From positions 71,206 to 135,205 of the forward strand of contig JAEELI010000007.1 in assembly GCA_016288795.1 (NCBI GenBank): 64,000 nucleotides of DNA, given 5' to 3'. Below are positions 1 through 64,000 of this stretch, one piece after another; position 1 is the stretch's first letter, and the number at the start of each line of letters is the position of its first letter. A program made the translations under genes and the position numbers. The notes below the pieces were generated by a model that was given only the letters and a program-made list of their open reading frames with translations, was not told the DNA's origin and ran no database searches. Source of the DNA: Bacillales bacterium (GTDB lineage Bacteria > Bacillota_I > Bacilli_A > RF39 > UBA660).

Positions 1-463
1 GAACATACACATAACCATTTTCTTGAAAATATTTATGAATAGCATATGCTGCTACGCTTCTAACTCTAAATACAGCTTGAAAAAGATTTGTTCTAGGTCT
101 TAAATAAGCTATATCCCTTAAAAATTCTCTTGTTGGTCTTCCTTTTGCTTGTAAAGGATAATCTTTATCACAATCACCAAGCAATTTAATACTTTTTGCT
201 TTTAACTCGTATTCTTGAGTTCCAGATGATTTAACAATCATTCCAGTAACTTCTATTGCACTTCCTAATACATACTTAGATATCTTTTCAAAATCTTTTA
301 AAGAATCATCATATACAACTTGTAAGTGTTCTTGACAAGTTCCATCTGAAAAATCGATAAAACCAAAAGACTTTTGATCACGATTGCTTCTAATCCAGCC
401 ACACAAAGTAACCTCTTTATCTAAATATTTTTTCCAATCTTTGACTACATCTTTTATATCCAT
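1..463 (-). CDS. asnS: asparagine--tRNA ligase, N-terminal part (gene runs off the left window edge)
   Basis: Not in the ORF track because it is truncated. My translation from the ATG at 463 gives MDIKDVVKDWKKYLDKEVTLCGWIRSNRDQKSFGFIDFSDGTC...DYPLQAKGRPTREFLRDIAYLRPRTNLFQAVFRVRS..AIHKYFQENGYVYV. This is an OB-fold followed by the start of a class IIb core, as in AsnRS. AGGAGG lies 8 nt upstream. Confidence 0.75.
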   Translation of the reverse strand, partial: MDIKDVVKDWKKYLDKEVTLCGWIRSNRDQKSFGFIDFSDGTCQEHLQVVYDDSLKDFEKISKYVLGSAIEVTGMIVKSSGTQEYELKAKSIKLLGDCDKDYPLQAKGRPTREFLRDIAYLRPRTNLFQAVFRVRSVAAYAIHKYFQENGYVYV

Positions 464-474
464 AATAATTCCTC

Positions 475-1737
475 CTATAGGCGACCAATAACTTCTTCAA
501 CTATTTCATCTAAGTCTACTTTTTCTTCTTCTTTAGTCGCATTGTCTTTTATTGTAACTAATCCTTTCTTCAAATCTTCATTATTTAGAATAACTAATAA
601 TTTGGCATTTAAACGATCAGCTTCTTTGAACTCCCCTTTTAACCCTTTATTCATATTGTTAGTTTCTGTCATAACTCCATTTAATCTTAGGTTTTGAACA
701 ATATCTAAAGCATGCAATTTTTCCTCTTCAGAAACAAACATAACATATACTTCAATTTCTTTTTGAATATTTTTGTATAAATCTATTGTTTTTAATACTT
801 CAACAATTCTATCTATACCACATGCAAAACCAATGCCATATGACTCAGGTCCATCTAACTCTTTAATAAGTTTATTATATCGACCTCCGCCACCTAAGAC
901 ATTTGATTTAGTCTCTTCATTATCTAAAGATACTATTTCAAATACAGTATGATCATAATAATCTAGACCTCTAACTATATTTGAATCAACTTGATAATCA
1001 ATATCTAAGTAATCCAAGTATTGTAAGACTTTTTCAAATCTTTCTTTACTTTCTTTATTCAAATAATCTATAGTTTTTGGAGCATTTTTAAGTATTTCAC
1101 TATCTTTATCAACCTTACAATCAAGTATTCTCAAAGGATTAGTCTTTAATCTTTCCTGACAGTCTTCACATAACTCACCAATTTTGGGGGTAAGATATTT
1201 AACTAATGCCTCTTTATAATTGTTTCTTGATTCATTATCGCCAAGACTATTTATATTTACTTGTAAATTTGAAATATGTAACGCATTTAAGATATTATAT
1301 TGTAATGATATTACTTCAGCATCAACTAGTTCATCACCGCTACCTAAAACTTCTACTCCAAATTGAGTAAATTCTCTAAGTCTTCCTTTTTGAGGTCTTT
1401 CATAACGATACATAGTTTCATTATAATAATACTTTTTAGCATCAGGTAAAGCATACTCTTTATTCTCAATATAACTTCTAACTACTCCAGCAGTGCCTTC
1501 AGGCCTTAAAGTTATATTTCTATCACCTTTATCTTTAAAATCATAAGTTTCTTTTTTTACTATATCTGATGATTCACCAACACTTCTATGGAATAACTCG
1601 CTTGCTTCAAATATTGGTGTTCTTATAAATTCATAATTGTAGGCAGACATCATTGAATTAACTACGTTATTTACGTATTCCCATAGCAATGCATCGTTTC
1701 CTTTAATATCATTAGTTCCTTTTGGTTTAGTTATCAT
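475..1737 (-). CDS. hisS: histidine--tRNA ligase
   Basis: 420 aa with class II HisRS motifs (LRPEGTAGVVR, YRYERPQKGRLREFTQFG, GGGRYN). Preceded by a T-box leader. Confidence 0.95.
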   Translation of the reverse strand: MITKPKGTNDIKGNDALLWEYVNNVVNSMMSAYNYEFIRTPIFEASELFHRSVGESSDIVKKETYDFKDKGDRNITLRPEGTAGVVRSYIENKEYALPDAKKYYYNETMYRYERPQKGRLREFTQFGVEVLGSGDELVDAEVISLQYNILNALHISNLQVNINSLGDNESRNNYKEALVKYLTPKIGELCEDCQERLKTNPLRILDCKVDKDSEILKNAPKTIDYLNKESKERFEKVLQYLDYLDIDYQVDSNIVRGLDYYDHTVFEIVSLDNEETKSNVLGGGGRYNKLIKELDGPESYGIGFACGIDRIVEVLKTIDLYKNIQKEIEVYVMFVSEEEKLHALDIVQNLRLNGVMTETNNMNKGLKGEFKEADRLNAKLLVILNNEDLKKGLVTIKDNATKEEEKVDLDEIVEEVIGRL

Positions 1738-1744
1738 AATATCC

Positions 1745-1905
1745 CTCTTTCTAAATAAAAAAACCTAGAATATATAAGGGCGCTTATCAGCACGGTGCCA
1801 CCTTACTTCTAGGACTTTATATTTTATCGCTTATGCGTTTCTAATTATGAAAGTGTCTTCATTTATTAAGCTGTTCGACTTTTTCACCAACCGTCTTCGC
1901 TTTAA
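1745..1905 (-). promoter_or_regulatory. T-box leader (His) upstream of hisS
   Basis: The minus strand shows stem-I elements AGCGAAGA..GGTGAAA and the T-box core AAGGTGGCACCGTG (1791-1804). A terminator CCTAGAA..TTCTAGG followed by a T-run has a 5' arm that competes with the T-box. His codons (CAC, and CAU followed by A) sit in the candidate specifier region. Confidence 0.8.
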
Positions 1906-2025
1906 ACTTTTTCTTAATAAATTACTTTTCTTTCCATAGAAAAAATTTATATTATCATTTTAACACGTTTTCAAGATAATTACAACAAAATGAGAGGAAT
2001 CATGTTAGAAAAAACATAATTATGC

Positions 2026-3180
2026 TTAAGAACAATTTGCAAATCCATTGGAAGCTAATTCACACCGGTTGTATGTATTGGTATTTTCAACATAAACATT
2101 TCCTGTCTCAGACAAATTTAAAGATATTGAATTTTTATGGCATTCTAAATAACCATCACTTTGGTAAGTAGAGTTGCATGATAATCCCATGGTTCTCATC
2201 TCGGAATAATATGATGATGCATTGTTCCAGTTATTAGGTGGAATGCAATACTCTACGCCATTCCACTGACCACAAACTTCATCATAACTACCACTTGTAT
2301 ATCCTTTATAGTAATATGTTAACCCTGAAGAACTTGTTAATGGATTAGAAATCCTTTCGTTTGATACATTTGTTGGATCATAAATGTAATAATATCTATC
2401 TGATGCTATGCTACAATTAAAAGTTGGCACCGAAAGCGAAATGGTAATTTCTTTATCTGCTAAAATATTTTGTTCCAAATTACACAAACCGGTAAATGAT
2501 ATGTTTCCATATATACCTTTGTCTCCTAATCTTCTAGCTCCAATAATTGTTCCAGTAACATTTATTGGAAATAAATTGGAAGTATTAAAATCATATTCTC
2601 TATAATTAGAGCAATAATTAGCATAACAGGTTGCAGTATTACGCGGGTTTGTATCAAAATGCAACATTATTTGATTTGAGGTTTTGCTTGCCCAACGTTG
2701 AAAAACAGAATACAGGTTATTAGTTCCAGAAACTGAAGCATTTAAAGTATAATTACAATTATATACTTCATCCCCAGTTACGTTTGTATGCGCTAATCTA
2801 ATTAGCGAAGCGGACTCTACTTCCAAAGGAGTTCCATCGGTTGACCCAAAGTATATTACATCTATTTTATTTAGCAAATACTTTTCAGAGCTATTCTCTA
2901 GAGGAGTTACTCTATATTTTACTGATTTATCATTGGATAACAAACAGTTCATATTTCCTTTCATAATACTGATACCATTAACATTTAATGAAATTGAATT
3001 AGTATCCGGAACTAGTTGAACTCCTCCCATAGATGGAAAAGTTCCTCTAGCTGTTTTTGAACCAAAGCTATTAGTTGAAGTCACATTAAAATAGGCATAT
3101 GATGCCCTGATAATTACTATCAATAGCAGAACAAGAATTAATGAAATACGTATAACTATTTTTTTCCTTTTATCTTTCAT
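2026..3180 (-). CDS. secreted protein, 'AYF-signal' family member 1: TasA/camelysin-like signal and N-domain plus Cys-rich C-terminal cap
   Basis: N-terminus is KKIVIRISLILVLLLIVIIRASYA/YFNVTSTNSFGSKT. The N-domain is paralogous to that of 5521..7209 (YNCNYTLNASVSGTNNLYSVF versus YHCTYTLQISHTGTNDMYNKF). The last ~95 aa hold 7 Cys and end in ..NCS. It has its own promoter, TTGACC-18-TATTAT. Confidence 0.85.
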   Translation of the reverse strand: MKDKRKKIVIRISLILVLLLIVIIRASYAYFNVTSTNSFGSKTARGTFPSMGGVQLVPDTNSISLNVNGISIMKGNMNCLLSNDKSVKYRVTPLENSSEKYLLNKIDVIYFGSTDGTPLEVESASLIRLAHTNVTGDEVYNCNYTLNASVSGTNNLYSVFQRWASKTSNQIMLHFDTNPRNTATCYANYCSNYREYDFNTSNLFPINVTGTIIGARRLGDKGIYGNISFTGLCNLEQNILADKEITISLSVPTFNCSIASDRYYYIYDPTNVSNERISNPLTSSSGLTYYYKGYTSGSYDEVCGQWNGVEYCIPPNNWNNASSYYSEMRTMGLSCNSTYQSDGYLECHKNSISLNLSETGNVYVENTNTYNRCELASNGFANCS

Positions 3181-3264
3181 AAGTATCTCCTTTATTCATA
3201 CTACTATATAAATAATACAACAAAGGACCCCAAGGGGTCAAGACTAACACAAACAATAAAAATA

Positions 3265-5451
3265 TTATATATGTAAGGGGTCAATATCTATATCCAAGTT
3301 GATATCGGGTATATTTAAGTATATATTATCCAATTCTTTTAAAGAACTCATTAAATTATTATCAAATCTATATTTAATAACTATTTGAAATCTATAATTA
3401 TTATTAAATTTAAATAAATTAGCTGTAGTTGGTCCTAAAATAATTGAATTGCTATCTATATGTTCTTTCAAATAATTATATACTTTATTAGCGTGATTTA
3501 ATGCTTTATTATAATCCTTAGAAATAATTTTCAAACTAACTAAATAATAATAAGGTGGATATTTCATAATATGTCTTATATTCATTTCATAATCATAAAA
3601 ATCATCAAAATTATTATCTTTAACACAATTTAAAACATAATTATCTGGGTTATATGTTTGAATCAAAACATTACCTGGAAGAACTGATCTCCCTGCTCTT
3701 CCACTAGCTTGATATAACAAGCTGAATGTTCTTTCATTACTTCTAAAATCCGGAATATTTAAACTACTATCAGCATTTAATATACCGACTAAAGTTACAT
3801 TAGGGAAATCTAGTCCTTTACTAATCATTTGAGTTCCTAATAGAATGTCATACTTTAGATTTTTAAAATCCTCAATTATTCTTTCATGACTACCTTTTTT
3901 AGAGGTAGTGTCTTGATCCATTCTAATAACTTTAGCTTCAGGTAATAGTTTATGTAATTCATTTTCTACTTTTTCAGTTCCTAACCCAAGGTAACTTAAT
4001 CCCTCTTCAAAACAATTAGGACACTTATCTTCTTTTTTTGTAGAATATCCACAATAATGACATCTTAGATTATTAGTAGACTTATGATAAGTTAAAGTAA
4101 TTTCACAATTAGGACACTTATATGTCCATCCACAATTAGAACAAGTAATAGTAGTTGAATACCCTCTTCTATTAAGAAGAATTATGCTTTGTTCTTTTTT
4201 ATTTAGATTATCTTTTAATTTATTTAATAATTCATCACTAAATATAAAATTATGCTTCTTTATTTCAGGAATCATATCTATTATAGATACATTAGGGAGT
4301 ATGCTTTCACCTACTCTATTATTTAATCTAATATGTTTATATACCCCTTTAATAGCTCTAGCTCTAGTCTCTAAAGTAGGTGTGGCACTTCCTAAAACCA
4401 GTGGAGCATTATTATATATTGCTCTTTCTTTAGCTATATCTATCGCATTATATTTAGGAGTATTATCTTGTTTATATGAATCACTATGCTCCTCATCAAT
4501 TATAATAATTCCTATATTTTCTAAAGGAGCCCAAATGGCAGAGCGCGTTCCTACTACTATAGACACTTCTTTTTTTAATATTTTTAAATATTCATCATAC
4601 TTTTCACCATTAGATAAGGCGCTATGGAATATCGCCACTTTGCTTCCAAACCAATCATAAAATCTATTTACTACTTGCATTGTAAGACTTATTTCTGGAA
4701 CTAACATAATTGCAGTCTTACCATTTTCTATCACATTATTTATTAAGTTAAGATAAACTTCAGTCTTACCAGAGCCAGTAACTCCTTCTAATAAAAACAC
4801 CTCGTTTTTAGAACATGAACTAATTATATTATACGCATCTAACTGCTCTTTATTAAGTTTATGTCTACAGACACCTAAATCTTCATTTTTATTTATTCTA
4901 TATACTTGAGTCCATTCCTCTCTAATAAGATCTTTTTCTTTTAAAACATTAATAACATAACTAGAGCATTCACTTTTCAATATTTTTTCTTCTTTAAGTA
5001 ATAATTCTAAAAATTCAGTTTGTTTATTCTTTTTATTATATTCCTGCAAGTAATTATTAATATATTCTTTATCTTTATTTAAAACTATATATTTGTCATA
5101 TTTATTATAATCACTAACTTTATCCTTAATTTTCAATGAGGATGGTAACATAGTTTGATATGCCATAATTAATGGACATAAAGTTTTCTCTTTAACATAC
5201 TTCCCTAATTGCATCAATTCTTCATTTAAAACCAAGTCTTTATCAACTACATCAATTATTTCTTTTAATTCATAGGAATTATCATATTCACTCAAAATAT
5301 TAATTACGAAGCCATTAATTACCCTATTATTAAATGGTATTTGAACTTTCATACCAATTTTAATAATGTTTTGCAAAGATTTTGGAATAGAATATGTCCA
5401 ATATTTATCAATTTTCTTGGCAGGATATTCAATAAGTATTTCTGCAAACAT
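3265..5451 (-). CDS. priA: primosomal protein N' (replication restart helicase PriA)
   Basis: 728 aa with Walker A GVTGSGKT, a DEEH box and two CxxC..CxxC zinc-ribbon pairs (CSNCGW..CPNC, CHYCGY..CPNC). Confidence 0.95.
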   Translation of the reverse strand: MFAEILIEYPAKKIDKYWTYSIPKSLQNIIKIGMKVQIPFNNRVINGFVINILSEYDNSYELKEIIDVVDKDLVLNEELMQLGKYVKEKTLCPLIMAYQTMLPSSLKIKDKVSDYNKYDKYIVLNKDKEYINNYLQEYNKKNKQTEFLELLLKEEKILKSECSSYVINVLKEKDLIREEWTQVYRINKNEDLGVCRHKLNKEQLDAYNIISSCSKNEVFLLEGVTGSGKTEVYLNLINNVIENGKTAIMLVPEISLTMQVVNRFYDWFGSKVAIFHSALSNGEKYDEYLKILKKEVSIVVGTRSAIWAPLENIGIIIIDEEHSDSYKQDNTPKYNAIDIAKERAIYNNAPLVLGSATPTLETRARAIKGVYKHIRLNNRVGESILPNVSIIDMIPEIKKHNFIFSDELLNKLKDNLNKKEQSIILLNRRGYSTTITCSNCGWTYKCPNCEITLTYHKSTNNLRCHYCGYSTKKEDKCPNCFEEGLSYLGLGTEKVENELHKLLPEAKVIRMDQDTTSKKGSHERIIEDFKNLKYDILLGTQMISKGLDFPNVTLVGILNADSSLNIPDFRSNERTFSLLYQASGRAGRSVLPGNVLIQTYNPDNYVLNCVKDNNFDDFYDYEMNIRHIMKYPPYYYLVSLKIISKDYNKALNHANKVYNYLKEHIDSNSIILGPTTANLFKFNNNYRFQIVIKYRFDNNLMSSLKELDNIYLNIPDINLDIDIDPLHI

Positions 5452-5486
5452 AATAATTCTCCTTTATTAGATTATAAATTATAACA

Positions 5487-5513
5487 ACAAAAAAAGAAAG
5501 AAATATCTTTCTT
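5487..5513 (-). terminator. rho-independent terminator after the 5521..7209 gene
   Basis: Minus strand reads AAGAAAG-ATATTT-CTTTCTT followed by TTTTT. Confidence 0.6.
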
Positions 5514-5520
5514 TTAAAAT

Positions 5521-7209
5521 CTAAGTAGTCTTAGTAAATGTTCCGTTACTCCAAGTCCCAGTTACTCTAGTCCATTCTGGGTGAATACCGTTTTTTGAAC
5601 CTTCAAACATACCAGTAAAGTTAGTTACACCAGTAACATTCCAATCATTAATTGCAGATGCATCATCTAAGGATGAAGTTCCAGCAAACATTGCTTGCAT
5701 ATTATTTGCACTTTGAACATTCCAATTTTGCAATCCGTTTAAATTAACTAATCCGCTCATATAAGCGAATGTATTACTAAAATTATTGACACTTGATACG
5801 TTCCATTTTCTTAAACTATTTATTGAAGTTATAGAATCGTTACGCTGAAACATAACAGACATATTATTAACACTAGATACATTCCACGCCAGAAGGGCAT
5901 CTATATTAGCAATATGCATATTTACTAGATTGTCACATCCAAAAATCCCTCGCATATCTTGAGCTGTAGAAGTGTTCCAATTTTCTAAACCATTTAAAAC
6001 TAATAAACTAGTATTACATGAAAACATTGCCTGCATATTAGTAACACTTCCAATATTCCAGTATGATAGTGGTGTTAAATCTGCCAAACTCATTTGAACA
6101 TTATAAGTTCCAGCAAATATTTTAGATAAAGATGCAACATTGGAAACATCCCAATTAGAAAGTGGTGATAAGTTTGTTAAACTTATACTTCCAGCAAATG
6201 CAGATTGTAGTATTGTAACATTTGAAGTATCAATATATTGAAGTCCACTAATATTTACTAAATTTTCAAATCGTTGAAATCCATTTTTTAAAGTTGTATT
6301 TGCTTTTATTACTGAAGCAGGACTGTAATAATATAAAGTTCCATTATCAAACCATACATATATCTTACTATTTGACGATGCATCTTGAACTTCATGATCT
6401 GAAGTAAGAACACTTGCACTTGGTGTTCCACTATATTTTTGGATTGATGTTACGTTAGTATTATTATATGATGCTGCAGTTATATTTGATGCATTATTTG
6501 GCTCAGCAATTTGTTTCATCTTGATATTTAAATCTGGTCCTGGTAAAAGTATTGCATATGGGTTCTCTACTATATCACAATGTAAGGTGTTATTTTTGAT
6601 GGTTACTGTTACGTTAACATCTGTTCCCTGTAATCCATCTTGGTTAATTGTTCTACTATTTATAAATTGTAATCCCGCAGTTATCTCTTGATTGTCTCCT
6701 CCAGTTATATAGAAGTCTCCCTCTACTTCTGTTGGCATTCCACTGTTCCAATCATATCTTTGATGATTTACTATTAACTTTATTTGTTCTGCACTTTTAT
6801 TAGCATAGTTATTGGTAAATTTATTATACATATCATTTGTTCCTGTATGGCTTATTTGTAATGTATATGTGCAATGATAATAGGTTTCATCTGAACTTGG
6901 AGATACTGATGCTATGCCTAGAACCTCTTCATGATTATATGTCTTCTTTCCTGTATTGGATGCAAAATATGATGTTCCAGCATTTTCTTGCATCATATCT
7001 GCTTGATTTAAGGCCATAGTCAAAGATACACTTTGGCCTGTTACGGTCACTGAACCTGTTCCTTCTACGTCTGCTACTATTGTTTTTGTTCCAAAGCTAT
7101 TTGTTGTTGTTACATTAAAATAAGCATAGGTAAGTCCTATTCCTAATACAAGTAGACTAACAAAGAGAATACTTAAATATATTGTTATTTTTTTATTTCT
7201 ATTATCCAT
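5521..7209 (-). CDS. secreted protein, 'AYF-signal' family member 2, fused to a DUF285/BspA-type leucine-rich-repeat domain
   Basis: N-terminus is KKITIYLSILFVSLLVLGIGLTYA/YFNVTTTNSFGTKT. The C-terminal half carries about 9 copies of a ~25-aa repeat (L..WNVSSVTNM..MF), typical of the Mycoplasma DUF285/BspA LRR family. Confidence 0.9.
   Translation of the reverse strand: MDNRNKKITIYLSILFVSLLVLGIGLTYAYFNVTTTNSFGTKTIVADVEGTGSVTVTGQSVSLTMALNQADMMQENAGTSYFASNTGKKTYNHEEVLGIASVSPSSDETYYHCTYTLQISHTGTNDMYNKFTNNYANKSAEQIKLIVNHQRYDWNSGMPTEVEGDFYITGGDNQEITAGLQFINSRTINQDGLQGTDVNVTVTIKNNTLHCDIVENPYAILLPGPDLNIKMKQIAEPNNASNITAASYNNTNVTSIQKYSGTPSASVLTSDHEVQDASSNSKIYVWFDNGTLYYYSPASVIKANTTLKNGFQRFENLVNISGLQYIDTSNVTILQSAFAGSISLTNLSPLSNWDVSNVASLSKIFAGTYNVQMSLADLTPLSYWNIGSVTNMQAMFSCNTSLLVLNGLENWNTSTAQDMRGIFGCDNLVNMHIANIDALLAWNVSSVNNMSVMFQRNDSITSINSLRKWNVSSVNNFSNTFAYMSGLVNLNGLQNWNVQSANNMQAMFAGTSSLDDASAINDWNVTGVTNFTGMFEGSKNGIHPEWTRVTGTWSNGTFTKTT
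5599..6297 (-). repeat. about 9 tandem DUF285/BspA-type LRR units (coding repeat)
   Basis: Recurring units include SNWDVSNVASLSKIF, SYWNIGSVTNMQAMF, ENWNTSTAQDMRGIF, LAWNVSSVNNMSVMF, RKWNVSSVNNFSNTF, QNWNVQSANNMQAMF and NDWNVTGVTNFTGMF. Confidence 0.85.
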
Positions 7210-7269
7210 ACATCCATCTCCGTTATGTTATTAAAATAATAATTCTTTCATTATTCACTATCTATAATG

Positions 7270-7297
7270 ATTATATAATGATACCCCCCCCAGTCAA
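7270..7297 (-). promoter_or_regulatory. sigma-A-type promoter with a G8 homopolymer in the spacer (candidate phase-variable promoter)
   Basis: Minus strand reads TTGACT-GGGGGGGGTATCATTA-TATAAT (16-nt spacer), about 60 nt upstream of the ATG at 7209. The C8 run occupies 7284-7291 on the plus strand. Confidence 0.6.
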
Positions 7298-7341
7298 TTA
7301 ATTCCATGTAAAAGTTTGTTAAAAACTTTTATTTACAAATT

Positions 7342-7366
7342 AAAAAACCTCAATTATGAGGTTTTT
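7342..7366 (-). terminator. terminator after valS (symmetric hairpin)
   Basis: AAAACCTCA-ATTA-TGAGGTTTT flanked by A/T runs. It overlaps the valS stop codon. Confidence 0.7.
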
Positions 7367-9785
7367 ATTCTTCTTCTAAATCTAGTTCAATCTTATTTAC
7401 TTTATAATCTTTATCTTGATCATTTAATATTAAATCTTGAATAAATAATGTAGCTTTAAAGTCTTTGATTGAACTATTGATGGCATCTTTTAAAGACTTA
7501 TTTACACTTATATCTAGAACTTTAATTGGAGTCTTTAGTGATAAGTTTTGATTTGACTTCTCTCCTCTAGCTTGACTAACTATTTCTACTATTAAATCTC
7601 CATTTTTAGTCTCAGATTCAAAATCATATTCTAATGGTTTAATTTCAGTTAAATGAATTGATTTTGAATCACCATATAAAGCACTATAGATCTCTTCAGT
7701 AATAAATGGAAAGAAGATACTAAAATCTTGTAATAATTTATAAAGAATAATATAAATGGTTTTTTGACCAGAATATCTTGGAGTATCACCAAATTCTTCA
7801 GGTCGATATAATCTATGTTTTACTATTTCAATGTAGTTATCACAGAAATTCCAGAAGAATTTCTCTAGGTGATTTAATGCAAGTCCAACTTCATATTCGT
7901 CTAAGTATTTAATAAATCCTTCTTCCATATTTTTAAAACTACCTAATATCCATTTATCTATATATTCAAAGTCATTAAAATCTTTATCTACATAATCTTG
8001 TAAATGCATCTCAATAAACTTAGATACATTCCAAATCTTATTAACTAATTTTCTACCTCTTTGTAAAGTTTCTTCACTAAATACAATATCTGTTCCTAGT
8101 CTACCTGAACCTGCCCAATAACGAATAACATCAGCAGAATAATCACGAATTAAATCTACAGGTTCAACTTTACTATTACCTTTAGATTTACTAATCTTTT
8201 CTCCTTTATTAGCCATTACAAATCCAGATATCATAACATTATCCCAAGGTCTTTGGCCAAAGTGATAAAAACTCTTTACAATGGTATAAAAATCCCAAGT
8301 TCTGATAATTTCTGAAGCATTAGTTCTTAAACTCATTGGCTTTAATATATCTTCATAGTTTTTCTTTTCTCCATATCTCATATTAATTAATGGCGTAACT
8401 GAAGATGTTGCCCAAGTATCCATAACATCTGTTTCAGGAATAAAATTAGTTGATCCACATTTTGGACATTTTTTCACCTTGGGTTTATCTACCAGAGGAT
8501 TTACTGGTAAATCCTCTTTATTAGCAAAGATTGGTTCATTACAATCTTTGCAATACCACACAGGGAATGGAACTCCAAAGTATCTTTGTCTTGAAATACA
8601 CCAATCCCAAGCTACATTATTAACCCATTCATCGTATCTTGCGTGCATATGTTCTGGATGCCATTTTATTTCATTACCAATTTTAATAAAATCTTCTTTA
8701 TGATTCATAATATCTATGAACCATTGTTTCATAACTGAATATTCTACTTCTCTACCACATCTCTCGTGAGTTTGAACTTCGTGTTCTAACTCCTCAATCT
8801 TAACTACGTATCCACCATTTTGTAAATCTTCAATAATAGCCTTACGAGCTTCTTTTATCTTCATTCCACCATAATTAGGAACTGAATCTATTATTTTACC
8901 ATCTTCAGTAAAAATATATTTTAATGGTAAATTATACTTTTTCCAACATTCAATATCTGTTTGGTCTCCAAATGTACAACACATAACTACTCCAGTTCCT
9001 TTATCAATAGCAACTTTTTCATCAGCCATGATTGGAACTTCAATATCTAAAACAGGAATATGTGCAGTTTTACCTATTAAGTGATTATGTTCTTCGTCTG
9101 AAGGATTAACAAAAACGCATACGATAGCTGGAATAAGTTCTGGTCTAGTCGTAGCTATGGTGAATATTTCTCCATCAGTAGTAGAAAAATTAATATAATT
9201 AAATGTAGTCTTAATAGTTTTAGTTTCTAATTCAGCTTGAGCAATGGATGTTAAACATTCATTGCACCATAGCGCTGGACTTTCTTTGTGATAACAATGA
9301 CCCTTAGATACTAAATCCAAAAAAGATAATTGACTAATTTTTATTGTAGAAGGACTAACAGTTTTATAATGAATACTCCAATCAGTAGATACGCCCATAG
9401 AACTAAATAAACTTTGAAAATCAGCTTCATATTTATCAGTTGTGTCATAACATAATTTCGAAAATTCTTCTCTACCTATTTCATGAGCTTTTAATCCTTG
9501 TTCTTTTTCAACTAATCTTTCACTAGGTAAACCATTATCATCGAATCCAAATGGATAGAATACATTATAACCTCTTAGTCTTTTATATCTAGCCATCATT
9601 TCTGTTTGGGAATAAGAAAATATATGGCCAATATGGATATTACCACTTACAGTTGGCGGTGGTGTATCTATAGAGTAAACTTCTCTTTTATCTGGTTTAA
9701 ATTCATATATCTTATTATCTTCCCAATATTGAACCCACTTTTTTTCATTTTCCATAGCATTATATTTTTTTTCTAATTCTTTCAT
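7365..9785 (-). CDS. valS: valine--tRNA ligase
   Basis: Class I motifs PPPTVSGNIHIGH (HIGH) and KISKSKGN (KMSKS), plus the CP1 editing region. I place the start at MKELEKKYNAME (ATG 9785, GGAAAGGA RBS). The 21 upstream codons in the ORF track lie inside the T-box terminator. Confidence 0.93.
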   Translation of the reverse strand: MKELEKKYNAMENEKKWVQYWEDNKIYEFKPDKREVYSIDTPPPTVSGNIHIGHIFSYSQTEMMARYKRLRGYNVFYPFGFDDNGLPSERLVEKEQGLKAHEIGREEFSKLCYDTTDKYEADFQSLFSSMGVSTDWSIHYKTVSPSTIKISQLSFLDLVSKGHCYHKESPALWCNECLTSIAQAELETKTIKTTFNYINFSTTDGEIFTIATTRPELIPAIVCVFVNPSDEEHNHLIGKTAHIPVLDIEVPIMADEKVAIDKGTGVVMCCTFGDQTDIECWKKYNLPLKYIFTEDGKIIDSVPNYGGMKIKEARKAIIEDLQNGGYVVKIEELEHEVQTHERCGREVEYSVMKQWFIDIMNHKEDFIKIGNEIKWHPEHMHARYDEWVNNVAWDWCISRQRYFGVPFPVWYCKDCNEPIFANKEDLPVNPLVDKPKVKKCPKCGSTNFIPETDVMDTWATSSVTPLINMRYGEKKNYEDILKPMSLRTNASEIIRTWDFYTIVKSFYHFGQRPWDNVMISGFVMANKGEKISKSKGNSKVEPVDLIRDYSADVIRYWAGSGRLGTDIVFSEETLQRGRKLVNKIWNVSKFIEMHLQDYVDKDFNDFEYIDKWILGSFKNMEEGFIKYLDEYEVGLALNHLEKFFWNFCDNYIEIVKHRLYRPEEFGDTPRYSGQKTIYIILYKLLQDFSIFFPFITEEIYSALYGDSKSIHLTEIKPLEYDFESETKNGDLIVEIVSQARGEKSNQNLSLKTPIKVLDISVNKSLKDAINSSIKDFKATLFIQDLILNDQDKDYKVNKIELDLEEE

Positions 9786-9789
9786 ATTA

Positions 9790-9955
9790 TTTTCCTTTCC
9801 ATAAAAATAAGAAGGTGGTCCAAAGGGCGAATATATCCGCGGTACCACCTTCTTTTATTACTTTAAACTTTAACGCATTTCTGCTTTTATACTATTCAAG
9901 CAACCAATATATTCTAGTTTATTAGTTTCCACCAACCACTAACTCTCTTTTAAAC
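9790..9955 (-). promoter_or_regulatory. T-box leader (Val) upstream of valS
   Basis: Minus strand shows AGAGAGTTAGTGG stem I, a candidate specifier GUU followed by G (..ATATTGGTTGCTTG..) and the T-box core AAGGTGGTACCGCGG (9837-9851). The terminator is GAAGGTGGT..ACCACCTTC followed by a T-run. Confidence 0.8.
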
Positions 9956-10028
9956 ATCAAATATATACCTCTTGAGGTCTTTGTATAAATCGTTGTTATT
10001 TTATCAAATAATAATAAATAATTCAACT

Positions 10029-10946
10029 CTAATTAATTATATTAACTACTTCATTATTAACTACTATTTCTAATTTTTCTTCATTCATTCTAATTGTTGT
10101 GCTATCGTCTATATTATTTATATCTACAGAAGACACATAATCGTAATCTTTTGCAGCATATACATACATATTAGTATCAGTAAGTATTGCTAAATAAGAA
10201 CGAACACCAACAACTTTATTAATCTTATAATTCGTAAATGCTGGATTATTTTCATAATCAAATACTTTGTATTGATCTCCTTCTTTGATTGCTACATAGT
10301 AGTCATTAAAATCAACAATTGGATTTTCAAATTTACTTGTTATAACTGAACCACTATCATCTACAACATACCAACCATCTTCTTTTTTTACTATAAACTT
10401 ATTAGTTATTAATTCTCCTTTTTCATTAAACTCATTTTTTAAACCAATGAAATCATACTCAAAAGGAATATGTGAGGCTAAAACATCTTTTATACTTAAA
10501 ACTCCCCATTTATCATTTTCATTTTGAACTATAACATAACCAGACTCTAACTTAGTCCCATAATATTTAATATTTTTGTATTCAGTTAATGGCTTAGTTG
10601 AATCAGCTTTAACAGCATACAACATTTGCTTATCACCATCAGTGATAAATGTAAAACTAGAGTTATTATAATCTAAAAGTTCTTTTCCATCTTTATAGTA
10701 ATGAATACCATATTCTTCATCATCTATAATACCTTTAGCTATTCCACATTCTTTTGTTAAACAAGTATATTTACATATTAGTTTATCATTCTTGTCATAG
10801 AACCAAAGCTTCCCTTGGAAATTAAATTTCTTTTCTAAGTTATCACTTTTCTTAGGAACTTTTACTATAGCTCCATATATGGAAGCCGGTAGGAAAAAGC
10901 ATAAGAGAACTATTATCACTACTAGAACTATCTTCTTATTCTTCAT
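10029..10946 (-). CDS. membrane-anchored WG/KWG-repeat protein (small)
   Basis: N-terminal TM segment, then WG-type beta-repeats (DKWGVLSIKD, DGWYVVDDSG). The start overlaps the upstream gene by 11 nt. Confidence 0.75.
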   Translation of the reverse strand: MKNKKIVLVVIIVLLCFFLPASIYGAIVKVPKKSDNLEKKFNFQGKLWFYDKNDKLICKYTCLTKECGIAKGIIDDEEYGIHYYKDGKELLDYNNSSFTFITDGDKQMLYAVKADSTKPLTEYKNIKYYGTKLESGYVIVQNENDKWGVLSIKDVLASHIPFEYDFIGLKNEFNEKGELITNKFIVKKEDGWYVVDDSGSVITSKFENPIVDFNDYYVAIKEGDQYKVFDYENNPAFTNYKINKVVGVRSYLAILTDTNMYVYAAKDYDYVSSVDINNIDDSTTIRMNEEKLEIVVNNEVVNIIN

Positions 10947-12855
10947 TATTTATAGATCCCCTTACTTTTCCGTTAAAATCATAATCATATACTTGACCTT
11001 TAATAGTTATTTTAAAACCATTTGTTAAATCCAATTCATATTCATTATTACTTACTTCTAAATCGCTTTCTAATTTACCTAAAGTATCTGTATAACTATA
11101 AATATTCAATTTATTATTATTAATTCCTACATAATATTTATCATATAGTTTAACATAACTAAATTCATTACTTATTCTATTAAATGATTGATCATAAATA
11201 ATATAAGTCTTATCTTTTTTAATGCCTAAATAATATGAATTATATTTAGTTATAGACTCAAATTCAAATTTTACCTTACCAGTAACTTTAGAACTATCTA
11301 TAGTAATTACACCATAATTACCTTTATTAGCTCCAGCTGCTGTTTTTACTATGAAGTATGATGAACTAGTATAAACTTGTTTAATTGTATCAGATAATTC
11401 ACTAGAATTTACTATTTCTATATCTGAATAAGTTCCTTTAACTTTCTTTTCTTTAATGCTATATAAATAATATAAACCATCACTAGCACTCATATTATCA
11501 TATACAAATACATATTCATTATTGTAAATACCAGAGTATAATTCTTTTTTACTATATATAGTGCAATTAACTAAAGGACTAGTTGCGCTTGTAATAGTGT
11601 TTTTATTATTACATTTATATGTTCCAATTAATTCATCTTTTTCTATATCATTATAGAAGTATAAAACTCCATCATAATAACTCATATATGCATATAATGA
11701 ATTTACTCCTGCTTCAAGCATATTGAATGTTTTAGTATCTGTTCCAACTGTAACTGCAGCCACATTATCTTTTACGACTACATCATATGCCTTCTTAGTT
11801 TCTAATAATTTATTATTATCGTCATACACATATTTTTTTACATAATCACTATTTTCTAATCTTATACCATCTTGATTTACTTTATTTAGTTTATCATCTA
11901 GTATATATAAACGATTACCTTTAACTAAGCATACTGCTCCATCTACTAAACTAATATAATCATAATCACTAACTAATTCTTCATAATTATAATCATATAG
12001 ACTATAACTATTATTTTTTAACCCAACGATATATTTGCTATTAGCACTCATTATTGTAGTTGTAATGTTTTTGGTTAGTGATTTACCAGTGCTATCTATA
12101 ACATAGAAACTATCTTTATCTTGAGCCACTAAATATACTAAAGAAGCATTAACAATACCTAAGTAATCATAGCTAGGGCGAATTAAATAATTAAATTCAG
12201 TGGAATCTATATCTATTAATCCATATTTATTATTTTCATCAATAATAACTACTAAATCTTTTTCGGTATTATAAATTTTGATTCCTTTAACTTTTAATAC
12301 CTTTTCTTTTTCTTTTATATCATATAGATTTATTTCTCCATTATCTTCAACAAATACAAATCTATCACTGAATATTGGTGATGCCTTAGGAATTTCTTCG
12401 CCAGTTGCTCTAACGCTTATAACTCTTTCAAACTTATCATCACTATAATCTGGATCTTTAACTAAGCACTTTTCAGCATTCTCAACTGAACATTTATATC
12501 TTCCTATTTCTTTATCACTTTTATCTAGAAATACTAAAGAACCATTTTCATAACGATAATTATCTTTGACAATAATTACATCTTCTTTTGGAATAGGTTT
12601 TTCTTCTTTTTTATTAAAGAATACAAAGAATATAATAATTCCAATTATTAATAATAATACTAAAGAACAAACAATAATAATTGTTCTTTTCTTTTTCTTA
12701 GACAATTCATCCCATTTATCCTTAAGGCTTTTTTTCTTTTTCTTAGGTTTTACATCTCTTTTTTCTAATAATTCAGATTGATTACTAGAAGAAATTTCGG
12801 GAGATATATCACTACTAATATCTATTATTTCATTATTATCATTATAATCATTCAT
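10936..12855 (-). CDS. single-pass membrane protein with an acidic/Lys-rich cytoplasmic head and an extracellular WG-like repeat domain (large)
   Basis: 639 aa with TM segment TIIIVCSLVLLLIIGIIIFFVFF. Repeats of the type NNKYGLIDIDS..YDYLG follow. A Y-x-C...C motif recurs (GRYKCSVENAEKC, GTYKCNNKN..VNC). Confidence 0.75.
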   Translation of the reverse strand: MNDYNDNNEIIDISSDISPEISSSNQSELLEKRDVKPKKKKKSLKDKWDELSKKKKRTIIIVCSLVLLLIIGIIIFFVFFNKKEEKPIPKEDVIIVKDNYRYENGSLVFLDKSDKEIGRYKCSVENAEKCLVKDPDYSDDKFERVISVRATGEEIPKASPIFSDRFVFVEDNGEINLYDIKEKEKVLKVKGIKIYNTEKDLVVIIDENNKYGLIDIDSTEFNYLIRPSYDYLGIVNASLVYLVAQDKDSFYVIDSTGKSLTKNITTTIMSANSKYIVGLKNNSYSLYDYNYEELVSDYDYISLVDGAVCLVKGNRLYILDDKLNKVNQDGIRLENSDYVKKYVYDDNNKLLETKKAYDVVVKDNVAAVTVGTDTKTFNMLEAGVNSLYAYMSYYDGVLYFYNDIEKDELIGTYKCNNKNTITSATSPLVNCTIYSKKELYSGIYNNEYVFVYDNMSASDGLYYLYSIKEKKVKGTYSDIEIVNSSELSDTIKQVYTSSSYFIVKTAAGANKGNYGVITIDSSKVTGKVKFEFESITKYNSYYLGIKKDKTYIIYDQSFNRISNEFSYVKLYDKYYVGINNNKLNIYSYTDTLGKLESDLEVSNNEYELDLTNGFKITIKGQVYDYDFNGKVRGSINNEE

Positions 12856-12911
12856 AACAATTCTCCTTATTTTTCATTATGATTATAACACAAATGTTTT
12901 TTAATTTAAAT

Positions 12912-12938
12912 AAAAAGAAGAAAATTAATTTTCTTCTT
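12912..12938 (-). terminator. terminator after xseB
   Basis: Minus strand reads AAGAAGAAAAT-TAAT-TTTCTTCTT followed by TTTTAT. It overlaps the xseB stop codon. Confidence 0.6.
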
Positions 12939-13149
12939 GAACATCAAATTCCTTTAATTCGCCATTTTCTTTTAATATTTTATTCACCTTAGCAGTAGCG
13001 TTATTTAATTTATCACTACAATTTTTAGCTATTTCCATTGCTTCAGTATATTTTTTTATTGCTTCTTCAAGTGGAACTTGACCACTTTCAAGTTCCTTAA
13101 CTAGATTTTCTAATTCTTTTAAGTTTTCTTCAAAAGTTCTTTCTTTCAT
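12925..13149 (-). CDS. xseB: exodeoxyribonuclease VII small subunit
   Basis: 74-aa helical protein (FEENLKELENLVKELESGQVPLEEAIKKYTEAMEI). It lies immediately after xseA, sharing one nucleotide at the junction. Confidence 0.9.
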   Translation of the reverse strand: MKERTFEENLKELENLVKELESGQVPLEEAIKKYTEAMEIAKNCSDKLNNATAKVNKILKENGELKEFDVQEEN

Positions 13150-14480
13150 TATTTTACCTCCTCTACTCTTGCTTTAACTTCTCCTTTATGAAATTTAATA
13201 CTAAGTATATCATTAACTTTTAATCCCTTACTACTTTTTAGGACTTTATTATTCTTTTCAACTAAGCTATAGCCACTACTCAAAATATTAAGAGGATTAA
13301 CTATTTTTAATGTTCCAATAATATTATCCAAATAGTTTGTTTCTTTTATTATTCTTTTATCAATAATATTATTAATATTAAGAACTATCTCTTTTAGCTT
13401 ATTGTTACAACTTATTATTAATCTTTCTGGATTAATTAATTTAACTTCATTAATTTTTTTATCCATTGCACTTTTCTTATCAACTAATATGCTTTGAATA
13501 TTATAATTTAAATTATCTATTAATTTGTCTAATTTTTGTTCTTTTATTTCATATAAACTCATTGGATTTTTTAAAACAAATGAATTCTTTAAATTGTGCC
13601 ATAAAATAAACTTATTGTTAACTATAGTTTTAATATCATTATCTAATCTTAAATGATACTGATTTAATAATTTATTTATATCATGAACTGTAGGAACAGC
13701 CATTTCAGCTGCTCCCGTTGGAGTTGGAGCCCTAAGATCGGCAACAAAATCAGATATTGTTACATCTGGTTCATGACCAACAGCACTTATTATAGGAGTT
13801 TTAGCTTTATATATAGCTCTAGCCACTATTTCTTCATTAAAAGCCCATAAATCTTCTATTGAGCCTCCACCACGGCCTACAATTAAAGTGTCGCAGTTAT
13901 ATGTATCAGCAACTTCTATTTGCTTGACTATGTTAGGAGCAGCTTCTGCACCTTGAACTAAAGTTGGAAATAAAATCACTTCACATAAAGGAAACCTTCT
14001 TTTAATAGTGCTCATAATATCTTTAACCGCTGCTCCCGTTGAGGCTGTTATTACTCCTATCCTTTCTGGGAACTTTGGTATTTCTTTTTTATGTTCTTTA
14101 TTAAATAAACCTTCTTTAAATAGTTTTTCCTTTAATTTTTCAAATTCTATATATAGATTTCCTAGGCCATCTAATTCCATACTATCTACATATATTTGAT
14201 AACTACCACTGGCAGGATAGGCAGACACTCTTCCAGTAACTAAAACATTCATACCGTCTTCAGGAATAAAAGAAAGCGAGGTTGCTCTACTTTGAAACAT
14301 CACGGCATTTATCCTTGAAAATTCATCTTTCAAAGTAAAGTATAAATGCCCACGGGTATGATTCTTAAAATTAGATATTTCTCCCTTTAAATATACTTTA
14401 TTTAAGTAGGCATTATTATCCAAAATATCTTTAATATAATTATTAATTTCTGTAACATTTAAATATTCGTTATTAATCAT
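13149..14480 (-). CDS. xseA: exodeoxyribonuclease VII large subunit
   Basis: 443 aa with an N-terminal OB-fold (VYLKGEISNFKNHTRGHLYFTLKD) and the ExoVII_L core (GVITASTGAAVKD, VGRGGGSIEDLWAFN). Confidence 0.93.
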   Translation of the reverse strand: MINNEYLNVTEINNYIKDILDNNAYLNKVYLKGEISNFKNHTRGHLYFTLKDEFSRINAVMFQSRATSLSFIPEDGMNVLVTGRVSAYPASGSYQIYVDSMELDGLGNLYIEFEKLKEKLFKEGLFNKEHKKEIPKFPERIGVITASTGAAVKDIMSTIKRRFPLCEVILFPTLVQGAEAAPNIVKQIEVADTYNCDTLIVGRGGGSIEDLWAFNEEIVARAIYKAKTPIISAVGHEPDVTISDFVADLRAPTPTGAAEMAVPTVHDINKLLNQYHLRLDNDIKTIVNNKFILWHNLKNSFVLKNPMSLYEIKEQKLDKLIDNLNYNIQSILVDKKSAMDKKINEVKLINPERLIISCNNKLKEIVLNINNIIDKRIIKETNYLDNIIGTLKIVNPLNILSSGYSLVEKNNKVLKSSKGLKVNDILSIKFHKGEVKARVEEVK

Positions 14481-15322
14481 GCTAAACCTCGACTAGAAAC
14501 TAAATCATTCATCATATTATAATTTTCCAAATATAGATCAATATATTTATGTTTTTCCTTTATAACGACTCCGTATTGTTTTTCAATTTGATTAAAAGTT
14601 TCAATAACTAAACCTGGAGTTAGTATTTCAAACATTTCTTTAAACATATCGACAAACTCAGGACTAGATGTTTTTAAAAAGTTATCTAAATTTTGTAGGT
14701 TTAATTCCAAAATACTATGATTAAAGCCAAAGTGATCTATCTTTTCATCTAGAAAAGAGTTTTTTAAAGCGGTTCCATAAACATTAAATGATGTTTCGTT
14801 GTCTAGTATGATAACATCTTCAAAAACTGAGGGAATCTCTTTCCTTTTTTTAAAAGTTAATCCCCAGTTATCATCATGTCTATCACAATTTAATATAAAC
14901 AAATCAAATATAAATATTCTAGTTAATTTATTCATTATTGTTTGAATTTCTTGAGGACTTAAACCATCAATAAACACATGATAGTTTTGAAGTTTTTCTA
15001 ATCTCTTTTCTTCTTTAGGTAAATCTTCCAAACTTATCCAAGTATCATATAAACTGTCCGAATCGAAACACACTACTGAAGCAGGAACATAATTAGAATT
15101 GTTATTAATATCCTCGGAAATATAATAAAGATAATCATTAATTTCTATTGGTTCATAATTAACACAATTAATACCAACTTTATCGGCAAGAATCTTACAT
15201 ACAAGCTCAATAAACTCGCCATTTTCATTTGGCTTTATAAAATAAACTAAACCATCTTTTTCTATTCTTGATATTCTATTTTTTAAAATATACTTTTTTT
15301 CTTCTTCAGTTAGATTAATCAT
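14477..15322 (-). CDS. atypical kinase-fold protein (PI3/PI4-kinase- or HipA-like catalytic loop)
   Basis: Contains FILNCDRHDDNWGL (DRHxDN catalytic-loop signature) followed by VIILDNETSF (DFG-like). Its ATG overlaps the nusB TGA (TGATG) and its TGA overlaps the xseA ATG (ATGA). Confidence 0.5.
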   Translation of the reverse strand: MINLTEEEKKYILKNRISRIEKDGLVYFIKPNENGEFIELVCKILADKVGINCVNYEPIEINDYLYYISEDINNNSNYVPASVVCFDSDSLYDTWISLEDLPKEEKRLEKLQNYHVFIDGLSPQEIQTIMNKLTRIFIFDLFILNCDRHDDNWGLTFKKRKEIPSVFEDVIILDNETSFNVYGTALKNSFLDEKIDHFGFNHSILELNLQNLDNFLKTSSPEFVDMFKEMFEILTPGLVIETFNQIEKQYGVVIKEKHKYIDLYLENYNMMNDLVSSRGLA

Positions 15323-15717
15323 CACTTACCTCTTATATATTTATCTAAAACAGCATTAATAATCTTTCTAACACTATCATCACTATATTTTTTAGCTAGT
15401 TCAACTGCTTCATTAATTACTACTATATCTGGAGTATCAGTATATTCTAATTCAAATATGGCAATTCTTAAAATTGCTTTACCTGTCTTATCAATTCTAT
15501 CTATAGTCCAATCTGTCATATATTTATTAGCAATTTCATCAATCTCAACTTGATGAGTGACAACACCATAAACTATGTCACGCAAAAAATCATTATCTAT
15601 TTCTACATTATCTTTGATTATTTCATCAATAGAAACAGGATTTTGATTCTTATATAAATCCCATTGATATAAAATAATCATACATTTTTCTCTTAATTCA
15701 CTTCTAGTTTTTGCCAT
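15322..15717 (-). CDS. nusB: transcription antitermination factor NusB
   Basis: MAKTRSELREKCMIILYQ..., RIDKTGKAILRIAIFEL. The start is taken at the ATG preceded by GGTGA; the ORF track extends it by 5 codons. Confidence 0.9.
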   Translation of the reverse strand: MAKTRSELREKCMIILYQWDLYKNQNPVSIDEIIKDNVEIDNDFLRDIVYGVVTHQVEIDEIANKYMTDWTIDRIDKTGKAILRIAIFELEYTDTPDIVVINEAVELAKKYSDDSVRKIINAVLDKYIRGK

Positions 15718-15778
15718 ATTCATCACCGACATATTAATTATATCAAAAACTGATTTAAAAAAAAATACTGATAATCAA

Positions 15779-17839
15779 TTAATCAGTATTTTCTTCTGAA
15801 GTTTCAGTTGCCTCCCCTGTGGTTTCTTCATTATTAACTAATGAGTTCTCTATCTGTTGGGCTTCATATTCATCAATTTTGCCCTTTAAGTATTTAAAAT
15901 AATTACTCTTTATCGCTCTTTGGCTCATTTCAATTTGTAAAGCAATTTTATTATTTATTTCCTGTATTTCTTCAGCAGGCAACTCTTCTCCCTCATCAAA
16001 ATATTTTATTCTGCTAGTCGAAGCATTATAATAAACTTTTTCGTTTTTCCAAGAGCCGTCTGCAAACACAACTCTAGATTCATAATCTTCACTCAATAAA
16101 TCTGTTCCCATATATAATCTAGGATCATATTTTAAATTAACTAAGTTTGCTATGGTTGGTAAAGCATTAATATAGAATGTATATTCTAAATGTTCTTCTG
16201 GTTGCATTTGAGTATTGTATATAACAAATGGGGTTCTTTCAATTTCATAGTCATTTAAATCATAATCTATCATTTCTTTAATATATGATTTATTTAAACC
16301 ATATGGATAATGATCAGCCAATAAAACTATAACTGTATCATCTAAGACACCTCTTGCTCTTAAAGTATCAACTAAATATCCTAAAGCATCATCAACTACT
16401 TTTAATTTTGAAAAATATCTACTTACAGAATTTGAATAACCCTCTTTATGGAAAAAGTCTTTGTGTAAATCACCATAAGTTGAAGAATTTGAATATGGTT
16501 GATGAGATGTAACAGTAGTTAAAAATGTCATAAAAGGTTTATTGCTTTCTTCATTCAAAATAATATCTAACATTTTTTCGAAGAATTCTATATCACTAGG
16601 CCATTCACCGTAGTATGAAGCTGTCTTCATACCAAGCTCTTGCGCTCCATAGTATTTACCACTTCCCATATTTGGATGAATAGTATGTCTTCTATAATAC
16701 CAATCGACAAAGTCGTGAGCTGAAGTAGTTCTATAACCATTATCATTAAATATTCCAAAAATAGATTCAAAATAAGTATTATTCTTATAAACATTAGACG
16801 TACATGTATTATAAATTGAATATAAAGATGTTAAAGCACTAAATTCGTTATTACCAGTTGCACAACTATTACGAGGAGAATAACTGTTTTTCCAATGCCA
16901 TCCCTCATTATACATCTTTGTGAAATTAGGGAAATAGTCTTCATTAATCATTGAATCATTTACTGATTCTAAAAGTATAACTATTACATTCTTTCCTTCA
17001 AACATTCCAGTATAACTATTATAATCTGTAACTTTTTGACTAGCAAAATAATTATTTAAATTTGTCCATTTCTTATCAGTCTCATTCTTAGCAATCTCTC
17101 CCAATGCTGGAGACACTTTACTACTAACCACAACTGCTTGTCCTTGATCTTCATAATTAACTGTTGTTTGTTCATCTTCAACCGGGAAGATAAATGATTT
17201 AAAGTCTAATATGCCAAATACAGTTGCTCCAAACTGATTAACCGCAACTGTAGGAACATCCGGATTTATAAATAATTTTTTATTACTTTTAATTTGAAAT
17301 TCATTTTGCATAAATGGCACTGTTATAGTTTTATAATACAAATAACAACTTAAAACCAATAAAACCAAAAGTAAAACATGAGATAAAGATACATTAAACT
17401 TACGATAATCATGTTTTCTTATAATAAATATATAAATAATTAACCAACAAACTAAAGGAATACATACTAAGAAATAAATTAATTTGAATGATGCTAAATA
17501 ATCCCAAATGTAGTCTTTAACTGCTCCAAATTGACTTGAAGTATTAAATGACATATATACTCCTAAATAATTAATAAAACCTATTTGTAAAACAGCATAA
17601 ATCGTATAAAGTGCAATATAAAAAATTATTATCGTATTTTTAACCCATCTCTTTTTCGAAAGAAAACTTAGATAAGTAATAATTAGAGCTAAGATAAAAG
17701 TAGATAGAGCTATTCTTAAAGATGAATAACTAAATAAAGAAAAACCAGAAACAATTTTAAATAGCATTTCAATTAGAAATGTTGTTAACCAGCATAATAT
17801 AAGGTTTGTTGCAAATTTATCTTTAAATAGTTTTTTCAT
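15779..17839 (-). CDS. ltaS: lipoteichoic acid synthase family protein (LtaS-type sulfatase-fold, polytopic N-terminus)
   Basis: 686 aa with about 5 N-terminal TM helices and an extracellular alkaline-phosphatase/sulfatase domain (VIVILLESV, LADHYPYG). Confidence 0.85.
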   Translation of the reverse strand: MKKLFKDKFATNLILCWLTTFLIEMLFKIVSGFSLFSYSSLRIALSTFILALIITYLSFLSKKRWVKNTIIIFYIALYTIYAVLQIGFINYLGVYMSFNTSSQFGAVKDYIWDYLASFKLIYFLVCIPLVCWLIIYIFIIRKHDYRKFNVSLSHVLLLVLLVLSCYLYYKTITVPFMQNEFQIKSNKKLFINPDVPTVAVNQFGATVFGILDFKSFIFPVEDEQTTVNYEDQGQAVVVSSKVSPALGEIAKNETDKKWTNLNNYFASQKVTDYNSYTGMFEGKNVIVILLESVNDSMINEDYFPNFTKMYNEGWHWKNSYSPRNSCATGNNEFSALTSLYSIYNTCTSNVYKNNTYFESIFGIFNDNGYRTTSAHDFVDWYYRRHTIHPNMGSGKYYGAQELGMKTASYYGEWPSDIEFFEKMLDIILNEESNKPFMTFLTTVTSHQPYSNSSTYGDLHKDFFHKEGYSNSVSRYFSKLKVVDDALGYLVDTLRARGVLDDTVIVLLADHYPYGLNKSYIKEMIDYDLNDYEIERTPFVIYNTQMQPEEHLEYTFYINALPTIANLVNLKYDPRLYMGTDLLSEDYESRVVFADGSWKNEKVYYNASTSRIKYFDEGEELPAEEIQEINNKIALQIEMSQRAIKSNYFKYLKGKIDEYEAQQIENSLVNNEETTGEATETSEENTD

Positions 17840-18459
17840 TTGTTATTACTTCCCTTCAATAAATCACTTATTGGTTTAAACGTTTTTCGATATTCATCTA
17901 AAACACCATATTTTTTAACTAATTCAATATGCCTCTTGGTTGGATATCCTTTATGTTTTTCGATTTCATATTCGGGATGCTTTTTACCATATTCAACCAT
18001 CATTTTATCTCTAGTAACCTTGGCTATAACAGATGCTGCTGCTATTGATAAACTTAAAGCATCTCCGTGAATAATAGGCATCACCGGAACATCTCTTTCC
18101 AGTTTCATTGCATCACTTAAGATATAATCTGGCTTAGGTTTTAGCTCATCCAACGCTTGATTCATAGCAAGCCTAGATGCCTCAAGAATATTTATTTCAT
18201 CAATAATTTTAGGTGAAACTATTCCTATTCCTATGCTTACTGCATCTTTTTTAATAATATCGAAGAACATTTCTCTTTTTTTTTCACTTAATTTTTTAGA
18301 ATCATTTAATCCTTCTAAATTATAATTTGGAGGTAAAATCACAGCAGCCGCTACTACAGGACCAACTAATGGTCCTCTACCAACTTCATCAGTTCCCGCA
18401 ATTAAACTATAACCTTCCTCGTATAATTCTTTTTCATATTTTAATAAATCTAATTGCAT
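17836..18459 (-). CDS. rnhB: ribonuclease HII
   Basis: IAGTDEVGRGPLVGPVVAAAV and DSKKLS motifs. 207 aa. Confidence 0.93.
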   Translation of the reverse strand: MQLDLLKYEKELYEEGYSLIAGTDEVGRGPLVGPVVAAAVILPPNYNLEGLNDSKKLSEKKREMFFDIIKKDAVSIGIGIVSPKIIDEINILEASRLAMNQALDELKPKPDYILSDAMKLERDVPVMPIIHGDALSLSIAAASVIAKVTRDKMMVEYGKKHPEYEIEKHKGYPTKRHIELVKKYGVLDEYRKTFKPISDLLKGSNNK

Positions 18460-19301
18460 TTATCTAATGTAACTCCTCTAATCTTTCCACCAACTATATC
18501 ATTATACACCTTTTCTGATACTCTGTCATATAAAATTTCATTATTTTTAAATGCACCAATGTTTTTAGAGATAATTTCATACATTTCCATAGTATCTTTT
18601 GTCTCTATATTATATAACTCCTTTAATATTTTAGGGTATCTTTCTTTTAATATATTCAATATATGAATAGCTATTTCATCTAAGTTTAAGATATCTTTTT
18701 TTATACTACCAATTGCCGCGATATTTAAAGCCACTTCTTTTTCATCCAACTTAGGCCATAAAATACCCGGAGTATCTAATATAACAATACCCTCTTTAGT
18801 TTTTAAGTAATTAAGACTTTGAGTTACACCAGGTCTATTTTCTACTGTAGCAACTTTTTTACCAGCTAACTTATTTATTAAAGTTGATTTGCCAACATTA
18901 GGGACTCCTATAACTAAAGCTCGAATTTCTTTCTCTTTTAAACCCTTAGATGCTCTTTTCTTTTGAATATCTAAAGTTAACTCTTTAGTTTTATTTATAA
19001 TTTTTAAATAATCTTTATTATCTTTTAAATCAACTATTAAAACATTATAACCTTTACTTTCGTAATCCCTTTCCCATTTTTTAGTTTCTTTGATATCACA
19101 CAAATCTTTTTTTGTCATAATTAAAATTCTAATTTTATTCTTTATTAGATTATCTATATCTTTAATCTTACTTGAATATGGTATTCTGGCATCAATTAGT
19201 TCATAAATAATATCTATATTATTTAATTCATTACTTATTAATCTCTTAGCCTTAGCCATATGTCCAGGATACCAGTTTATATTAGTTTTATTTTCATTCA
19301 T
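18450..19301 (-). CDS. rbgA: ribosome biogenesis GTPase A (YlqF/RbgA, circularly permuted GTPase)
   Basis: WYPGHMAKA, then the permuted G motifs TKKD ... GVPNVGKST ... DTPG. The ATG at 19301 has an AAGGAG RBS. Confidence 0.92.
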   Translation of the reverse strand: MNENKTNINWYPGHMAKAKRLISNELNNIDIIYELIDARIPYSSKIKDIDNLIKNKIRILIMTKKDLCDIKETKKWERDYESKGYNVLIVDLKDNKDYLKIINKTKELTLDIQKKRASKGLKEKEIRALVIGVPNVGKSTLINKLAGKKVATVENRPGVTQSLNYLKTKEGIVILDTPGILWPKLDEKEVALNIAAIGSIKKDILNLDEIAIHILNILKERYPKILKELYNIETKDTMEMYEIISKNIGAFKNNEILYDRVSEKVYNDIVGGKIRGVTLDKCN

Positions 19302-19546
19302 TTGGACCAACTCCTTTTTTATATTCCAAGACTTTTTCTAGACCCTTATAATGTCCTTTATTCATTAACCCTTTATCTATAATATCTTTTATTTCATTCA
19401 TACTCATATAAGATATACTCTCAATCTCATCTTTTTGTAAAGATATATCATTCAAATCTATATTTTCTTAGATAACATCAATTCCCACATTCAACAACTC
19501 TACCAGTTTTATTAACCAAACTATCATATACGTCTAACAATTCCAT
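19295..19546 (-). pseudogene. remnant of a NUDIX hydrolase gene (internal deletion, Nudix box missing)
   Basis: An intact RBS and ATG give MELLDVYDSLVNKTGRVVECGN*, a typical NUDIX N-terminus. In another frame the C-terminal piece ENIDLNDISLQKDEIESISYMSMNEIKDIIDKGLMNKGHYKGLEKVLEYKKG follows. About 100 codons between the two are absent. Confidence 0.6.
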
Positions 19547-19593
19547 GGCATCACCTAATTCATATATTGTTCAATTAAATATATCAACAATTA

Positions 19594-20121
19594 TTATAAC
19601 TCATACTCTTTAATTTCGGTATTCTTTAAACCCAACTTTAATAGTTTACCATCTTCAGGAACACCATTAAAATAGACATGAAACGCTTTAGAAACACCAC
19701 TGTGAGAAACAATTAATACTTTAGAATAATTTTTAGTTTTCAATTCATCTAAAAATTCCTTAATTCTTTCACATAACTCAGGCACTCTTTCTTCATCAGC
19801 ATAGATAGTCTTTGAATAGTAATTCCACATTTCATCTCTATCTGTTATAGAAAATGATTTTCCAATTAATGAACGATGATTTCTTTCAGCTAATCTATCA
19901 TCTGTTATTATTTCTTTATTTTTTACGTTAATGATTTGAGCAGTTCTAAGCGCTCTTATTAAAGGAGAAGAAATAATAATATCATAATCTATATTCTTAA
20001 CAATATCGCGCAAATCCATGGCTTGTTTTATACCAACTTCAGTTAAATTTTCATCAGGACTATTATATCTCCCAATAACATTTGATTCACTTTGACCATG
20101 TCTTATTAAATAAACTATCAT
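19594..20121 (-). CDS. histidine phosphatase family protein (phosphoglycerate-mutase-like)
   Basis: Contains the YLIRHGQSESN RHG motif. The ATG at 20121 is preceded by AAGGTGG. Confidence 0.85.
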   Translation of the reverse strand: MIVYLIRHGQSESNVIGRYNSPDENLTEVGIKQAMDLRDIVKNIDYDIIISSPLIRALRTAQIINVKNKEIITDDRLAERNHRSLIGKSFSITDRDEMWNYYSKTIYADEERVPELCERIKEFLDELKTKNYSKVLIVSHSGVSKAFHVYFNGVPEDGKLLKLGLKNTEIKEYEL

Positions 20122-20155
20122 TAATACCACCTTCAAATCTAATTAATTATATCAT

Positions 20156-20181
20156 AAAAAAGAAGGTTTTTTAACCTTCTT
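20156..20181 (-). terminator. terminator after the GNAT gene
   Basis: Minus strand reads AGAAGGTT-AAAA-AACCTTCT followed by TTTTT. Confidence 0.65.
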
Positions 20182-20189
20182 TAGTTGAT

Positions 20190-20774
20190 TTATATTTCGT
20201 TATTAACTATAAAGTCTTCATATTTTTTATTATCTTCTAAAGATTTCTTTACATCTATCCAATAACCCTGTAGAACTTCATCTTTATTTTCATCATATAT
20301 TTCTTTAGTTAAAACACCACCAAGTGCTTTAATAGTTCTTGAAGAACCTTCATTATTTTTATTACAATCCAACATAACTTTATCTACATTATGTTCATCA
20401 CATACTTTTAAAGCCAAGTATAAATTGATTTTATTATATCCTTTTCTTCTTTCTGAAGGTCTTATACTATAACCAATATTACCACCATGTTTTTTTAACT
20501 CTTCTGTTAATGCTAGTCTTATATCTATCATTCCCACAATTCTATTATCACTTTTTCTTATTAAAAAATATGTTTGGGAAGGAACATCTAATTCAGTCTT
20601 TTCTCTATTCCATTTTTCATTAACTACATTAAGCCATTCTTCATAATTATCTAAATATTTATGTAATCCACCTACTCCGTTAATTTTAGAATTATTTTGA
20701 ATAAATTCATTTATATATTCAATGGCTTCAGTTTTTCTTTCTATACTTGGTCTTTCTAAATATAACTTTTCCAT
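20190..20774 (-). CDS. GNAT family N-acetyltransferase
   Basis: GNIGYSIRPSERRKGY (acetyl-CoA binding motif A). Confidence 0.8.
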   Translation of the reverse strand: MEKLYLERPSIERKTEAIEYINEFIQNNSKINGVGGLHKYLDNYEEWLNVVNEKWNREKTELDVPSQTYFLIRKSDNRIVGMIDIRLALTEELKKHGGNIGYSIRPSERRKGYNKINLYLALKVCDEHNVDKVMLDCNKNNEGSSRTIKALGGVLTKEIYDENKDEVLQGYWIDVKKSLEDNKKYEDFIVNNEI

Positions 20775-20775
20775 C

Positions 20776-21258
20776 TTATTGCCTCTTTGTCTTTATTAAA
20801 TCTTTTTTTCTAGTCAATACATAGCTATTATAGTATTCTTTAGATTCAATTAAGCTTTTTTCATAGTTATCTTCCCTAATTTGAGGAAATTCTTCTCCAT
20901 CATAAGATTCAATATTAACTTCAGCTACAAATATTTGATCAACTAGTGGTTCTACTTTAGAAATTAAGGAAGCCCCACCTAAAATAAAAGCATTTTCGGT
21001 GGCTAAGTATAATGCTTGTTCTAAGTTCTTAACAGTTATAATATTACTCCCACTATATCTAGTTCTATTAGAAATAACTAAATTTAATCTATTAGGAATA
21101 GGTCTTCCTATTTCTTCAAATTTATCTACATCCATTATAACTGTTCCATTTTCAGTTAATATATTATATTCTTTTAACTCTTCTTTAATAAGCCAAGGTA
21201 ACTTATCATCTCTTAATAACATATTATTTTTTGATTTTTTTACAAATATTGCTAACAT
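20776..21258 (-). CDS. dihydrofolate-reductase-family protein (divergent NADPH loop)
   Basis: KLPWLIKEELKEY..VIMDVDKFEEIGRPIPNRLNLVIS..ILGGASL aligns to the DHFR core, but the GR(K/H)T loop reads DVDK. Confidence 0.6.
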   Translation of the reverse strand: MLAIFVKKSKNNMLLRDDKLPWLIKEELKEYNILTENGTVIMDVDKFEEIGRPIPNRLNLVISNRTRYSGSNIITVKNLEQALYLATENAFILGGASLISKVEPLVDQIFVAEVNIESYDGEEFPQIREDNYEKSLIESKEYYNSYVLTRKKDLIKTKRQ

Positions 21259-21279
21259 CTGTATCCTCTATTCTAATAA

Positions 21280-21792
21280 TTATTCTTTATAATCTAATCT
21301 TCTTCTCAATTCCATGACCTTTTCCTTGTCTTCTACGTAATCAAATCTTGGTTTTACAAAATTAGAAGAGCCAATTTTCTCTTCAGCATATCTTGGAATT
21401 AATTGAACATGAAAATGATTCATTTCTCCATCACACATTGTGCATAGATAAACGCTTTTGGCTCCGTATACTTCTCTAATGATAATCATTACTTTCTTAG
21501 CTAATAGAAAGGCTCTCTTACATGTTTCATCATCTAATTCCATCATATCTTTAAAATGTTTTTTAGTTCCAATATTAATATGACCATGAGCCCTAGGATT
21601 ACTTATTAAGTAAACTTCAAAATATTCATCTTCATAAATTATTTTATCTTCATTATCTCCAAAAACAACAAAGTCATGTTCTCGATCAAAACATGTTGGA
21701 CATATACCTGATGCCATTAAATCTTCTCTTTTAGCTTCTCCAGATTTTAATAATTCAACTATTTCTTCTGCTCCCAATCCTCTTAATTCCAT
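21280..21792 (-). CDS. HIT family protein
   Basis: Histidine triad NHFHVQLIP near the C-terminus. Confidence 0.8.
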   Translation of the reverse strand: MELRGLGAEEIVELLKSGEAKREDLMASGICPTCFDREHDFVVFGDNEDKIIYEDEYFEVYLISNPRAHGHINIGTKKHFKDMMELDDETCKRAFLLAKKVMIIIREVYGAKSVYLCTMCDGEMNHFHVQLIPRYAEEKIGSSNFVKPRFDYVEDKEKVMELRRRLDYKE

Positions 21793-21802
21793 AAGTCCTC
21801 CC

Positions 21803-22312
21803 TTATTTAAACTTCTTTTTAACTACTTCAGTAAAGTTTATTAATTCATCTAAATTATTAACAAATTTATTTATAAGAAAATCTAAAGTTTCATATGCTT
21901 CCTTTTTATCTTCTTCCGTAATATCCCCACATCTTAATGCATTATTTAATTCATCTTCATCTAAAATGGCATATTCTCCATCGGGAGCAATCACTAAATC
22001 CAAATACAAATCATCTTCATAAGGAATACCATTTTCTAATCCTACTTTTTTAGATACATCAAAATACCACTCAACTAATTCATCTTTATCATCATAGACA
22101 ATAGTTATGGCATATTTTCCATTATCTGGATATACTAAATACCATTCATAATCATTATCCTTTATACAAACTTTATGAATTTCGTTACTAACAACTAAGG
22201 GACTTTCGATATCTTTTAGTTTTATAAAACAAATATCCCCGGTTATATAATCACTTATAATTCTATCTTGTAAATATATACCACTTACAGAATTTGCATA
22301 CCTTCTTTTCAT
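21803..22312 (-). CDS. DUF402 family protein (Ntdp/FomD-like nucleoside di/triphosphatase fold)
   Basis: WYFDVSKKVGLENGIPYEDDLYLDLVIAPDGEYAILDEDEL matches the DUF402 core pattern. Confidence 0.65.
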   Translation of the reverse strand: MKRRYANSVSGIYLQDRIISDYITGDICFIKLKDIESPLVVSNEIHKVCIKDNDYEWYLVYPDNGKYAITIVYDDKDELVEWYFDVSKKVGLENGIPYEDDLYLDLVIAPDGEYAILDEDELNNALRCGDITEEDKKEAYETLDFLINKFVNNLDELINFTEVVKKKFK

Positions 22313-22316
22313 AATA

Positions 22317-22994
22317 TTACCTCTCTAAACTATATAAATCATTAATAATTCTATATTTTGATCTAACTAATTTTCTTTCTCTATCCATGTGCAATACATC
22401 AATTCCTTTGCTGGAAGCTATATCCAAATTAGACTCATTATCATCTATAAATAAAACCTTTTCTGAACTCAAATTATATTCTTCAATTGGATAATCAAAA
22501 AATGTCCCATCTTTTTTTTCTACTCCATAGAATGATGAAATATAGATTTTAGCAAATAACTTATCTAAACCATGTTCTTGCAAATATGGAAGAACACATG
22601 GCCAATTATCTGTTAATAAAATTAATATATATTTTTTATGCAATTTTTCAAGTTCGTCTTCTATATTATCATATAATTTATATTTATCAAATTGATATGT
22701 TCGATTATATGCTATTTCTGAAGCAATTAAATCATCATAAGAACTATAGTCATATTCTCTTAATATCGAAGAATAAAATCTTCTAAACATGTCATATTCC
22801 TCTTCTAAAGTAGTTATTTGTTCAGAGAGAATATGACCATGTTTCTTCCTAATTGATTTAAATCTTTCTAAATCCAATTGAGAAGTATCTATTAATTCTT
22901 TAAACTTAGGAGTAATATCCCAACTACCACTAGCAGGATAGGCAATAACTCCACCAAAATCTAATATCAAATATTTATAATTCATATTAATCAT
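22317..22994 (-). CDS. HAD family hydrolase
   Basis: DxG/DxD-type motif I LILDFGGV and motif IV FIDDNESN. Confidence 0.8.
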   Translation of the reverse strand: MINMNYKYLILDFGGVIAYPASGSWDITPKFKELIDTSQLDLERFKSIRKKHGHILSEQITTLEEEYDMFRRFYSSILREYDYSSYDDLIASEIAYNRTYQFDKYKLYDNIEDELEKLHKKYILILLTDNWPCVLPYLQEHGLDKLFAKIYISSFYGVEKKDGTFFDYPIEEYNLSSEKVLFIDDNESNLDIASSKGIDVLHMDRERKLVRSKYRIINDLYSLER

Positions 22995-23046
22995 CTTTTC
23001 TTATAAATTGATTATATCATAGCACATAAAAAAGTAGATGTCATAT

Positions 23047-23532
23047 CTACTTTACTTTACCTATCTTATTAAAAGGATATAGAACCAAATTAGTTTTACC
23101 TTCTATTTCTCCTTTTTTTATTACTCCAATAGATCTACTATCTAAAGATATTTGACGATTATCTCCCATTAAGAAATATTCATCATCTCCTAAAAGTATT
23201 TCTTGGAAATTACCTGTTTCTCCATAAGCATACTTATCTTTAATAATTTTATCATTTATATATAATTTATTATTCTTATATCTAATCTTTTCTCCAGGTA
23301 GTCCAATAACTCTTTTAATCAAGTTATTTCCTTCTACACTTTTATTAACTACCACAATATCAAATCTTTGATAATTTCTATCATATTTCTTTAATATCAT
23401 GACTTCTTTTCCTTTTAAAGTAGGAACCATACTTTCCCCTTGAACAACTACTGGAGTCATAATAAAAGTTCTAATAATTATAACTATTAAAATAATAACC
23501 AAATATGGAATTAATTCTTTTATAACTCTCAT
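23047..23532 (-). CDS. lepB: signal peptidase I (bacterial P-type, LepB/SipS-like)
   Basis: GESMVPTL (Ser box), IKRVIGLPGE (Lys box) and GDNRQISLDSR. Confidence 0.93.
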   Translation of the reverse strand: MRVIKELIPYLVIILIVIIIRTFIMTPVVVQGESMVPTLKGKEVMILKKYDRNYQRFDIVVVNKSVEGNNLIKRVIGLPGEKIRYKNNKLYINDKIIKDKYAYGETGNFQEILLGDDEYFLMGDNRQISLDSRSIGVIKKGEIEGKTNLVLYPFNKIGKVK

Positions 23533-23571
23533 TTTTATTCTCCTAACAAATAAAAGAAATTAAGTTAGACC

Positions 23572-23916
23572 TTAATTTCTCTCTTTAACCCTATATTCTT
23601 TACGCATTCCTTTAATAAAGTTAAGTTTAGCTCTTCTAACAATACCTTTTTTGACTACTGTAATTTTATCAATTGTTGGAGCATTAATAGGAAATATACG
23701 AGTAACAGGAACTCCGCTTGCAGTCTTACGAACTGAAAAAGTTTCTGAAACACTTCCACCTTTTTTAGCAATTACTAAACCTTCAAAAGCTTGGATTCTT
23801 TCCTTTTTTCCTTCTTTTACCCAAACATCAACACGAACAGTGTCTCCAACTCTAAACTCAGGAATATCTTTACGAATATGACGAGCATTAATTTTGTCAA
23901 CTAAATTTGCCATCAA
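23572..23916 (-). CDS. rplS: 50S ribosomal protein L19
   Basis: PEFRVGDTVRVDVWVKEGKKERIQAFEGLVIAKKG. Confidence 0.96.
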   Translation of the reverse strand: MMANLVDKINARHIRKDIPEFRVGDTVRVDVWVKEGKKERIQAFEGLVIAKKGGSVSETFSVRKTASGVPVTRIFPINAPTIDKITVVKKGIVRRAKLNFIKGMRKEYRVKERN

Positions 23917-23919
23917 TAA

Positions 23920-24010
23920 TCTTCCTTTCTAAAATAATATTACCTGTAATCATTAATATATATTAAACTTAAGCGGATTACATACCTTTTGGGTCGTTAT
24001 TAATTATAGC
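23920..24010 (-). ncRNA. structured 5' leader of rplS (possible L19 autoregulatory leader)
   Basis: Promoter TTGTAT-17-TATAAT, then a leader with a TGTAATC...GATTACA stem just before the RBS. The assignment rests on position and stem only. Confidence 0.3.
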
Positions 24011-24041
24011 ATAGATAAAAATATAATACAAGAATTATTTT

Positions 24042-24404
24042 TTATCTACTTTTTCCCCTTTCCTTGGGTTTTATTTGGCTTTCTAGCAGTGTAATTCTTT
24101 TTATATATCTTTTAAGAGATTCTGGACTAATATATTGATAATATTTATCCATAATAAGTCTTTTTAATTCTTCTATTTTATTTCTAACAATCTCTTCTTC
24201 TCCTTCAGAATCATCATTTTCTTCCATTAACATTAATAAAATATCACGATATTTCTTATTTATCTTTAATTCAAAGATATTTTCAACCATTTCTTTATTA
24301 TATATTAATACTTTTTCATCTTTTTTATTTAGAGTCCAAATTAATTCATCTTCCTTAGATTGAATAGTAAATTCCTTATTAATTCTCTTTATCTTATTTG
24401 TCAT
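24042..24404 (-). CDS. hypothetical charged 120-aa protein inserted between trmD and rplS
   Basis: ORF with an 11-nt overlap onto the trmD 3' end. It has an acidic patch, EENDDSEGEEE, and a basic tail. I recognise no family. Confidence 0.55.
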   Translation of the reverse strand: MTNKIKRINKEFTIQSKEDELIWTLNKKDEKVLIYNKEMVENIFELKINKKYRDILLMLMEENDDSEGEEEIVRNKIEELKRLIMDKYYQYISPESLKRYIKRITLLESQIKPKERGKSR

Positions 24405-25074
24405 TATATTTCTCCCACAAATCAGGTCTTCTTTCTTGAGTCTTTTTAATTTGCATTTCTAAACGCCATTTAGCAATATTTTGATGATTCCCAGATATTA
24501 ATACTTCAGGAACTTCCATTCCCATAAACTCCTTAGGTTTAGTATATGTTGGATAATCTAAAAGAGGACCATCATAAAATGAATCTTCACTGAAACTTTC
24601 ATCATTTATTACACCTGGAATAAGACGCACGATCGAATCAGTTAAAACTGAAGCAGGTATTTCTCCACCAGTTAAAACGTAATCTCCAATACTAATTTCA
24701 TAATCTACAAATGATCTAATTCTCTCGTCAAAACCTTCATAATGACCACAAATTAATATTAAATGTTTTTCTTTAGAAAAATCTTTGGCCATAGCTTGAT
24801 TATACAAAGAGCCATCTGGAGTTAATAATATAACTTTACTATTTTCTTTCTTTAAATCTTTAATCGCACGATATATTGGCTCACATGCTAAAACCATTCC
24901 TGGACCTCCTCCATATGGAGAATCATCAACCTTTTTATGAGGATCAAGTGAATAATCACGAAAATTAATTATATTTATTTCTACTAATTTATTCTCTATT
25001 GCTCTTTTAATAATAGATTCAGAAAATAAACCATCAAACATATTAGGAAATAAAGTCAATATATCTATTTTCAT
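24394..25074 (-). CDS. trmD: tRNA (guanine37-N1)-methyltransferase
   Basis: MKIDILTLFPNMF..., DDSPYGGGPGMV, GHYEGFDERI. Confidence 0.96.
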   Translation of the reverse strand: MKIDILTLFPNMFDGLFSESIIKRAIENKLVEINIINFRDYSLDPHKKVDDSPYGGGPGMVLACEPIYRAIKDLKKENSKVILLTPDGSLYNQAMAKDFSKEKHLILICGHYEGFDERIRSFVDYEISIGDYVLTGGEIPASVLTDSIVRLIPGVINDESFSEDSFYDGPLLDYPTYTKPKEFMGMEVPEVLISGNHQNIAKWRLEMQIKKTQERRPDLWEKYNDK

Positions 25075-25565
25075 AAAATCAAATCACTTCCTTTATTTGT
25101 AATTATTTTCTTATCTTTAAAGTCTATATCAATAATAAAATCCGGAATATTTGGAATGTAAAAGGTCTTTTCACCCATAATTTTTAATAAAGAATAGGCT
25201 TTATTCTTCTCATAGTCTATAACTTTTCCAATTATTTTATCATTATCATAAACATCAAAATTAATAAGATCACTTAATAAATATTCCCCAGGATTTAATT
25301 TTAAATCATCTTTATCTATATATATTATTTTATTTTTATACTTTAATACTTCATTAATATTAGAATAATTGTTCAATAAAATTAAATCTAAGCCTTTATG
25401 AACTCGATGATTATTTATTGTTTCTTTAATTTTATTATCCCCGATAAACAATGCGAAATCATTTGTGAATATTCTATCTTTAAATTCAAAGTCACTTAGA
25501 ACTTTTAATTCTCCTTTAATACCAAAAGTATTAATGATTTTGCCAACTTTAATGTAAGTTTTCAT
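25071..25565 (-). CDS. rimM: 16S rRNA processing protein RimM
   Basis: IKVGKIINTFGIKGELKV plus a PRC barrel. The ATG at 25565 follows GAGG. Confidence 0.9.
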   Translation of the reverse strand: MKTYIKVGKIINTFGIKGELKVLSDFEFKDRIFTNDFALFIGDNKIKETINNHRVHKGLDLILLNNYSNINEVLKYKNKIIYIDKDDLKLNPGEYLLSDLINFDVYDNDKIIGKVIDYEKNKAYSLLKIMGEKTFYIPNIPDFIIDIDFKDKKIITNKGSDLIL

Positions 25566-26277
25566 AATAAACCTCATACATTAATATACTAGCTGATACA
25601 CCAGCATTAAGACTTTCAACTCCATCATTCATTGGTATTAAAACTCTTTCTTGAGCTAAAGCACTAACATCATCAGATACGCCAGCTCCCTCATTACCAA
25701 TGATAATTGCCCATTTACTTGCTTTAATACTTCTTATATCTACTCCATTTTTTACTGAAGTAGTTATTACTTTGTATTCTTTATCTAGATTATTTATAAA
25801 CTCTATTATATTTTTTCTAATAACATTAACATGAAAAATCATTCCCTCAGAAGCGCGAATTACTTTTGAATTATATAAATCAACTGAATCTGTACTAATA
25901 ACTATATTTTTAAAATTGAAGGCTGCAGCGCTTCTTATGATAGTTCCTAAGTTACCTGGATCTTGAATTCTATCTAGAATAATAATATTTCCCTCAATAT
26001 CTTTTTCTGGCAAAAAGTAACACACTGCAATCAAACTAGCACTAGTTTGTTGCTCTGATAATAATTTCATTATTTTATCAGTAACATGATAAGTTGGTAC
26101 ATCAAAAACCATATTACTATCTATAGTAATTATTTCTTTAACAATATTTATTTTTAAAGCTTCATCTATTAGATGACTATCCTCAATTAAAAATAGTCTT
26201 TCTTTATCACGGAACTTTTTAGTTTTCAATTTTTCCCAAAACTTTACTTTTTCATTATTTAGGCTAGTAATTTCCAT
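25549..26277 (-). CDS. TrmH/SpoU family RNA 2'-O-methyltransferase
   Basis: LDRIQDPGNLGTIIRSAAAF, IIGNEGAGVS, IPMNDGVESLNAGVSASI. Confidence 0.88.
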   Translation of the reverse strand: MEITSLNNEKVKFWEKLKTKKFRDKERLFLIEDSHLIDEALKINIVKEIITIDSNMVFDVPTYHVTDKIMKLLSEQQTSASLIAVCYFLPEKDIEGNIIILDRIQDPGNLGTIIRSAAAFNFKNIVISTDSVDLYNSKVIRASEGMIFHVNVIRKNIIEFINNLDKEYKVITTSVKNGVDIRSIKASKWAIIIGNEGAGVSDDVSALAQERVLIPMNDGVESLNAGVSASILMYEVYYENLH

Positions 26278-26337
26278 TCTTTTCACCAACATTAGTATAT
26301 CAATAAATTAAAAATAATGAAACTATTTCTAGTTTCA

Positions 26338-26973
26338 TTACCATAATTTTAATTTCTTTCTTCTTTCTTTATAATCCGGAAGTGCCTCTGCTACTATTGC
26401 CCAGAACTTCTTGCCGTGATTACCTTCATAGAAATGAGCCATTTCATGAATAATAACATAATCTATTAAAGATACATCTTTTTTTAGAAGTTCACTATTT
26501 AAAGTAATAGTCTTAGCCTTAGTATTACATACTCCCCATCTAGTTCTCATTTTTCTAATTTTTAGAGAAAATTCAGGTAAATTACTAAAGCATTTTTTAC
26601 ACATTTCAATTTCTTCTTGAAATACTCTTTCACACTCATTTTTATAAAAATTATCTAAGTATTCTTCGTCTTGACAAGTAATTCGATTATCCTCAAAAGT
26701 TATATCTTTAACTCTATTATCAAATGTAACTTCATATCCTATTCCTAAATACCAGAATAACTTGTCTCTTTCACTCTTTTGTAATGCGTCCTCATACATT
26801 TTTAATATTGCTGAAGAATTCTTAGTAATAAGATTTCTTATTTCTACGTCACTTATAAATTGAGGCGCTGTGATAATAAGGGTGCAATTTTCATCAAAAC
26901 GAAAATAAAGATTCTTATTATCTTTTCTAATAACTTCATAATTTATAATGTAATCATTCAATTTAAATTTCAT
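26338..26973 (-). CDS. YgjP-like (DUF45/M48-family) metal-dependent hydrolase
   Basis: RWGVC...ITLNSEL and the zinc motif VIIHEMAHFYEGNHGKKFW. Confidence 0.85.
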   Translation of the reverse strand: MKFKLNDYIINYEVIRKDNKNLYFRFDENCTLIITAPQFISDVEIRNLITKNSSAILKMYEDALQKSERDKLFWYLGIGYEVTFDNRVKDITFEDNRITCQDEEYLDNFYKNECERVFQEEIEMCKKCFSNLPEFSLKIRKMRTRWGVCNTKAKTITLNSELLKKDVSLIDYVIIHEMAHFYEGNHGKKFWAIVAEALPDYKERRKKLKLW

Positions 26974-27006
26974 ATTATCACTTCTTAATTTTACCATAAA
27001 AAGACA

Positions 27007-27423
27007 TTAACTTGCAATTTCATTTAACCAAAAATAGTCTTTATTTTTAAAATCACAGACAAATAAATTGTCACTTTTCAAATAATTGACAAGTAATGTT
27101 GGTTTAATATAATCACTTTTTAATAACATATGACTCTTAAAAACTTTTAAAGTAGTGTTCTCGGGGCGATATTTATTATATACATAATGAACATCGCCAT
27201 CCCTACTATAGTATTTATAGCTAGCAAATAAATTATTAATTTTAGTATTTAAATAATTCTTATCAAATATATCAAATATATTTTTATATAGATAAAAAGA
27301 AACTCCTTGGGAACTACTATCCAGATAATATAAATCCATAATAGTTTTAAATAAATTATAAGGAGTTTCCTTCATTAATAAGACTATTTCTTTTTTAATT
27401 TTAAATATAAAATATGTTCGCAT
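27007..27423 (-). CDS. hypothetical protein, possibly SirA/YneE-like (sporulation inhibitor of replication)
   Basis: Sits directly downstream of the tkt homologue, as yneE (sirA) does in Bacillus. By-eye resemblance at both ends (YFIFKIKKEI.., ..CDFKNKDYFWLNEI). This is recalled similarity only. Confidence 0.3.
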   Translation of the reverse strand: MRTYFIFKIKKEIVLLMKETPYNLFKTIMDLYYLDSSSQGVSFYLYKNIFDIFDKNYLNTKINNLFASYKYYSRDGDVHYVYNKYRPENTTLKVFKSHMLLKSDYIKPTLLVNYLKSDNLFVCDFKNKDYFWLNEIAS

Positions 27424-27488
27424 ATAATCACCTTAAAGCAATTATATAACTAAAGTTTTAAAAAAATTGTCACATATTAGTATGTATT

Positions 27489-29417
27489 CTATTTTTTCAT
27501 CAATTCAATAATAGTAGTCTTTAGAGAATCTATATTTAAATTATATTTATTTAAGAGTTCTTCTTTAGTTCCATTAGTAGTCCATCTATCAATACCTAAA
27601 ACATATTCTTCACTAGTTGCGTAACTATTCCATAAACCAGAACTTCCAAATTCCAAAGAAAATGTTTTTAGTTCTTTAGGTAATAGAGTCCATTTATATC
27701 TTTCACTTTGATTTTTGAATAATTCTTGACTAGGCATAGTAACTACTCTTAAATCTATACCATATGGGAACAATTCTTCCGCTAATTTAAGAGCAATTTC
27801 CACTTCTGTTCCTGTTGCAATAATAACACCATTAGCTTCGCCTTTTTCTCTTTTTATTCGATAAGCTCCCGCTACAACATATTTTGGATTGGTTCCAGTA
27901 AGTTTTTTCATAGAGCCAGAGCCAATTATTAAAGCACAAGGTTTATTCAATAAAGCCAAAATACTATAACTACCAATTATTTCGTTGATATCAGCTGGCC
28001 TAAAGGTAATTAACTTAGGAATTAATCTTAATGAATTAATTTCATCTATAGGTGAAAATCCTGTTTCATCATAAGTATTTAAGAAAGTATCATTTGTAAA
28101 CACATAATTGATATTTAACTCTTTAGCAGCAGCATTTTTAATAAATGGTTTTAAGTAAGATGAATGAATTAAAGGAGTTGCTACAAACACTTTAAAACCT
28201 AAATCAGCCAATCCATTTGTAATTCCACCCATAGCTAAAGAATATCCTTCAAAATCAATATTTCTATTAGTAGGATTATCCTTAGACATGGCGCCACTCT
28301 TCTTTATTGTCACCATTGTTTTACTTGAGTCGCTCGCACATAGAACATAAGGGCTTTTATTACCTAAAATATTAAATATTTTACTATTTCCCAGTAATAA
28401 TTCTTCTTCATAATTATCATTTAATTTTAAATTATCGACATTGAAATCAATTTTAATTTCTTTAGATTCAAGAAAATCTATAATGCTTTTTAATCTAATA
28501 TCCTCTAAAGATTCATCTTTCTCAGTGCTCCATTTACTTAATACTTTTTCCAATCTTTTAGAAACTACTTTATTAACTTCTTTATAATGATTAGAATCTA
28601 TTTCAAATGGAGCTTCGATATTCCACTTAGCTCTAAGGCTATTTAATTCATCATTAGTCATTATTCTATTTAAATTTGTATTATTCCATTCTTTATCTAA
28701 AACTTCTTCGATAATAACTACAGAAGGATTTTTAGAACTAATAGCATCATCAATAGCAGCATCAACAGAATTAAAATTATTACTCTTGGCATCAAATACA
28801 TCAAAATCTACGTTTTCTAAATACTCATAGATATCTTCTTTATAAATATCATTAGTCTTAGCCATATCATTAAACTGAGTTTTTATAGCAATTATAACTA
28901 ATTTGTTTAATTTTTCTTTATAAGCAAAAGACATTGATTCTTTAGCTAAGCCACTCATTAAATCTTCAAAACTACAAATACAAATAGAATTAAAATCAAT
29001 TAAATTAGATTTATTATTTTCTATCTTAACTAAATTAGCTAAATATCTTTCACCCAAAGAAGATCCAACTGCATAACTTATAATATCTCCATTCATAAAA
29101 CTAGAATTAATATAACCTGGAGTTTTAGAATCCAATTTTTTAAAATCTCGTAAATCATCAATATTATATTTTGATCCAAATATATGTAATACACTATAAT
29201 AAACTGGTAATAACTTTGAACTAATATATAGTCTATCTCTATTAATCCAATTGTCATTACTAAGATCATATTTTAAATGATTAAGAAATAAGGAATATAG
29301 AACTGGTGTGCCAGAAAAGACATAGCTTGCTTCACCACTTCCTGATTCTCTCATCATATCCAAAGATAACATCTTAATATCATTCATAACTAAATTATCT
29401 ATTTTGCTCATAAACAC
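27489..29417 (-). CDS. transketolase homologue lacking ThDP-, Mg- and catalytic residues (pseudoenzyme candidate)
   Basis: Full-length three-domain Tkt architecture (WINRDRL, SKTPG, RPADINE, GIDRW conserved). However GHPG becomes GSGE, SAGHGS becomes SSKLLP, GHPE becomes GYIN, GDGxxxEG becomes SFEDLMSG, DxN becomes IKT, the cofactor-activating E becomes S, and THD..GEDGPTH becomes TND..TYDETGF. Confidence 0.8.
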   Translation of the reverse strand: MFMSKIDNLVMNDIKMLSLDMMRESGSGEASYVFSGTPVLYSLFLNHLKYDLSNDNWINRDRLYISSKLLPVYYSVLHIFGSKYNIDDLRDFKKLDSKTPGYINSSFMNGDIISYAVGSSLGERYLANLVKIENNKSNLIDFNSICICSFEDLMSGLAKESMSFAYKEKLNKLVIIAIKTQFNDMAKTNDIYKEDIYEYLENVDFDVFDAKSNNFNSVDAAIDDAISSKNPSVVIIEEVLDKEWNNTNLNRIMTNDELNSLRAKWNIEAPFEIDSNHYKEVNKVVSKRLEKVLSKWSTEKDESLEDIRLKSIIDFLESKEIKIDFNVDNLKLNDNYEEELLLGNSKIFNILGNKSPYVLCASDSSKTMVTIKKSGAMSKDNPTNRNIDFEGYSLAMGGITNGLADLGFKVFVATPLIHSSYLKPFIKNAAAKELNINYVFTNDTFLNTYDETGFSPIDEINSLRLIPKLITFRPADINEIIGSYSILALLNKPCALIIGSGSMKKLTGTNPKYVVAGAYRIKREKGEANGVIIATGTEVEIALKLAEELFPYGIDLRVVTMPSQELFKNQSERYKWTLLPKELKTFSLEFGSSGLWNSYATSEEYVLGIDRWTTNGTKEELLNKYNLNIDSLKTTIIELMKK

Positions 29418-29420
29418 CTC

Positions 29421-30551
29421 TTAATTCTTATTAATTAAATTATTAATCTTTCTAACTGATTCATTTCGATCAAGTTTTAACATTCTTTCGTGCATTCTTT
29501 CGGTAATGCTCGAATTATTATCTAACATACTAATAATTCTCTTAAACTTCCATACTCCCCTAACTTTTATACCATATCTTTTTCGAGCCATGAACTTGGC
29601 ATTATATTTTTCTTGACCACCAACTCCTGGAACAAGAAGCATTGGTACATTCATTTCTAAACACTCAGTTACAGTCGCACCACCAGGTTTACTAATAACT
29701 AAATCACTAATTTTCATTAAATTGAAAACATCATTAGAATATCCTAAAACTTTGATATTTTTAATTCCTCTATCTTTAATAAATTTATCACATTTTCTCT
29801 TTAATTTATCATTTTTACCTGAGATAAAGATAATGTTCTTATCTATATTCATTTTAGCTATAGCTTTAAAATAATCATAGTAATACATGCTTCCTGAAGA
29901 ACTTCCTCCAAAGAAAAGATAGGTTTTTTTATCATTATTAATCTTATATCTTTTTTTAATTACCTCATCATCATCTAAATCTTTAATTTGATTTAAATTT
30001 AAAGGCAAACCAAAAGAATAAATCTTTTTCTTATCAATTCCTCTTTTAATTAATTCTTCTTTAACTATATCATTACCTACTATAAAACCGGTTTCTTTTT
30101 CATGATTTTTAGTCCATATTACATGTGATCTATAATCTGTAATTATTGTATACAATTTAGTATTAATAATATTTAAATCATTATAATATGTAATAATATT
30201 ACTACAATAAAAATGACTAGATATAACAATATCTGGATTATAATCAGTGATTACTTGACGTAATCTAGGATTATCATAACTTCTTCTAGCGAATCGATTG
30301 TGTCCTAAGGAAGATATTTTATGATCCATTATTTCATAACAAAAATTGAAAATTAATTCAGGTCTATGTTTAGCAACAAATTCCATTGCACGGATACCAA
30401 TTTTACCAAATCTATTTGCATAATCAGTTATGTCTAATAACTTTACTTCGCAACTATCATTATTTTCTTTAATATAGTTTGCAACATATTCAGCAATTTT
30501 CGTATGACCAGAACCATATCTAGCCGATAAAACTAATAATTTCTTCTTCAT
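29421..30551 (-). CDS. ugtP: diacylglycerol glycosyltransferase (UgtP/MGDG-synthase-like, GT28)
   Basis: LVLSARYGSGHTKIA N-terminus and KPGGATVTECLEMNVPMLLV..GQEKYNAKF C-terminal motif. Confidence 0.85.
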   Translation of the reverse strand: MKKKLLVLSARYGSGHTKIAEYVANYIKENNDSCEVKLLDITDYANRFGKIGIRAMEFVAKHRPELIFNFCYEIMDHKISSLGHNRFARRSYDNPRLRQVITDYNPDIVISSHFYCSNIITYYNDLNIINTKLYTIITDYRSHVIWTKNHEKETGFIVGNDIVKEELIKRGIDKKKIYSFGLPLNLNQIKDLDDDEVIKKRYKINNDKKTYLFFGGSSSGSMYYYDYFKAIAKMNIDKNIIFISGKNDKLKRKCDKFIKDRGIKNIKVLGYSNDVFNLMKISDLVISKPGGATVTECLEMNVPMLLVPGVGGQEKYNAKFMARKRYGIKVRGVWKFKRIISMLDNNSSITERMHERMLKLDRNESVRKINNLINKN

Positions 30552-30605
30552 ATTATTACCTTCATACTAATTATTATAATATTTTTTCGAAAATAAAACA
30601 ATGAA

Positions 30606-30758
30606 TTATTCATTCATTGTTATATATACAGAATTATTATTTGCTCTTTCTAAGCCATTTAAATATGAGAATCTCTGATTCAAAATCAATACTCCAATGA
30701 TTATTACCGAATAAAATAGTAATAATCCTCCAACGTTTGCCAAAATCTTTTTCATCAT
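30606..30758 (-). CDS. 50-aa single-TM protein divergent from lexA (candidate SOS-induced cell-division inhibitor)
   Basis: Not in the ORF track. AAGGAGA RBS followed by ATGATG gives MMKKILANVGGLLLFYSVIIIGVLILNQRFSYLNGLERANNNSVYITMNE*. Its promoter is TTGACA-17-TAAGAT with a LexA box in the spacer. Confidence 0.55.
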   Translation of the reverse strand: MMKKILANVGGLLLFYSVIIIGVLILNQRFSYLNGLERANNNSVYITMNE

Positions 30759-30791
30759 ACCACTCTCCTTCTTTACAATATCATCTTATCA

Positions 30792-30805
30792 AAAACATTT
30801 GTTCG
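30792..30805 (-). promoter_or_regulatory. LexA (Cheo-type) box 1, in the spacer of the minus-strand promoter
   Basis: Minus strand reads CGAACAAATGTTTT, compared with the Firmicutes consensus CGAAC-N4-GTTCG. Confidence 0.6.
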
Positions 30806-30819
30806 TGTCAATAAAAACA

Positions 30820-30865
30820 AAAACAAATGTTTGACATTTTACAAATCATATTGTAAAATAAATTT
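30820..30865 (+). promoter_or_regulatory. lexA promoter with LexA box 2 overlapping the -35
   Basis: AAACAAATGTTTG (30821-30833) overlaps TTGACA (30831-30836), followed by a 17-nt spacer and TAAAAT. AGGAGG precedes the ATG at 30876. Confidence 0.55.
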
Positions 30866-30875
30866 AGGAGGTCAT

Positions 30876-31499
30876 ATGAAAGGAACCGAAATAACTAAAA
30901 GACAAAAGGAAGTCTTAGATTATATCAAAAAATATATTGCAGATCATGGTTATCCACCTGCTATTAGAGAAATATGTAAAGGTGTCAATTTATCTAGTCC
31001 TGCTACTGTTTTTGTTCATATGAAGAATCTAGAAAGCCTTGGCTACATTAAAACTACTAGTAATAAATTTAGAACTATTGAAATAGTTGGAGATAATGAG
31101 TTTTTGGAAACTAATGAAGATATTGTAAAAGTTCCATTACTTGGTAAAATTACTGCAGGTTCACCTATAACTGCAATTGAACAACCTAATGAATTTTTTG
31201 ATATTCCTGCTTCACTCATTCCGGCAGCAGCTACTGTATTTACTCTTCACGTAAGCGGCGAATCAATGATTAATGCAGGTATATATGATGGAGATTATGT
31301 TATAGTTCAAAAACAAAACACCGCTAAAAATGGGGATATTGTAGTAGCAATGACTGAAGAAAATGAGGCAACTATTAAAACATTTTATAAAGAAAAGGAT
31401 CATATAAGATTACAACCAGAAAATGACACTATGGAACCTATAATCCTTCCTAATTGCACTATTCTTGGAAAAGCAATTGGTTTATATCGAAAGTTTTAA
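30876..31499 (+). CDS. lexA: LexA repressor
   Basis: wHTH region (TKRQKEVLDYIKKYIADHGYPPAIREI), AG cleavage site (KITAGSP), and S24 residues GESM and ATIKTF (Lys). The start is at MKGTE; the 15-codon TTG extension in the track covers the promoter. Confidence 0.95.
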   Translation: MKGTEITKRQKEVLDYIKKYIADHGYPPAIREICKGVNLSSPATVFVHMKNLESLGYIKTTSNKFRTIEIVGDNEFLETNEDIVKVPLLGKITAGSPITAIEQPNEFFDIPASLIPAAATVFTLHVSGESMINAGIYDGDYVIVQKQNTAKNGDIVVAMTEENEATIKTFYKEKDHIRLQPENDTMEPIILPNCTILGKAIGLYRKF

Positions 31500-31528
31500 A
31501 AAAGATATCTTTAAGATATCTTTTTTTA
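31500..31528. terminator. bidirectional terminator between lexA and ylbL
   Basis: AAAGATAT-CTTTAAG-ATATCTTT flanked by A- and T-runs. Confidence 0.7.
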
Positions 31529-31549
31529 TTGAATTATAAAATAAAAAGA

Positions 31550-32557
31550 TTATTTGTTATTCAAATAATCTATTGCGTCTTTTAAAGTCTTCACACTAAC
31601 TACTTCTAATTTTAATTTTCTTTTCTTTTTTATTTTCAAAGCTTCTTTATAATTTTCCTTAGGGCAAAAGAATATATCTGCTTTTGCCTTTTCTGCTGCT
31701 AGTATTTTATATTTGACTCCTCCAATTTCTTGAACATTGCCCAAAGAATCAATTGACCCTGTTCCGACAATATTTAATCCCTTAGTAATATCTTCTTTAG
31801 TCAATGCATTGTATATTGCCAAAGACATCATTAATCCCCCGCTAGAACCAGATTCGTTATTTTTCATTTTCAAAGAAATTGGAATTTCTGTTTCATACTC
31901 GTAGCTTGTCTTATAAGCCACACCAATTTTTAAAGTGTTATCACTTTCTAAATAAATTTTTGCTTTCCTTTTATACTCTTTTTGGTTATTGATAACTTCA
32001 ATATTAATAGTATCTCCTTCTTTAAAAGAATTTATAATATTTTTAAGAACCTCAGGACTATCTATTACTTCTCCTTCAACCCCGACTATTTGATCACCTA
32101 TTTCAATATCTGTTTTGGCCTTTTTTCCAATAGCCACAACGTTAATTATTGTTTTATTAATAGTTATTGAATAATCAGATTCATTAAAGGCTGAGATAAT
32201 CGCATTATCTATGCCTTCATTTAGATTAACCTTAGCCTTTTTTATTTCTTCATCATAATTACTTTCATTGGTAACTTCTTTAAGAGGTTTTAAATCCCAA
32301 TCAGGTAAAATATAAGATAAGGCCATGAAAGGAATAGTTCCTTTCATCGTAGTTACATAACTCATACTCAAACTACCTTTTTGGGTATATTTTTTATCAA
32401 TCTTAACTCTATCTGCTAAGTTAATCGTTCCACCAGTTCTATAAATAACATATGGGAATTCATAGTAAAACAAAAAAATAATTATTATTATAGATAATAA
32501 AAATTTATAATTATATTTAATATAGTTTTTTACTTTATCATATATTTTACTAAACAT
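31550..32557 (-). CDS. ylbL: YlbL-like membrane-anchored PDZ plus Lon-type (S16) protease domain protein
   Basis: N-terminal TM segment, PDZ (IGDQIVGVEGEVI), and a Lon Ser-Lys dyad context (GSSGGLMMSLAIYNAL, GGVKYKILAAEKA). Confidence 0.85.
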   Translation of the reverse strand: MFSKIYDKVKNYIKYNYKFLLSIIIIIFLFYYEFPYVIYRTGGTINLADRVKIDKKYTQKGSLSMSYVTTMKGTIPFMALSYILPDWDLKPLKEVTNESNYDEEIKKAKVNLNEGIDNAIISAFNESDYSITINKTIINVVAIGKKAKTDIEIGDQIVGVEGEVIDSPEVLKNIINSFKEGDTINIEVINNQKEYKRKAKIYLESDNTLKIGVAYKTSYEYETEIPISLKMKNNESGSSGGLMMSLAIYNALTKEDITKGLNIVGTGSIDSLGNVQEIGGVKYKILAAEKAKADIFFCPKENYKEALKIKKKRKLKLEVVSVKTLKDAIDYLNNK

Positions 32558-32596
32558 ATCATCACCGCATTTATTATAGCACGTTAAGGACTATTT

Positions 32597-33508
32597 ATGA
32601 ATAAAGGAAAAGAATATTTCACAATTATTTCTATATTAATTATATATATTATAGTATTTAAATATAATTATATTTTAAATACTAGTATCATGGATGCAAT
32701 GCATCTCTGGTTAACCAAGTTATTTCCTTCTCTATTTATTATGTTTATATTGAGTAATATTACTATTACAAGTGGCATATTAAAGAAAATTACATCTCCA
32801 TTAAATAATTCTTTTAATAGAATATTTAAAACTAATGGAGATGCCTTTGAGTGTGTTTTAATATCTATTATAAGTGGTTGTCCAACTTCTTCCTTAATTA
32901 TAAAAGAAATGTTAAATAATACAAGAATAGATGAAAGAACCGCTAATAATCTATTAACTTGGGCATTTTGGACTAATCCTTTGTTCTTGTATAAAGTATT
33001 GACAATTATTTTCAATAAATCTATCACATTTAAAATAATTATTGCCCATTATATTACTCCTTTTATCATTGGTATTACTAGTCCAAGCAATTATAAAGAA
33101 AATATGTGTATAAATAATAATAACTTTACTAATCCCGTAAAGTGTCTTCCTAAGGCTATCAATGAAGCCATGAAGACTATGCTGATGATACTAGGAACTA
33201 TTACTTTTTATATGATTATTACTAATTTAATAACTGTATATTTAAAAGATAGTATTATATTAACTGCAGTGGTAAAGGGGTTATTAGAAATAACCCAAGG
33301 GTTAAATAGTTTAATAAATATGAATGGGAGTCCAATAATAAAAGAGATTATTGCTTTAACAACAATCTCCTTTGGGGGGTTATCTATTCATACCCAAGTT
33401 AATTCAATCATATCAGATTCAAAATTAAATTATAAATATTTTCTTCTAGGAAGAATTAAACATACTCTCTATAGTTTAATAATCTTCCTATTGCTTAAAA
33501 TACTTTGA
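32597..33508 (+). CDS. ylbJ: YlbJ-like integral membrane protein (nucleoside-recognition/Gate domains)
   Basis: Polytopic, 303 aa. Its adjacency to ylbL mirrors the Bacillus ylbJ-ylbL neighbourhood. Confidence 0.65.
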   Translation: MNKGKEYFTIISILIIYIIVFKYNYILNTSIMDAMHLWLTKLFPSLFIMFILSNITITSGILKKITSPLNNSFNRIFKTNGDAFECVLISIISGCPTSSLIIKEMLNNTRIDERTANNLLTWAFWTNPLFLYKVLTIIFNKSITFKIIIAHYITPFIIGITSPSNYKENMCINNNNFTNPVKCLPKAINEAMKTMLMILGTITFYMIITNLITVYLKDSIILTAVVKGLLEITQGLNSLINMNGSPIIKEIIALTTISFGGLSIHTQVNSIISDSKLNYKYFLLGRIKHTLYSLIIFLLLKIL

Positions 33509-34060
33509 GAAAGATATTTCAATATCGTCTACTTCATTATTTGATTCAGCACAGTTAAGTTCATTAAATGGCTTATTATAAACAAATAAACGAACTTTAA
33601 AATACATATAATTATTAGTTTGATGCATTTCAATAATGTTAGTATTAGTTAAATCTATAATGGCATCTTTAATTTTCCAAGTTTGAACATTATCTTTATC
33701 TACATCTGTATATTTAACAAAATAGTTATCTGATGAATCTTTCCATGCTTCTAGAGTTGAAACTTGACTAGAAGCATTTCCACCTTCAGAACGGTTTAAT
33801 GCCCAAGTAAATGTAACAGTTACTCTATTAGATGATGTTGAACTAGTTACATTTTTTAATTCATATCTATGTAAATCATTTTGAACATTATATACAATTT
33901 CAGCTTTATTGACTTGATTATTATATGCATAATTATTATTAGATGTCTCATTTCTTAGATCAACTAATAATCTAAATAAGAATACCAAAACTATACTTAT
34001 TAAAACAACACTGACAATTATTTCGACTAAAGTCATACCTTTATTATCTAACTTTTTCAT
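33488..34060 (-). CDS. prepilin-type N-terminal cleavage/methylation domain protein (pilin-like 3)
   Basis: MKKLDNKG/MTLVEIIVSVVLISIVL has the class III signal with Glu+5. The ATG at 34060 overlaps the upstream TAA (TAATG); the track start 11 codons upstream is unlikely. Confidence 0.8.
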   Translation of the reverse strand: MKKLDNKGMTLVEIIVSVVLISIVLVFLFRLLVDLRNETSNNNYAYNNQVNKAEIVYNVQNDLHRYELKNVTSSTSSNRVTVTFTWALNRSEGGNASSQVSTLEAWKDSSDNYFVKYTDVDKDNVQTWKIKDAIIDLTNTNIIEMHQTNNYMYFKVRLFVYNKPFNELNCAESNNEVDDIEISFSKYFKQ

Positions 34061-34644
34061 TAAGCACCTGCTTTCGTAAATACTGCGGTGCATTCAGTAG
34101 TTTTGGTGTCAGGAATTGTCCACGCTCTTGTCGTTGCATTAAAACTAATTGATACCCCATTTGTGCAACTTGCTGAAGTAAGGTTATATTCAACTCCTGG
34201 AGTTGAATACGCTAATTCTTGTTCAGCTGAAGCATTTTCTTTTGTATAAATATTAAAAGTCACTCTAGTATATTTCTTAGATAAATAAGCATAGCAATAT
34301 ACACGGCATTTAGAAGATACTGCTAGTCTATCACCATCCATAGTTATTGTTGGTGTTCCACACTCTTCATCACTCATTTTTTCACAATAACTTCCACTAT
34401 CAAGCTTATGCTCATATAGTTTTACATATCTTTTTAATTCATAATTACTTCCGTTTTTAACTAAAGTATATAAGTTAATATCTGCACTTATTTCTCTATT
34501 TAAATCTTCTTTTAATTGATTCTTGAATGATTCCAATTGATTTCTTCTTGAAGAGTAACTATTTAGTAAAAATATCATCAATAACAAGAACAATATAAAG
34601 AAAGTATAAATTAATGCAGTTGAAACAAATCCATTCTTTTTCAT
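34060..34644 (-). CDS. pilin-like protein 2 (prepilin-like N-terminus without Glu+5; two 2-Cys beta-domains)
   Basis: MKKNG/FVSTALIYTFFILFLLL. Two repeats follow the pattern Y.L...SxC...C..(Y/V)(L/F). ATGA overlap with the upstream gene. Confidence 0.7.
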   Translation of the reverse strand: MKKNGFVSTALIYTFFILFLLLMIFLLNSYSSRRNQLESFKNQLKEDLNREISADINLYTLVKNGSNYELKRYVKLYEHKLDSGSYCEKMSDEECGTPTITMDGDRLAVSSKCRVYCYAYLSKKYTRVTFNIYTKENASAEQELAYSTPGVEYNLTSASCTNGVSISFNATTRAWTIPDTKTTECTAVFTKAGA

Positions 34645-35270
34645 GCTTTAACACTCACCCAACTATAATAATTTCTACATACATTGTTGCTAGTGCATGA
34701 TTCATATTCACTAACTAATATATCTGTAGTTTGTAGCCCATCTTCAATATAAATTGATCTAATGTATAATAAGAAAGCTTGACTTAATGGTAACTTAGCA
34801 ATTTCTTGGCATCTAGTATCAGTAGGAAATTTAGAAAAATCCCCGCTTCGTGGAATACATGATTTAATGTCACTAAGTTTTCCTGTATATAATAAAATAT
34901 TAGTTACCGCATCAAAATCATTCATCATATTTGTAACAAAGCCAATTTTCTCTTTAGTTTCATCATCTGTACTAACAGAATCTATCTTTAATAAATTACT
35001 TTGACCAATAACTTTAATACCAGATTTAACTCTAGAAGTATCATTTTCCATCTCTAAATTAAAATCATTAACAAAGCTGCCTAATCCAACTTCTTCTAAT
35101 TCTTCTCTAATATACCAAGAACGATATATATAATTGAAATCATCATAATATACCCTGGTTTTTTCATTTTGAAGAATTCTATGAAATGAAGAATATAAGA
35201 GAATTAAAGCTGTAGTTAAGATTATTATAGATACTATGGTTTCAACAAAAACAAATCCATTTTTCTTCAT
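34641..35270 (-). CDS. prepilin-type N-terminal cleavage/methylation domain protein (pilin-like 1)
   Basis: MKKNG/FVFVETIVSIIILTTALILL (G-1, F+1, E+5). It has its own promoter, TTGATA-17-TATAAT, at about 35295-35325. Confidence 0.8.
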   Translation of the reverse strand: MKKNGFVFVETIVSIIILTTALILLYSSFHRILQNEKTRVYYDDFNYIYRSWYIREELEEVGLGSFVNDFNLEMENDTSRVKSGIKVIGQSNLLKIDSVSTDDETKEKIGFVTNMMNDFDAVTNILLYTGKLSDIKSCIPRSGDFSKFPTDTRCQEIAKLPLSQAFLLYIRSIYIEDGLQTTDILVSEYESCTSNNVCRNYYSWVSVKA

Positions 35271-35359
35271 ATTACTCTTCCCTATCCTTAAGAAGATTAT
35301 ATCTCAAAAGTCAACATTTATCAATAAAGTTTATCAAAAAATAAAAGCTATTTTAGATA

Positions 35360-37138
35360 TTACTCTAAAACAGCTTTAATTCTCCTTATTCCAGCGCTAC
35401 TAGATTCTTCTTTTACAATTTTAAATTTACCCATTTCTTTAGTGTTAAGGACATGAGGACCACCACATATTTCTTTAGACAAATTACCTACAGAATAAAC
35501 TTTTACTGTCTCTCCATATTTGTTTGCAAAAGAACCTATCGCACCACTTTTTACTGCTTCTTCATATGGCATTTCTTCACAAATGACATCAGAATTAGTT
35601 TTAATCATTTCATTAACCCTATCTTCAATTCTTTTCTTTTCTTCATCAGTTAATTTATGATCTAGATTGAAATCAAATCTTAATCTTTCAGATGTTATAT
35701 TGCTTCCTTTTTGATAAACATCAGAACCATAAAATTCTCTTAATGCCGCTAGTAAAAGATGGCAAGCAGTATGATATTTAATTGTCATTTCTGAATGATC
35801 TGCAAGACCGCCTTTATATGAACCGGCATCTAAAGTTCTAGATTTATCTTGGTGTTCTTTAAAGCATTTATCAAATCCATCAATATCTACTTCTAAATTA
35901 TTCTCTTTAGCAAGTTCTATAGTCATTTCTAATGGAAAACCAAAGGTATCAAACAATTTAAAAGCATCAGCTCCAGATATTACTTTGCCATTCAAACTTC
36001 TAATGGTTTTATAAAATAATCTTTCTCCATCTTTTAATGTTTTGCTAAATTTATTATATTCTAATTCTAATTCATTTAATATTATATCTTTGTTTCTTTC
36101 TAATTCATCATATTTACTTTTATAATCTTCAATATATATACTAGCTAAAGAACCTAAGATATACTCATTAATATTAAGCTTTCTTAAGTGTCTTATAGTT
36201 CTTCTAATTAATCTTCTTAAAACATATCCTGCTCCTACATTAGATGGTTTAACATTATGATCATCACCCAAAATGAATGTTGCAGCACGCATATGATCCA
36301 TTATAATTCGAAAACTTTCTTTATAATCATCATATTTAAGATGAGATACATTTTCTAAATATGATTTTATATTTACAAATTCCTCTATATCATAAACACT
36401 ACTATAACCATTTAATACTTGAACAGTTCTTTCTAAGCCCATTCCAGTGTCAACATTTTGTTGACTTAGTTTACTTAGATTTCCCTTTTCATCACGATAA
36501 TACTCCATAAATACATTATTCCATATTTCTAAGTATTTACCACAATCACACGCTACTGAACAATTCTCAGAACATTTTTCTTTTCCTGTATCATAAAATA
36601 TTTCAGTATCCGGTCCACATGGGCCAATTCCGCTTCCCAATATCCAAAAATTATTTTCTTTAGGCAAAAAAGATATATGATCTTTCTCTACTCCTAAACT
36701 AAGCCAAATATTGTAACTTTCTTCATCTTTAGGAGCCATATCATCTCCAGCAAAAACTGAGAAATATAATTTATCCTTAGGAATTCCCAAGTAATCTGGA
36801 CTAGTTAAAAACTCATAACTATATTTTATTGAATCTTCTTTAAAATAATCTCCTAAACTCCAATTACCAAGCATCTCGAAGAAGGTTAAGTGAGAACTAT
36901 CACCAACTTCATCAATATCACTTGTTCTAATACACTTTTGAACATCCGTTAATCTTTTTCCCTCAGGATGCTTTTCTCCTAATAAATATGGCACTAAAGG
37001 ATGCATCCCAGCAGTTGTGAATAAAACACTAGGGTCATTTTCAGGAATTAATGAGGATGAAGAAATAATCTTATGATTTTTACTTTCAAAAAACTTTAAA
37101 TAATTAGCGCGTAATTCATTTGTTGTCCATTTATTCAT
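35360..37138 (-). CDS. alaS: alanine--tRNA ligase, short form (catalytic and editing domains, no C-Ala domain)
   Basis: FTTAGMHP, FFEMLGNWS.GDYFK, DTGMGLERT, and editing motifs HTACHLL and CGGPHV. It ends right after the editing core at 592 aa. Confidence 0.9.
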   Translation of the reverse strand: MNKWTTNELRANYLKFFESKNHKIISSSSLIPENDPSVLFTTAGMHPLVPYLLGEKHPEGKRLTDVQKCIRTSDIDEVGDSSHLTFFEMLGNWSLGDYFKEDSIKYSYEFLTSPDYLGIPKDKLYFSVFAGDDMAPKDEESYNIWLSLGVEKDHISFLPKENNFWILGSGIGPCGPDTEIFYDTGKEKCSENCSVACDCGKYLEIWNNVFMEYYRDEKGNLSKLSQQNVDTGMGLERTVQVLNGYSSVYDIEEFVNIKSYLENVSHLKYDDYKESFRIIMDHMRAATFILGDDHNVKPSNVGAGYVLRRLIRRTIRHLRKLNINEYILGSLASIYIEDYKSKYDELERNKDIILNELELEYNKFSKTLKDGERLFYKTIRSLNGKVISGADAFKLFDTFGFPLEMTIELAKENNLEVDIDGFDKCFKEHQDKSRTLDAGSYKGGLADHSEMTIKYHTACHLLLAALREFYGSDVYQKGSNITSERLRFDFNLDHKLTDEEKKRIEDRVNEMIKTNSDVICEEMPYEEAVKSGAIGSFANKYGETVKVYSVGNLSKEICGGPHVLNTKEMGKFKIVKEESSSAGIRRIKAVLE

Positions 37139-37662
37139 TATTCAATTCCTTCCAAATATTTAAATACTTTATCCTTTAATGATTCCATAGTATCGTTAGC
37201 TAATATATAATCAAAATCATCATAATTTTCTAATGCTGTTTCAGTCTTGTGAGATTGTTCTTCAACAGTTAAATAACTAGCGCTAAATTGATTTTCAACG
37301 TATATAGCATATACATTATCATAATTTAATTTAATATCATCAATTTCAACTGGGAAACGAACGTCACTAATAACTACATTATCTGCTAACTTTTCATATA
37401 CTCTCAAATTGCTAAGCATATTGTTAACTAAGAACTTTTCATCTACACTTCTTATTGTATCGCCTAATTCTTGTAAGTAACCTCTTGGTTTTGTATTATT
37501 ATTACCATCCCAATCAGTTAATTCCATGGCAAATTGTTTAACGGGTTTGCTATATCCAGTTATTGCACATGTTTCCATTTTGTAGATATAATACTCTTTA
37601 ATTAATTTAGCTACTTCTCCCTTTCCACTTCCTGATTTTCCAGCGATTAAAAATATTCTCAT
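37138..37662 (-). CDS. P-loop kinase-like protein (deoxynucleotide-monophosphate-kinase-like)
   Basis: Walker A IAGKSGSGKGEVA, plus ISDVRFPVEID and SHKTE, resembling dNMP-kinase family motifs. Its stop overlaps the alaS ATG (TAATG). Confidence 0.55.
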   Translation of the reverse strand: MRIFLIAGKSGSGKGEVAKLIKEYYIYKMETCAITGYSKPVKQFAMELTDWDGNNNTKPRGYLQELGDTIRSVDEKFLVNNMLSNLRVYEKLADNVVISDVRFPVEIDDIKLNYDNVYAIYVENQFSASYLTVEEQSHKTETALENYDDFDYILANDTMESLKDKVFKYLEGIE

Positions 37663-37664
37663 AA

Positions 37665-37832
37665 TATCCTCCTTCTAAAAATAAAAAGGATGATCCCTAA
37701 GGAGTGCTTAAGCACGGTACCATCCTTTATTTTTCTCTTTGTGTTAACGATTCATCACCGATTAATCTCCAAAAGTAGCAATATATAATTCCTATTATTA
37801 GTTTCCATCAGCCACTAACTTTCTCTAAACAC
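37665..37832 (-). promoter_or_regulatory. T-box leader (Ala) upstream of the kinase-like/alaS bicistron
   Basis: Minus strand shows AGAGAAAGTTAGTGG stem I, candidate specifier GCU followed by A (37777-37779) and the T-box core AGGATGGTACCGTG (37713-37726). The terminator is AAGGATG..CATCCTT followed by TTTTATTTTT. Confidence 0.8.
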
Positions 37833-37892
37833 AAATTATATACATCTTTTTTCTCTGATTACATAAATACTATAGCACAATTATTATTATTT

Positions 37893-39026
37893 TTAAACTC
37901 TTTTTTCAATTAAATAATTTTCTTTTACCCATTCTAGTAAAACCTTAAGAATTGTTAGTGATGGAGTTGCTAGAATCATTCCAATAATACCAAAGAAATG
38001 GCCAAATACTAGTAAACCAATAATAATTATAACTGGGTGTAAAGAACTTGCTTTACTCATAACTATAGGTTGAAGAATATAACTTTCTACTACTTGAACA
38101 ATTACACATATTATTAAAACTCCAATTCCTATCCAAGGATCTTGAGTAAAGCCCACAATAACGGCAACTCCACCACCAATGTATGGACCAATATATGGTA
38201 TTAAATCAGTAATACCACAAAACATTCCAAATAATAATGGAGCATTTAACCCAATTAATGTAAAACCAATTGAATCACATAATAGAACGACTAGCGCTAC
38301 TAGAAAGGTGCCATTAACAACCTTTCTAACTTCTCCACTCATTTTAGTAGATAAATTATGAATATCATCTTGCCATTTTAAAGGAAATAATTTCTTAACA
38401 TAAACACTTATGCTCTCGTAATCTATAAGCATATATATACCAATAATTAATCCCATAGCAACTATTCCAATACCACTAAATAATGAACCTATCATATTTA
38501 ATATTGTTGATGGTGCATCTTTAGCTATTTCTGTTCCATAATTAGTTATATTATTTAGCAAACGATTCTTAAATTGTTCTAAGTTTAATCCACTAGTAGA
38601 TAATCTAGTAAAGAAATCATTAATACTTTTAGTTATTTTTTCAATTAAACTAGGTATTAATCCAACTAATTCATTAACTTCTCTATATACTGTAGGAATA
38701 AATAGATATAAAAGTCCAACTATTAGTAATATAAATAGAAGAAATACTATTATAGAACTAATGGTATTATTTTTAGTCTTAGTATTAAGTTTTAGTACCA
38801 GAGGCCTTAGTAGCCATGCTATAACAAAACCAATAAAGAATGGAATAATAACTTTAAGTATATCTAAAACTATATCATATAATTTTAATTTTTGAATGGC
38901 TACTATGGCCACTAAAACTAAGGCTGCTATAAAAACTATATAAAGAATTTTTAATATTTTTTTAGTTAAACCTAAAACTTCATTCACCTCTTTTTTATTA
39001 ATGTCTTGACTATTTTTATCTTTCAT
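37893..39026 (-). CDS. AI-2E family transporter (PerM/YdiK-like permease)
   Basis: About 8 TM helices and the conserved ..GITDLIPYIGPYIGG.. motif. The ATG at 39026 follows AGGTGA. Confidence 0.85.
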   Translation of the reverse strand: MKDKNSQDINKKEVNEVLGLTKKILKILYIVFIAALVLVAIVAIQKLKLYDIVLDILKVIIPFFIGFVIAWLLRPLVLKLNTKTKNNTISSIIVFLLFILLIVGLLYLFIPTVYREVNELVGLIPSLIEKITKSINDFFTRLSTSGLNLEQFKNRLLNNITNYGTEIAKDAPSTILNMIGSLFSGIGIVAMGLIIGIYMLIDYESISVYVKKLFPLKWQDDIHNLSTKMSGEVRKVVNGTFLVALVVLLCDSIGFTLIGLNAPLLFGMFCGITDLIPYIGPYIGGGVAVIVGFTQDPWIGIGVLIICVIVQVVESYILQPIVMSKASSLHPVIIIIGLLVFGHFFGIIGMILATPSLTILKVLLEWVKENYLIEKRV

Positions 39027-39083
39027 ATAATCACCTAATAACATTATACTACATAAATGATTATTTTTCACAAAGAAAAAGAG

Positions 39084-39251
39084 TTATAAACTCTTTTCAA
39101 AAGTATTTGTGGTGACATCATTAGCTTTATCTAAAACACTATTTATAAGTCTATCAGCTTTGCTTTTAGTCCTTTTATTGACTAAAGTATATGTCCCTAG
39201 GCCTATCATACCTGCTACTACCATCCCTGTAACAAGTCCCATTTTTTTCAT
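39084..39251 (-). CDS. small 55-aa membrane-anchored protein (YtxH-like?)
   Basis: Not in the ORF track. AGAGGTGGAAAG RBS followed by MKKMGLVTGMVVAGMIGLGTYTLVNKRTKSKADRLINSVLDKANDVTTNTFEKSL*. Confidence 0.45.
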   Translation of the reverse strand: MKKMGLVTGMVVAGMIGLGTYTLVNKRTKSKADRLINSVLDKANDVTTNTFEKSL

Positions 39252-39287
39252 CTTTCCACCTCTAATAATATTATGGATAGAATTATA

Positions 39288-41486
39288 TTAATTATGTAAA
39301 AATATTTCTAATAGCCTTTCTCTTAAGGTTGTTTTTCTTAAATTTCCATAATCATTAAATATACCTCGATAAAATGCGTTGGGATCGCCAATTAATATAA
39401 GACTTTTCTTAGCTCTACTAACTCCAGTATAAAGAATTTTATTATATAACATGTTTCCGTAATGGAATGTTATTGGCATTATTATATGATCAAATTCACT
39501 TCCCTGACTCTTATGTATTGACATGGCATAAGCATGTCTAATATTTTTTAAATCTTTTTTCTCATATCTAACTAAATTACCATCAAAATCTATAATAACA
39601 ACATCTTTTCTATATGGTTTTTTGATTGTAATTATATCACTTATAAAACCTATATCACCATTGAACACATTATTATCGGCGTCATTTATTAATTGTAAAA
39701 CTTTATCATTTACTTTATATTCAATATCTCCATAAGTGATTTGTTTTTCATTAGGACTTGGGTTAAATAATTTACATAACATTCTATTTAAATTATCTAT
39801 TCCATTATCTCCCCGATACATTGGTGCAAGTATTTGTAAATTATTTTCATCAAATCCTTTTTTTATTCCTTCTTCAATTATTTTTTTAATTGTCATTGGA
39901 ATATCTTTATTCTCAGTTATTATAAAATTATAATCGTCATGTTTATTCAACCACTCTTCGGCTAAATCTTTATTCTTTATTTCTTTAGCTAAATAAGGTA
40001 TATAAGAATTCTCACTTTGACGATATATATAATTTAAGGGAACATAATTAAATAAATCACCATTTATTAAATCACTTAAGATATTCCCCGGGCCTACTGA
40101 AGGTAATTGAAAAGCATCTCCTACTAAAACTAATTGAACATAACTATGAATCCCTTTTAATAATGCCGCAAATAAAGAATTATCAATCATACTAACTTCA
40201 TCAACTATTATAAGTTTTTGAAAGTTTTTATTATTCTCATTTATCATAAAGTCATCAGTATCTTTATTCCATTTTAAATAACGATGAATAGTTGATGCTG
40301 GCATACTTGTTGCCATAGACATCTTTTTGCTTGCTCTTCCAGTCGGAGCTAAAAGGGCTATCTGCTCAGTTATCTCAATTGGACTTAATCGATTATTTTC
40401 AATAAATAATCTAACTATTGCATTAATTATTGTTGTTTTCCCTGTTCCAGGACCTCCAGATATTATTGTAATATTATTATTTAATGCTGTGCTTATAGCT
40501 TTTATCTGATCATCATTATAAGTAATGTTTAACTTCTTTTCTATTTCTTTAATTCTTTCTTGATAATCGGTAGTTTTTATCTTTTTATCCTGTATTTTCT
40601 TTAATAATTCTGATATTACAACTTCATCTTCATAATTGTTTTGCAAATAACACTTATTTTCATCTATGACTACAAATAGTTCTTTTGCTAATTCATTTAT
40701 ATATTCTTCGAATAATTCAAATTCAATATTAAGATTAAATAATTTAACTAAAATAGAATATACATCACTTAAATCATAGTAAATGTCCCCTGTATTTAAA
40801 GAAATAGTCTTCATAGATTCAATAATACATGCTTTTACTCTTCTTTTATCATATCTATCATAATTATTTAAAAAGATATTATCTAAACGATTAAAATCTA
40901 CAACATCATTTAATAAATAAATATTGTTATCAATAACATCAAGTATATTTCCTTTATGTTTAGTATATATTCTTCCTGCTTCTTCAATAGAAAAACCCAA
41001 ATTCTTCAATTTTAATAAAATATCTGACGACTTAGAATAATTTAAAATTGATTCCCTAATCTTAATTTTATTTTTAAGACCTAAACCTTCAATTTCATCT
41101 AGTGCTTTTTCATCTTCTTTAATTCTTTCAATTGTTCTGGCTCCAAAGACAGAAACTATTTTCTCAGCTGTTTTTTTTCCGCAACCTTTAACAAAAGAGC
41201 TTGATAAAAATTCAATAATATCATCGTTTTCCTCAGGAATAATAACTTTATATTCTTTAATTTGAAATTGCTTTCCAAATCTTTCGTGATCAATGAAATT
41301 ACCTTCAATTTCTATAGGAGTCTCCAATTTAATATCAAGTAATGATCCAGTTATGGTGATAGTTTTTTTTAACCATTCTTTATCTATATCATCATAAACT
41401 TTAGAGACACGAAAAAGACCAACTAAGTAGCCATTGTCATCGTTTTGATAAATAATTTTCTTGATTGAACCTTTTAATTTTGTCAT
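39288..41486 (-). CDS. recD2: RecD2-type SF1 5'-3' DNA helicase
   Basis: 732 aa with an N-terminal HhH/OB region, Walker A ISGGPGTGKTT, DEVSMID, and a C-terminal SH3-like domain plus HKSQGSEF. Confidence 0.93.
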   Translation of the reverse strand: MTKLKGSIKKIIYQNDDNGYLVGLFRVSKVYDDIDKEWLKKTITITGSLLDIKLETPIEIEGNFIDHERFGKQFQIKEYKVIIPEENDDIIEFLSSSFVKGCGKKTAEKIVSVFGARTIERIKEDEKALDEIEGLGLKNKIKIRESILNYSKSSDILLKLKNLGFSIEEAGRIYTKHKGNILDVIDNNIYLLNDVVDFNRLDNIFLNNYDRYDKRRVKACIIESMKTISLNTGDIYYDLSDVYSILVKLFNLNIEFELFEEYINELAKELFVVIDENKCYLQNNYEDEVVISELLKKIQDKKIKTTDYQERIKEIEKKLNITYNDDQIKAISTALNNNITIISGGPGTGKTTIINAIVRLFIENNRLSPIEITEQIALLAPTGRASKKMSMATSMPASTIHRYLKWNKDTDDFMINENNKNFQKLIIVDEVSMIDNSLFAALLKGIHSYVQLVLVGDAFQLPSVGPGNILSDLINGDLFNYVPLNYIYRQSENSYIPYLAKEIKNKDLAEEWLNKHDDYNFIITENKDIPMTIKKIIEEGIKKGFDENNLQILAPMYRGDNGIDNLNRMLCKLFNPSPNEKQITYGDIEYKVNDKVLQLINDADNNVFNGDIGFISDIITIKKPYRKDVVIIDFDGNLVRYEKKDLKNIRHAYAMSIHKSQGSEFDHIIMPITFHYGNMLYNKILYTGVSRAKKSLILIGDPNAFYRGIFNDYGNLRKTTLRERLLEIFLHN

Positions 41487-41526
41487 GAAATTATTATACT
41501 CTATAAATAAAAAAAGAAAAAGTGTT

Positions 41527-41955
41527 TTAAAACTTTTTTTCTCTCAATAATCTCATAGTCCATTCCTCTGGAACAATTAACTTTCCCTTTTCAGTTGTTT
41601 CATTATAATATTCCATTTCGAATGAATATAAAATGTCATCAATAGCTTTTAAGTTCTCATAATCGAGATATCCTTTTATATTTTCATCTATCATCTCACT
41701 ACTAATTGCAGCAAATCTATCATAATCGTATTTTTCTATTGTATGTAAATAATCATGACTGGTATTTCTAACTAATAAAGCACAATTCCAGTCTAAAAAA
41801 CCAGCGTGGGGATATAAATCTTTACATACACAACGAGGAATAATTAAGTGATGAAAAGATAATTCTTGAACGTCATTAAACCTATATCCCATAAAATCAT
41901 ATTTAAGCTTATTTAATGCATATCTTTCAATCATTATTTTGGTAATTTCTCTCAT
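41527..41955 (-). CDS. small HNH-like nuclease-fold protein (tentative)
   Basis: Contains ..SFHHLIIPRCVC.. and ..WNCALLVRNTSHDYLH.., an H-N-H-like spacing. Confidence 0.35.
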   Translation of the reverse strand: MREITKIMIERYALNKLKYDFMGYRFNDVQELSFHHLIIPRCVCKDLYPHAGFLDWNCALLVRNTSHDYLHTIEKYDYDRFAAISSEMIDENIKGYLDYENLKAIDDILYSFEMEYYNETTEKGKLIVPEEWTMRLLREKKF

Positions 41956-42011
41956 ACTAAATGCCTTTTCTATTCTATTTAATTATATCATTACAAAGAA
42001 AAATATAAAAC

Positions 42012-42037
42012 AAAAAAATCTCATAATAATGAGATTT
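42012..42037 (-). terminator. terminator after tRNA-Ser
   Basis: Minus strand reads AAATCTCA-TTATTA-TGAGATTT followed by a T-run. Confidence 0.7.
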
Positions 42038-42046
42038 ATAAACATA

Positions 42047-42137
42047 TGGCGGAGCAGGAGAGATTTGAACTCTCGCGACAGTTACCCGTCCTACACCCTT
42101 AGCAGGGGCGCCTCTTCAGCCTCTTGAGTACTACTCC
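42047..42137 (-). tRNA. tRNA-Ser (anticodon GCU), class II with long variable arm, CCA encoded
   Basis: Minus strand reads GGAGTAGTACTCAAGAGGCTGAAGAGGCGCCCCTGCTAAGGGTGTAGGACGGGTAACTGTCGCGAGAGTTCAAATCTCTCCTGCTCCGCCA. The acceptor stem is 7 bp (one G-U), the T-arm is GAGAG-TTCAAAT-CTCTC, and the anticodon loop is CT-GCT-AA. Confidence 0.93.
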
Positions 42138-42202
42138 ATACCAAGAATTACTCCTATAGTTTAACACATAAGCCTATTTTAGTCAATTATTTAAGGGATT
42201 TA

Positions 42203-43063
42203 TTATTTTAATAATAAATCCCTTATAATAGATATATTTTCATCTTGAATTGTTATATAATCACTAGCTGTGTCTGAATTAGTAACTAAATTATTCAATT
42301 CAATAACTTTAGCTTTGTAGTTATTCTCTAACTCCTTGAAAAGTTCACTTTTCTTTTCTCCTTTAATCATAATAATACTATTATAATTAGAACTCTTAAA
42401 TTTACTCTTTAGATCATTTATTGCATTAGGACTATTAGAACTTTCTATATCTTCAATAGATATAACATTAAATCCATAGCCTTCTAGAAATTTAAGAGTA
42501 TTAGTTGCAACTACAAGTGTATTTTTTCCGTTTTCTTTAGCGTCTCTAGCTATATTACGCAACTCTGCATCTAACCACGAAACTTTTTCATATAATTCAT
42601 TATATTTAGTATTAACTGAATCTATTTTTATTGAATTATCCAAATATTCATTTAATGATGATTTAATGTTCTTTACAAGCATTAAGAAATTATTTGGAGC
42701 TAACCATAATTCAGTTATATTATCACTAGATAAACCATAAGTTGCATCTATAAGCATTAACTTATTATTCTTATTAATGAATGTTTTAGCTAAGTCTTTT
42801 TCGGGACCTAAACCAATATATACAAATAAATCTCCTTCAGAATAATTATCTATTTGTTTTTCAGTTAATTTATAATTATTTAAGTCCACTCCATCAGGAT
42901 AAATACTATCAACTGTGCTATTTTCACCATATAAGTATTTAGTTATATATTCAACCGGATATACTGTTGTCCAAATTGTTGCGTTATCTAGATTAGTTTT
43001 TGAACACCCAGCTAGTAGAAATATACAGAAAACTAATAAACTAATTATTTTTATTTTTTTCAT
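42203..43063 (-). CDS. lipoprotein with ZnuA/TroA-type (cluster A) substrate-binding fold but no histidines
   Basis: Lipobox LLAGC. The fold-level pattern is (I)WTTVYPVEYI...DLFVYIGLG.E...ELWLAPNN. The mature protein contains no His residue. Confidence 0.6.
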   Translation of the reverse strand: MKKIKIISLLVFCIFLLAGCSKTNLDNATIWTTVYPVEYITKYLYGENSTVDSIYPDGVDLNNYKLTEKQIDNYSEGDLFVYIGLGPEKDLAKTFINKNNKLMLIDATYGLSSDNITELWLAPNNFLMLVKNIKSSLNEYLDNSIKIDSVNTKYNELYEKVSWLDAELRNIARDAKENGKNTLVVATNTLKFLEGYGFNVISIEDIESSNSPNAINDLKSKFKSSNYNSIIMIKGEKKSELFKELENNYKAKVIELNNLVTNSDTASDYITIQDENISIIRDLLLK

Positions 43064-43080
43064 AATATCCTCTATTCTAA

Positions 43081-43692
43081 TTAATACCATTTCTTTTTAT
43101 CAATAAAATATGTTTCAATTAATAATAAAATGCTTGAAACAATTATACCACCAATTATGTCACTTGCAAAATGAGCTCCTAAATATATTCTACTTAAACC
43201 AATCATAAATGGTAAAATACCTAGTAAAATACTTAAAGCTATCTTAGTTTTTTTATTAGTTGAACTTCTTAATAATAAATAAATAAGCATTCCATACATA
43301 GATACTGAGGCCATAGTATGGCCACTTGGAAACGAAAAAGATTTTTCTGTGACTAAAGCTAGAACTTCGGGACGAGGTCTACGAATAATAACTTTAATAA
43401 CATTATTCATTATAGTAGAAATAATTAAACATATTGTAATAATATAACCTTTACTATTCTTTTTTAAAATGATAAATAAAACTAAGAAAAAAGCACAAAG
43501 AAATACGATAAAAGATGTAGATCCAAAGAATGTAAAAACTTTATACATATTTGTAATAATTGTAGACATTTTTATTGTAACTATATTATATACCCAAGTA
43601 TCAAATCCACTTATTACATTAGTTTTAATTAATATTACTAAACTAATGAATAATAGAAACAACACTGAGACTATTATTGTTCTCTTTTTCAT
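43081..43692 (-). CDS. PAP2 family phosphatase
   Basis: Canonical motifs KVIIRRPRP, PSGH and SRIYLGAHFASD. Confidence 0.9.
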   Translation of the reverse strand: MKKRTIIVSVLFLLFISLVILIKTNVISGFDTWVYNIVTIKMSTIITNMYKVFTFFGSTSFIVFLCAFFLVLFIILKKNSKGYIITICLIISTIMNNVIKVIIRRPRPEVLALVTEKSFSFPSGHTMASVSMYGMLIYLLLRSSTNKKTKIALSILLGILPFMIGLSRIYLGAHFASDIIGGIIVSSILLLIETYFIDKKKWY

Positions 43693-44726
43693 TTTTTAAC
43701 TCCCGTAAACACAAAATCTCTTTTAATAAAAACGTTAACCATCCATAGTATTAAATCAACTAAAATCTTAATTAAAATAACATTTGAACCAGTTAAATTA
43801 AACAAGTATGCTACAAAACAACCAGATATAAACATTTGAATAGTAACTAATATATAATACTTAGCTAGAATTTTAAATGAACTATTTTTAAACATAGTAT
43901 TTTTATTAACAAAGTAATTATATATTGTAGATAAAACTCTAGCAATTATTGTAGCAGCAAGAATTTTACCATTAATCTTAAATATGCTTAGTAAAGAAGC
44001 AAATAATATCAATTCTAAAATATATGAAGATAAAGCAACTAATATATATTTAATAAATAATCTATATATTTTAATAGAATCTTTAATAGGATTAAAATGA
44101 CTATTAGAATTACTATCAATATATATTGTATCTATACCAACTTCTTTTATTTTAATATTTTTTCTTTGACATTCAATTAATATATTTGTTTCATATTCAT
44201 ATCTTTCTCCAGAAATGTCTAAAAACTCTAACATTAATTCTTTACTTAATCCTCTAAGACCTGTTTGAGTATCAGATATATCTATACCAACAAATAATTT
44301 AAAGACATTTCTAGTTGTTTTATTACCAAATCTACTTCTTTTAGGAACATCATCTTTACTAAAATCACGAACTCCTAATATCAATTTATCAGGATTTTTT
44401 AATAATGCTTGAGCACACTTTTTTATATCTTTAACACTATGTTGTCCATCACAATCGCATGTAACTACTCCATCAATTGTAGGAAATGCATTTAATATAT
44501 AATTAAATGCTGATTTGAGTGCTCTTCCTTTACCTAAATTCTTAAAGTGAGTAATAATAGTTACTCCACTTTTATCTAATTTTTCAAAAAATTTATTATG
44601 GCTTTCATCACTACCATCATTAACAACTAAAATATTAGTAAATTCTTTTTTTAATTCTTTTATAAATGATTCCATGATCTTTTGATCAGGATCCAGTGTT
44701 GGAATAACAACAAATATGTTTTTCAA
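43689..44726 (-). CDS. GT2 polyprenyl-phosphate glycosyltransferase fused to a GtrA-like membrane domain
   Basis: VVIPTLDPD, DGSD and DCDGQH (DxD) of GtrB/DPM1-like GT2, followed by 4 TM helices of GtrA type. Confidence 0.85.
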   Translation of the reverse strand: MKNIFVVIPTLDPDQKIMESFIKELKKEFTNILVVNDGSDESHNKFFEKLDKSGVTIITHFKNLGKGRALKSAFNYILNAFPTIDGVVTCDCDGQHSVKDIKKCAQALLKNPDKLILGVRDFSKDDVPKRSRFGNKTTRNVFKLFVGIDISDTQTGLRGLSKELMLEFLDISGERYEYETNILIECQRKNIKIKEVGIDTIYIDSNSNSHFNPIKDSIKIYRLFIKYILVALSSYILELILFASLLSIFKINGKILAATIIARVLSTIYNYFVNKNTMFKNSSFKILAKYYILVTIQMFISGCFVAYLFNLTGSNVILIKILVDLILWMVNVFIKRDFVFTGVKK

Positions 44727-44737
44727 AAAAATACCTC

Positions 44738-45886
44738 CTAATCTTTAATTGCTTTCATATCTACTAGTTTGTAGCCATTTTCATAGTAAATAAAGAATAA
44801 TCTATCATGCATTTTATCTACTTTATCTTGACCATTAACTATCATATTCTTTTCTAAATATACTTCACAACTAAATGCATTATCATTATATATAATAAAG
44901 TTTTTTAGTGATTCATTGGTCCATACAGGATTTTTTAAGCGATGATTACTAACAAAAGTAATATCTACATTAGTTGCCCATCCCCATGCCATTCCATACA
45001 TATAACTATCTTTAATTAAATATGGAGACAACTTATAAAAACCATGACGTTCTCCACCTAAATCATTTGTTAAAAACAAACTATAATTCTTAGCTAAAGC
45101 TAATGGATCAAATTCATCTTTAATATACTTTTTAGCATCTTCTAATTTTGCTATTTCTATAAAATCATTTTTAATAACTATCTTATTATCTTTTGCTTCC
45201 CATTTGACTTCTTTGTTATTTTCATCAACTATTTTAATTTTGGGTTCATATACTAAGTTATTAATATTATAGATTTTACTCTTTTGAATCTCTATATGTT
45301 GAGTTAATCTATCTAAACCATCAACATCTCCCTCTTTGGTAACTGCTGAATCTTTAACTTCGTTGTTATTAATATATAATTTATATGAACTTGGAATATT
45401 TATTTCATAATGATATATACCATTATCAAAATACGTTTTTGCATCTACTACATCCCATTCATTAATAGTTAATATAGCCATCCTAATGTATTTATTAACA
45501 CTTTTTAATGAAACTGTAGAAACTACATTATCATTGATTTTTAAATCATAGGCATAAATACCATCTTTACTTAATGAATTATTCTTTTTAATTTTTAAAT
45601 CTTTACTTTTAAATACTTTCTTTATGCCTTCGGTTATTTTAGCATTTTTTCTTTCGTATTCACTAACTTCAAATAAATTATTATCTATATTCTTAGATAA
45701 TTTTCCACTAGTAGCAAGATAATTAATATAATTATCAACTAAATTTCTTTCATAAATAATCATACTATTATAAACATATATTAAAAATACTACACCTAGA
45801 ACTACTAGTAAAAATGTCCATAATGTTAAGGTTTTGCCATAAAAACTTTTTTTACGCCATCTTCTGGTTATCTTTAATTTACGCAT
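44738..45886 (-). CDS. hypothetical membrane-anchored extracellular protein
   Basis: N-terminal TM segment, 382 aa, no recognised motif. Tightly packed in the operon. Confidence 0.7.
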   Translation of the reverse strand: MRKLKITRRWRKKSFYGKTLTLWTFLLVVLGVVFLIYVYNSMIIYERNLVDNYINYLATSGKLSKNIDNNLFEVSEYERKNAKITEGIKKVFKSKDLKIKKNNSLSKDGIYAYDLKINDNVVSTVSLKSVNKYIRMAILTINEWDVVDAKTYFDNGIYHYEINIPSSYKLYINNNEVKDSAVTKEGDVDGLDRLTQHIEIQKSKIYNINNLVYEPKIKIVDENNKEVKWEAKDNKIVIKNDFIEIAKLEDAKKYIKDEFDPLALAKNYSLFLTNDLGGERHGFYKLSPYLIKDSYMYGMAWGWATNVDITFVSNHRLKNPVWTNESLKNFIIYNDNAFSCEVYLEKNMIVNGQDKVDKMHDRLFFIYYENGYKLVDMKAIKD

Positions 45887-45892
45887 ATATTA

Positions 45893-46933
45893 TTACCTCT
45901 TTTCTACCACAAATCCATCAGGCAAACGCCATGATGAATTAGAATAATATAGTGTAACTGATGTCATCTCATAATGCCCATCATAATACATACTAGAAGA
46001 TGAACCACCATCAATATTAGCAGCATTTACAGCACCATATTCACTCATAATATCAATTAAATCTGCAGCGGTTGCTCCTAAATGGCCATTAGCTCCTCTT
46101 CCATCAGTAACTAATAGTAGAACTGCACCATCTTTCCTTTGACCAATTGCTGTTCTTGGATTAGCGCCACTTCCAGACCCTTTTGTTTCCCTTAATTCAC
46201 CATTAATAATCAATTTGACAAAATGGTTATTGGCATCACTAGACTCTTCTTGGAAGGCAACTGCATCTCTAATTTTTTCATCTTTAATAACCTTTTCAAC
46301 TTGGCTAGCATTTTTACCACTTAAATCTATAATCTTAAGTAAATTATCTTCATTAAATCCAACTAAGTGTAATCCTGCAATTCCCCCAGGACTATTAAAT
46401 TCTATTTTACCTTCTTTAACGATTAATCCCATTGGTCTTCCACCTTTATTGCCAGAAGAATAATATAGTCCTCCATTTATTCCAGCAAAAGCATTGGCAT
46501 CATTAACTAATTTATCTAAAGTAACACCATACTCTTTCCAATTACCATCATAAATAGTAGCGACTTTTACTCTTGCAGGATCATTAACTATTATCATTTT
46601 AGCAGAATAGGTGCTTCCAGATATCTTTACTAATTCGATACCATTTTTATCTAAATCAGAGTTAGTATCAATTAGAGAATTATCTATTTCTTCATCTAAA
46701 GAAACCATACTATTACTATCAACTATCTCTTTAATTGCTTTATTACTCATAAACATTCTAGCTAAAAATTTCATTTGCCCAGTTTCTAGAATTGTTGTAA
46801 CAAATAAGTTTCTAGCATGAACACTTGGACCATAACAAAATATTAAACCCATAGAATAAACAGTAACTAATAAAACCAACAAAAAAACACCAATAAAACT
46901 AAAAAATTTTCCTATTAATTTTAATACTTTCAT
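45893..46933 (-). CDS. phosphodiester glycosidase family protein (NAGPA/DUF2233-like)
   Basis: N-terminal TM segment, then AGINGGLYY, RTAIGQRKDG..LLLVTDGR, NIDGGSSSSM. Confidence 0.8.
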   Translation of the reverse strand: MKVLKLIGKFFSFIGVFLLVLLVTVYSMGLIFCYGPSVHARNLFVTTILETGQMKFLARMFMSNKAIKEIVDSNSMVSLDEEIDNSLIDTNSDLDKNGIELVKISGSTYSAKMIIVNDPARVKVATIYDGNWKEYGVTLDKLVNDANAFAGINGGLYYSSGNKGGRPMGLIVKEGKIEFNSPGGIAGLHLVGFNEDNLLKIIDLSGKNASQVEKVIKDEKIRDAVAFQEESSDANNHFVKLIINGELRETKGSGSGANPRTAIGQRKDGAVLLLVTDGRGANGHLGATAADLIDIMSEYGAVNAANIDGGSSSSMYYDGHYEMTSVTLYYSNSSWRLPDGFVVEKR

Positions 46934-47023
46934 AAACTACCAATCCTAACTTCTTTACATAAAAATATTATCATATATATATGATTTCTTCAAGTAAAGT
47001 GTTTGTTTAAATAAGGAAAACAA

Positions 47024-47054
47024 ATAAAAAAAATAGTTATATTAATAACTATTT
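47024..47054 (-). terminator. terminator after frr
   Basis: Minus strand reads AAATAGTTAT-TAAT-ATAACTATTT followed by T7. Confidence 0.7.
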
Positions 47055-47592
47055 ATACTTTCATTAATTCTGATTCCTTTTCCTTAACTTTTTCGTCTAC
47101 TATTTTATTATATTTATTAATTAGTTCTTGAACATCATCTAAATATAATTTTTCTTCGTCCTCAGGTAATTCAGCTTTTTTAATTGTATCATTATCGTCA
47201 CTTCTAATCATTCTTAAAGCAACTTTAGCCTCTTCCCCAATGGATTTAGCCTGACGAACATATTCCCTTCTTCTTTCCTCATTTAATTCAGGTATAGTAA
47301 TAATAACCATTTCCCCATTATTAGAAGGCGAAATCCCAAGGTTTGCTTCATTAATTGCTTTTTCTATATTTTTTAATGCACTTCTATCAAATGGTTTAAT
47401 AAACAATTGTCTAGCTTCTGGAACTGTTATATTAGCAATACTATTTAATGGTGTTGGTGTTCCATAATAATCAACCATAATTCCATTTAGCATTGCTGGA
47501 TTAGCTCTTCCAGCTCTAATAGAAACTAGTCTATCTTCTAAAACGCCAATAGCTTTTAACATTTTTTCTTCAGTATTTAAATTCAAATCCAT
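47053..47592 (-). CDS. frr: ribosome recycling factor
   Basis: MDLNLNTEEKMLKAIGVLEDRLVSIRAGRANPAML... The GGAGG RBS sits before the ATG at 47592. The 25-codon extension in the track overlaps the upstream gene and is rejected. Confidence 0.95.
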   Translation of the reverse strand: MDLNLNTEEKMLKAIGVLEDRLVSIRAGRANPAMLNGIMVDYYGTPTPLNSIANITVPEARQLFIKPFDRSALKNIEKAINEANLGISPSNNGEMVIITIPELNEERRREYVRQAKSIGEEAKVALRMIRSDDNDTIKKAELPEDEEKLYLDDVQELINKYNKIVDEKVKEKESELMKV

Positions 47593-47593
47593 A

Positions 47594-48361
47594 TTAATTA
47601 ACCTCCGTAATCTCATTATAATCGGTTTGAGTGGTTTTGACAAGAAAAGTAATAGATAATTTCCCATAATTATTAATATATAAGTTCTCTTCTTTTAATT
47701 CGTTAATTGTATCTTCTATCTTTATAACATCTACATTATTTACTTTAGTTTGTTTACCGCTTAAATACTCTGTAACTCTTTCTTTAACAATATCCATATT
47801 CAATCTATACATATTTAATAATTCATTACTCTTTAATAATTCACCACTTTGAACATTGAAGACATAGGCTTTAGAATCTTTAAATGTTACACCACCATTA
47901 TCCAAACATGAATAATTATAATCTTTTATTAATAAGCTTACGTATTTACCAAATTCAAACACATCATAATTACGGAATGTAAGAGCATATAAATCGTCAT
48001 AATTATATGCGATTAAATCTTTACTTAATAAATTCATTTCACTTATATGAACTATATTATTTTTATATATCTTGTTTTCTTTTTCCAAAGTTTCTGTTAA
48101 AGCTTCTTGACCTTTAAGATTAATAACTACATCTTTGTAATCAATTTCTGCTTCTTCACTTATTGCTGATTCATTTACAAAATAGATATAATCTTTATCA
48201 GCATCAATTTTATATTCTATCTTTTCTTCTTTTTTTTGTTGCTTTACTCTCTCTTTTTCGGTTAAAGTCCAATTAGTCCAAAAATATCCGCCTACTATTA
48301 AACCTATTATTAGAATAAAAAATAAAGAAAATCCCAATTTACTTTTAAATGTTTCTTCCAT
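47594..48361 (-). CDS. hypothetical membrane-anchored extracellular protein
   Basis: N-terminal TM segment, 255 aa, no recognised motif. Confidence 0.65.
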   Translation of the reverse strand: MEETFKSKLGFSLFFILIIGLIVGGYFWTNWTLTEKERVKQQKKEEKIEYKIDADKDYIYFVNESAISEEAEIDYKDVVINLKGQEALTETLEKENKIYKNNIVHISEMNLLSKDLIAYNYDDLYALTFRNYDVFEFGKYVSLLIKDYNYSCLDNGGVTFKDSKAYVFNVQSGELLKSNELLNMYRLNMDIVKERVTEYLSGKQTKVNNVDVIKIEDTINELKEENLYINNYGKLSITFLVKTTQTDYNEITEVN

Positions 48362-48369
48362 TTTATCAC

Positions 48370-48966
48370 CTATCCCAAATACTCTTTAATAGCGGTCTTT
48401 ATTTTTTCATATATAATTGCTTCTTGATTATCATTATAATAAATCTCAGGAGTTATATTACCTTTAAGAATTGCGGCATCATCTAAATATGCCACTACTG
48501 TTCCTTCTTTAACCATAATAATAGTTGGAGCATAAATATTTTGGATACCCAAATCATCTTGAGGAGCATATACTTCAAGAGTTCTAACTATAGTTTCGTA
48601 AGTTCCATTATTCTCTTCACGATCTTGTAAAAAATCATAATAATATATTTTATCTATATTGTATTCCATAGCGGCTTTATTTAAAATATGAGCATATGAA
48701 TCCATAAACTTGTTAGATGGAAATCCCATTAATATTATGCCAGTTCTTTTATTTATAATATTTAAAACATCAGTGGCATCAGAAAAAACATATAAATTAT
48801 TCTCATCCAAAGAATTATAAATCTTACTTATTTTACTTGCTTCAGAAACCTCGTCTTTATGAAAATCTATTCTCCCAATTACAATAAATAATGCAATGCA
48901 TATTGCAAATAGAATCATGTATATTATCATTTGTAATCTACTTTTAAACATCTTTTTCTTCTTCAT
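48370..48966 (-). CDS. membrane-anchored thioredoxin-fold-like protein lacking the CxxC motif
   Basis: TM anchor, then GIILMGFPSNKFMDSYAHILNKAA..IYYYD...YAPTIIMVKEGTVVAY. This is the Trx/Bta-like beta-alpha-beta pattern, with PSNKF in place of CxxC. Confidence 0.45.
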   Translation of the reverse strand: MKKKKMFKSRLQMIIYMILFAICIALFIVIGRIDFHKDEVSEASKISKIYNSLDENNLYVFSDATDVLNIINKRTGIILMGFPSNKFMDSYAHILNKAAMEYNIDKIYYYDFLQDREENNGTYETIVRTLEVYAPQDDLGIQNIYAPTIIMVKEGTVVAYLDDAAILKGNITPEIYYNDNQEAIIYEKIKTAIKEYLG

Positions 48967-49050
48967 ACTTTCACCTATTAATAATTATAACATAAAAAAA
49001 GAACTATTATTTATTTTAAAGTTCTTTTTTGTGTAAATTGATGTTAATAA

Positions 49051-50133
49051 CTAACTACACGATCCCTCAGTATTAGAATATTGCTCACACTTCTTTCCAG
49101 TAGATCTATCTGTACATCTTCGAATTTCACTGGCTGATGTAGTATAAGCACAAGAGATAGCACTATTTTGACATGTAACCCAAGTTCCTGAAGTAGTACA
49201 AGTAATACCTAATGCTGCAAACTGCGCATTTATATTTTCCAAATATTGTCCTAAACATATTTCTGTTCCACTAAATACTCCACATACATAGTTACGATTT
49301 ACACTTGTATCCACCTTTTTATAATATAAATAACCAGCATTAACTAAAGAAACATTACTAGAATATTGATTTGAATTATAATTGGTATTAGAGTAACGAT
49401 AAATCTCTAAATCAGTATTTACAACTAAGTTAACTGCTCCTTTAAAATCGTATCCTTCAGTCGTATTATCATAACTAGAATTATGAACAGCTCCACTGGA
49501 ATATACTGCACTATCGCCTTCATAGTAGTCAATCCATAAATATAGATAATAGGTATTTGTCATTCCGTAACCAATAGTGTTCGAATCTACTAAATAGTGA
49601 GTTTTATTTGTAAAACCACTTGTATCACTTCTTTGAGATAATGCATTATTAATATAATTAATAGTATTTGTTCCTGATACTGTAAGCAACGTAGATAAAT
49701 AATCAGCTGACTCTAGAACAGTTTGGCTTGCACCATTGAGTGATCTTTTTACTTGGATACGCATTTTATTATCAGGGATATAATACGGATCTGATGCATT
49801 AACATGATTTTTAGATAAACTAGTAAATGCTAAAACATAGTTAATTGCATCACCGCTTGTACAAGTGTTAGTAACTGTAATTGTAACGGGAACTACGTTA
49901 GCTAAAGCATAAGCATCACTTATTGGATATTGATAATTTAAATTAATTGTCCCTGATTCAGAATAATTAACATCTAAGCATGCGGTAGTATTTTTTACAG
50001 TCGGATTAGTAGCAAAACCTGTAGTTGATACAGCCATGTACGCAAAAGACACAAAAACACTTAAGCTAATTAATATTAGGGCAAATAAAAGAGTTACAAT
50101 AAAAACTTTTTTTTGATGATTGTTTTTTGTCAC
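49051..50133 (-). CDS. secreted protein, 'AYF-signal' family member 3 (divergent) with Cys-rich C-terminal cap
   Basis: GTG start. KKVFIVTLLFALILISLSVFVSFA/YMAVSTTGFATNPT. The C-terminal ~85 aa hold 9 Cys and end in ..GSCS, with the same Cys spacing pattern as 2026..3180. Confidence 0.8.
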   Translation of the reverse strand: MTKNNHQKKVFIVTLLFALILISLSVFVSFAYMAVSTTGFATNPTVKNTTACLDVNYSESGTINLNYQYPISDAYALANVVPVTITVTNTCTSGDAINYVLAFTSLSKNHVNASDPYYIPDNKMRIQVKRSLNGASQTVLESADYLSTLLTVSGTNTINYINNALSQRSDTSGFTNKTHYLVDSNTIGYGMTNTYYLYLWIDYYEGDSAVYSSGAVHNSSYDNTTEGYDFKGAVNLVVNTDLEIYRYSNTNYNSNQYSSNVSLVNAGYLYYKKVDTSVNRNYVCGVFSGTEICLGQYLENINAQFAALGITCTTSGTWVTCQNSAISCAYTTSASEIRRCTDRSTGKKCEQYSNTEGSCS

Positions 50134-50217
50134 TTTATCACCCTATTCTCTCTTATAATTATATAATAATAATAAGATATATTCAATTAAAAAACAGATG
50201 TTAATTGATATTAACAC

Positions 50218-51609
50218 CTATTTTATATAGTTAACTAAATAATTGTATATTTCTATGAACTTCATTCCGTATGATGCTTTTAATAATATATTATCTCCTT
50301 TTTTTATAGATTCTTTAATTTTATTAAAAGCATCTAAATTATTATCAAAGCTTTCTATATTATTATAATTATTCCTATTTAATTCATTTTTTATATATTT
50401 TGATTCTTCTCCAACTGTTATAACTAGATCGATTTTATTATCTATAATAACTTGAGCTATTGCTCTATGGAGTTTTTCAGAATAATCTCCAAGTTCTAGC
50501 ATATCTCCTAAAACTGCCACTTTTCTTCCTTTTAAAGTTCCTAAATAATTAATTGCAGACGTCATAGAGTCTAAATTAGCATTATAACAATCATTAATTA
50601 TTACGTAACTATTAATATTATTTATTTCCATTCTTCTTTTGGTTAAAGAAAAACTTTCTATACCCAATTCTATTTTAGAAGTATCTATTTTTAGATAACT
50701 TCCCAAAGCCAATGCACATAGTGCATTGAGAACGAAATGTTCTCCAGGAATATTTATTTTAAAATTATATGTTTTATTATTAATGTCTGTTTTAAAAGAA
50801 CTATCTAAGGCTTTTGTTTCTATATCGTATGCCTTATAATCACTTATATTATTAATACCAAAAGTAATAATATTTCTATTGTCTTTATTCTTTATATAGT
50901 AATCATGTAATAAATCATTATCATTATTAATAACTAAAACCCCATCTTTATCCATACCATCAAGAATTTCTAATTTAGCCTTTAAAATGTTCTCTCTAGA
51001 GCCCAAATTACCTATATGAGCCGTCCCAACATTTGTAATAACACTTATACTAGGTTTAGCTATTTGGGAAAGAGAGCTTATCTCTCCAAGGCTATTCATT
51101 CCCATCTCCACTACCAAAGCATTTTCATCTTTTAATCTTAAAATCGTTAATGGAACTCCAATATGATTATTATAATTACCTTCAGTTTTTAAAACATTAT
51201 ACTTTTGACTTAAAACTGAAGCAATTATATCTTTTGTGCTTGTCTTTCCCACACTACCAGTAACCCCTACCACTAAAATGTCATATAGACTTCTTTTGTA
51301 TTTTGCAAGACTTTGGATTGCTTTAATAGTATCACTAACCAAGATTAAAAATCTATCTGAATAATTGCTTAAAAACTCTCTATCAAGTTCTATATTATCG
51401 TTGATAATACATCCCAAAGCTCCCTTTTCAAAAGCTTCTTTATATAGAGTATTACCATCAAAGTTTTCTCCTTTTATTCCTATATATATATCATTAGGTT
51501 CCATAGTTCTAGTATCTTTAGAAAAATTAATTAATGGGGTATTTTCATCCCCCATAATTAGTTTTCCATTAGATAGCTTAACTAAATCTTTTAAATATAT
51601 ATTATGCAT
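50218..51609 (-). CDS. murF: UDP-N-acetylmuramoyl-tripeptide--D-alanyl-D-alanine ligase
   Basis: GVTGSVGKTSTKD plus the Mur ligase middle and C-terminal domains. 463 aa. Confidence 0.92.
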   Translation of the reverse strand: MHNIYLKDLVKLSNGKLIMGDENTPLINFSKDTRTMEPNDIYIGIKGENFDGNTLYKEAFEKGALGCIINDNIELDREFLSNYSDRFLILVSDTIKAIQSLAKYKRSLYDILVVGVTGSVGKTSTKDIIASVLSQKYNVLKTEGNYNNHIGVPLTILRLKDENALVVEMGMNSLGEISSLSQIAKPSISVITNVGTAHIGNLGSRENILKAKLEILDGMDKDGVLVINNDNDLLHDYYIKNKDNRNIITFGINNISDYKAYDIETKALDSSFKTDINNKTYNFKINIPGEHFVLNALCALALGSYLKIDTSKIELGIESFSLTKRRMEINNINSYVIINDCYNANLDSMTSAINYLGTLKGRKVAVLGDMLELGDYSEKLHRAIAQVIIDNKIDLVITVGEESKYIKNELNRNNYNNIESFDNNLDAFNKIKESIKKGDNILLKASYGMKFIEIYNYLVNYIK

Positions 51610-51613
51610 TAAA

Positions 51614-52273
51614 TCACCTGTTCTTTTTAATTATATTCAAAATTTCATCATATAATTTCTTGTTTGCTTCCTCTAACTCCATATCTCCAACTTTAAATGG
51701 TTTACCAAAAGTAATCTTTAAGTTTTTTGTTCTAAACTTATATGTTCCTGTAATAGCAAATGGAACAATAGTAGCATTAGTTTTCTTTGCCATAGAAACT
51801 GCTCCAAATTTAAAAGGTTGTAATAATTCTTTAGTTTTATTTCTTGTTCCTTCAGGGAATAAACCTAAGGCTAGTCCTTTATTTAGAACTTCTAGAGCTT
51901 GTGCCTTAGCGTTATCATCATGTATTTGTCTATTAACTGGAATACATCCCATCATATTAAAGAACCATTTTGTTTTTGGATTTTGCCAATATTCTATTTT
52001 AGCCATATAATGCACTGGCCTTTTAGTATTTAAAATAGCTAAGCATTGATCCATTAAATGAATATGGTTTCCGCAAAATAGAACTGGTCCTTCATCAGGA
52101 ATAACCTTTTTGTTTTCAGTTTTAAAAGGATAATAAAATCTAAATACTAATCCTAAAGGATATTTCCAGAAATTAAACCAGAACATACCAAATTCATTTT
52201 TTCTAAATGAACGAAAGCAAATAAATATAATGTAAAGACATAATAAAATTAATAAAATATATAAAACTACCAT
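51614..52273 (-). CDS. plsC: 1-acyl-sn-glycerol-3-phosphate acyltransferase family protein
   Basis: HX4D motif NHIHLMDQ and FPEGTRN. Confidence 0.88.
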   Translation of the reverse strand: MVVLYILLILLCLYIIFICFRSFRKNEFGMFWFNFWKYPLGLVFRFYYPFKTENKKVIPDEGPVLFCGNHIHLMDQCLAILNTKRPVHYMAKIEYWQNPKTKWFFNMMGCIPVNRQIHDDNAKAQALEVLNKGLALGLFPEGTRNKTKELLQPFKFGAVSMAKKTNATIVPFAITGTYKFRTKNLKITFGKPFKVGDMELEEANKKLYDEILNIIKKNR

Positions 52274-52330
52274 AATATCACCTATAAAAATAATATCATA
52301 TTTAAGGAATTATTACTATAAAAAGAAGAA

Positions 52331-54040
52331 TTATTTTAATAATTCTTCTCTAAGTTTATTATAATCAGTTTTCATAAATTTTGTTTTAGGAAATTCTTTT
52401 TTATAAATATATTCTCTTGGTATCATGTAATGGGCTAAGTTCTTATTTGCATAATCCATTATTTCTTTTTTTACTGTCCAAGATTCCTCTACTCCATCTT
52501 TTAAAACAATAAAGGCCTTAGCCACTTCTTGTTTATATGGGTGAGGAACTCCAACTACACAAGCATCTTTAATATATTTATTTTCTCTTAAAACATTTTC
52601 AATATGTTGAGGATATACATTATAACCAGATGAAACTATAATTCTTTTCATTCTTTGAACATAGAATACTACTCCATCTTCATCAATATATCCTAAATCC
52701 CCAGTATGAATATACTTTCTTCCATCTTTATATAATTGTAGTGTTTTATTGGTATCTTTTTCATTGTTTAAATACCCCTTCATAACAACTATACTGTTAA
52801 CACATATTTCTCCAACTTCTTTTGGCTTCATTTCTTCATTGGTTTTTGGATCAATTATTTTAACTACATTACCTACCATTGGGGCTCCAACTCCACCAAG
52901 TTTATTACTTCCTAAAGAGCCAAAACAAACAGGACCTGTTGTTTCAGTCATTCCATAACCTTGTTGTAAAACTTCAGGAGAGCCATGACTTTTTAAAAAG
53001 TCATTAATCTCTTTATTTCTTTTTTCTGGAATAGAGTCTCCTCCACATATAACATATTTAAATTGCGAAAAAGAAACGTTTTTCATCTTTTCATTTTTAA
53101 GCATGGCCTCATATAATGTAGGAACTCCAGTCATAACTACTGGTTTATATTTAGATAAAACCTTATCAAACTTTTTAGCATCAAATTGAGGCACTAAAAT
53201 GCAAGTAACACCAAGACATATTGGGACATACATACATACTACTAAGCCAAAGCAATGGAAAAATGGTAATATTGATAAAACTGAATCTCCAGGCACTAAT
53301 AAATGAAAATTAATTTTAGCTTGTTCATTCATACCTATAAAGCTGCGGTTTGCTAAAAGAATACTCTTAGGAATACCTGTAGTGCCTCCGCTATGAAGAA
53401 TAACTGCATCATCAGTTGATGAACGATGAACATCTATTTTACCATCATAATAATCCCCTAAATGTAAGAATTCCTTCCAAAACATATAGAAACTATTGTT
53501 ATTCTTTGGCTTTTCTTCTTTTCTTTCTCTTGTTACTTTATATAGTCCAGTTAAAAATACTGGCATTGAATCACTTGGACTAGCAAAGATAACTTTATAT
53601 ACTGATGTTTCATTAATAATACTTTTTATTTTATTATATAAAGCACTATAACAAATCATTAGAACACTATTAGTTTTATTTAAATAATCTTTTATTTCTT
53701 CTTCTGCTGATAAAGGATGAACCATATTAACTATAGCTCCTATTTTATTTATTGCAAAAAAAGTAATCGCAGATTCAGGAGTATTAGGTAAACATATTGT
53801 AACAACATCATTTTTTCTAACTCCTAGGCTTTTTAAAGATTTTGCACATCTATCTATATAATCCCAAAAAGTTTTATAAGTTATTTTTTTACCAAAATAA
53901 TTAATTGCTGGATAATCAGCAAAATCCTTGGTTTCTTCAATCATATACTCATATAATGACATATTAGGTATATTTATATCATAATCTTTGTTGTTATAGT
54001 AATGATCCCATAAAAACTTTTCTTTTTCTTTATTCTTCAT
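52331..54040 (-). CDS. AMP-dependent acyl-CoA synthetase/ligase (FadD-like)
   Basis: AMP-binding motifs HSGGTTGIPK, GYGMTET, GDLGYIDEDG. Confidence 0.88.
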   Translation of the reverse strand: MKNKEKEKFLWDHYYNNKDYDINIPNMSLYEYMIEETKDFADYPAINYFGKKITYKTFWDYIDRCAKSLKSLGVRKNDVVTICLPNTPESAITFFAINKIGAIVNMVHPLSAEEEIKDYLNKTNSVLMICYSALYNKIKSIINETSVYKVIFASPSDSMPVFLTGLYKVTRERKEEKPKNNNSFYMFWKEFLHLGDYYDGKIDVHRSSTDDAVILHSGGTTGIPKSILLANRSFIGMNEQAKINFHLLVPGDSVLSILPFFHCFGLVVCMYVPICLGVTCILVPQFDAKKFDKVLSKYKPVVMTGVPTLYEAMLKNEKMKNVSFSQFKYVICGGDSIPEKRNKEINDFLKSHGSPEVLQQGYGMTETTGPVCFGSLGSNKLGGVGAPMVGNVVKIIDPKTNEEMKPKEVGEICVNSIVVMKGYLNNEKDTNKTLQLYKDGRKYIHTGDLGYIDEDGVVFYVQRMKRIIVSSGYNVYPQHIENVLRENKYIKDACVVGVPHPYKQEVAKAFIVLKDGVEESWTVKKEIMDYANKNLAHYMIPREYIYKKEFPKTKFMKTDYNKLREELLK

Positions 54041-54437
54041 ATAAATCCTTCCTTTTGAATATAAATAACTTTTGAATAAAATAATTACAAATAAATATTA
54101 CACATTCCACAGGTATCTTAATAAGTGTGGCATCTATTTTTAATATGTATTTTAATCCTTTAACTGTAAATGCCGATACTAACATTTGCACTACAACTAA
54201 TATGTAATATTTAATAATTGTTTTCTTACTATTTTCACCACTTTTAAATACTTTATCTCTATTTAATAAATAATTAATAAAAGATGATATTATTCTAGCT
54301 AAAATAGTTGAAATTATTATTTCTTTAATAATTACTCTATTAAATAAGGTAAAAAGAGATATATCTATTAAAAAAGAAATAACTGCTACTAAAATATATT
54401 TTAAAAATGTACTATATTTTTTAATTACCTTTTTCAT
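54030..54437 (-). CDS. GtrA family membrane protein
   Basis: About 135 aa with 4 TM helices and the GtrA-type pattern (..FNR..IF..). Its 3' end overlaps the ligase start by 11 nt. Confidence 0.75.
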   Translation of the reverse strand: MKKVIKKYSTFLKYILVAVISFLIDISLFTLFNRVIIKEIIISTILARIISSFINYLLNRDKVFKSGENSKKTIIKYYILVVVQMLVSAFTVKGLKYILKIDATLIKIPVECVIFICNYFIQKLFIFKRKDLYEE

Positions 54438-54503
54438 ATATACCACATAAATATTCTAACAAAAACTGAAGATTATTTCTATACAAAAGGGAAAAATATT
54501 TAC

Positions 54504-56288
54504 CTATTTTTCCCCTTTCTTCAAATTAATTAAATATTTTTGTAAATTAATGGCAACCTCTTTCGGAATAAATTTTTCTAAATCCTCTATTTTAGCATTC
54601 ATAATATTATTAATATTACCAAATTCTTTTATTAATGCCTTTTTTCTTACTTTTCCTATACCATCAACATTATCTAAAACACTACTTATTGATCCTTTGC
54701 TTCTGATTTGACGATGATAACTAATGGCATATCTATGAACTTCATCTTGCATTCTAGTCAAGTAATGAAATACTAAACTATCTTTATCTATTGGAATAAT
54801 ATTATAACTATCTCCATCTAATAAATCATTAGTTCTATGCTTATCATTTTTCTTTAACCCCACTACTTTAATAGGTAGATTTAAATTATCTAAAACATCT
54901 TTACAAGCATTTATTTGATTTATACCACCATCTACTATTATCAAATCAGGTTTTTCTAATTTATCTAATAATACTCGATAATATCTTCTATAAATAACTT
55001 CTTTCATAGTATTATAATCATCATTTTTATCTATGGTAATTTTATACTTTCGATACTCTTTCTTTTCTGGTATTCCTTCTTTGAATACTACCATGCCTGA
55101 AACAGCAAAGGTGCCAAATAGATTAGAATTATCAAATATATCTATTCTCTTCAAACTATTTAATTTCAAAATGTTTTTTAACTCTTCATTGGCACTAATG
55201 GTTCTTTTTTCTTCTTTCTCAAATGCCATAATTTCATTATTCAAATAGATTGAACTATTTAGCTTGGCCATATCTAATAATTTCTTTTTCTTTCCTTTTT
55301 CCGGAATAACAAAATTTGTTTTTAATAATTCAGATAATATATCTGTTTTTAAATATTTATCTCCAAGTATTTCTTTAGGAACTTCATGTCTAGTATAGAA
55401 GTTTAAGATATAATCATTAATTTCTTCTTCTGGGTCTATTTTAATAGTTATAATATCATTATGACTACCTATTAGTTTATTATTTCTAATAAATAGAATA
55501 TTTAAACCTATATGACCTTTATCTATATAATATCCTATAACATCTCTATTAACAAAATCATGGGCTTCAACTTTTTGTTTATCCATTATAACATCAATAT
55601 AGTTTAATTCCTCTTTTAATTCTTTAGCCATTTCATAATTTAAAGCCTCTGAATAAGAATTAATTTTGGATAAAATCTTTTCCCTAAGGATTTTATCATT
55701 TCCTCTTAAAAATGATAAAATCTCTTCTTCCATATTATTTAACTTATCTTGATCTACTTTATTAACACAATAACCTAGGCATTCCCCAATATGATAATAT
55801 AAACATAATGCCTTAGGGTTTCCTGAACATTTCTTTAATGGATATAATCTATTTAATAAATTAACTATTCTTCTAGCTGCATAAGCATTGGGATAAGGTC
55901 CAAAAATAACTTTGTTATCTCTTTTTCTTATATTTAAATATCTTGATACTTTAACTTTAGGATATGGTTTAGAAATATATTCAATATAAGGATAACTCTT
56001 ATCATCTTTTAATAAAATATTATACTTAGGGTTATGTTCTTTAATTAGATTAATTTCTGTAATAAAAGCTTCATTCTCAGTATTAGTAACTATATAAGTA
56101 AAGTCCTTAATTTCAGAAACCATTTTTTTGGTCTTACCACTTTGTTCCCTATTAAAGTAACTATTTACTCTCTTTTTTAAATCCTTTGCTTTTCCCACAT
56201 ATATTATTACCCCATCTTTATCAAGCATTTGATAACTACCAGGTAAATGGGGAATCAATTTTAATTTTTCCTCAATCATATCCATCAC
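54504..56288 (-). CDS. uvrC: excinuclease ABC subunit C
   Basis: GIY-YIG (GSYQMLDKDGVIIYVGKAKDLKKRV), UVR domain, Endo V-like domain and a C-terminal (HhH)2. Confidence 0.95.
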   Translation of the reverse strand: MMDMIEEKLKLIPHLPGSYQMLDKDGVIIYVGKAKDLKKRVNSYFNREQSGKTKKMVSEIKDFTYIVTNTENEAFITEINLIKEHNPKYNILLKDDKSYPYIEYISKPYPKVKVSRYLNIRKRDNKVIFGPYPNAYAARRIVNLLNRLYPLKKCSGNPKALCLYYHIGECLGYCVNKVDQDKLNNMEEEILSFLRGNDKILREKILSKINSYSEALNYEMAKELKEELNYIDVIMDKQKVEAHDFVNRDVIGYYIDKGHIGLNILFIRNNKLIGSHNDIITIKIDPEEEINDYILNFYTRHEVPKEILGDKYLKTDILSELLKTNFVIPEKGKKKKLLDMAKLNSSIYLNNEIMAFEKEEKRTISANEELKNILKLNSLKRIDIFDNSNLFGTFAVSGMVVFKEGIPEKKEYRKYKITIDKNDDYNTMKEVIYRRYYRVLLDKLEKPDLIIVDGGINQINACKDVLDNLNLPIKVVGLKKNDKHRTNDLLDGDSYNIIPIDKDSLVFHYLTRMQDEVHRYAISYHRQIRSKGSISSVLDNVDGIGKVRKKALIKEFGNINNIMNAKIEDLEKFIPKEVAINLQKYLINLKKGEK

Positions 56289-56344
56289 TTCCCCATTAGT
56301 ATAACATTTTTTCCTTTAAATATAAACTTTATGATACAATACTA

Positions 56345-56713
56345 ATGAAAGGAATTATTATGTATAAATTAATTAGTAATTATGTATATGAAATAAAAAA
56401 ATCTAAATTTATTGCTTATTACTATGAAATAGATAATAAAGATGAAGTTCAAAGTATACTTGATGAATTAAAAAAAGAACATAAGAAAGCTAATCACTTT
56501 CCCTATGCTTATAAAATTGGACCAATAGCTAAGAAAACTGATGATAAAGAACCAGGTGGCACCGCAGGGATGCCTATATATAATTTATTAGAAACTCATC
56601 ATTTAAATAACAAATTAATCGTGGTTGTTAGATACTTTGGGGGAACAAAATTAGGAGCTGGTCTATTAACTAGAAGTTACTTAAAAAGTGCGATTGAAGT
56701 TATTAAAGAATAG
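56345..56713 (+). CDS. YigZ/IMPACT-family N-terminal domain protein (UPF0029)
   Basis: KSKFIAYYY..., HFPYAYKIG, DDKEPGGTAGMPI, VVVRYFGGTKLG. Confidence 0.85.
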   Translation: MKGIIMYKLISNYVYEIKKSKFIAYYYEIDNKDEVQSILDELKKEHKKANHFPYAYKIGPIAKKTDDKEPGGTAGMPIYNLLETHHLNNKLIVVVRYFGGTKLGAGLLTRSYLKSAIEVIKE

Positions 56714-56746
56714 AAAAAGAAGTTAATTATTATTTAACTTCTTTTT
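56713..56746. terminator. bidirectional terminator between yigZ-like and the giant surface-protein gene
   Basis: AAAAAGAAGTTAA-TTATTAT-TTAACTTCTTTTTT. Confidence 0.7.
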
Positions 56747-56764
56747 TGTTTGGATAAATTAATA

Positions 56765-59700
56765 TTATTTATGAATACAAGTCTTATACGTTACATCGCA
56801 GTTGCTACTACCGGATGAATAATAGCATGTTGTATTTTTATAACATTTCTCTTTTGAATCACTGTAAGTATAACCAGAAGCACAATCGCCACACGTTGCA
56901 TAGTCACTCTTTGCCCAATCATGTAATCCATCATGATTTTTTTGGTCTTGGCAATAAGTTACCGCTTTATCTTTTGTTGAACAACTTGCACATGAATATT
57001 TTTTCAAAGTATCAAAATCGGCATATTTTGTGCAACTATAACTACAATCTTCTGATTGAACCCCACAGGCCGAATTACGCGATTTTGTAACTGTAATACT
57101 TGTTTCTTTCCAATTGCCAGCAGCATCGCGACACGCTAAATAATATGTTCCTCCCGATGTAAGATTCTTTGTTATTCCCGAGCCACGAAGACTACTTATA
57201 CTAGTTGTTGTTGTAATATCATCTAGAGAACTCGGATTACTTGTTCCCCAATAATATTTAGTAACCCGAACATTGTCAGAGCACTTAATAAGAACAGTAG
57301 ATTTAGCATTTGTGCCCGTATCTACTATGGTAAAGTTTGAGATTGATGGGCTTGGTTTTCCTGTATCTTTAAATGTTACCGAAATAGTTTTTGCTTCAGT
57401 TATACCATCACCTGTTACTGGACTTGTTGAACCAGTAACATAATCTCCTCCCCAAGATTTTATTGAAAATCCTGTTTCACCAGTTGCAGTTAATTTTAAT
57501 TTTTCGCCATATCTTATGTCTTCAACGGTTGCAGTATTTCCTGCTGAAGCTGTTGTTGTTCTTGAAGTTCTCGAAGTTGACTCTGCTTTTAAAGAACCAT
57601 TTGCACCAGCCGAAATAGTTATATCAAATAATTGTCTCCAGAAATACATATAATAAGTTGTTCCATTTGAAACTGTTGGTGCAGTTGTTGATACTGTTGC
57701 ACTACTCGCTGTGAATGAAGTTGCATATCCTTTAAATGAACCTCCACCAGTCGGCTTAGTATAAACACTCGATAAAGTAAGTGATGTTCCACTCTTTATA
57801 GTATATGTTCCAGAACTCTTTTGGGTATAAGATTCTGTACTATAATCAGCTTGTTTTCCAGCAATATTTAACAAAACATTATTAACTGAATAACTAACTA
57901 ATGTTATACTTGTTGAATCCCAATTTCCTGCAGCATCTCTACATCCCAACCAATAGGTTCCAGCAGCACTTTCAGATTTTTCTAAACCTGATCCAGTTAA
58001 TTTTGTCAAATTAGCCGCAACTGAACCATTCATACTGGTTTCAGATGTAGGTTTAGTTGTGCCCCAATAATATGCAGTAACACCGACATTATCACTACAC
58101 TTCAATGTTAAAGTTTGTGACGAAGACTTTAGTGTTGTTCCACCAGTCAATGACAGTGTTGGCTTTCCTGTATCTTTCCATGAAGCTGTTATCGTTTTAT
58201 CAGCTTTAATCTCTCCTCCAGTTTTAGGAGAAGTTGAACCACTAACATATCCTCCAGTCCAAGAATTCAATGAATAACCACTATTACCAGTGGCTGTAAC
58301 CTTAACAGCCTCGCCATATCTAATACCAGTTATACTTCCATTTTCACCTGAATTAACTGTAACCTTTTTACTACTTCTAGATGTAGAAACTGCGTCAACC
58401 TTTCCTCCGGTTTCACTATTAACAGTTACAGTATATGTAAGTCTATTAAACCACATATAATATGTTCCATTATTTGAAACAGTAGGCGCTGTTGAACTAA
58501 CTGAGGCAGCAGATGTTCCAAATGATGTTGAATATCCTTTATAGCTTCCTCCTCCAGCAGGTTTTGTATAAATGCTTGCTAGCGTCAAAGATGTTCCACT
58601 TTTTACAACATAGCTATTAGAAGAAGCCTCTGTATAATTAGCATTGGTATATGTATCTGCAGTGCCAGTTATATTTAATAATAAATTTTTTACTGTATAA
58701 CTATTTAAAGTTATACTTGTTTTTGCAAAATTACCAGCACCATCACCGCAGCCTAACCAATATTTTTTTGCATCTGATTCATTTTTTTCTAAACCATTGT
58801 CACTAGTTATTTCAGCTAATCTTGCTGCTACTTTCCCATTCAAATCACTGTAACTATTTGGTTCATTCTCACCCCAATAATATGCAGATATACCAGATAA
58901 TGAATCTTTACACTTCAATATAATTGATTGAGAAGCTGATTTTAATGTTGTTCCACCAGTAAGAGATGGTGTTGGATTACCTTTATCAAGTTTCATAACA
59001 TATGCTACTTCATCACTACAAACCGCGCCATTACATGCTTTTATATAATATGTAACACCTGCACTATCTGTATCAGTAGTTCTAGTAAAATAATACATTT
59101 TTTTGTTTGAATCATAGTTAGTTATCTCTGTGTCATCTTTTCCATCACGCCTGAAATAATACTTAATCGTTCCTGATGATACTGTTGAGCCTCCTACTAA
59201 TATATCAGAAGAATCTCCACCATGCCATTCACCGCTTGCTTTGCCATCTCTTGCTTCAACTTTTGGTTTGCCTGGCCTATCAATAACAGTTACTGAAATA
59301 TATTTATATAAAGAACCATTACTTAATTTTACTTTTATTATTGCAGTTCCTGGGCCAATTCCAGAAATCGTTATTTTTTGATTTGTTCCGGTTCCAGTTT
59401 TTGAACATGTTGCAACCGAAGTTGTTCCGGATGTGCACGTAACTGATTCGCTTACTGGTATTGATATTGCACTAGAAGTTTCATCTTCAGCAATTGATAA
59501 TGAAGATATTGAAACATCTTGGTTCTTATAATTTCCAGCTGTATCTTCAACATGAACATAATAATTACCAGAAGGCTTTGCGACTTCATATTTTACTGGG
59601 CTACTAGGAGTATCATATGTATTATCCCAAGTAGTTGGCTTAGAACTGCTTTTATTTACCGCATCTTTTTTTATCATTGATAAACTATCACTTAGTCTTA

Positions 59701-61309
59701 TTGCTAGTTTACTACCATCATAATCAAGTTCAATATCAGGTTTTACATTATCAACTCTTGCACTAAACGAAGCAGTACTAGAAGATAGACCAGATAAACT
59801 AGTAATTTGATATATAAATTTATATTCTCCAGTAACCGAATTATAACTAGTTATTTTGGTTCCACTAGTTGCTGTAGCATTTGGTGTACAAGTTGTCCCA
59901 GTTGTTTGACAATACTTAATTGTACAAGTTGAACCACATTCAGATTCAGTTAACTTAAATTCTAATCCTTTAGTTGACCAAGTTCCACTTGTAATAGAGG
60001 TTGTTTCACCAGTTTTATTAACAATTAAGGAAACCTTAGGTTTAACAATATCAACATTAACCTTAAATCCTGTTGGTGTGGAAGAAAGTCCAGCATTACT
60101 TTCTATCATATATCTTAAATACCAGGTTCCTGTTAAATCTGAAGGATAATCCGTATCTTTATTATATATTCCAGCTCCATTTTCAGTTGATGTTCTAGGA
60201 TCACATGTATTATTTCTATCCCAACATTTATATATCTTACATCCACTTACTCCACATGTGTTTTCACTAAATCTAAATGTTACTTTTTCATCAGACCATG
60301 TTCCTGATGTTAACAAAGTTCCTGATGTAGTCTTTTTAACAGTTACGGATACTGAAGGAGTAACTAAGTCAAACTTAGCGTGATAACTTCCTTCAGATGA
60401 TAAACCTAAATTATTTGTAATTTTATATCTAATATAATAATCTGTTGTAATTGTATTATAGGTAGTTATTCTTGAGCCATTATAAGTAATATTTGGTGTA
60501 CATGTATCATTTGTATCTTTACAATACTCTATTGTGCAATTAGTGCATGTAGTTGTAAACATATAATCTCTACCTACAGATGACCAATTTACCTCTGCAA
60601 TTTCTTCATTTGTTCCTTTTTTATATGATGCCACATTAGCTATTGGAACCCTTGTATCTAGTTCTACTGTATCACTTTTACTTGAAACATTTTCAGCATC
60701 ATCTTTAACAAACAAATATCTAGTAAAAGTTCCATTATCAGCTTCATCTAAATAGTAATCAGTTGTTATTACTCTTTGAATGCGCTCTTCATCAGTAAGT
60801 TTTACCCATTTATCGTTGCAACTAGTTGCACTACTAGTTTTACTAATACAATAGTAATTCACATCATCACTATCTAATTCTATATATGCTTCTGTATTTT
60901 TTTTACCAATAATCTCTGGATTATTTAATCCACCTATAAAAAAAGTTTTAATTACTGGGGGAACACTATCTCTTTTAAAATATAAATAACAAAAAGTCAT
61001 TTGATAATTATTAACATATGCCTCTTTTTCTCTCCCATCAAATAACAAAACTTGTTCATTAATTTTATTTCCTGCAGTATCTTGACAATATGACATTTCA
61101 TCATTAAATTTATAGCCACTTTGTGGCCATACTGAACTAGTAGTTTTGTCATATTCATGACTCTCGCTATTTTCTAACAATATTGCAAATTTATCTTTAG
61201 TAACAAATTTGTATTTTATAGGTTTATTACTATAATTAGTGTTGAATAATAATAAAACTGACATAATCATTACTATTAAAACTAATAACATAGCCATTTT
61301 CTTTTTCAT
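56765..61309 (-). CDS. giant (1514 aa) secreted or membrane-anchored modular adhesin-like protein with Cys-rich C-terminal cap ending KTCIHK
   Basis: N-terminal hydrophobic anchor, then a 2-Cys domain, three 4-Cys modules and a Big_2-like domain (ATCSKTGTGTNQKITISGIGPGTAIIKV). A 'GEWH' module and 2.3 copies of a 270-aa repeat follow, the latter containing Listeria-Bacteroides-type (Flg_new-like) units (GYSLNSWTGG, GFSIKSWGG). A 105-aa cap with 18 Cys ends the protein. No LPXTG motif or C-terminal TM segment. Confidence 0.9.
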   Translation of the reverse strand: MKKKMAMLLVLIVMIMSVLLLFNTNYSNKPIKYKFVTKDKFAILLENSESHEYDKTTSSVWPQSGYKFNDEMSYCQDTAGNKINEQVLLFDGREKEAYVNNYQMTFCYLYFKRDSVPPVIKTFFIGGLNNPEIIGKKNTEAYIELDSDDVNYYCISKTSSATSCNDKWVKLTDEERIQRVITTDYYLDEADNGTFTRYLFVKDDAENVSSKSDTVELDTRVPIANVASYKKGTNEEIAEVNWSSVGRDYMFTTTCTNCTIEYCKDTNDTCTPNITYNGSRITTYNTITTDYYIRYKITNNLGLSSEGSYHAKFDLVTPSVSVTVKKTTSGTLLTSGTWSDEKVTFRFSENTCGVSGCKIYKCWDRNNTCDPRTSTENGAGIYNKDTDYPSDLTGTWYLRYMIESNAGLSSTPTGFKVNVDIVKPKVSLIVNKTGETTSITSGTWSTKGLEFKLTESECGSTCTIKYCQTTGTTCTPNATATSGTKITSYNSVTGEYKFIYQITSLSGLSSSTASFSARVDNVKPDIELDYDGSKLAIRLSDSLSMIKKDAVNKSSSKPTTWDNTYDTPSSPVKYEVAKPSGNYYVHVEDTAGNYKNQDVSISSLSIAEDETSSAISIPVSESVTCTSGTTSVATCSKTGTGTNQKITISGIGPGTAIIKVKLSNGSLYKYISVTVIDRPGKPKVEARDGKASGEWHGGDSSDILVGGSTVSSGTIKYYFRRDGKDDTEITNYDSNKKMYYFTRTTDTDSAGVTYYIKACNGAVCSDEVAYVMKLDKGNPTPSLTGGTTLKSASQSIILKCKDSLSGISAYYWGENEPNSYSDLNGKVAARLAEITSDNGLEKNESDAKKYWLGCGDGAGNFAKTSITLNSYTVKNLLLNITGTADTYTNANYTEASSNSYVVKSGTSLTLASIYTKPAGGGSYKGYSTSFGTSAASVSSTAPTVSNNGTYYMWFNRLTYTVTVNSETGGKVDAVSTSRSSKKVTVNSGENGSITGIRYGEAVKVTATGNSGYSLNSWTGGYVSGSTSPKTGGEIKADKTITASWKDTGKPTLSLTGGTTLKSSSQTLTLKCSDNVGVTAYYWGTTKPTSETSMNGSVAANLTKLTGSGLEKSESAAGTYWLGCRDAAGNWDSTSITLVSYSVNNVLLNIAGKQADYSTESYTQKSSGTYTIKSGTSLTLSSVYTKPTGGGSFKGYATSFTASSATVSTTAPTVSNGTTYYMYFWRQLFDITISAGANGSLKAESTSRTSRTTTASAGNTATVEDIRYGEKLKLTATGETGFSIKSWGGDYVTGSTSPVTGDGITEAKTISVTFKDTGKPSPSISNFTIVDTGTNAKSTVLIKCSDNVRVTKYYWGTSNPSSLDDITTTTSISSLRGSGITKNLTSGGTYYLACRDAAGNWKETSITVTKSRNSACGVQSEDCSYSCTKYADFDTLKKYSCASCSTKDKAVTYCQDQKNHDGLHDWAKSDYATCGDCASGYTYSDSKEKCYKNTTCYYSSGSSNCDVTYKTCIHK
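57083..58978 (-). repeat. 2.3 tandem copies of a ~270-aa super-repeat (coding repeat)
   Basis: PSLTGGTTLKSASQSIILKCKDSLSGISAYYWG... and TLSLTGGTTLKSSSQTLTLKCSDNVGVTAYYWG..., plus a third partial copy SISNFTIVDTGTNAKSTVLIKCSDNVRVTKYYWG. Confidence 0.85.
59735..60649 (-). repeat. three tandem ~100-aa four-cysteine modules (coding repeat)
   Basis: TCTNCTIEYCKDTNDTCTPN, TCGVSGCKIYKCWDRNNTCDPR and ECGSTCTIKYCQTTGTTCTPN, each followed by ..Y.(I/L)RY.I.(N/S).GLSS. Confidence 0.85.
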
Positions 61310-61404
61310 AACATCACTCTAATTCTATCTATTCATATTAATTTTAATTGTTTTTAAAAGTATAGTCAAGCATATAAAAAGGAGATTATTCATCTCCTTT
61401 AGTA

Positions 61405-64000
61405 TTATTTATGAATACAAGTCTTGTTTGACGTTGTGGTTGATGTTGTTTTGCAATAATAATCATCACTAGTATACGAGCGCCAACTGCTATTTATGCT
61501 AGAACAACTACTATATCTTGATTTACAACATATTCCTTTTCCGCCACATACAACACCATATTTACTGCCTATTCCTTCACACGCGCTATTTCCAGGATTA
61601 GTTGTTTGTCCACTTGCATATAATTCACAACTAGAATAAATATATGAACCGGATTGACAATAAGATCCTCCTGAACTATATTTCTTAGCTTTTCCAGTTG
61701 TGGTAGTTGATGTTGTTGTTCCACAAGCAGAATTTGCTGATTTTGTAACAGTAATACTTGCTTTATCCAAGTTTCCAGCAGCGTCTTTACAGCCAAGATA
61801 ATATGTTCCTCCTGCGGTAATTTCTTTTTCTAGCCCTGACGAACTTTTTACGGATGAAATGCTTGTTGTGGTTGTAGTATTTGAAACCGTTGGAGTAGTT
61901 GTTCCCCATTTATAAGCAACTATTCCTGATAATGAATCGCTACATTTTATTTTTACTGATGATTTGGCTGAACTTCCTGTCGTTTCTATTGTGAAATTGG
62001 TTATTGATGCCGATGGATTATCTTCATCGTATTTCAACAAATAAGTTGCTTCTGCACTACATAAATCTGCATCACCAGAGTTACATGCCTTTACATAGAA
62101 CGTTAATCCTGAAGATGTTGTATTAGTGCCTCTTGTAAATGAATCTCCTGTTTTAAGTTCTGAATTACTACTATTATATCTATAATATACTACACTACCA
62201 GGACCAGCACTAATAGTTGAACCTGAGAATGATAACGTAAAACTACTCTTATGCCAGTTTCCACTCGAGATTCCATCTGATGCTGATATTGTTGGTTTTG
62301 ATGGAGCAATTCTGACATTAACTGGTCTAACAGCAAAGATAGATCCTTCAGAACTTTTAAGATAAATATAAGCAGTTCCTCCACCTTTTCCAGTAATTGT
62401 AATACTCCAAGAGCCTGATGAACCCCCAACAGAACATGCTGCAATAGATGTATCTGAAGATGCGCAAGTAATATCTTCTGTTCTTGATGAAGTTAATGAT
62501 GTTGTGTCTCCTTTACTTATTGTCGTCGCTGCCAATAAATGCACAAATTCATAATTAGTTTTGCCTACAGCATCTTTTGCATATATTCTTATCCAATCAT
62601 CAGATTGAGTTGTTGCAGATATTGATTTAGATGCAGTTGCACTAAAGGTAGTTCCCCATGTTGATGGGACAGAGCCTGTATTCGTAGTGTTTCCTTGAAT
62701 ATCATAAGCAACTACTCCGGATGCACCATCAGAAACTGTTGCGCTATATTTTGTTCCATTGTGACCAATTACTACTATTGGTTTTGTTTGATCCATCTTC
62801 ATTACATAAGAAACTTCTGAACTACAAGCATTTTCTGTATCTAATGAGTTACAAGCCTTAACATAGAATGTTAATCCCGCCATAGCTGTATCCGCTGTCC
62901 TAGTAACAGAACTTCCAGTAACTAAATTTGAATTACCACTATTATATCTTATATATTTAACCGTTCCACTACCGTTAGATATGGTAGATCCAGAGAATGA
63001 TAAGGTTGTATCTGCTGTATGCCATTCACCACTTGCCTTTCCATCTGAAGCTGTTATAGTTGGTGCGCTAGGTTTTGCAATCTTGGTTGTAACATTTTTA
63101 ACCATATAATCGGAACCGTTTGTTGCTTGAGCTTTAACTAAAGCAGTTCCAACAGCATTTCCAGTAACTGTAAATGTCCAGGTTGACCCTTCTTTCTCGC
63201 CTACACATGTTGCAACAGATGTGTTCGAAGAAGGACATTCGGCAACTAAAGCTGCACCAGAGGTGAATGTTGCCGTTCCTCCAACCGGAACAGAAAGAGT
63301 GGTAACATGAACTCCTCTATATGATATATTACCAAGCTTATCTTTAGCGTGAACATAAACCCATCCACTAGTATGACTTGTTGATGATATTGTCTTAGAA
63401 GATGTTGCAGTAAATGCTGTTCCCCAATCAGTTGGTTCGTCTTTCGTTGTATTTATTACTAAATTTGTTATTCCCGATTGACTATCGGTCACAGTTCCAC
63501 TATAGGAACTACCGGTATGAGTAAGAACTATAGCAGGTCCTGAATTATCTAAATACATATCGGCGCTAGCAAGTCCTGCATTTGCTGCTAAAGTGCTTCC
63601 AGCTACGTCACTAATAGCAGCTTTATTACAAACATATAAACTTCCAGCTCCAGTTCCTGAACTAATTGTTACAGAACCTGTTGCACTCTTATTTCCTGAT
63701 TGTCTTGTTAACGTTGTTGAATCAGTCATATCAGCACATGCTACTGATGTTTTAGACCATTTATAATAAACTGTATAGGATGCTGAACCTAATCCTGAGG
63801 TTGCATCCGATAAAGTAATAGTTGCTGATTTTTCTTTCGCATATGTCGTTCCACTAGATACAGAGACACTTAATGCTGGTGCTACAGCATCTTTTTTCAT
63901 TGCATAAGATGCTGTTCCACTACATACAGTTGTATCTAATGAACTACATGCTTTGAAATAATATGTAACACCATCGGTATTTGCTGTTACCGAAGATGCA
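61405..64000 (-). CDS. second giant modular adhesin-like protein (5' end outside the window) with a paralogous Cys-rich cap ending KTCIHK
   Basis: The frame stays open upstream of the track's ATG (63900) to the window edge (..TYYFKACSSLDTTVCSGTASYA-MKKD..), completing another 'GEWH' module, so the true start lies beyond 64000. It has the same module set as 56765..61309. The last 21 nt of the two genes are identical (AAGACTTGTATTCATAAATAA). Confidence 0.88.
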   Translation of the reverse strand, partial: ASSVTANTDGVTYYFKACSSLDTTVCSGTASYAMKKDAVAPALSVSVSSGTTYAKEKSATITLSDATSGLGSASYTVYYKWSKTSVACADMTDSTTLTRQSGNKSATGSVTISSGTGAGSLYVCNKAAISDVAGSTLAANAGLASADMYLDNSGPAIVLTHTGSSYSGTVTDSQSGITNLVINTTKDEPTDWGTAFTATSSKTISSTSHTSGWVYVHAKDKLGNISYRGVHVTTLSVPVGGTATFTSGAALVAECPSSNTSVATCVGEKEGSTWTFTVTGNAVGTALVKAQATNGSDYMVKNVTTKIAKPSAPTITASDGKASGEWHTADTTLSFSGSTISNGSGTVKYIRYNSGNSNLVTGSSVTRTADTAMAGLTFYVKACNSLDTENACSSEVSYVMKMDQTKPIVVIGHNGTKYSATVSDGASGVVAYDIQGNTTNTGSVPSTWGTTFSATASKSISATTQSDDWIRIYAKDAVGKTNYEFVHLLAATTISKGDTTSLTSSRTEDITCASSDTSIAACSVGGSSGSWSITITGKGGGTAYIYLKSSEGSIFAVRPVNVRIAPSKPTISASDGISSGNWHKSSFTLSFSGSTISAGPGSVVYYRYNSSNSELKTGDSFTRGTNTTSSGLTFYVKACNSGDADLCSAEATYLLKYDEDNPSASITNFTIETTGSSAKSSVKIKCSDSLSGIVAYKWGTTTPTVSNTTTTTSISSVKSSSGLEKEITAGGTYYLGCKDAAGNLDKASITVTKSANSACGTTTSTTTTGKAKKYSSGGSYCQSGSYIYSSCELYASGQTTNPGNSACEGIGSKYGVVCGGKGICCKSRYSSCSSINSSWRSYTSDDYYCKTTSTTTSNKTCIHK
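62020..63543 (-). repeat. two tandem ~255-aa super-modules (head domain, Big_2-like domain, 'GEWH' module), with a further partial copy upstream
   Basis: Paired segments: GPAIVLTHTGSSYSGTVTDSQSGI / KPIVVIGHNGTKYSATVSDGASGV; SVATCVGEKEGSTWTFTVTGNAVGTALVK / SIAACSVGGSSGSWSITITGKGGGTAYIY; DGKASGEWH..LTFYVKACNS / DGISSGNWH..LTFYVKACNS. Confidence 0.85.

Follow-up and report, generated by a model that had tools for sequence, protein, structure and literature searches.

Simple-sequence contingency loci have been documented mainly in pathogens such as Neisseria, Haemophilus, Campylobacter, Helicobacter, Treponema and Mycoplasma. In porA of N. meningitidis and tp0126 of T. pallidum, a poly-G tract between the -35 and -10 elements sets their spacing, with an optimum of 17 nucleotides, and expression is graded instead of being simply on or off (PMC7864442). 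Additional poly-G tracts of about 8–11 nucleotides are located just upstream of, or overlap, the -10 element of T. pallidum tprE, tprG, tprJ and tprL, where a nearby transcription-factor site acts together with tract length (PMC7864442). Among the Mollicutes, insertions and deletions in the promoter spacer turn transcription of vlp, maa2 and vmm on and off, while the T-tract next to the -10 element of vpma in M. agalactiae is not a switch; a homopolymer next to a -10 box therefore does not always act as one (PMC2268961). 'Ca. Mycoplasma girerdii', which is uncultured and related to the Mollicutes, has a large repertoire of BspA-like surface-protein genes that are switched by simple sequence repeats and were detected in metagenomes, whose consensus shows many of the copies to be 'off' (PMC5476646).

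The locus described here resembles porA and tp0126 in carrying a G homopolymer within the sigma-70-type spacer of a putative promoter for a surface protein gene. Tract lengths match as well, with 8–11 nucleotides in this lineage and 7–11 in T. pallidum (PMC7864442). In contrast to porA and tp0126, the locus belongs to an uncultured gut commensal of the Bacillota, involves proteins of the DUF285/PARCEL and BspA-type LRR families, and is known from sequence alone. A further difference is that the run abuts the -35 element in our locus and the -10 element in most of its relatives.

The window, that is, the whole stretch of DNA analysed, is 64,000 nucleotides long and contains 27.7% G+C. On the minus strand, positions 7297..7270 read TTGACT-GGGGGGGG-TATCATTA-TATAAT. 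The -35 hexamer TTGACT (7292..7297) matches the consensus at five of six positions and the -10 hexamer TATAAT (7270..7275) at all six. The 16-nucleotide spacer between them consists of a G8 homopolymer (7284..7291; C8 on the plus strand), which directly abuts the -35 element and is the proposed slippage-prone element, and of the remaining TATCATTA (7276..7283), in which TAT follows the G run directly, as it does in most relatives. A preliminary description of this DNA had reported this arrangement, and both its sequence and its coordinates proved exact. It had also called the tract the only G/C homopolymer longer than 6 nucleotides in the 64 kb, which a homopolymer count confirmed, the second-longest run being a G6 at 33374-33379. 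With eight uninterrupted G residues the tract falls into the slippage-prone class (about 7–8 or more for G/C). Computed spacers are 15 nucleotides for G7, 16 for G8, 17 for G9 and 18 for G10, in keeping with the earlier statement that gain or loss of one G would give a spacer of 17 or 15 nucleotides. A coding-tract reading of the window G8 was ruled out by stops in all six frames. An Rfam scan of positions 6900-7700 returned no credible RNA family. The stretch that leads from the G run to the -10 element (7267-7282) forms a near-palindrome, ATGATTATATAATGAT, with 90% complementarity and an overlap with the -10; it may be a chance feature of AT-rich DNA or a second operator.

A promoter consensus scan of positions 5000-10500 ranked the TTGACT/TATAAT pair first among sigma-70-type matches (11/12). 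A weaker alternative, TAGATA-17-TATTAT (9/12), lies just downstream. Taken together, promoter-like sites show no enrichment in this region (37 found versus 38.7 expected), so the hexamers on their own prove little. This bears on the possibility that the G8 is a chance or neutral feature of AT-rich intergenic DNA with no role in expression. The tract is a single G8 in one assembly; between 0.04 (independent bases) and 0.08 (Markov model) G/C runs of at least 8 are expected per 64-kb window, and some would therefore be met across many windows, while promoter-like hexamers are common (37 in 5.5 kb). However, a random run would fall within the spacer of an 11/12 promoter in only about 0.1% of cases. 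The preliminary description had judged a chance occurrence at this exact position unlikely, and these figures agree with it. The comparisons with relatives described below weigh on the same question.

Upstream of the tract is the housekeeping gene valS, encoding valine-tRNA ligase (7365..9848, minus strand; NCBIfam PRK13208, E = 1.8e-302; Pfam tRNA-synt_1). The gene ends in an intrinsic terminator on the same strand (7343..7366), in which a fully complementary 10-base-pair stem, AAAAACCTCA/TGAGGTTTTT, is followed by a T-run. Because this terminator lies 3' of valS, the next gene requires a promoter of its own, and the putative G8 promoter, the only strong one in this interval, lies in the gap that separates the terminator from the RBS and start codon of that gene. 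As read from the sequence, the RBS is GGAG (7218..7221, minus strand), 8 nucleotides ahead of the ATG (7209). The gene (5521..7209, minus strand) encodes a DUF285/PARCEL-repeat (BspA-like) surface protein of 562 amino acids with an N-terminal signal anchor (...GIGLTYAYFNVTTTNSFG). The assignment, for which the preliminary description had already given DUF285/BspA-LRR and secretion, rests on this anchor and on matches to PF03382 (DUF285; E = 1.8e-39, 134.7 bits against a curated cut-off of 25) and TIGR02167 (PARCEL repeats; 66 bits against a curated cut-off of 30). There is a resemblance to SipW-dependent signal peptides (TIGR04088), with scores of 6.5 bits for the window protein and 12–13 bits for its relatives that fall below the threshold of 19. 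priA follows the DUF285 gene.

Between the valS terminator and the -35 element we found an inverted repeat, TGTAAA-N19-TTTACA (7307..7337), that occurs nowhere else in the 64 kb. It is likely the counterpart of a more compact palindrome that precedes the poly-G promoters of relatives, and is possibly a regulator site.

A paralogue of 384 amino acids is encoded at 2026..3180 (minus strand). It shares the same N-terminus (...ASYAYFNVTSTNSFG) and is preceded by a promoter, TTGACC-18-TATTAT, that lacks a long tract. The -35 of this promoter (within 3181-3264, minus strand) is embedded in the priA terminator hairpin (GACCCCTTGGGGTC), and its spacer is G+C-rich and free of homopolymers. The preliminary description had spoken of two other family members without tracts; the absence of a tract holds for this paralogue, but it is the only one we found in the window. 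Two large genes at 56765-63900 probably encode further surface proteins, of 1514 amino acids (one InlB B-repeat match) and 831 amino acids (no Pfam match). That giant genes have ordinary promoters, another of the earlier statements, was upheld for the 1514-amino-acid gene, for which TTGACT-17-TAAAAT follows a terminator and contains no long tract. Open reading frames of at least 120 amino acids are nearly all on the minus strand of the window, and the plus strand contains 11036 C and 6678 G residues. Together, these biases indicate a single replichore with a strong gene-strand bias. Every poly-G tract that we have seen, here and in relatives, places the G residues on the sense strand of the gene it precedes.

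Judged from its valS relatives, the window derives from a lineage of uncultured low-G+C gut Bacilli. The corresponding MAGs carry the labels Bacilli bacterium, Ca. Onthousia, Ca. Ventrenecus and Firmicutes CAG:822, come from ruminants, rabbit, chicken and human, and presumably belong to the GTDB order RF39. In a set of 5.8 billion clusters, the DUF285 protein forms a singleton, its nearest relative being 46% identical. The sole other contig of the species in the collections searched (L001, JGI sample 3300041006, 1767 nucleotides) is 99.6% identical and stops 12 nucleotides upstream of the ATG, which leaves it 63 nucleotides short of the G8 tract. Exact-protein look-ups with the DUF285 protein, valS and PriA for other assemblies returned only this JGI contig, and a tract-spanning DNA pattern of variable length had no matches in metagenome contigs. 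Scans of genome and metagenome contigs anchored on valS gave a best match of 89% identity, and hence no contig of the same species, and in none did this DUF285 gene follow valS. The three closest homologues of the DUF285 protein (44–46% identical) have plain promoters without tracts, which shows that the tract is not essential to the protein family.

The lineage as a whole was surveyed in 165 sequences (1.48 Mb, 27.6% GC) of related gut Bacilli, mostly anchored on valS. G/C runs of 5, 6, 7, 8, 9 and 10 nucleotides were found 177, 16, 3, 1, 3 and 1 times. A Markov model over-predicts runs of 5–7, and runs of 6–7 are no commoner than chance. In contrast, there are four runs of at least 9, where the model predicts about 0.3. 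The five runs of at least 8 are the window G8, a G10 in L048 and a G9 each in L062, L008 and L127. In L048 the promoter is TTGACA-17-TATAAT, a perfect match (12/12). In L062 it is TTGACG-18-TAAGAT, scored 9/12 by script, with the run adjoining the -35. The L008 promoter, TTGACT-19-TATGAT, comes directly after a terminator and before a gene for a 513-amino-acid LRR protein with the N-terminus ...SSTYAYWQVTK. For four of the five runs, then, the flanking elements are a TTGAC-type -35 and a -10-like hexamer; three of these sites score at least 10/12, and that of L062 scores 9/12. Only 0.94% of strand positions could accommodate an 8-mer within a spacer of this type at a score of at least 10/12, and 5.1% at a score of at least 9/12. 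The location of four of five runs in promoter spacers is far beyond chance. In an unbiased set of 860 open reading frames from the survey with enough upstream sequence, a G run of at least 8 was present upstream of two of the seven that carry the N-terminal signature and of none of the other 853 (Fisher p = 5.7e-5). BLAST searches of all loci with the sequence flanking each tract recovered no second, orthologous copy for L008, L048, L062 or L127.

The fifth run is a coding one. In L127, the open reading frame at 724-2116 contains a G9 at 753-761 and, as assembled, stops after 14 amino acids; with G8 or G11, the same ATG leads into a protein of 463 amino acids that carries the same N-terminal signature, with a TM helix and TYAVFTSD. 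It is a classic contingency gene of the frameshift type, assembled while OFF. Two pseudopilin-like genes (with the N-termini MNKKGFTLMEIIV) lie immediately downstream of it, and L127 is the closest valS relative of the window (89%).

Four sequences, L008, L165 (another contig of the L008 genome), L166 (a relative of roughly 94% identity) and L168, were used to define a poly-G cassette. It precedes all six BspA-type LRR genes (LRR_5, PF13306) examined in L008, L165 and L166, and consists, in order, of TGTAAAGTTTACA, a terminator hairpin with T8, TTGAC(T/A), 7–10 nucleotides, G8–G10, TATG(A/C)T, an RBS and then MEKNKRNKIIGLS; a conserved signal-peptide region forms part of it. At these loci the cassette tracts are the only G/C runs of at least 6, and neighbouring housekeeping genes are without them. 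L168, from a further species, has a terminator, TTGACA, 9 nucleotides, G11 and TATAGT before a gene for a 606-amino-acid LRR protein. This G11 is the only G/C run of at least 6 in 21.8 kb, and an adjacent LRR paralogue has no tract.

A compact palindrome, TGTAAA-N0-4-TTTACA, occurs 12 times in 1.56 Mb, and in 9 of the 12 cases a G run of at least 8 follows within 75 nucleotides. Such sites are at L008:4302, L165:1268, 9905 and 13061, L166:4247 and 11479, and L062:6604. The repeat looks operator-like. All elements of the cassette are present in the window, including the TM helix and the (S/T)YA(Y/L/V)(W/F) N-terminus. However, the geometry of the window copy differs. Its repeat arms are 19 nucleotides apart and its G run is next to the -35, as in L062, rather than the -10, with 7–8 nucleotides separating the run from the -10 in these two; both arrangements keep the run inside the spacer. 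The window tract seems to represent a single member of a cassette system found across the lineage.

In relatives, this placement recurs at roughly 10 independent loci; wherever the downstream gene is visible, it encodes a surface protein, and the run lies either ahead of the gene or within its 5' end. Such recurrence is difficult to reconcile with a neutral G8, as is the cassette inverted repeat at the window site itself. We consider a chance origin quite improbable.

Tract-bearing LRR and DUF285 genes are inserted singly between housekeeping genes rather than gathered at one locus (window 2026-9848; L165, L166, L168 and L084). Aminoacyl-tRNA synthetase genes (valS, ileS, proS and a class Ic synthetase) are strikingly frequent neighbours of these genes, and hisS is located at 475-1737 in the window. 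In L166 (5995-8296) and L167 (1937-4238), the LRR gene is followed by a spoIIGA-like gene (Peptidase_U4) and two sigE/sigG-like sigma factor genes, which suggests that part of the lineage carries sporulation genes. L166 and L167, one strain from two samples, have the same G10 and G9 tracts. Their sequences agree at 100% over 7.7 kb, however, which makes the pair uninformative as to tract length. At L166:4326-4335 (L167:268-277), G10 is followed by ATGCT where paralogous cassettes read G9-TATGCT. The run was apparently extended here by a T-to-G substitution that also damaged the -10 element, and tracts might arise or decay in this way.

Length polymorphism is seen at the locus of the 606-amino-acid LRR gene (P0077-type), for which the proteins of strain variants are 97–99% identical. 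In six contigs from six assemblies, the orthologous promoter tract is G11, G9, G9, G10, G9 and G9. Tracts differ even where the protein is identical (G10 in L171, G9 in L169 and L170), and a flank variant is common to L168 (G11) and L173 (G9). An alignment of all six contigs over 2.9 kb contains 79 substitution columns, and its only internal indels are two columns in the G tract. The same is true of a 4.2-kb alignment of four contigs with 93 substitution columns. Four A/T runs of 7 in the alignment of the polymorphic promoter are invariant.

Homopolymers are error-prone, and the data are MAG or metagenome consensus sequences, so the runs or their length differences could be sequencing or assembly artefacts arising from two-colour poly-G signal or homopolymer miscalls. 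Three contigs end within about 30 nucleotides of a tract: L048 (end 7628) stops 31 nucleotides after its G10, L062 (end 6678) stops 27 nucleotides after its G9, and L171 begins 19 nucleotides before its G10. The start of L001, 63 nucleotides from the window G8, is a further case. This tendency of contigs to break near tracts may reflect heterogeneity of the tract or loss of read quality at poly-G. Artefactual poly-G is usually terminal and much longer, whereas the tracts described here are internal, 8–11 nucleotides in length, flanked on both sides by conserved elements and reproduced across independent assemblies and samples. The invariance of the A/T runs in the same alignment also argues against miscalls, and we regard an artefact as very improbable.

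Another reading is that the G run is a conserved promoter element with a fixed role, such as a G+C-rich spacer that adjusts promoter strength or DNA melting, or part of a regulator site acting with the TGTAAA..TTTACA repeat, and that the differences in length are tolerated noise. The run is a conserved part of the cassette, mostly with TAT immediately behind it, and the tracts come with a specific palindrome. The poly-G of T. pallidum tprL, which overlaps the -10 region, acts without spacing (PMC7864442). In addition, consensus spacers in the relatives range from 15 to 20 nucleotides without clustering at 17, a length they seldom have, which leaves room for a role independent of spacing. Either the assemblies captured most copies at a low or off setting, or hexamers other than those assigned are sometimes in use; a scarcity of 17-nucleotide spacers would follow if, in the majority of cells, expression of most family members is low or off, as reported for the BspA-like genes of 'Ca. 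M. girerdii' (PMC5476646). A fixed role, however, needs no homopolymer, yet every case consists of at least eight G residues without interruption. It also gives no reason for the tract to be the sole site of internal indels in strain comparisons over 3–4 kb, and the coding G9 of the same lineage is plausible only as a frameshift switch. On balance, a fixed role seems unlikely.

Invertons are common for the surface structures of gut bacteria, and the gene could be switched by another mechanism, for example an invertible promoter segment, with the G run being incidental. The best flanking repeat pairs are only 12–13 nucleotides long, 85–92% complementary, AT-rich and imperfect, and a recombinase gene is absent among the neighbours (valS and priA). 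Such a mechanism is extremely improbable here.

In the reading that we favour, the G8 tract is a porA/tp0126/vlp-type switch that alters phase or volume by strand slippage. We consider this likely on the comparative evidence, which supports the candidate switch through -35/-10 spacing that the preliminary description had put forward. The TTGACT/TATAAT pair would serve as a sigma-A-type promoter for the DUF285/PARCEL-repeat surface protein, and the G8 run would be the hypermutable element of this contingency promoter. Slipped-strand mispairing during replication would add or remove a G at high frequency. Since the run is predicted to set the spacing, G8 (16 nucleotides) would be sub-optimal and G9 (17 nucleotides) optimal, while G7 (15 nucleotides) and G10 or longer (18 nucleotides or more) would be weak or off. 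Single-G steps would thereby raise or lower transcription, as a volume control, and a clonal population would always be mixed in its expression of the adhesin-like protein, through stochastic and reversible phase or volume variation. The assembled G8 state is probably sub-maximal. As it lies at the short end of the G8–G11 range, it should also be the least mutable.

A broader proposal is more tentative, and we hold it to be somewhat less probable than not. The lineage may possess a 'phasome', in which a modular 5' cassette is distributed over many scattered LRR and DUF285 adhesin genes and generates combinatorial variation of the Vlp type in walled or gut relatives of the Mollicutes; the window tract would be one visible copy. 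A regulator bound to the palindrome would overlay the stochastic switch with deterministic control, and cassettes with tracts would spread between paralogues by recombination. In the Vlp family, a conserved 5' module is joined to divergent mature regions. The paralogues of the relatives are similarly built, sharing promoter, leader and signal peptide but diverging in the mature region.

There are also differences from the Mollicute systems. The repeats are poly-A in M. hyorhinis vlp and TA in M. mycoides vmm, with a further example in M. arthritidis maa2, whereas here they are poly-G in a genome of 28% G+C. The genes stand alone among housekeeping genes rather than in one cluster, and in place of lipoproteins with a lipobox they encode LRR and DUF285 proteins with a signal anchor and no lipobox evident in the sequence. 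In 'Ca. M. girerdii' the repeats are mostly dinucleotides inside open reading frames and the switch is translational (PMC5476646). In contrast, the window homopolymer lies in a promoter and would act on transcription if it is a switch, L127 being the one coding example. The Gn-TATGAT geometry of the relatives and the TGTAAA..TTTACA repeat recall tprE, tprG, tprJ and tprL. However, the mechanism at tprL is stated not to be spacing, while the geometry of the window fits spacing, and the involvement of a regulator here is purely inferred.

In the accessible portion of the literature that pairs RF39 with phase variation, the only item was a metagenomic survey of Crohn's disease with incidental mentions. 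The switch proposed here would be of a known kind but not previously described in this lineage. If the interpretation is correct, abundant uncultured low-G+C gut Bacilli would share with those pathogens a means of bet-hedging, applied to the large LRR/DUF285 family of adhesin-like proteins, and their surfaces would vary from cell to cell in a way that is hidden in consensus MAG sequences. Some breaks in metagenome assemblies would also be explained. Moreover, a G run of at least 8 in a genome of 28% G+C would be a simple marker for genes involved in host interaction.
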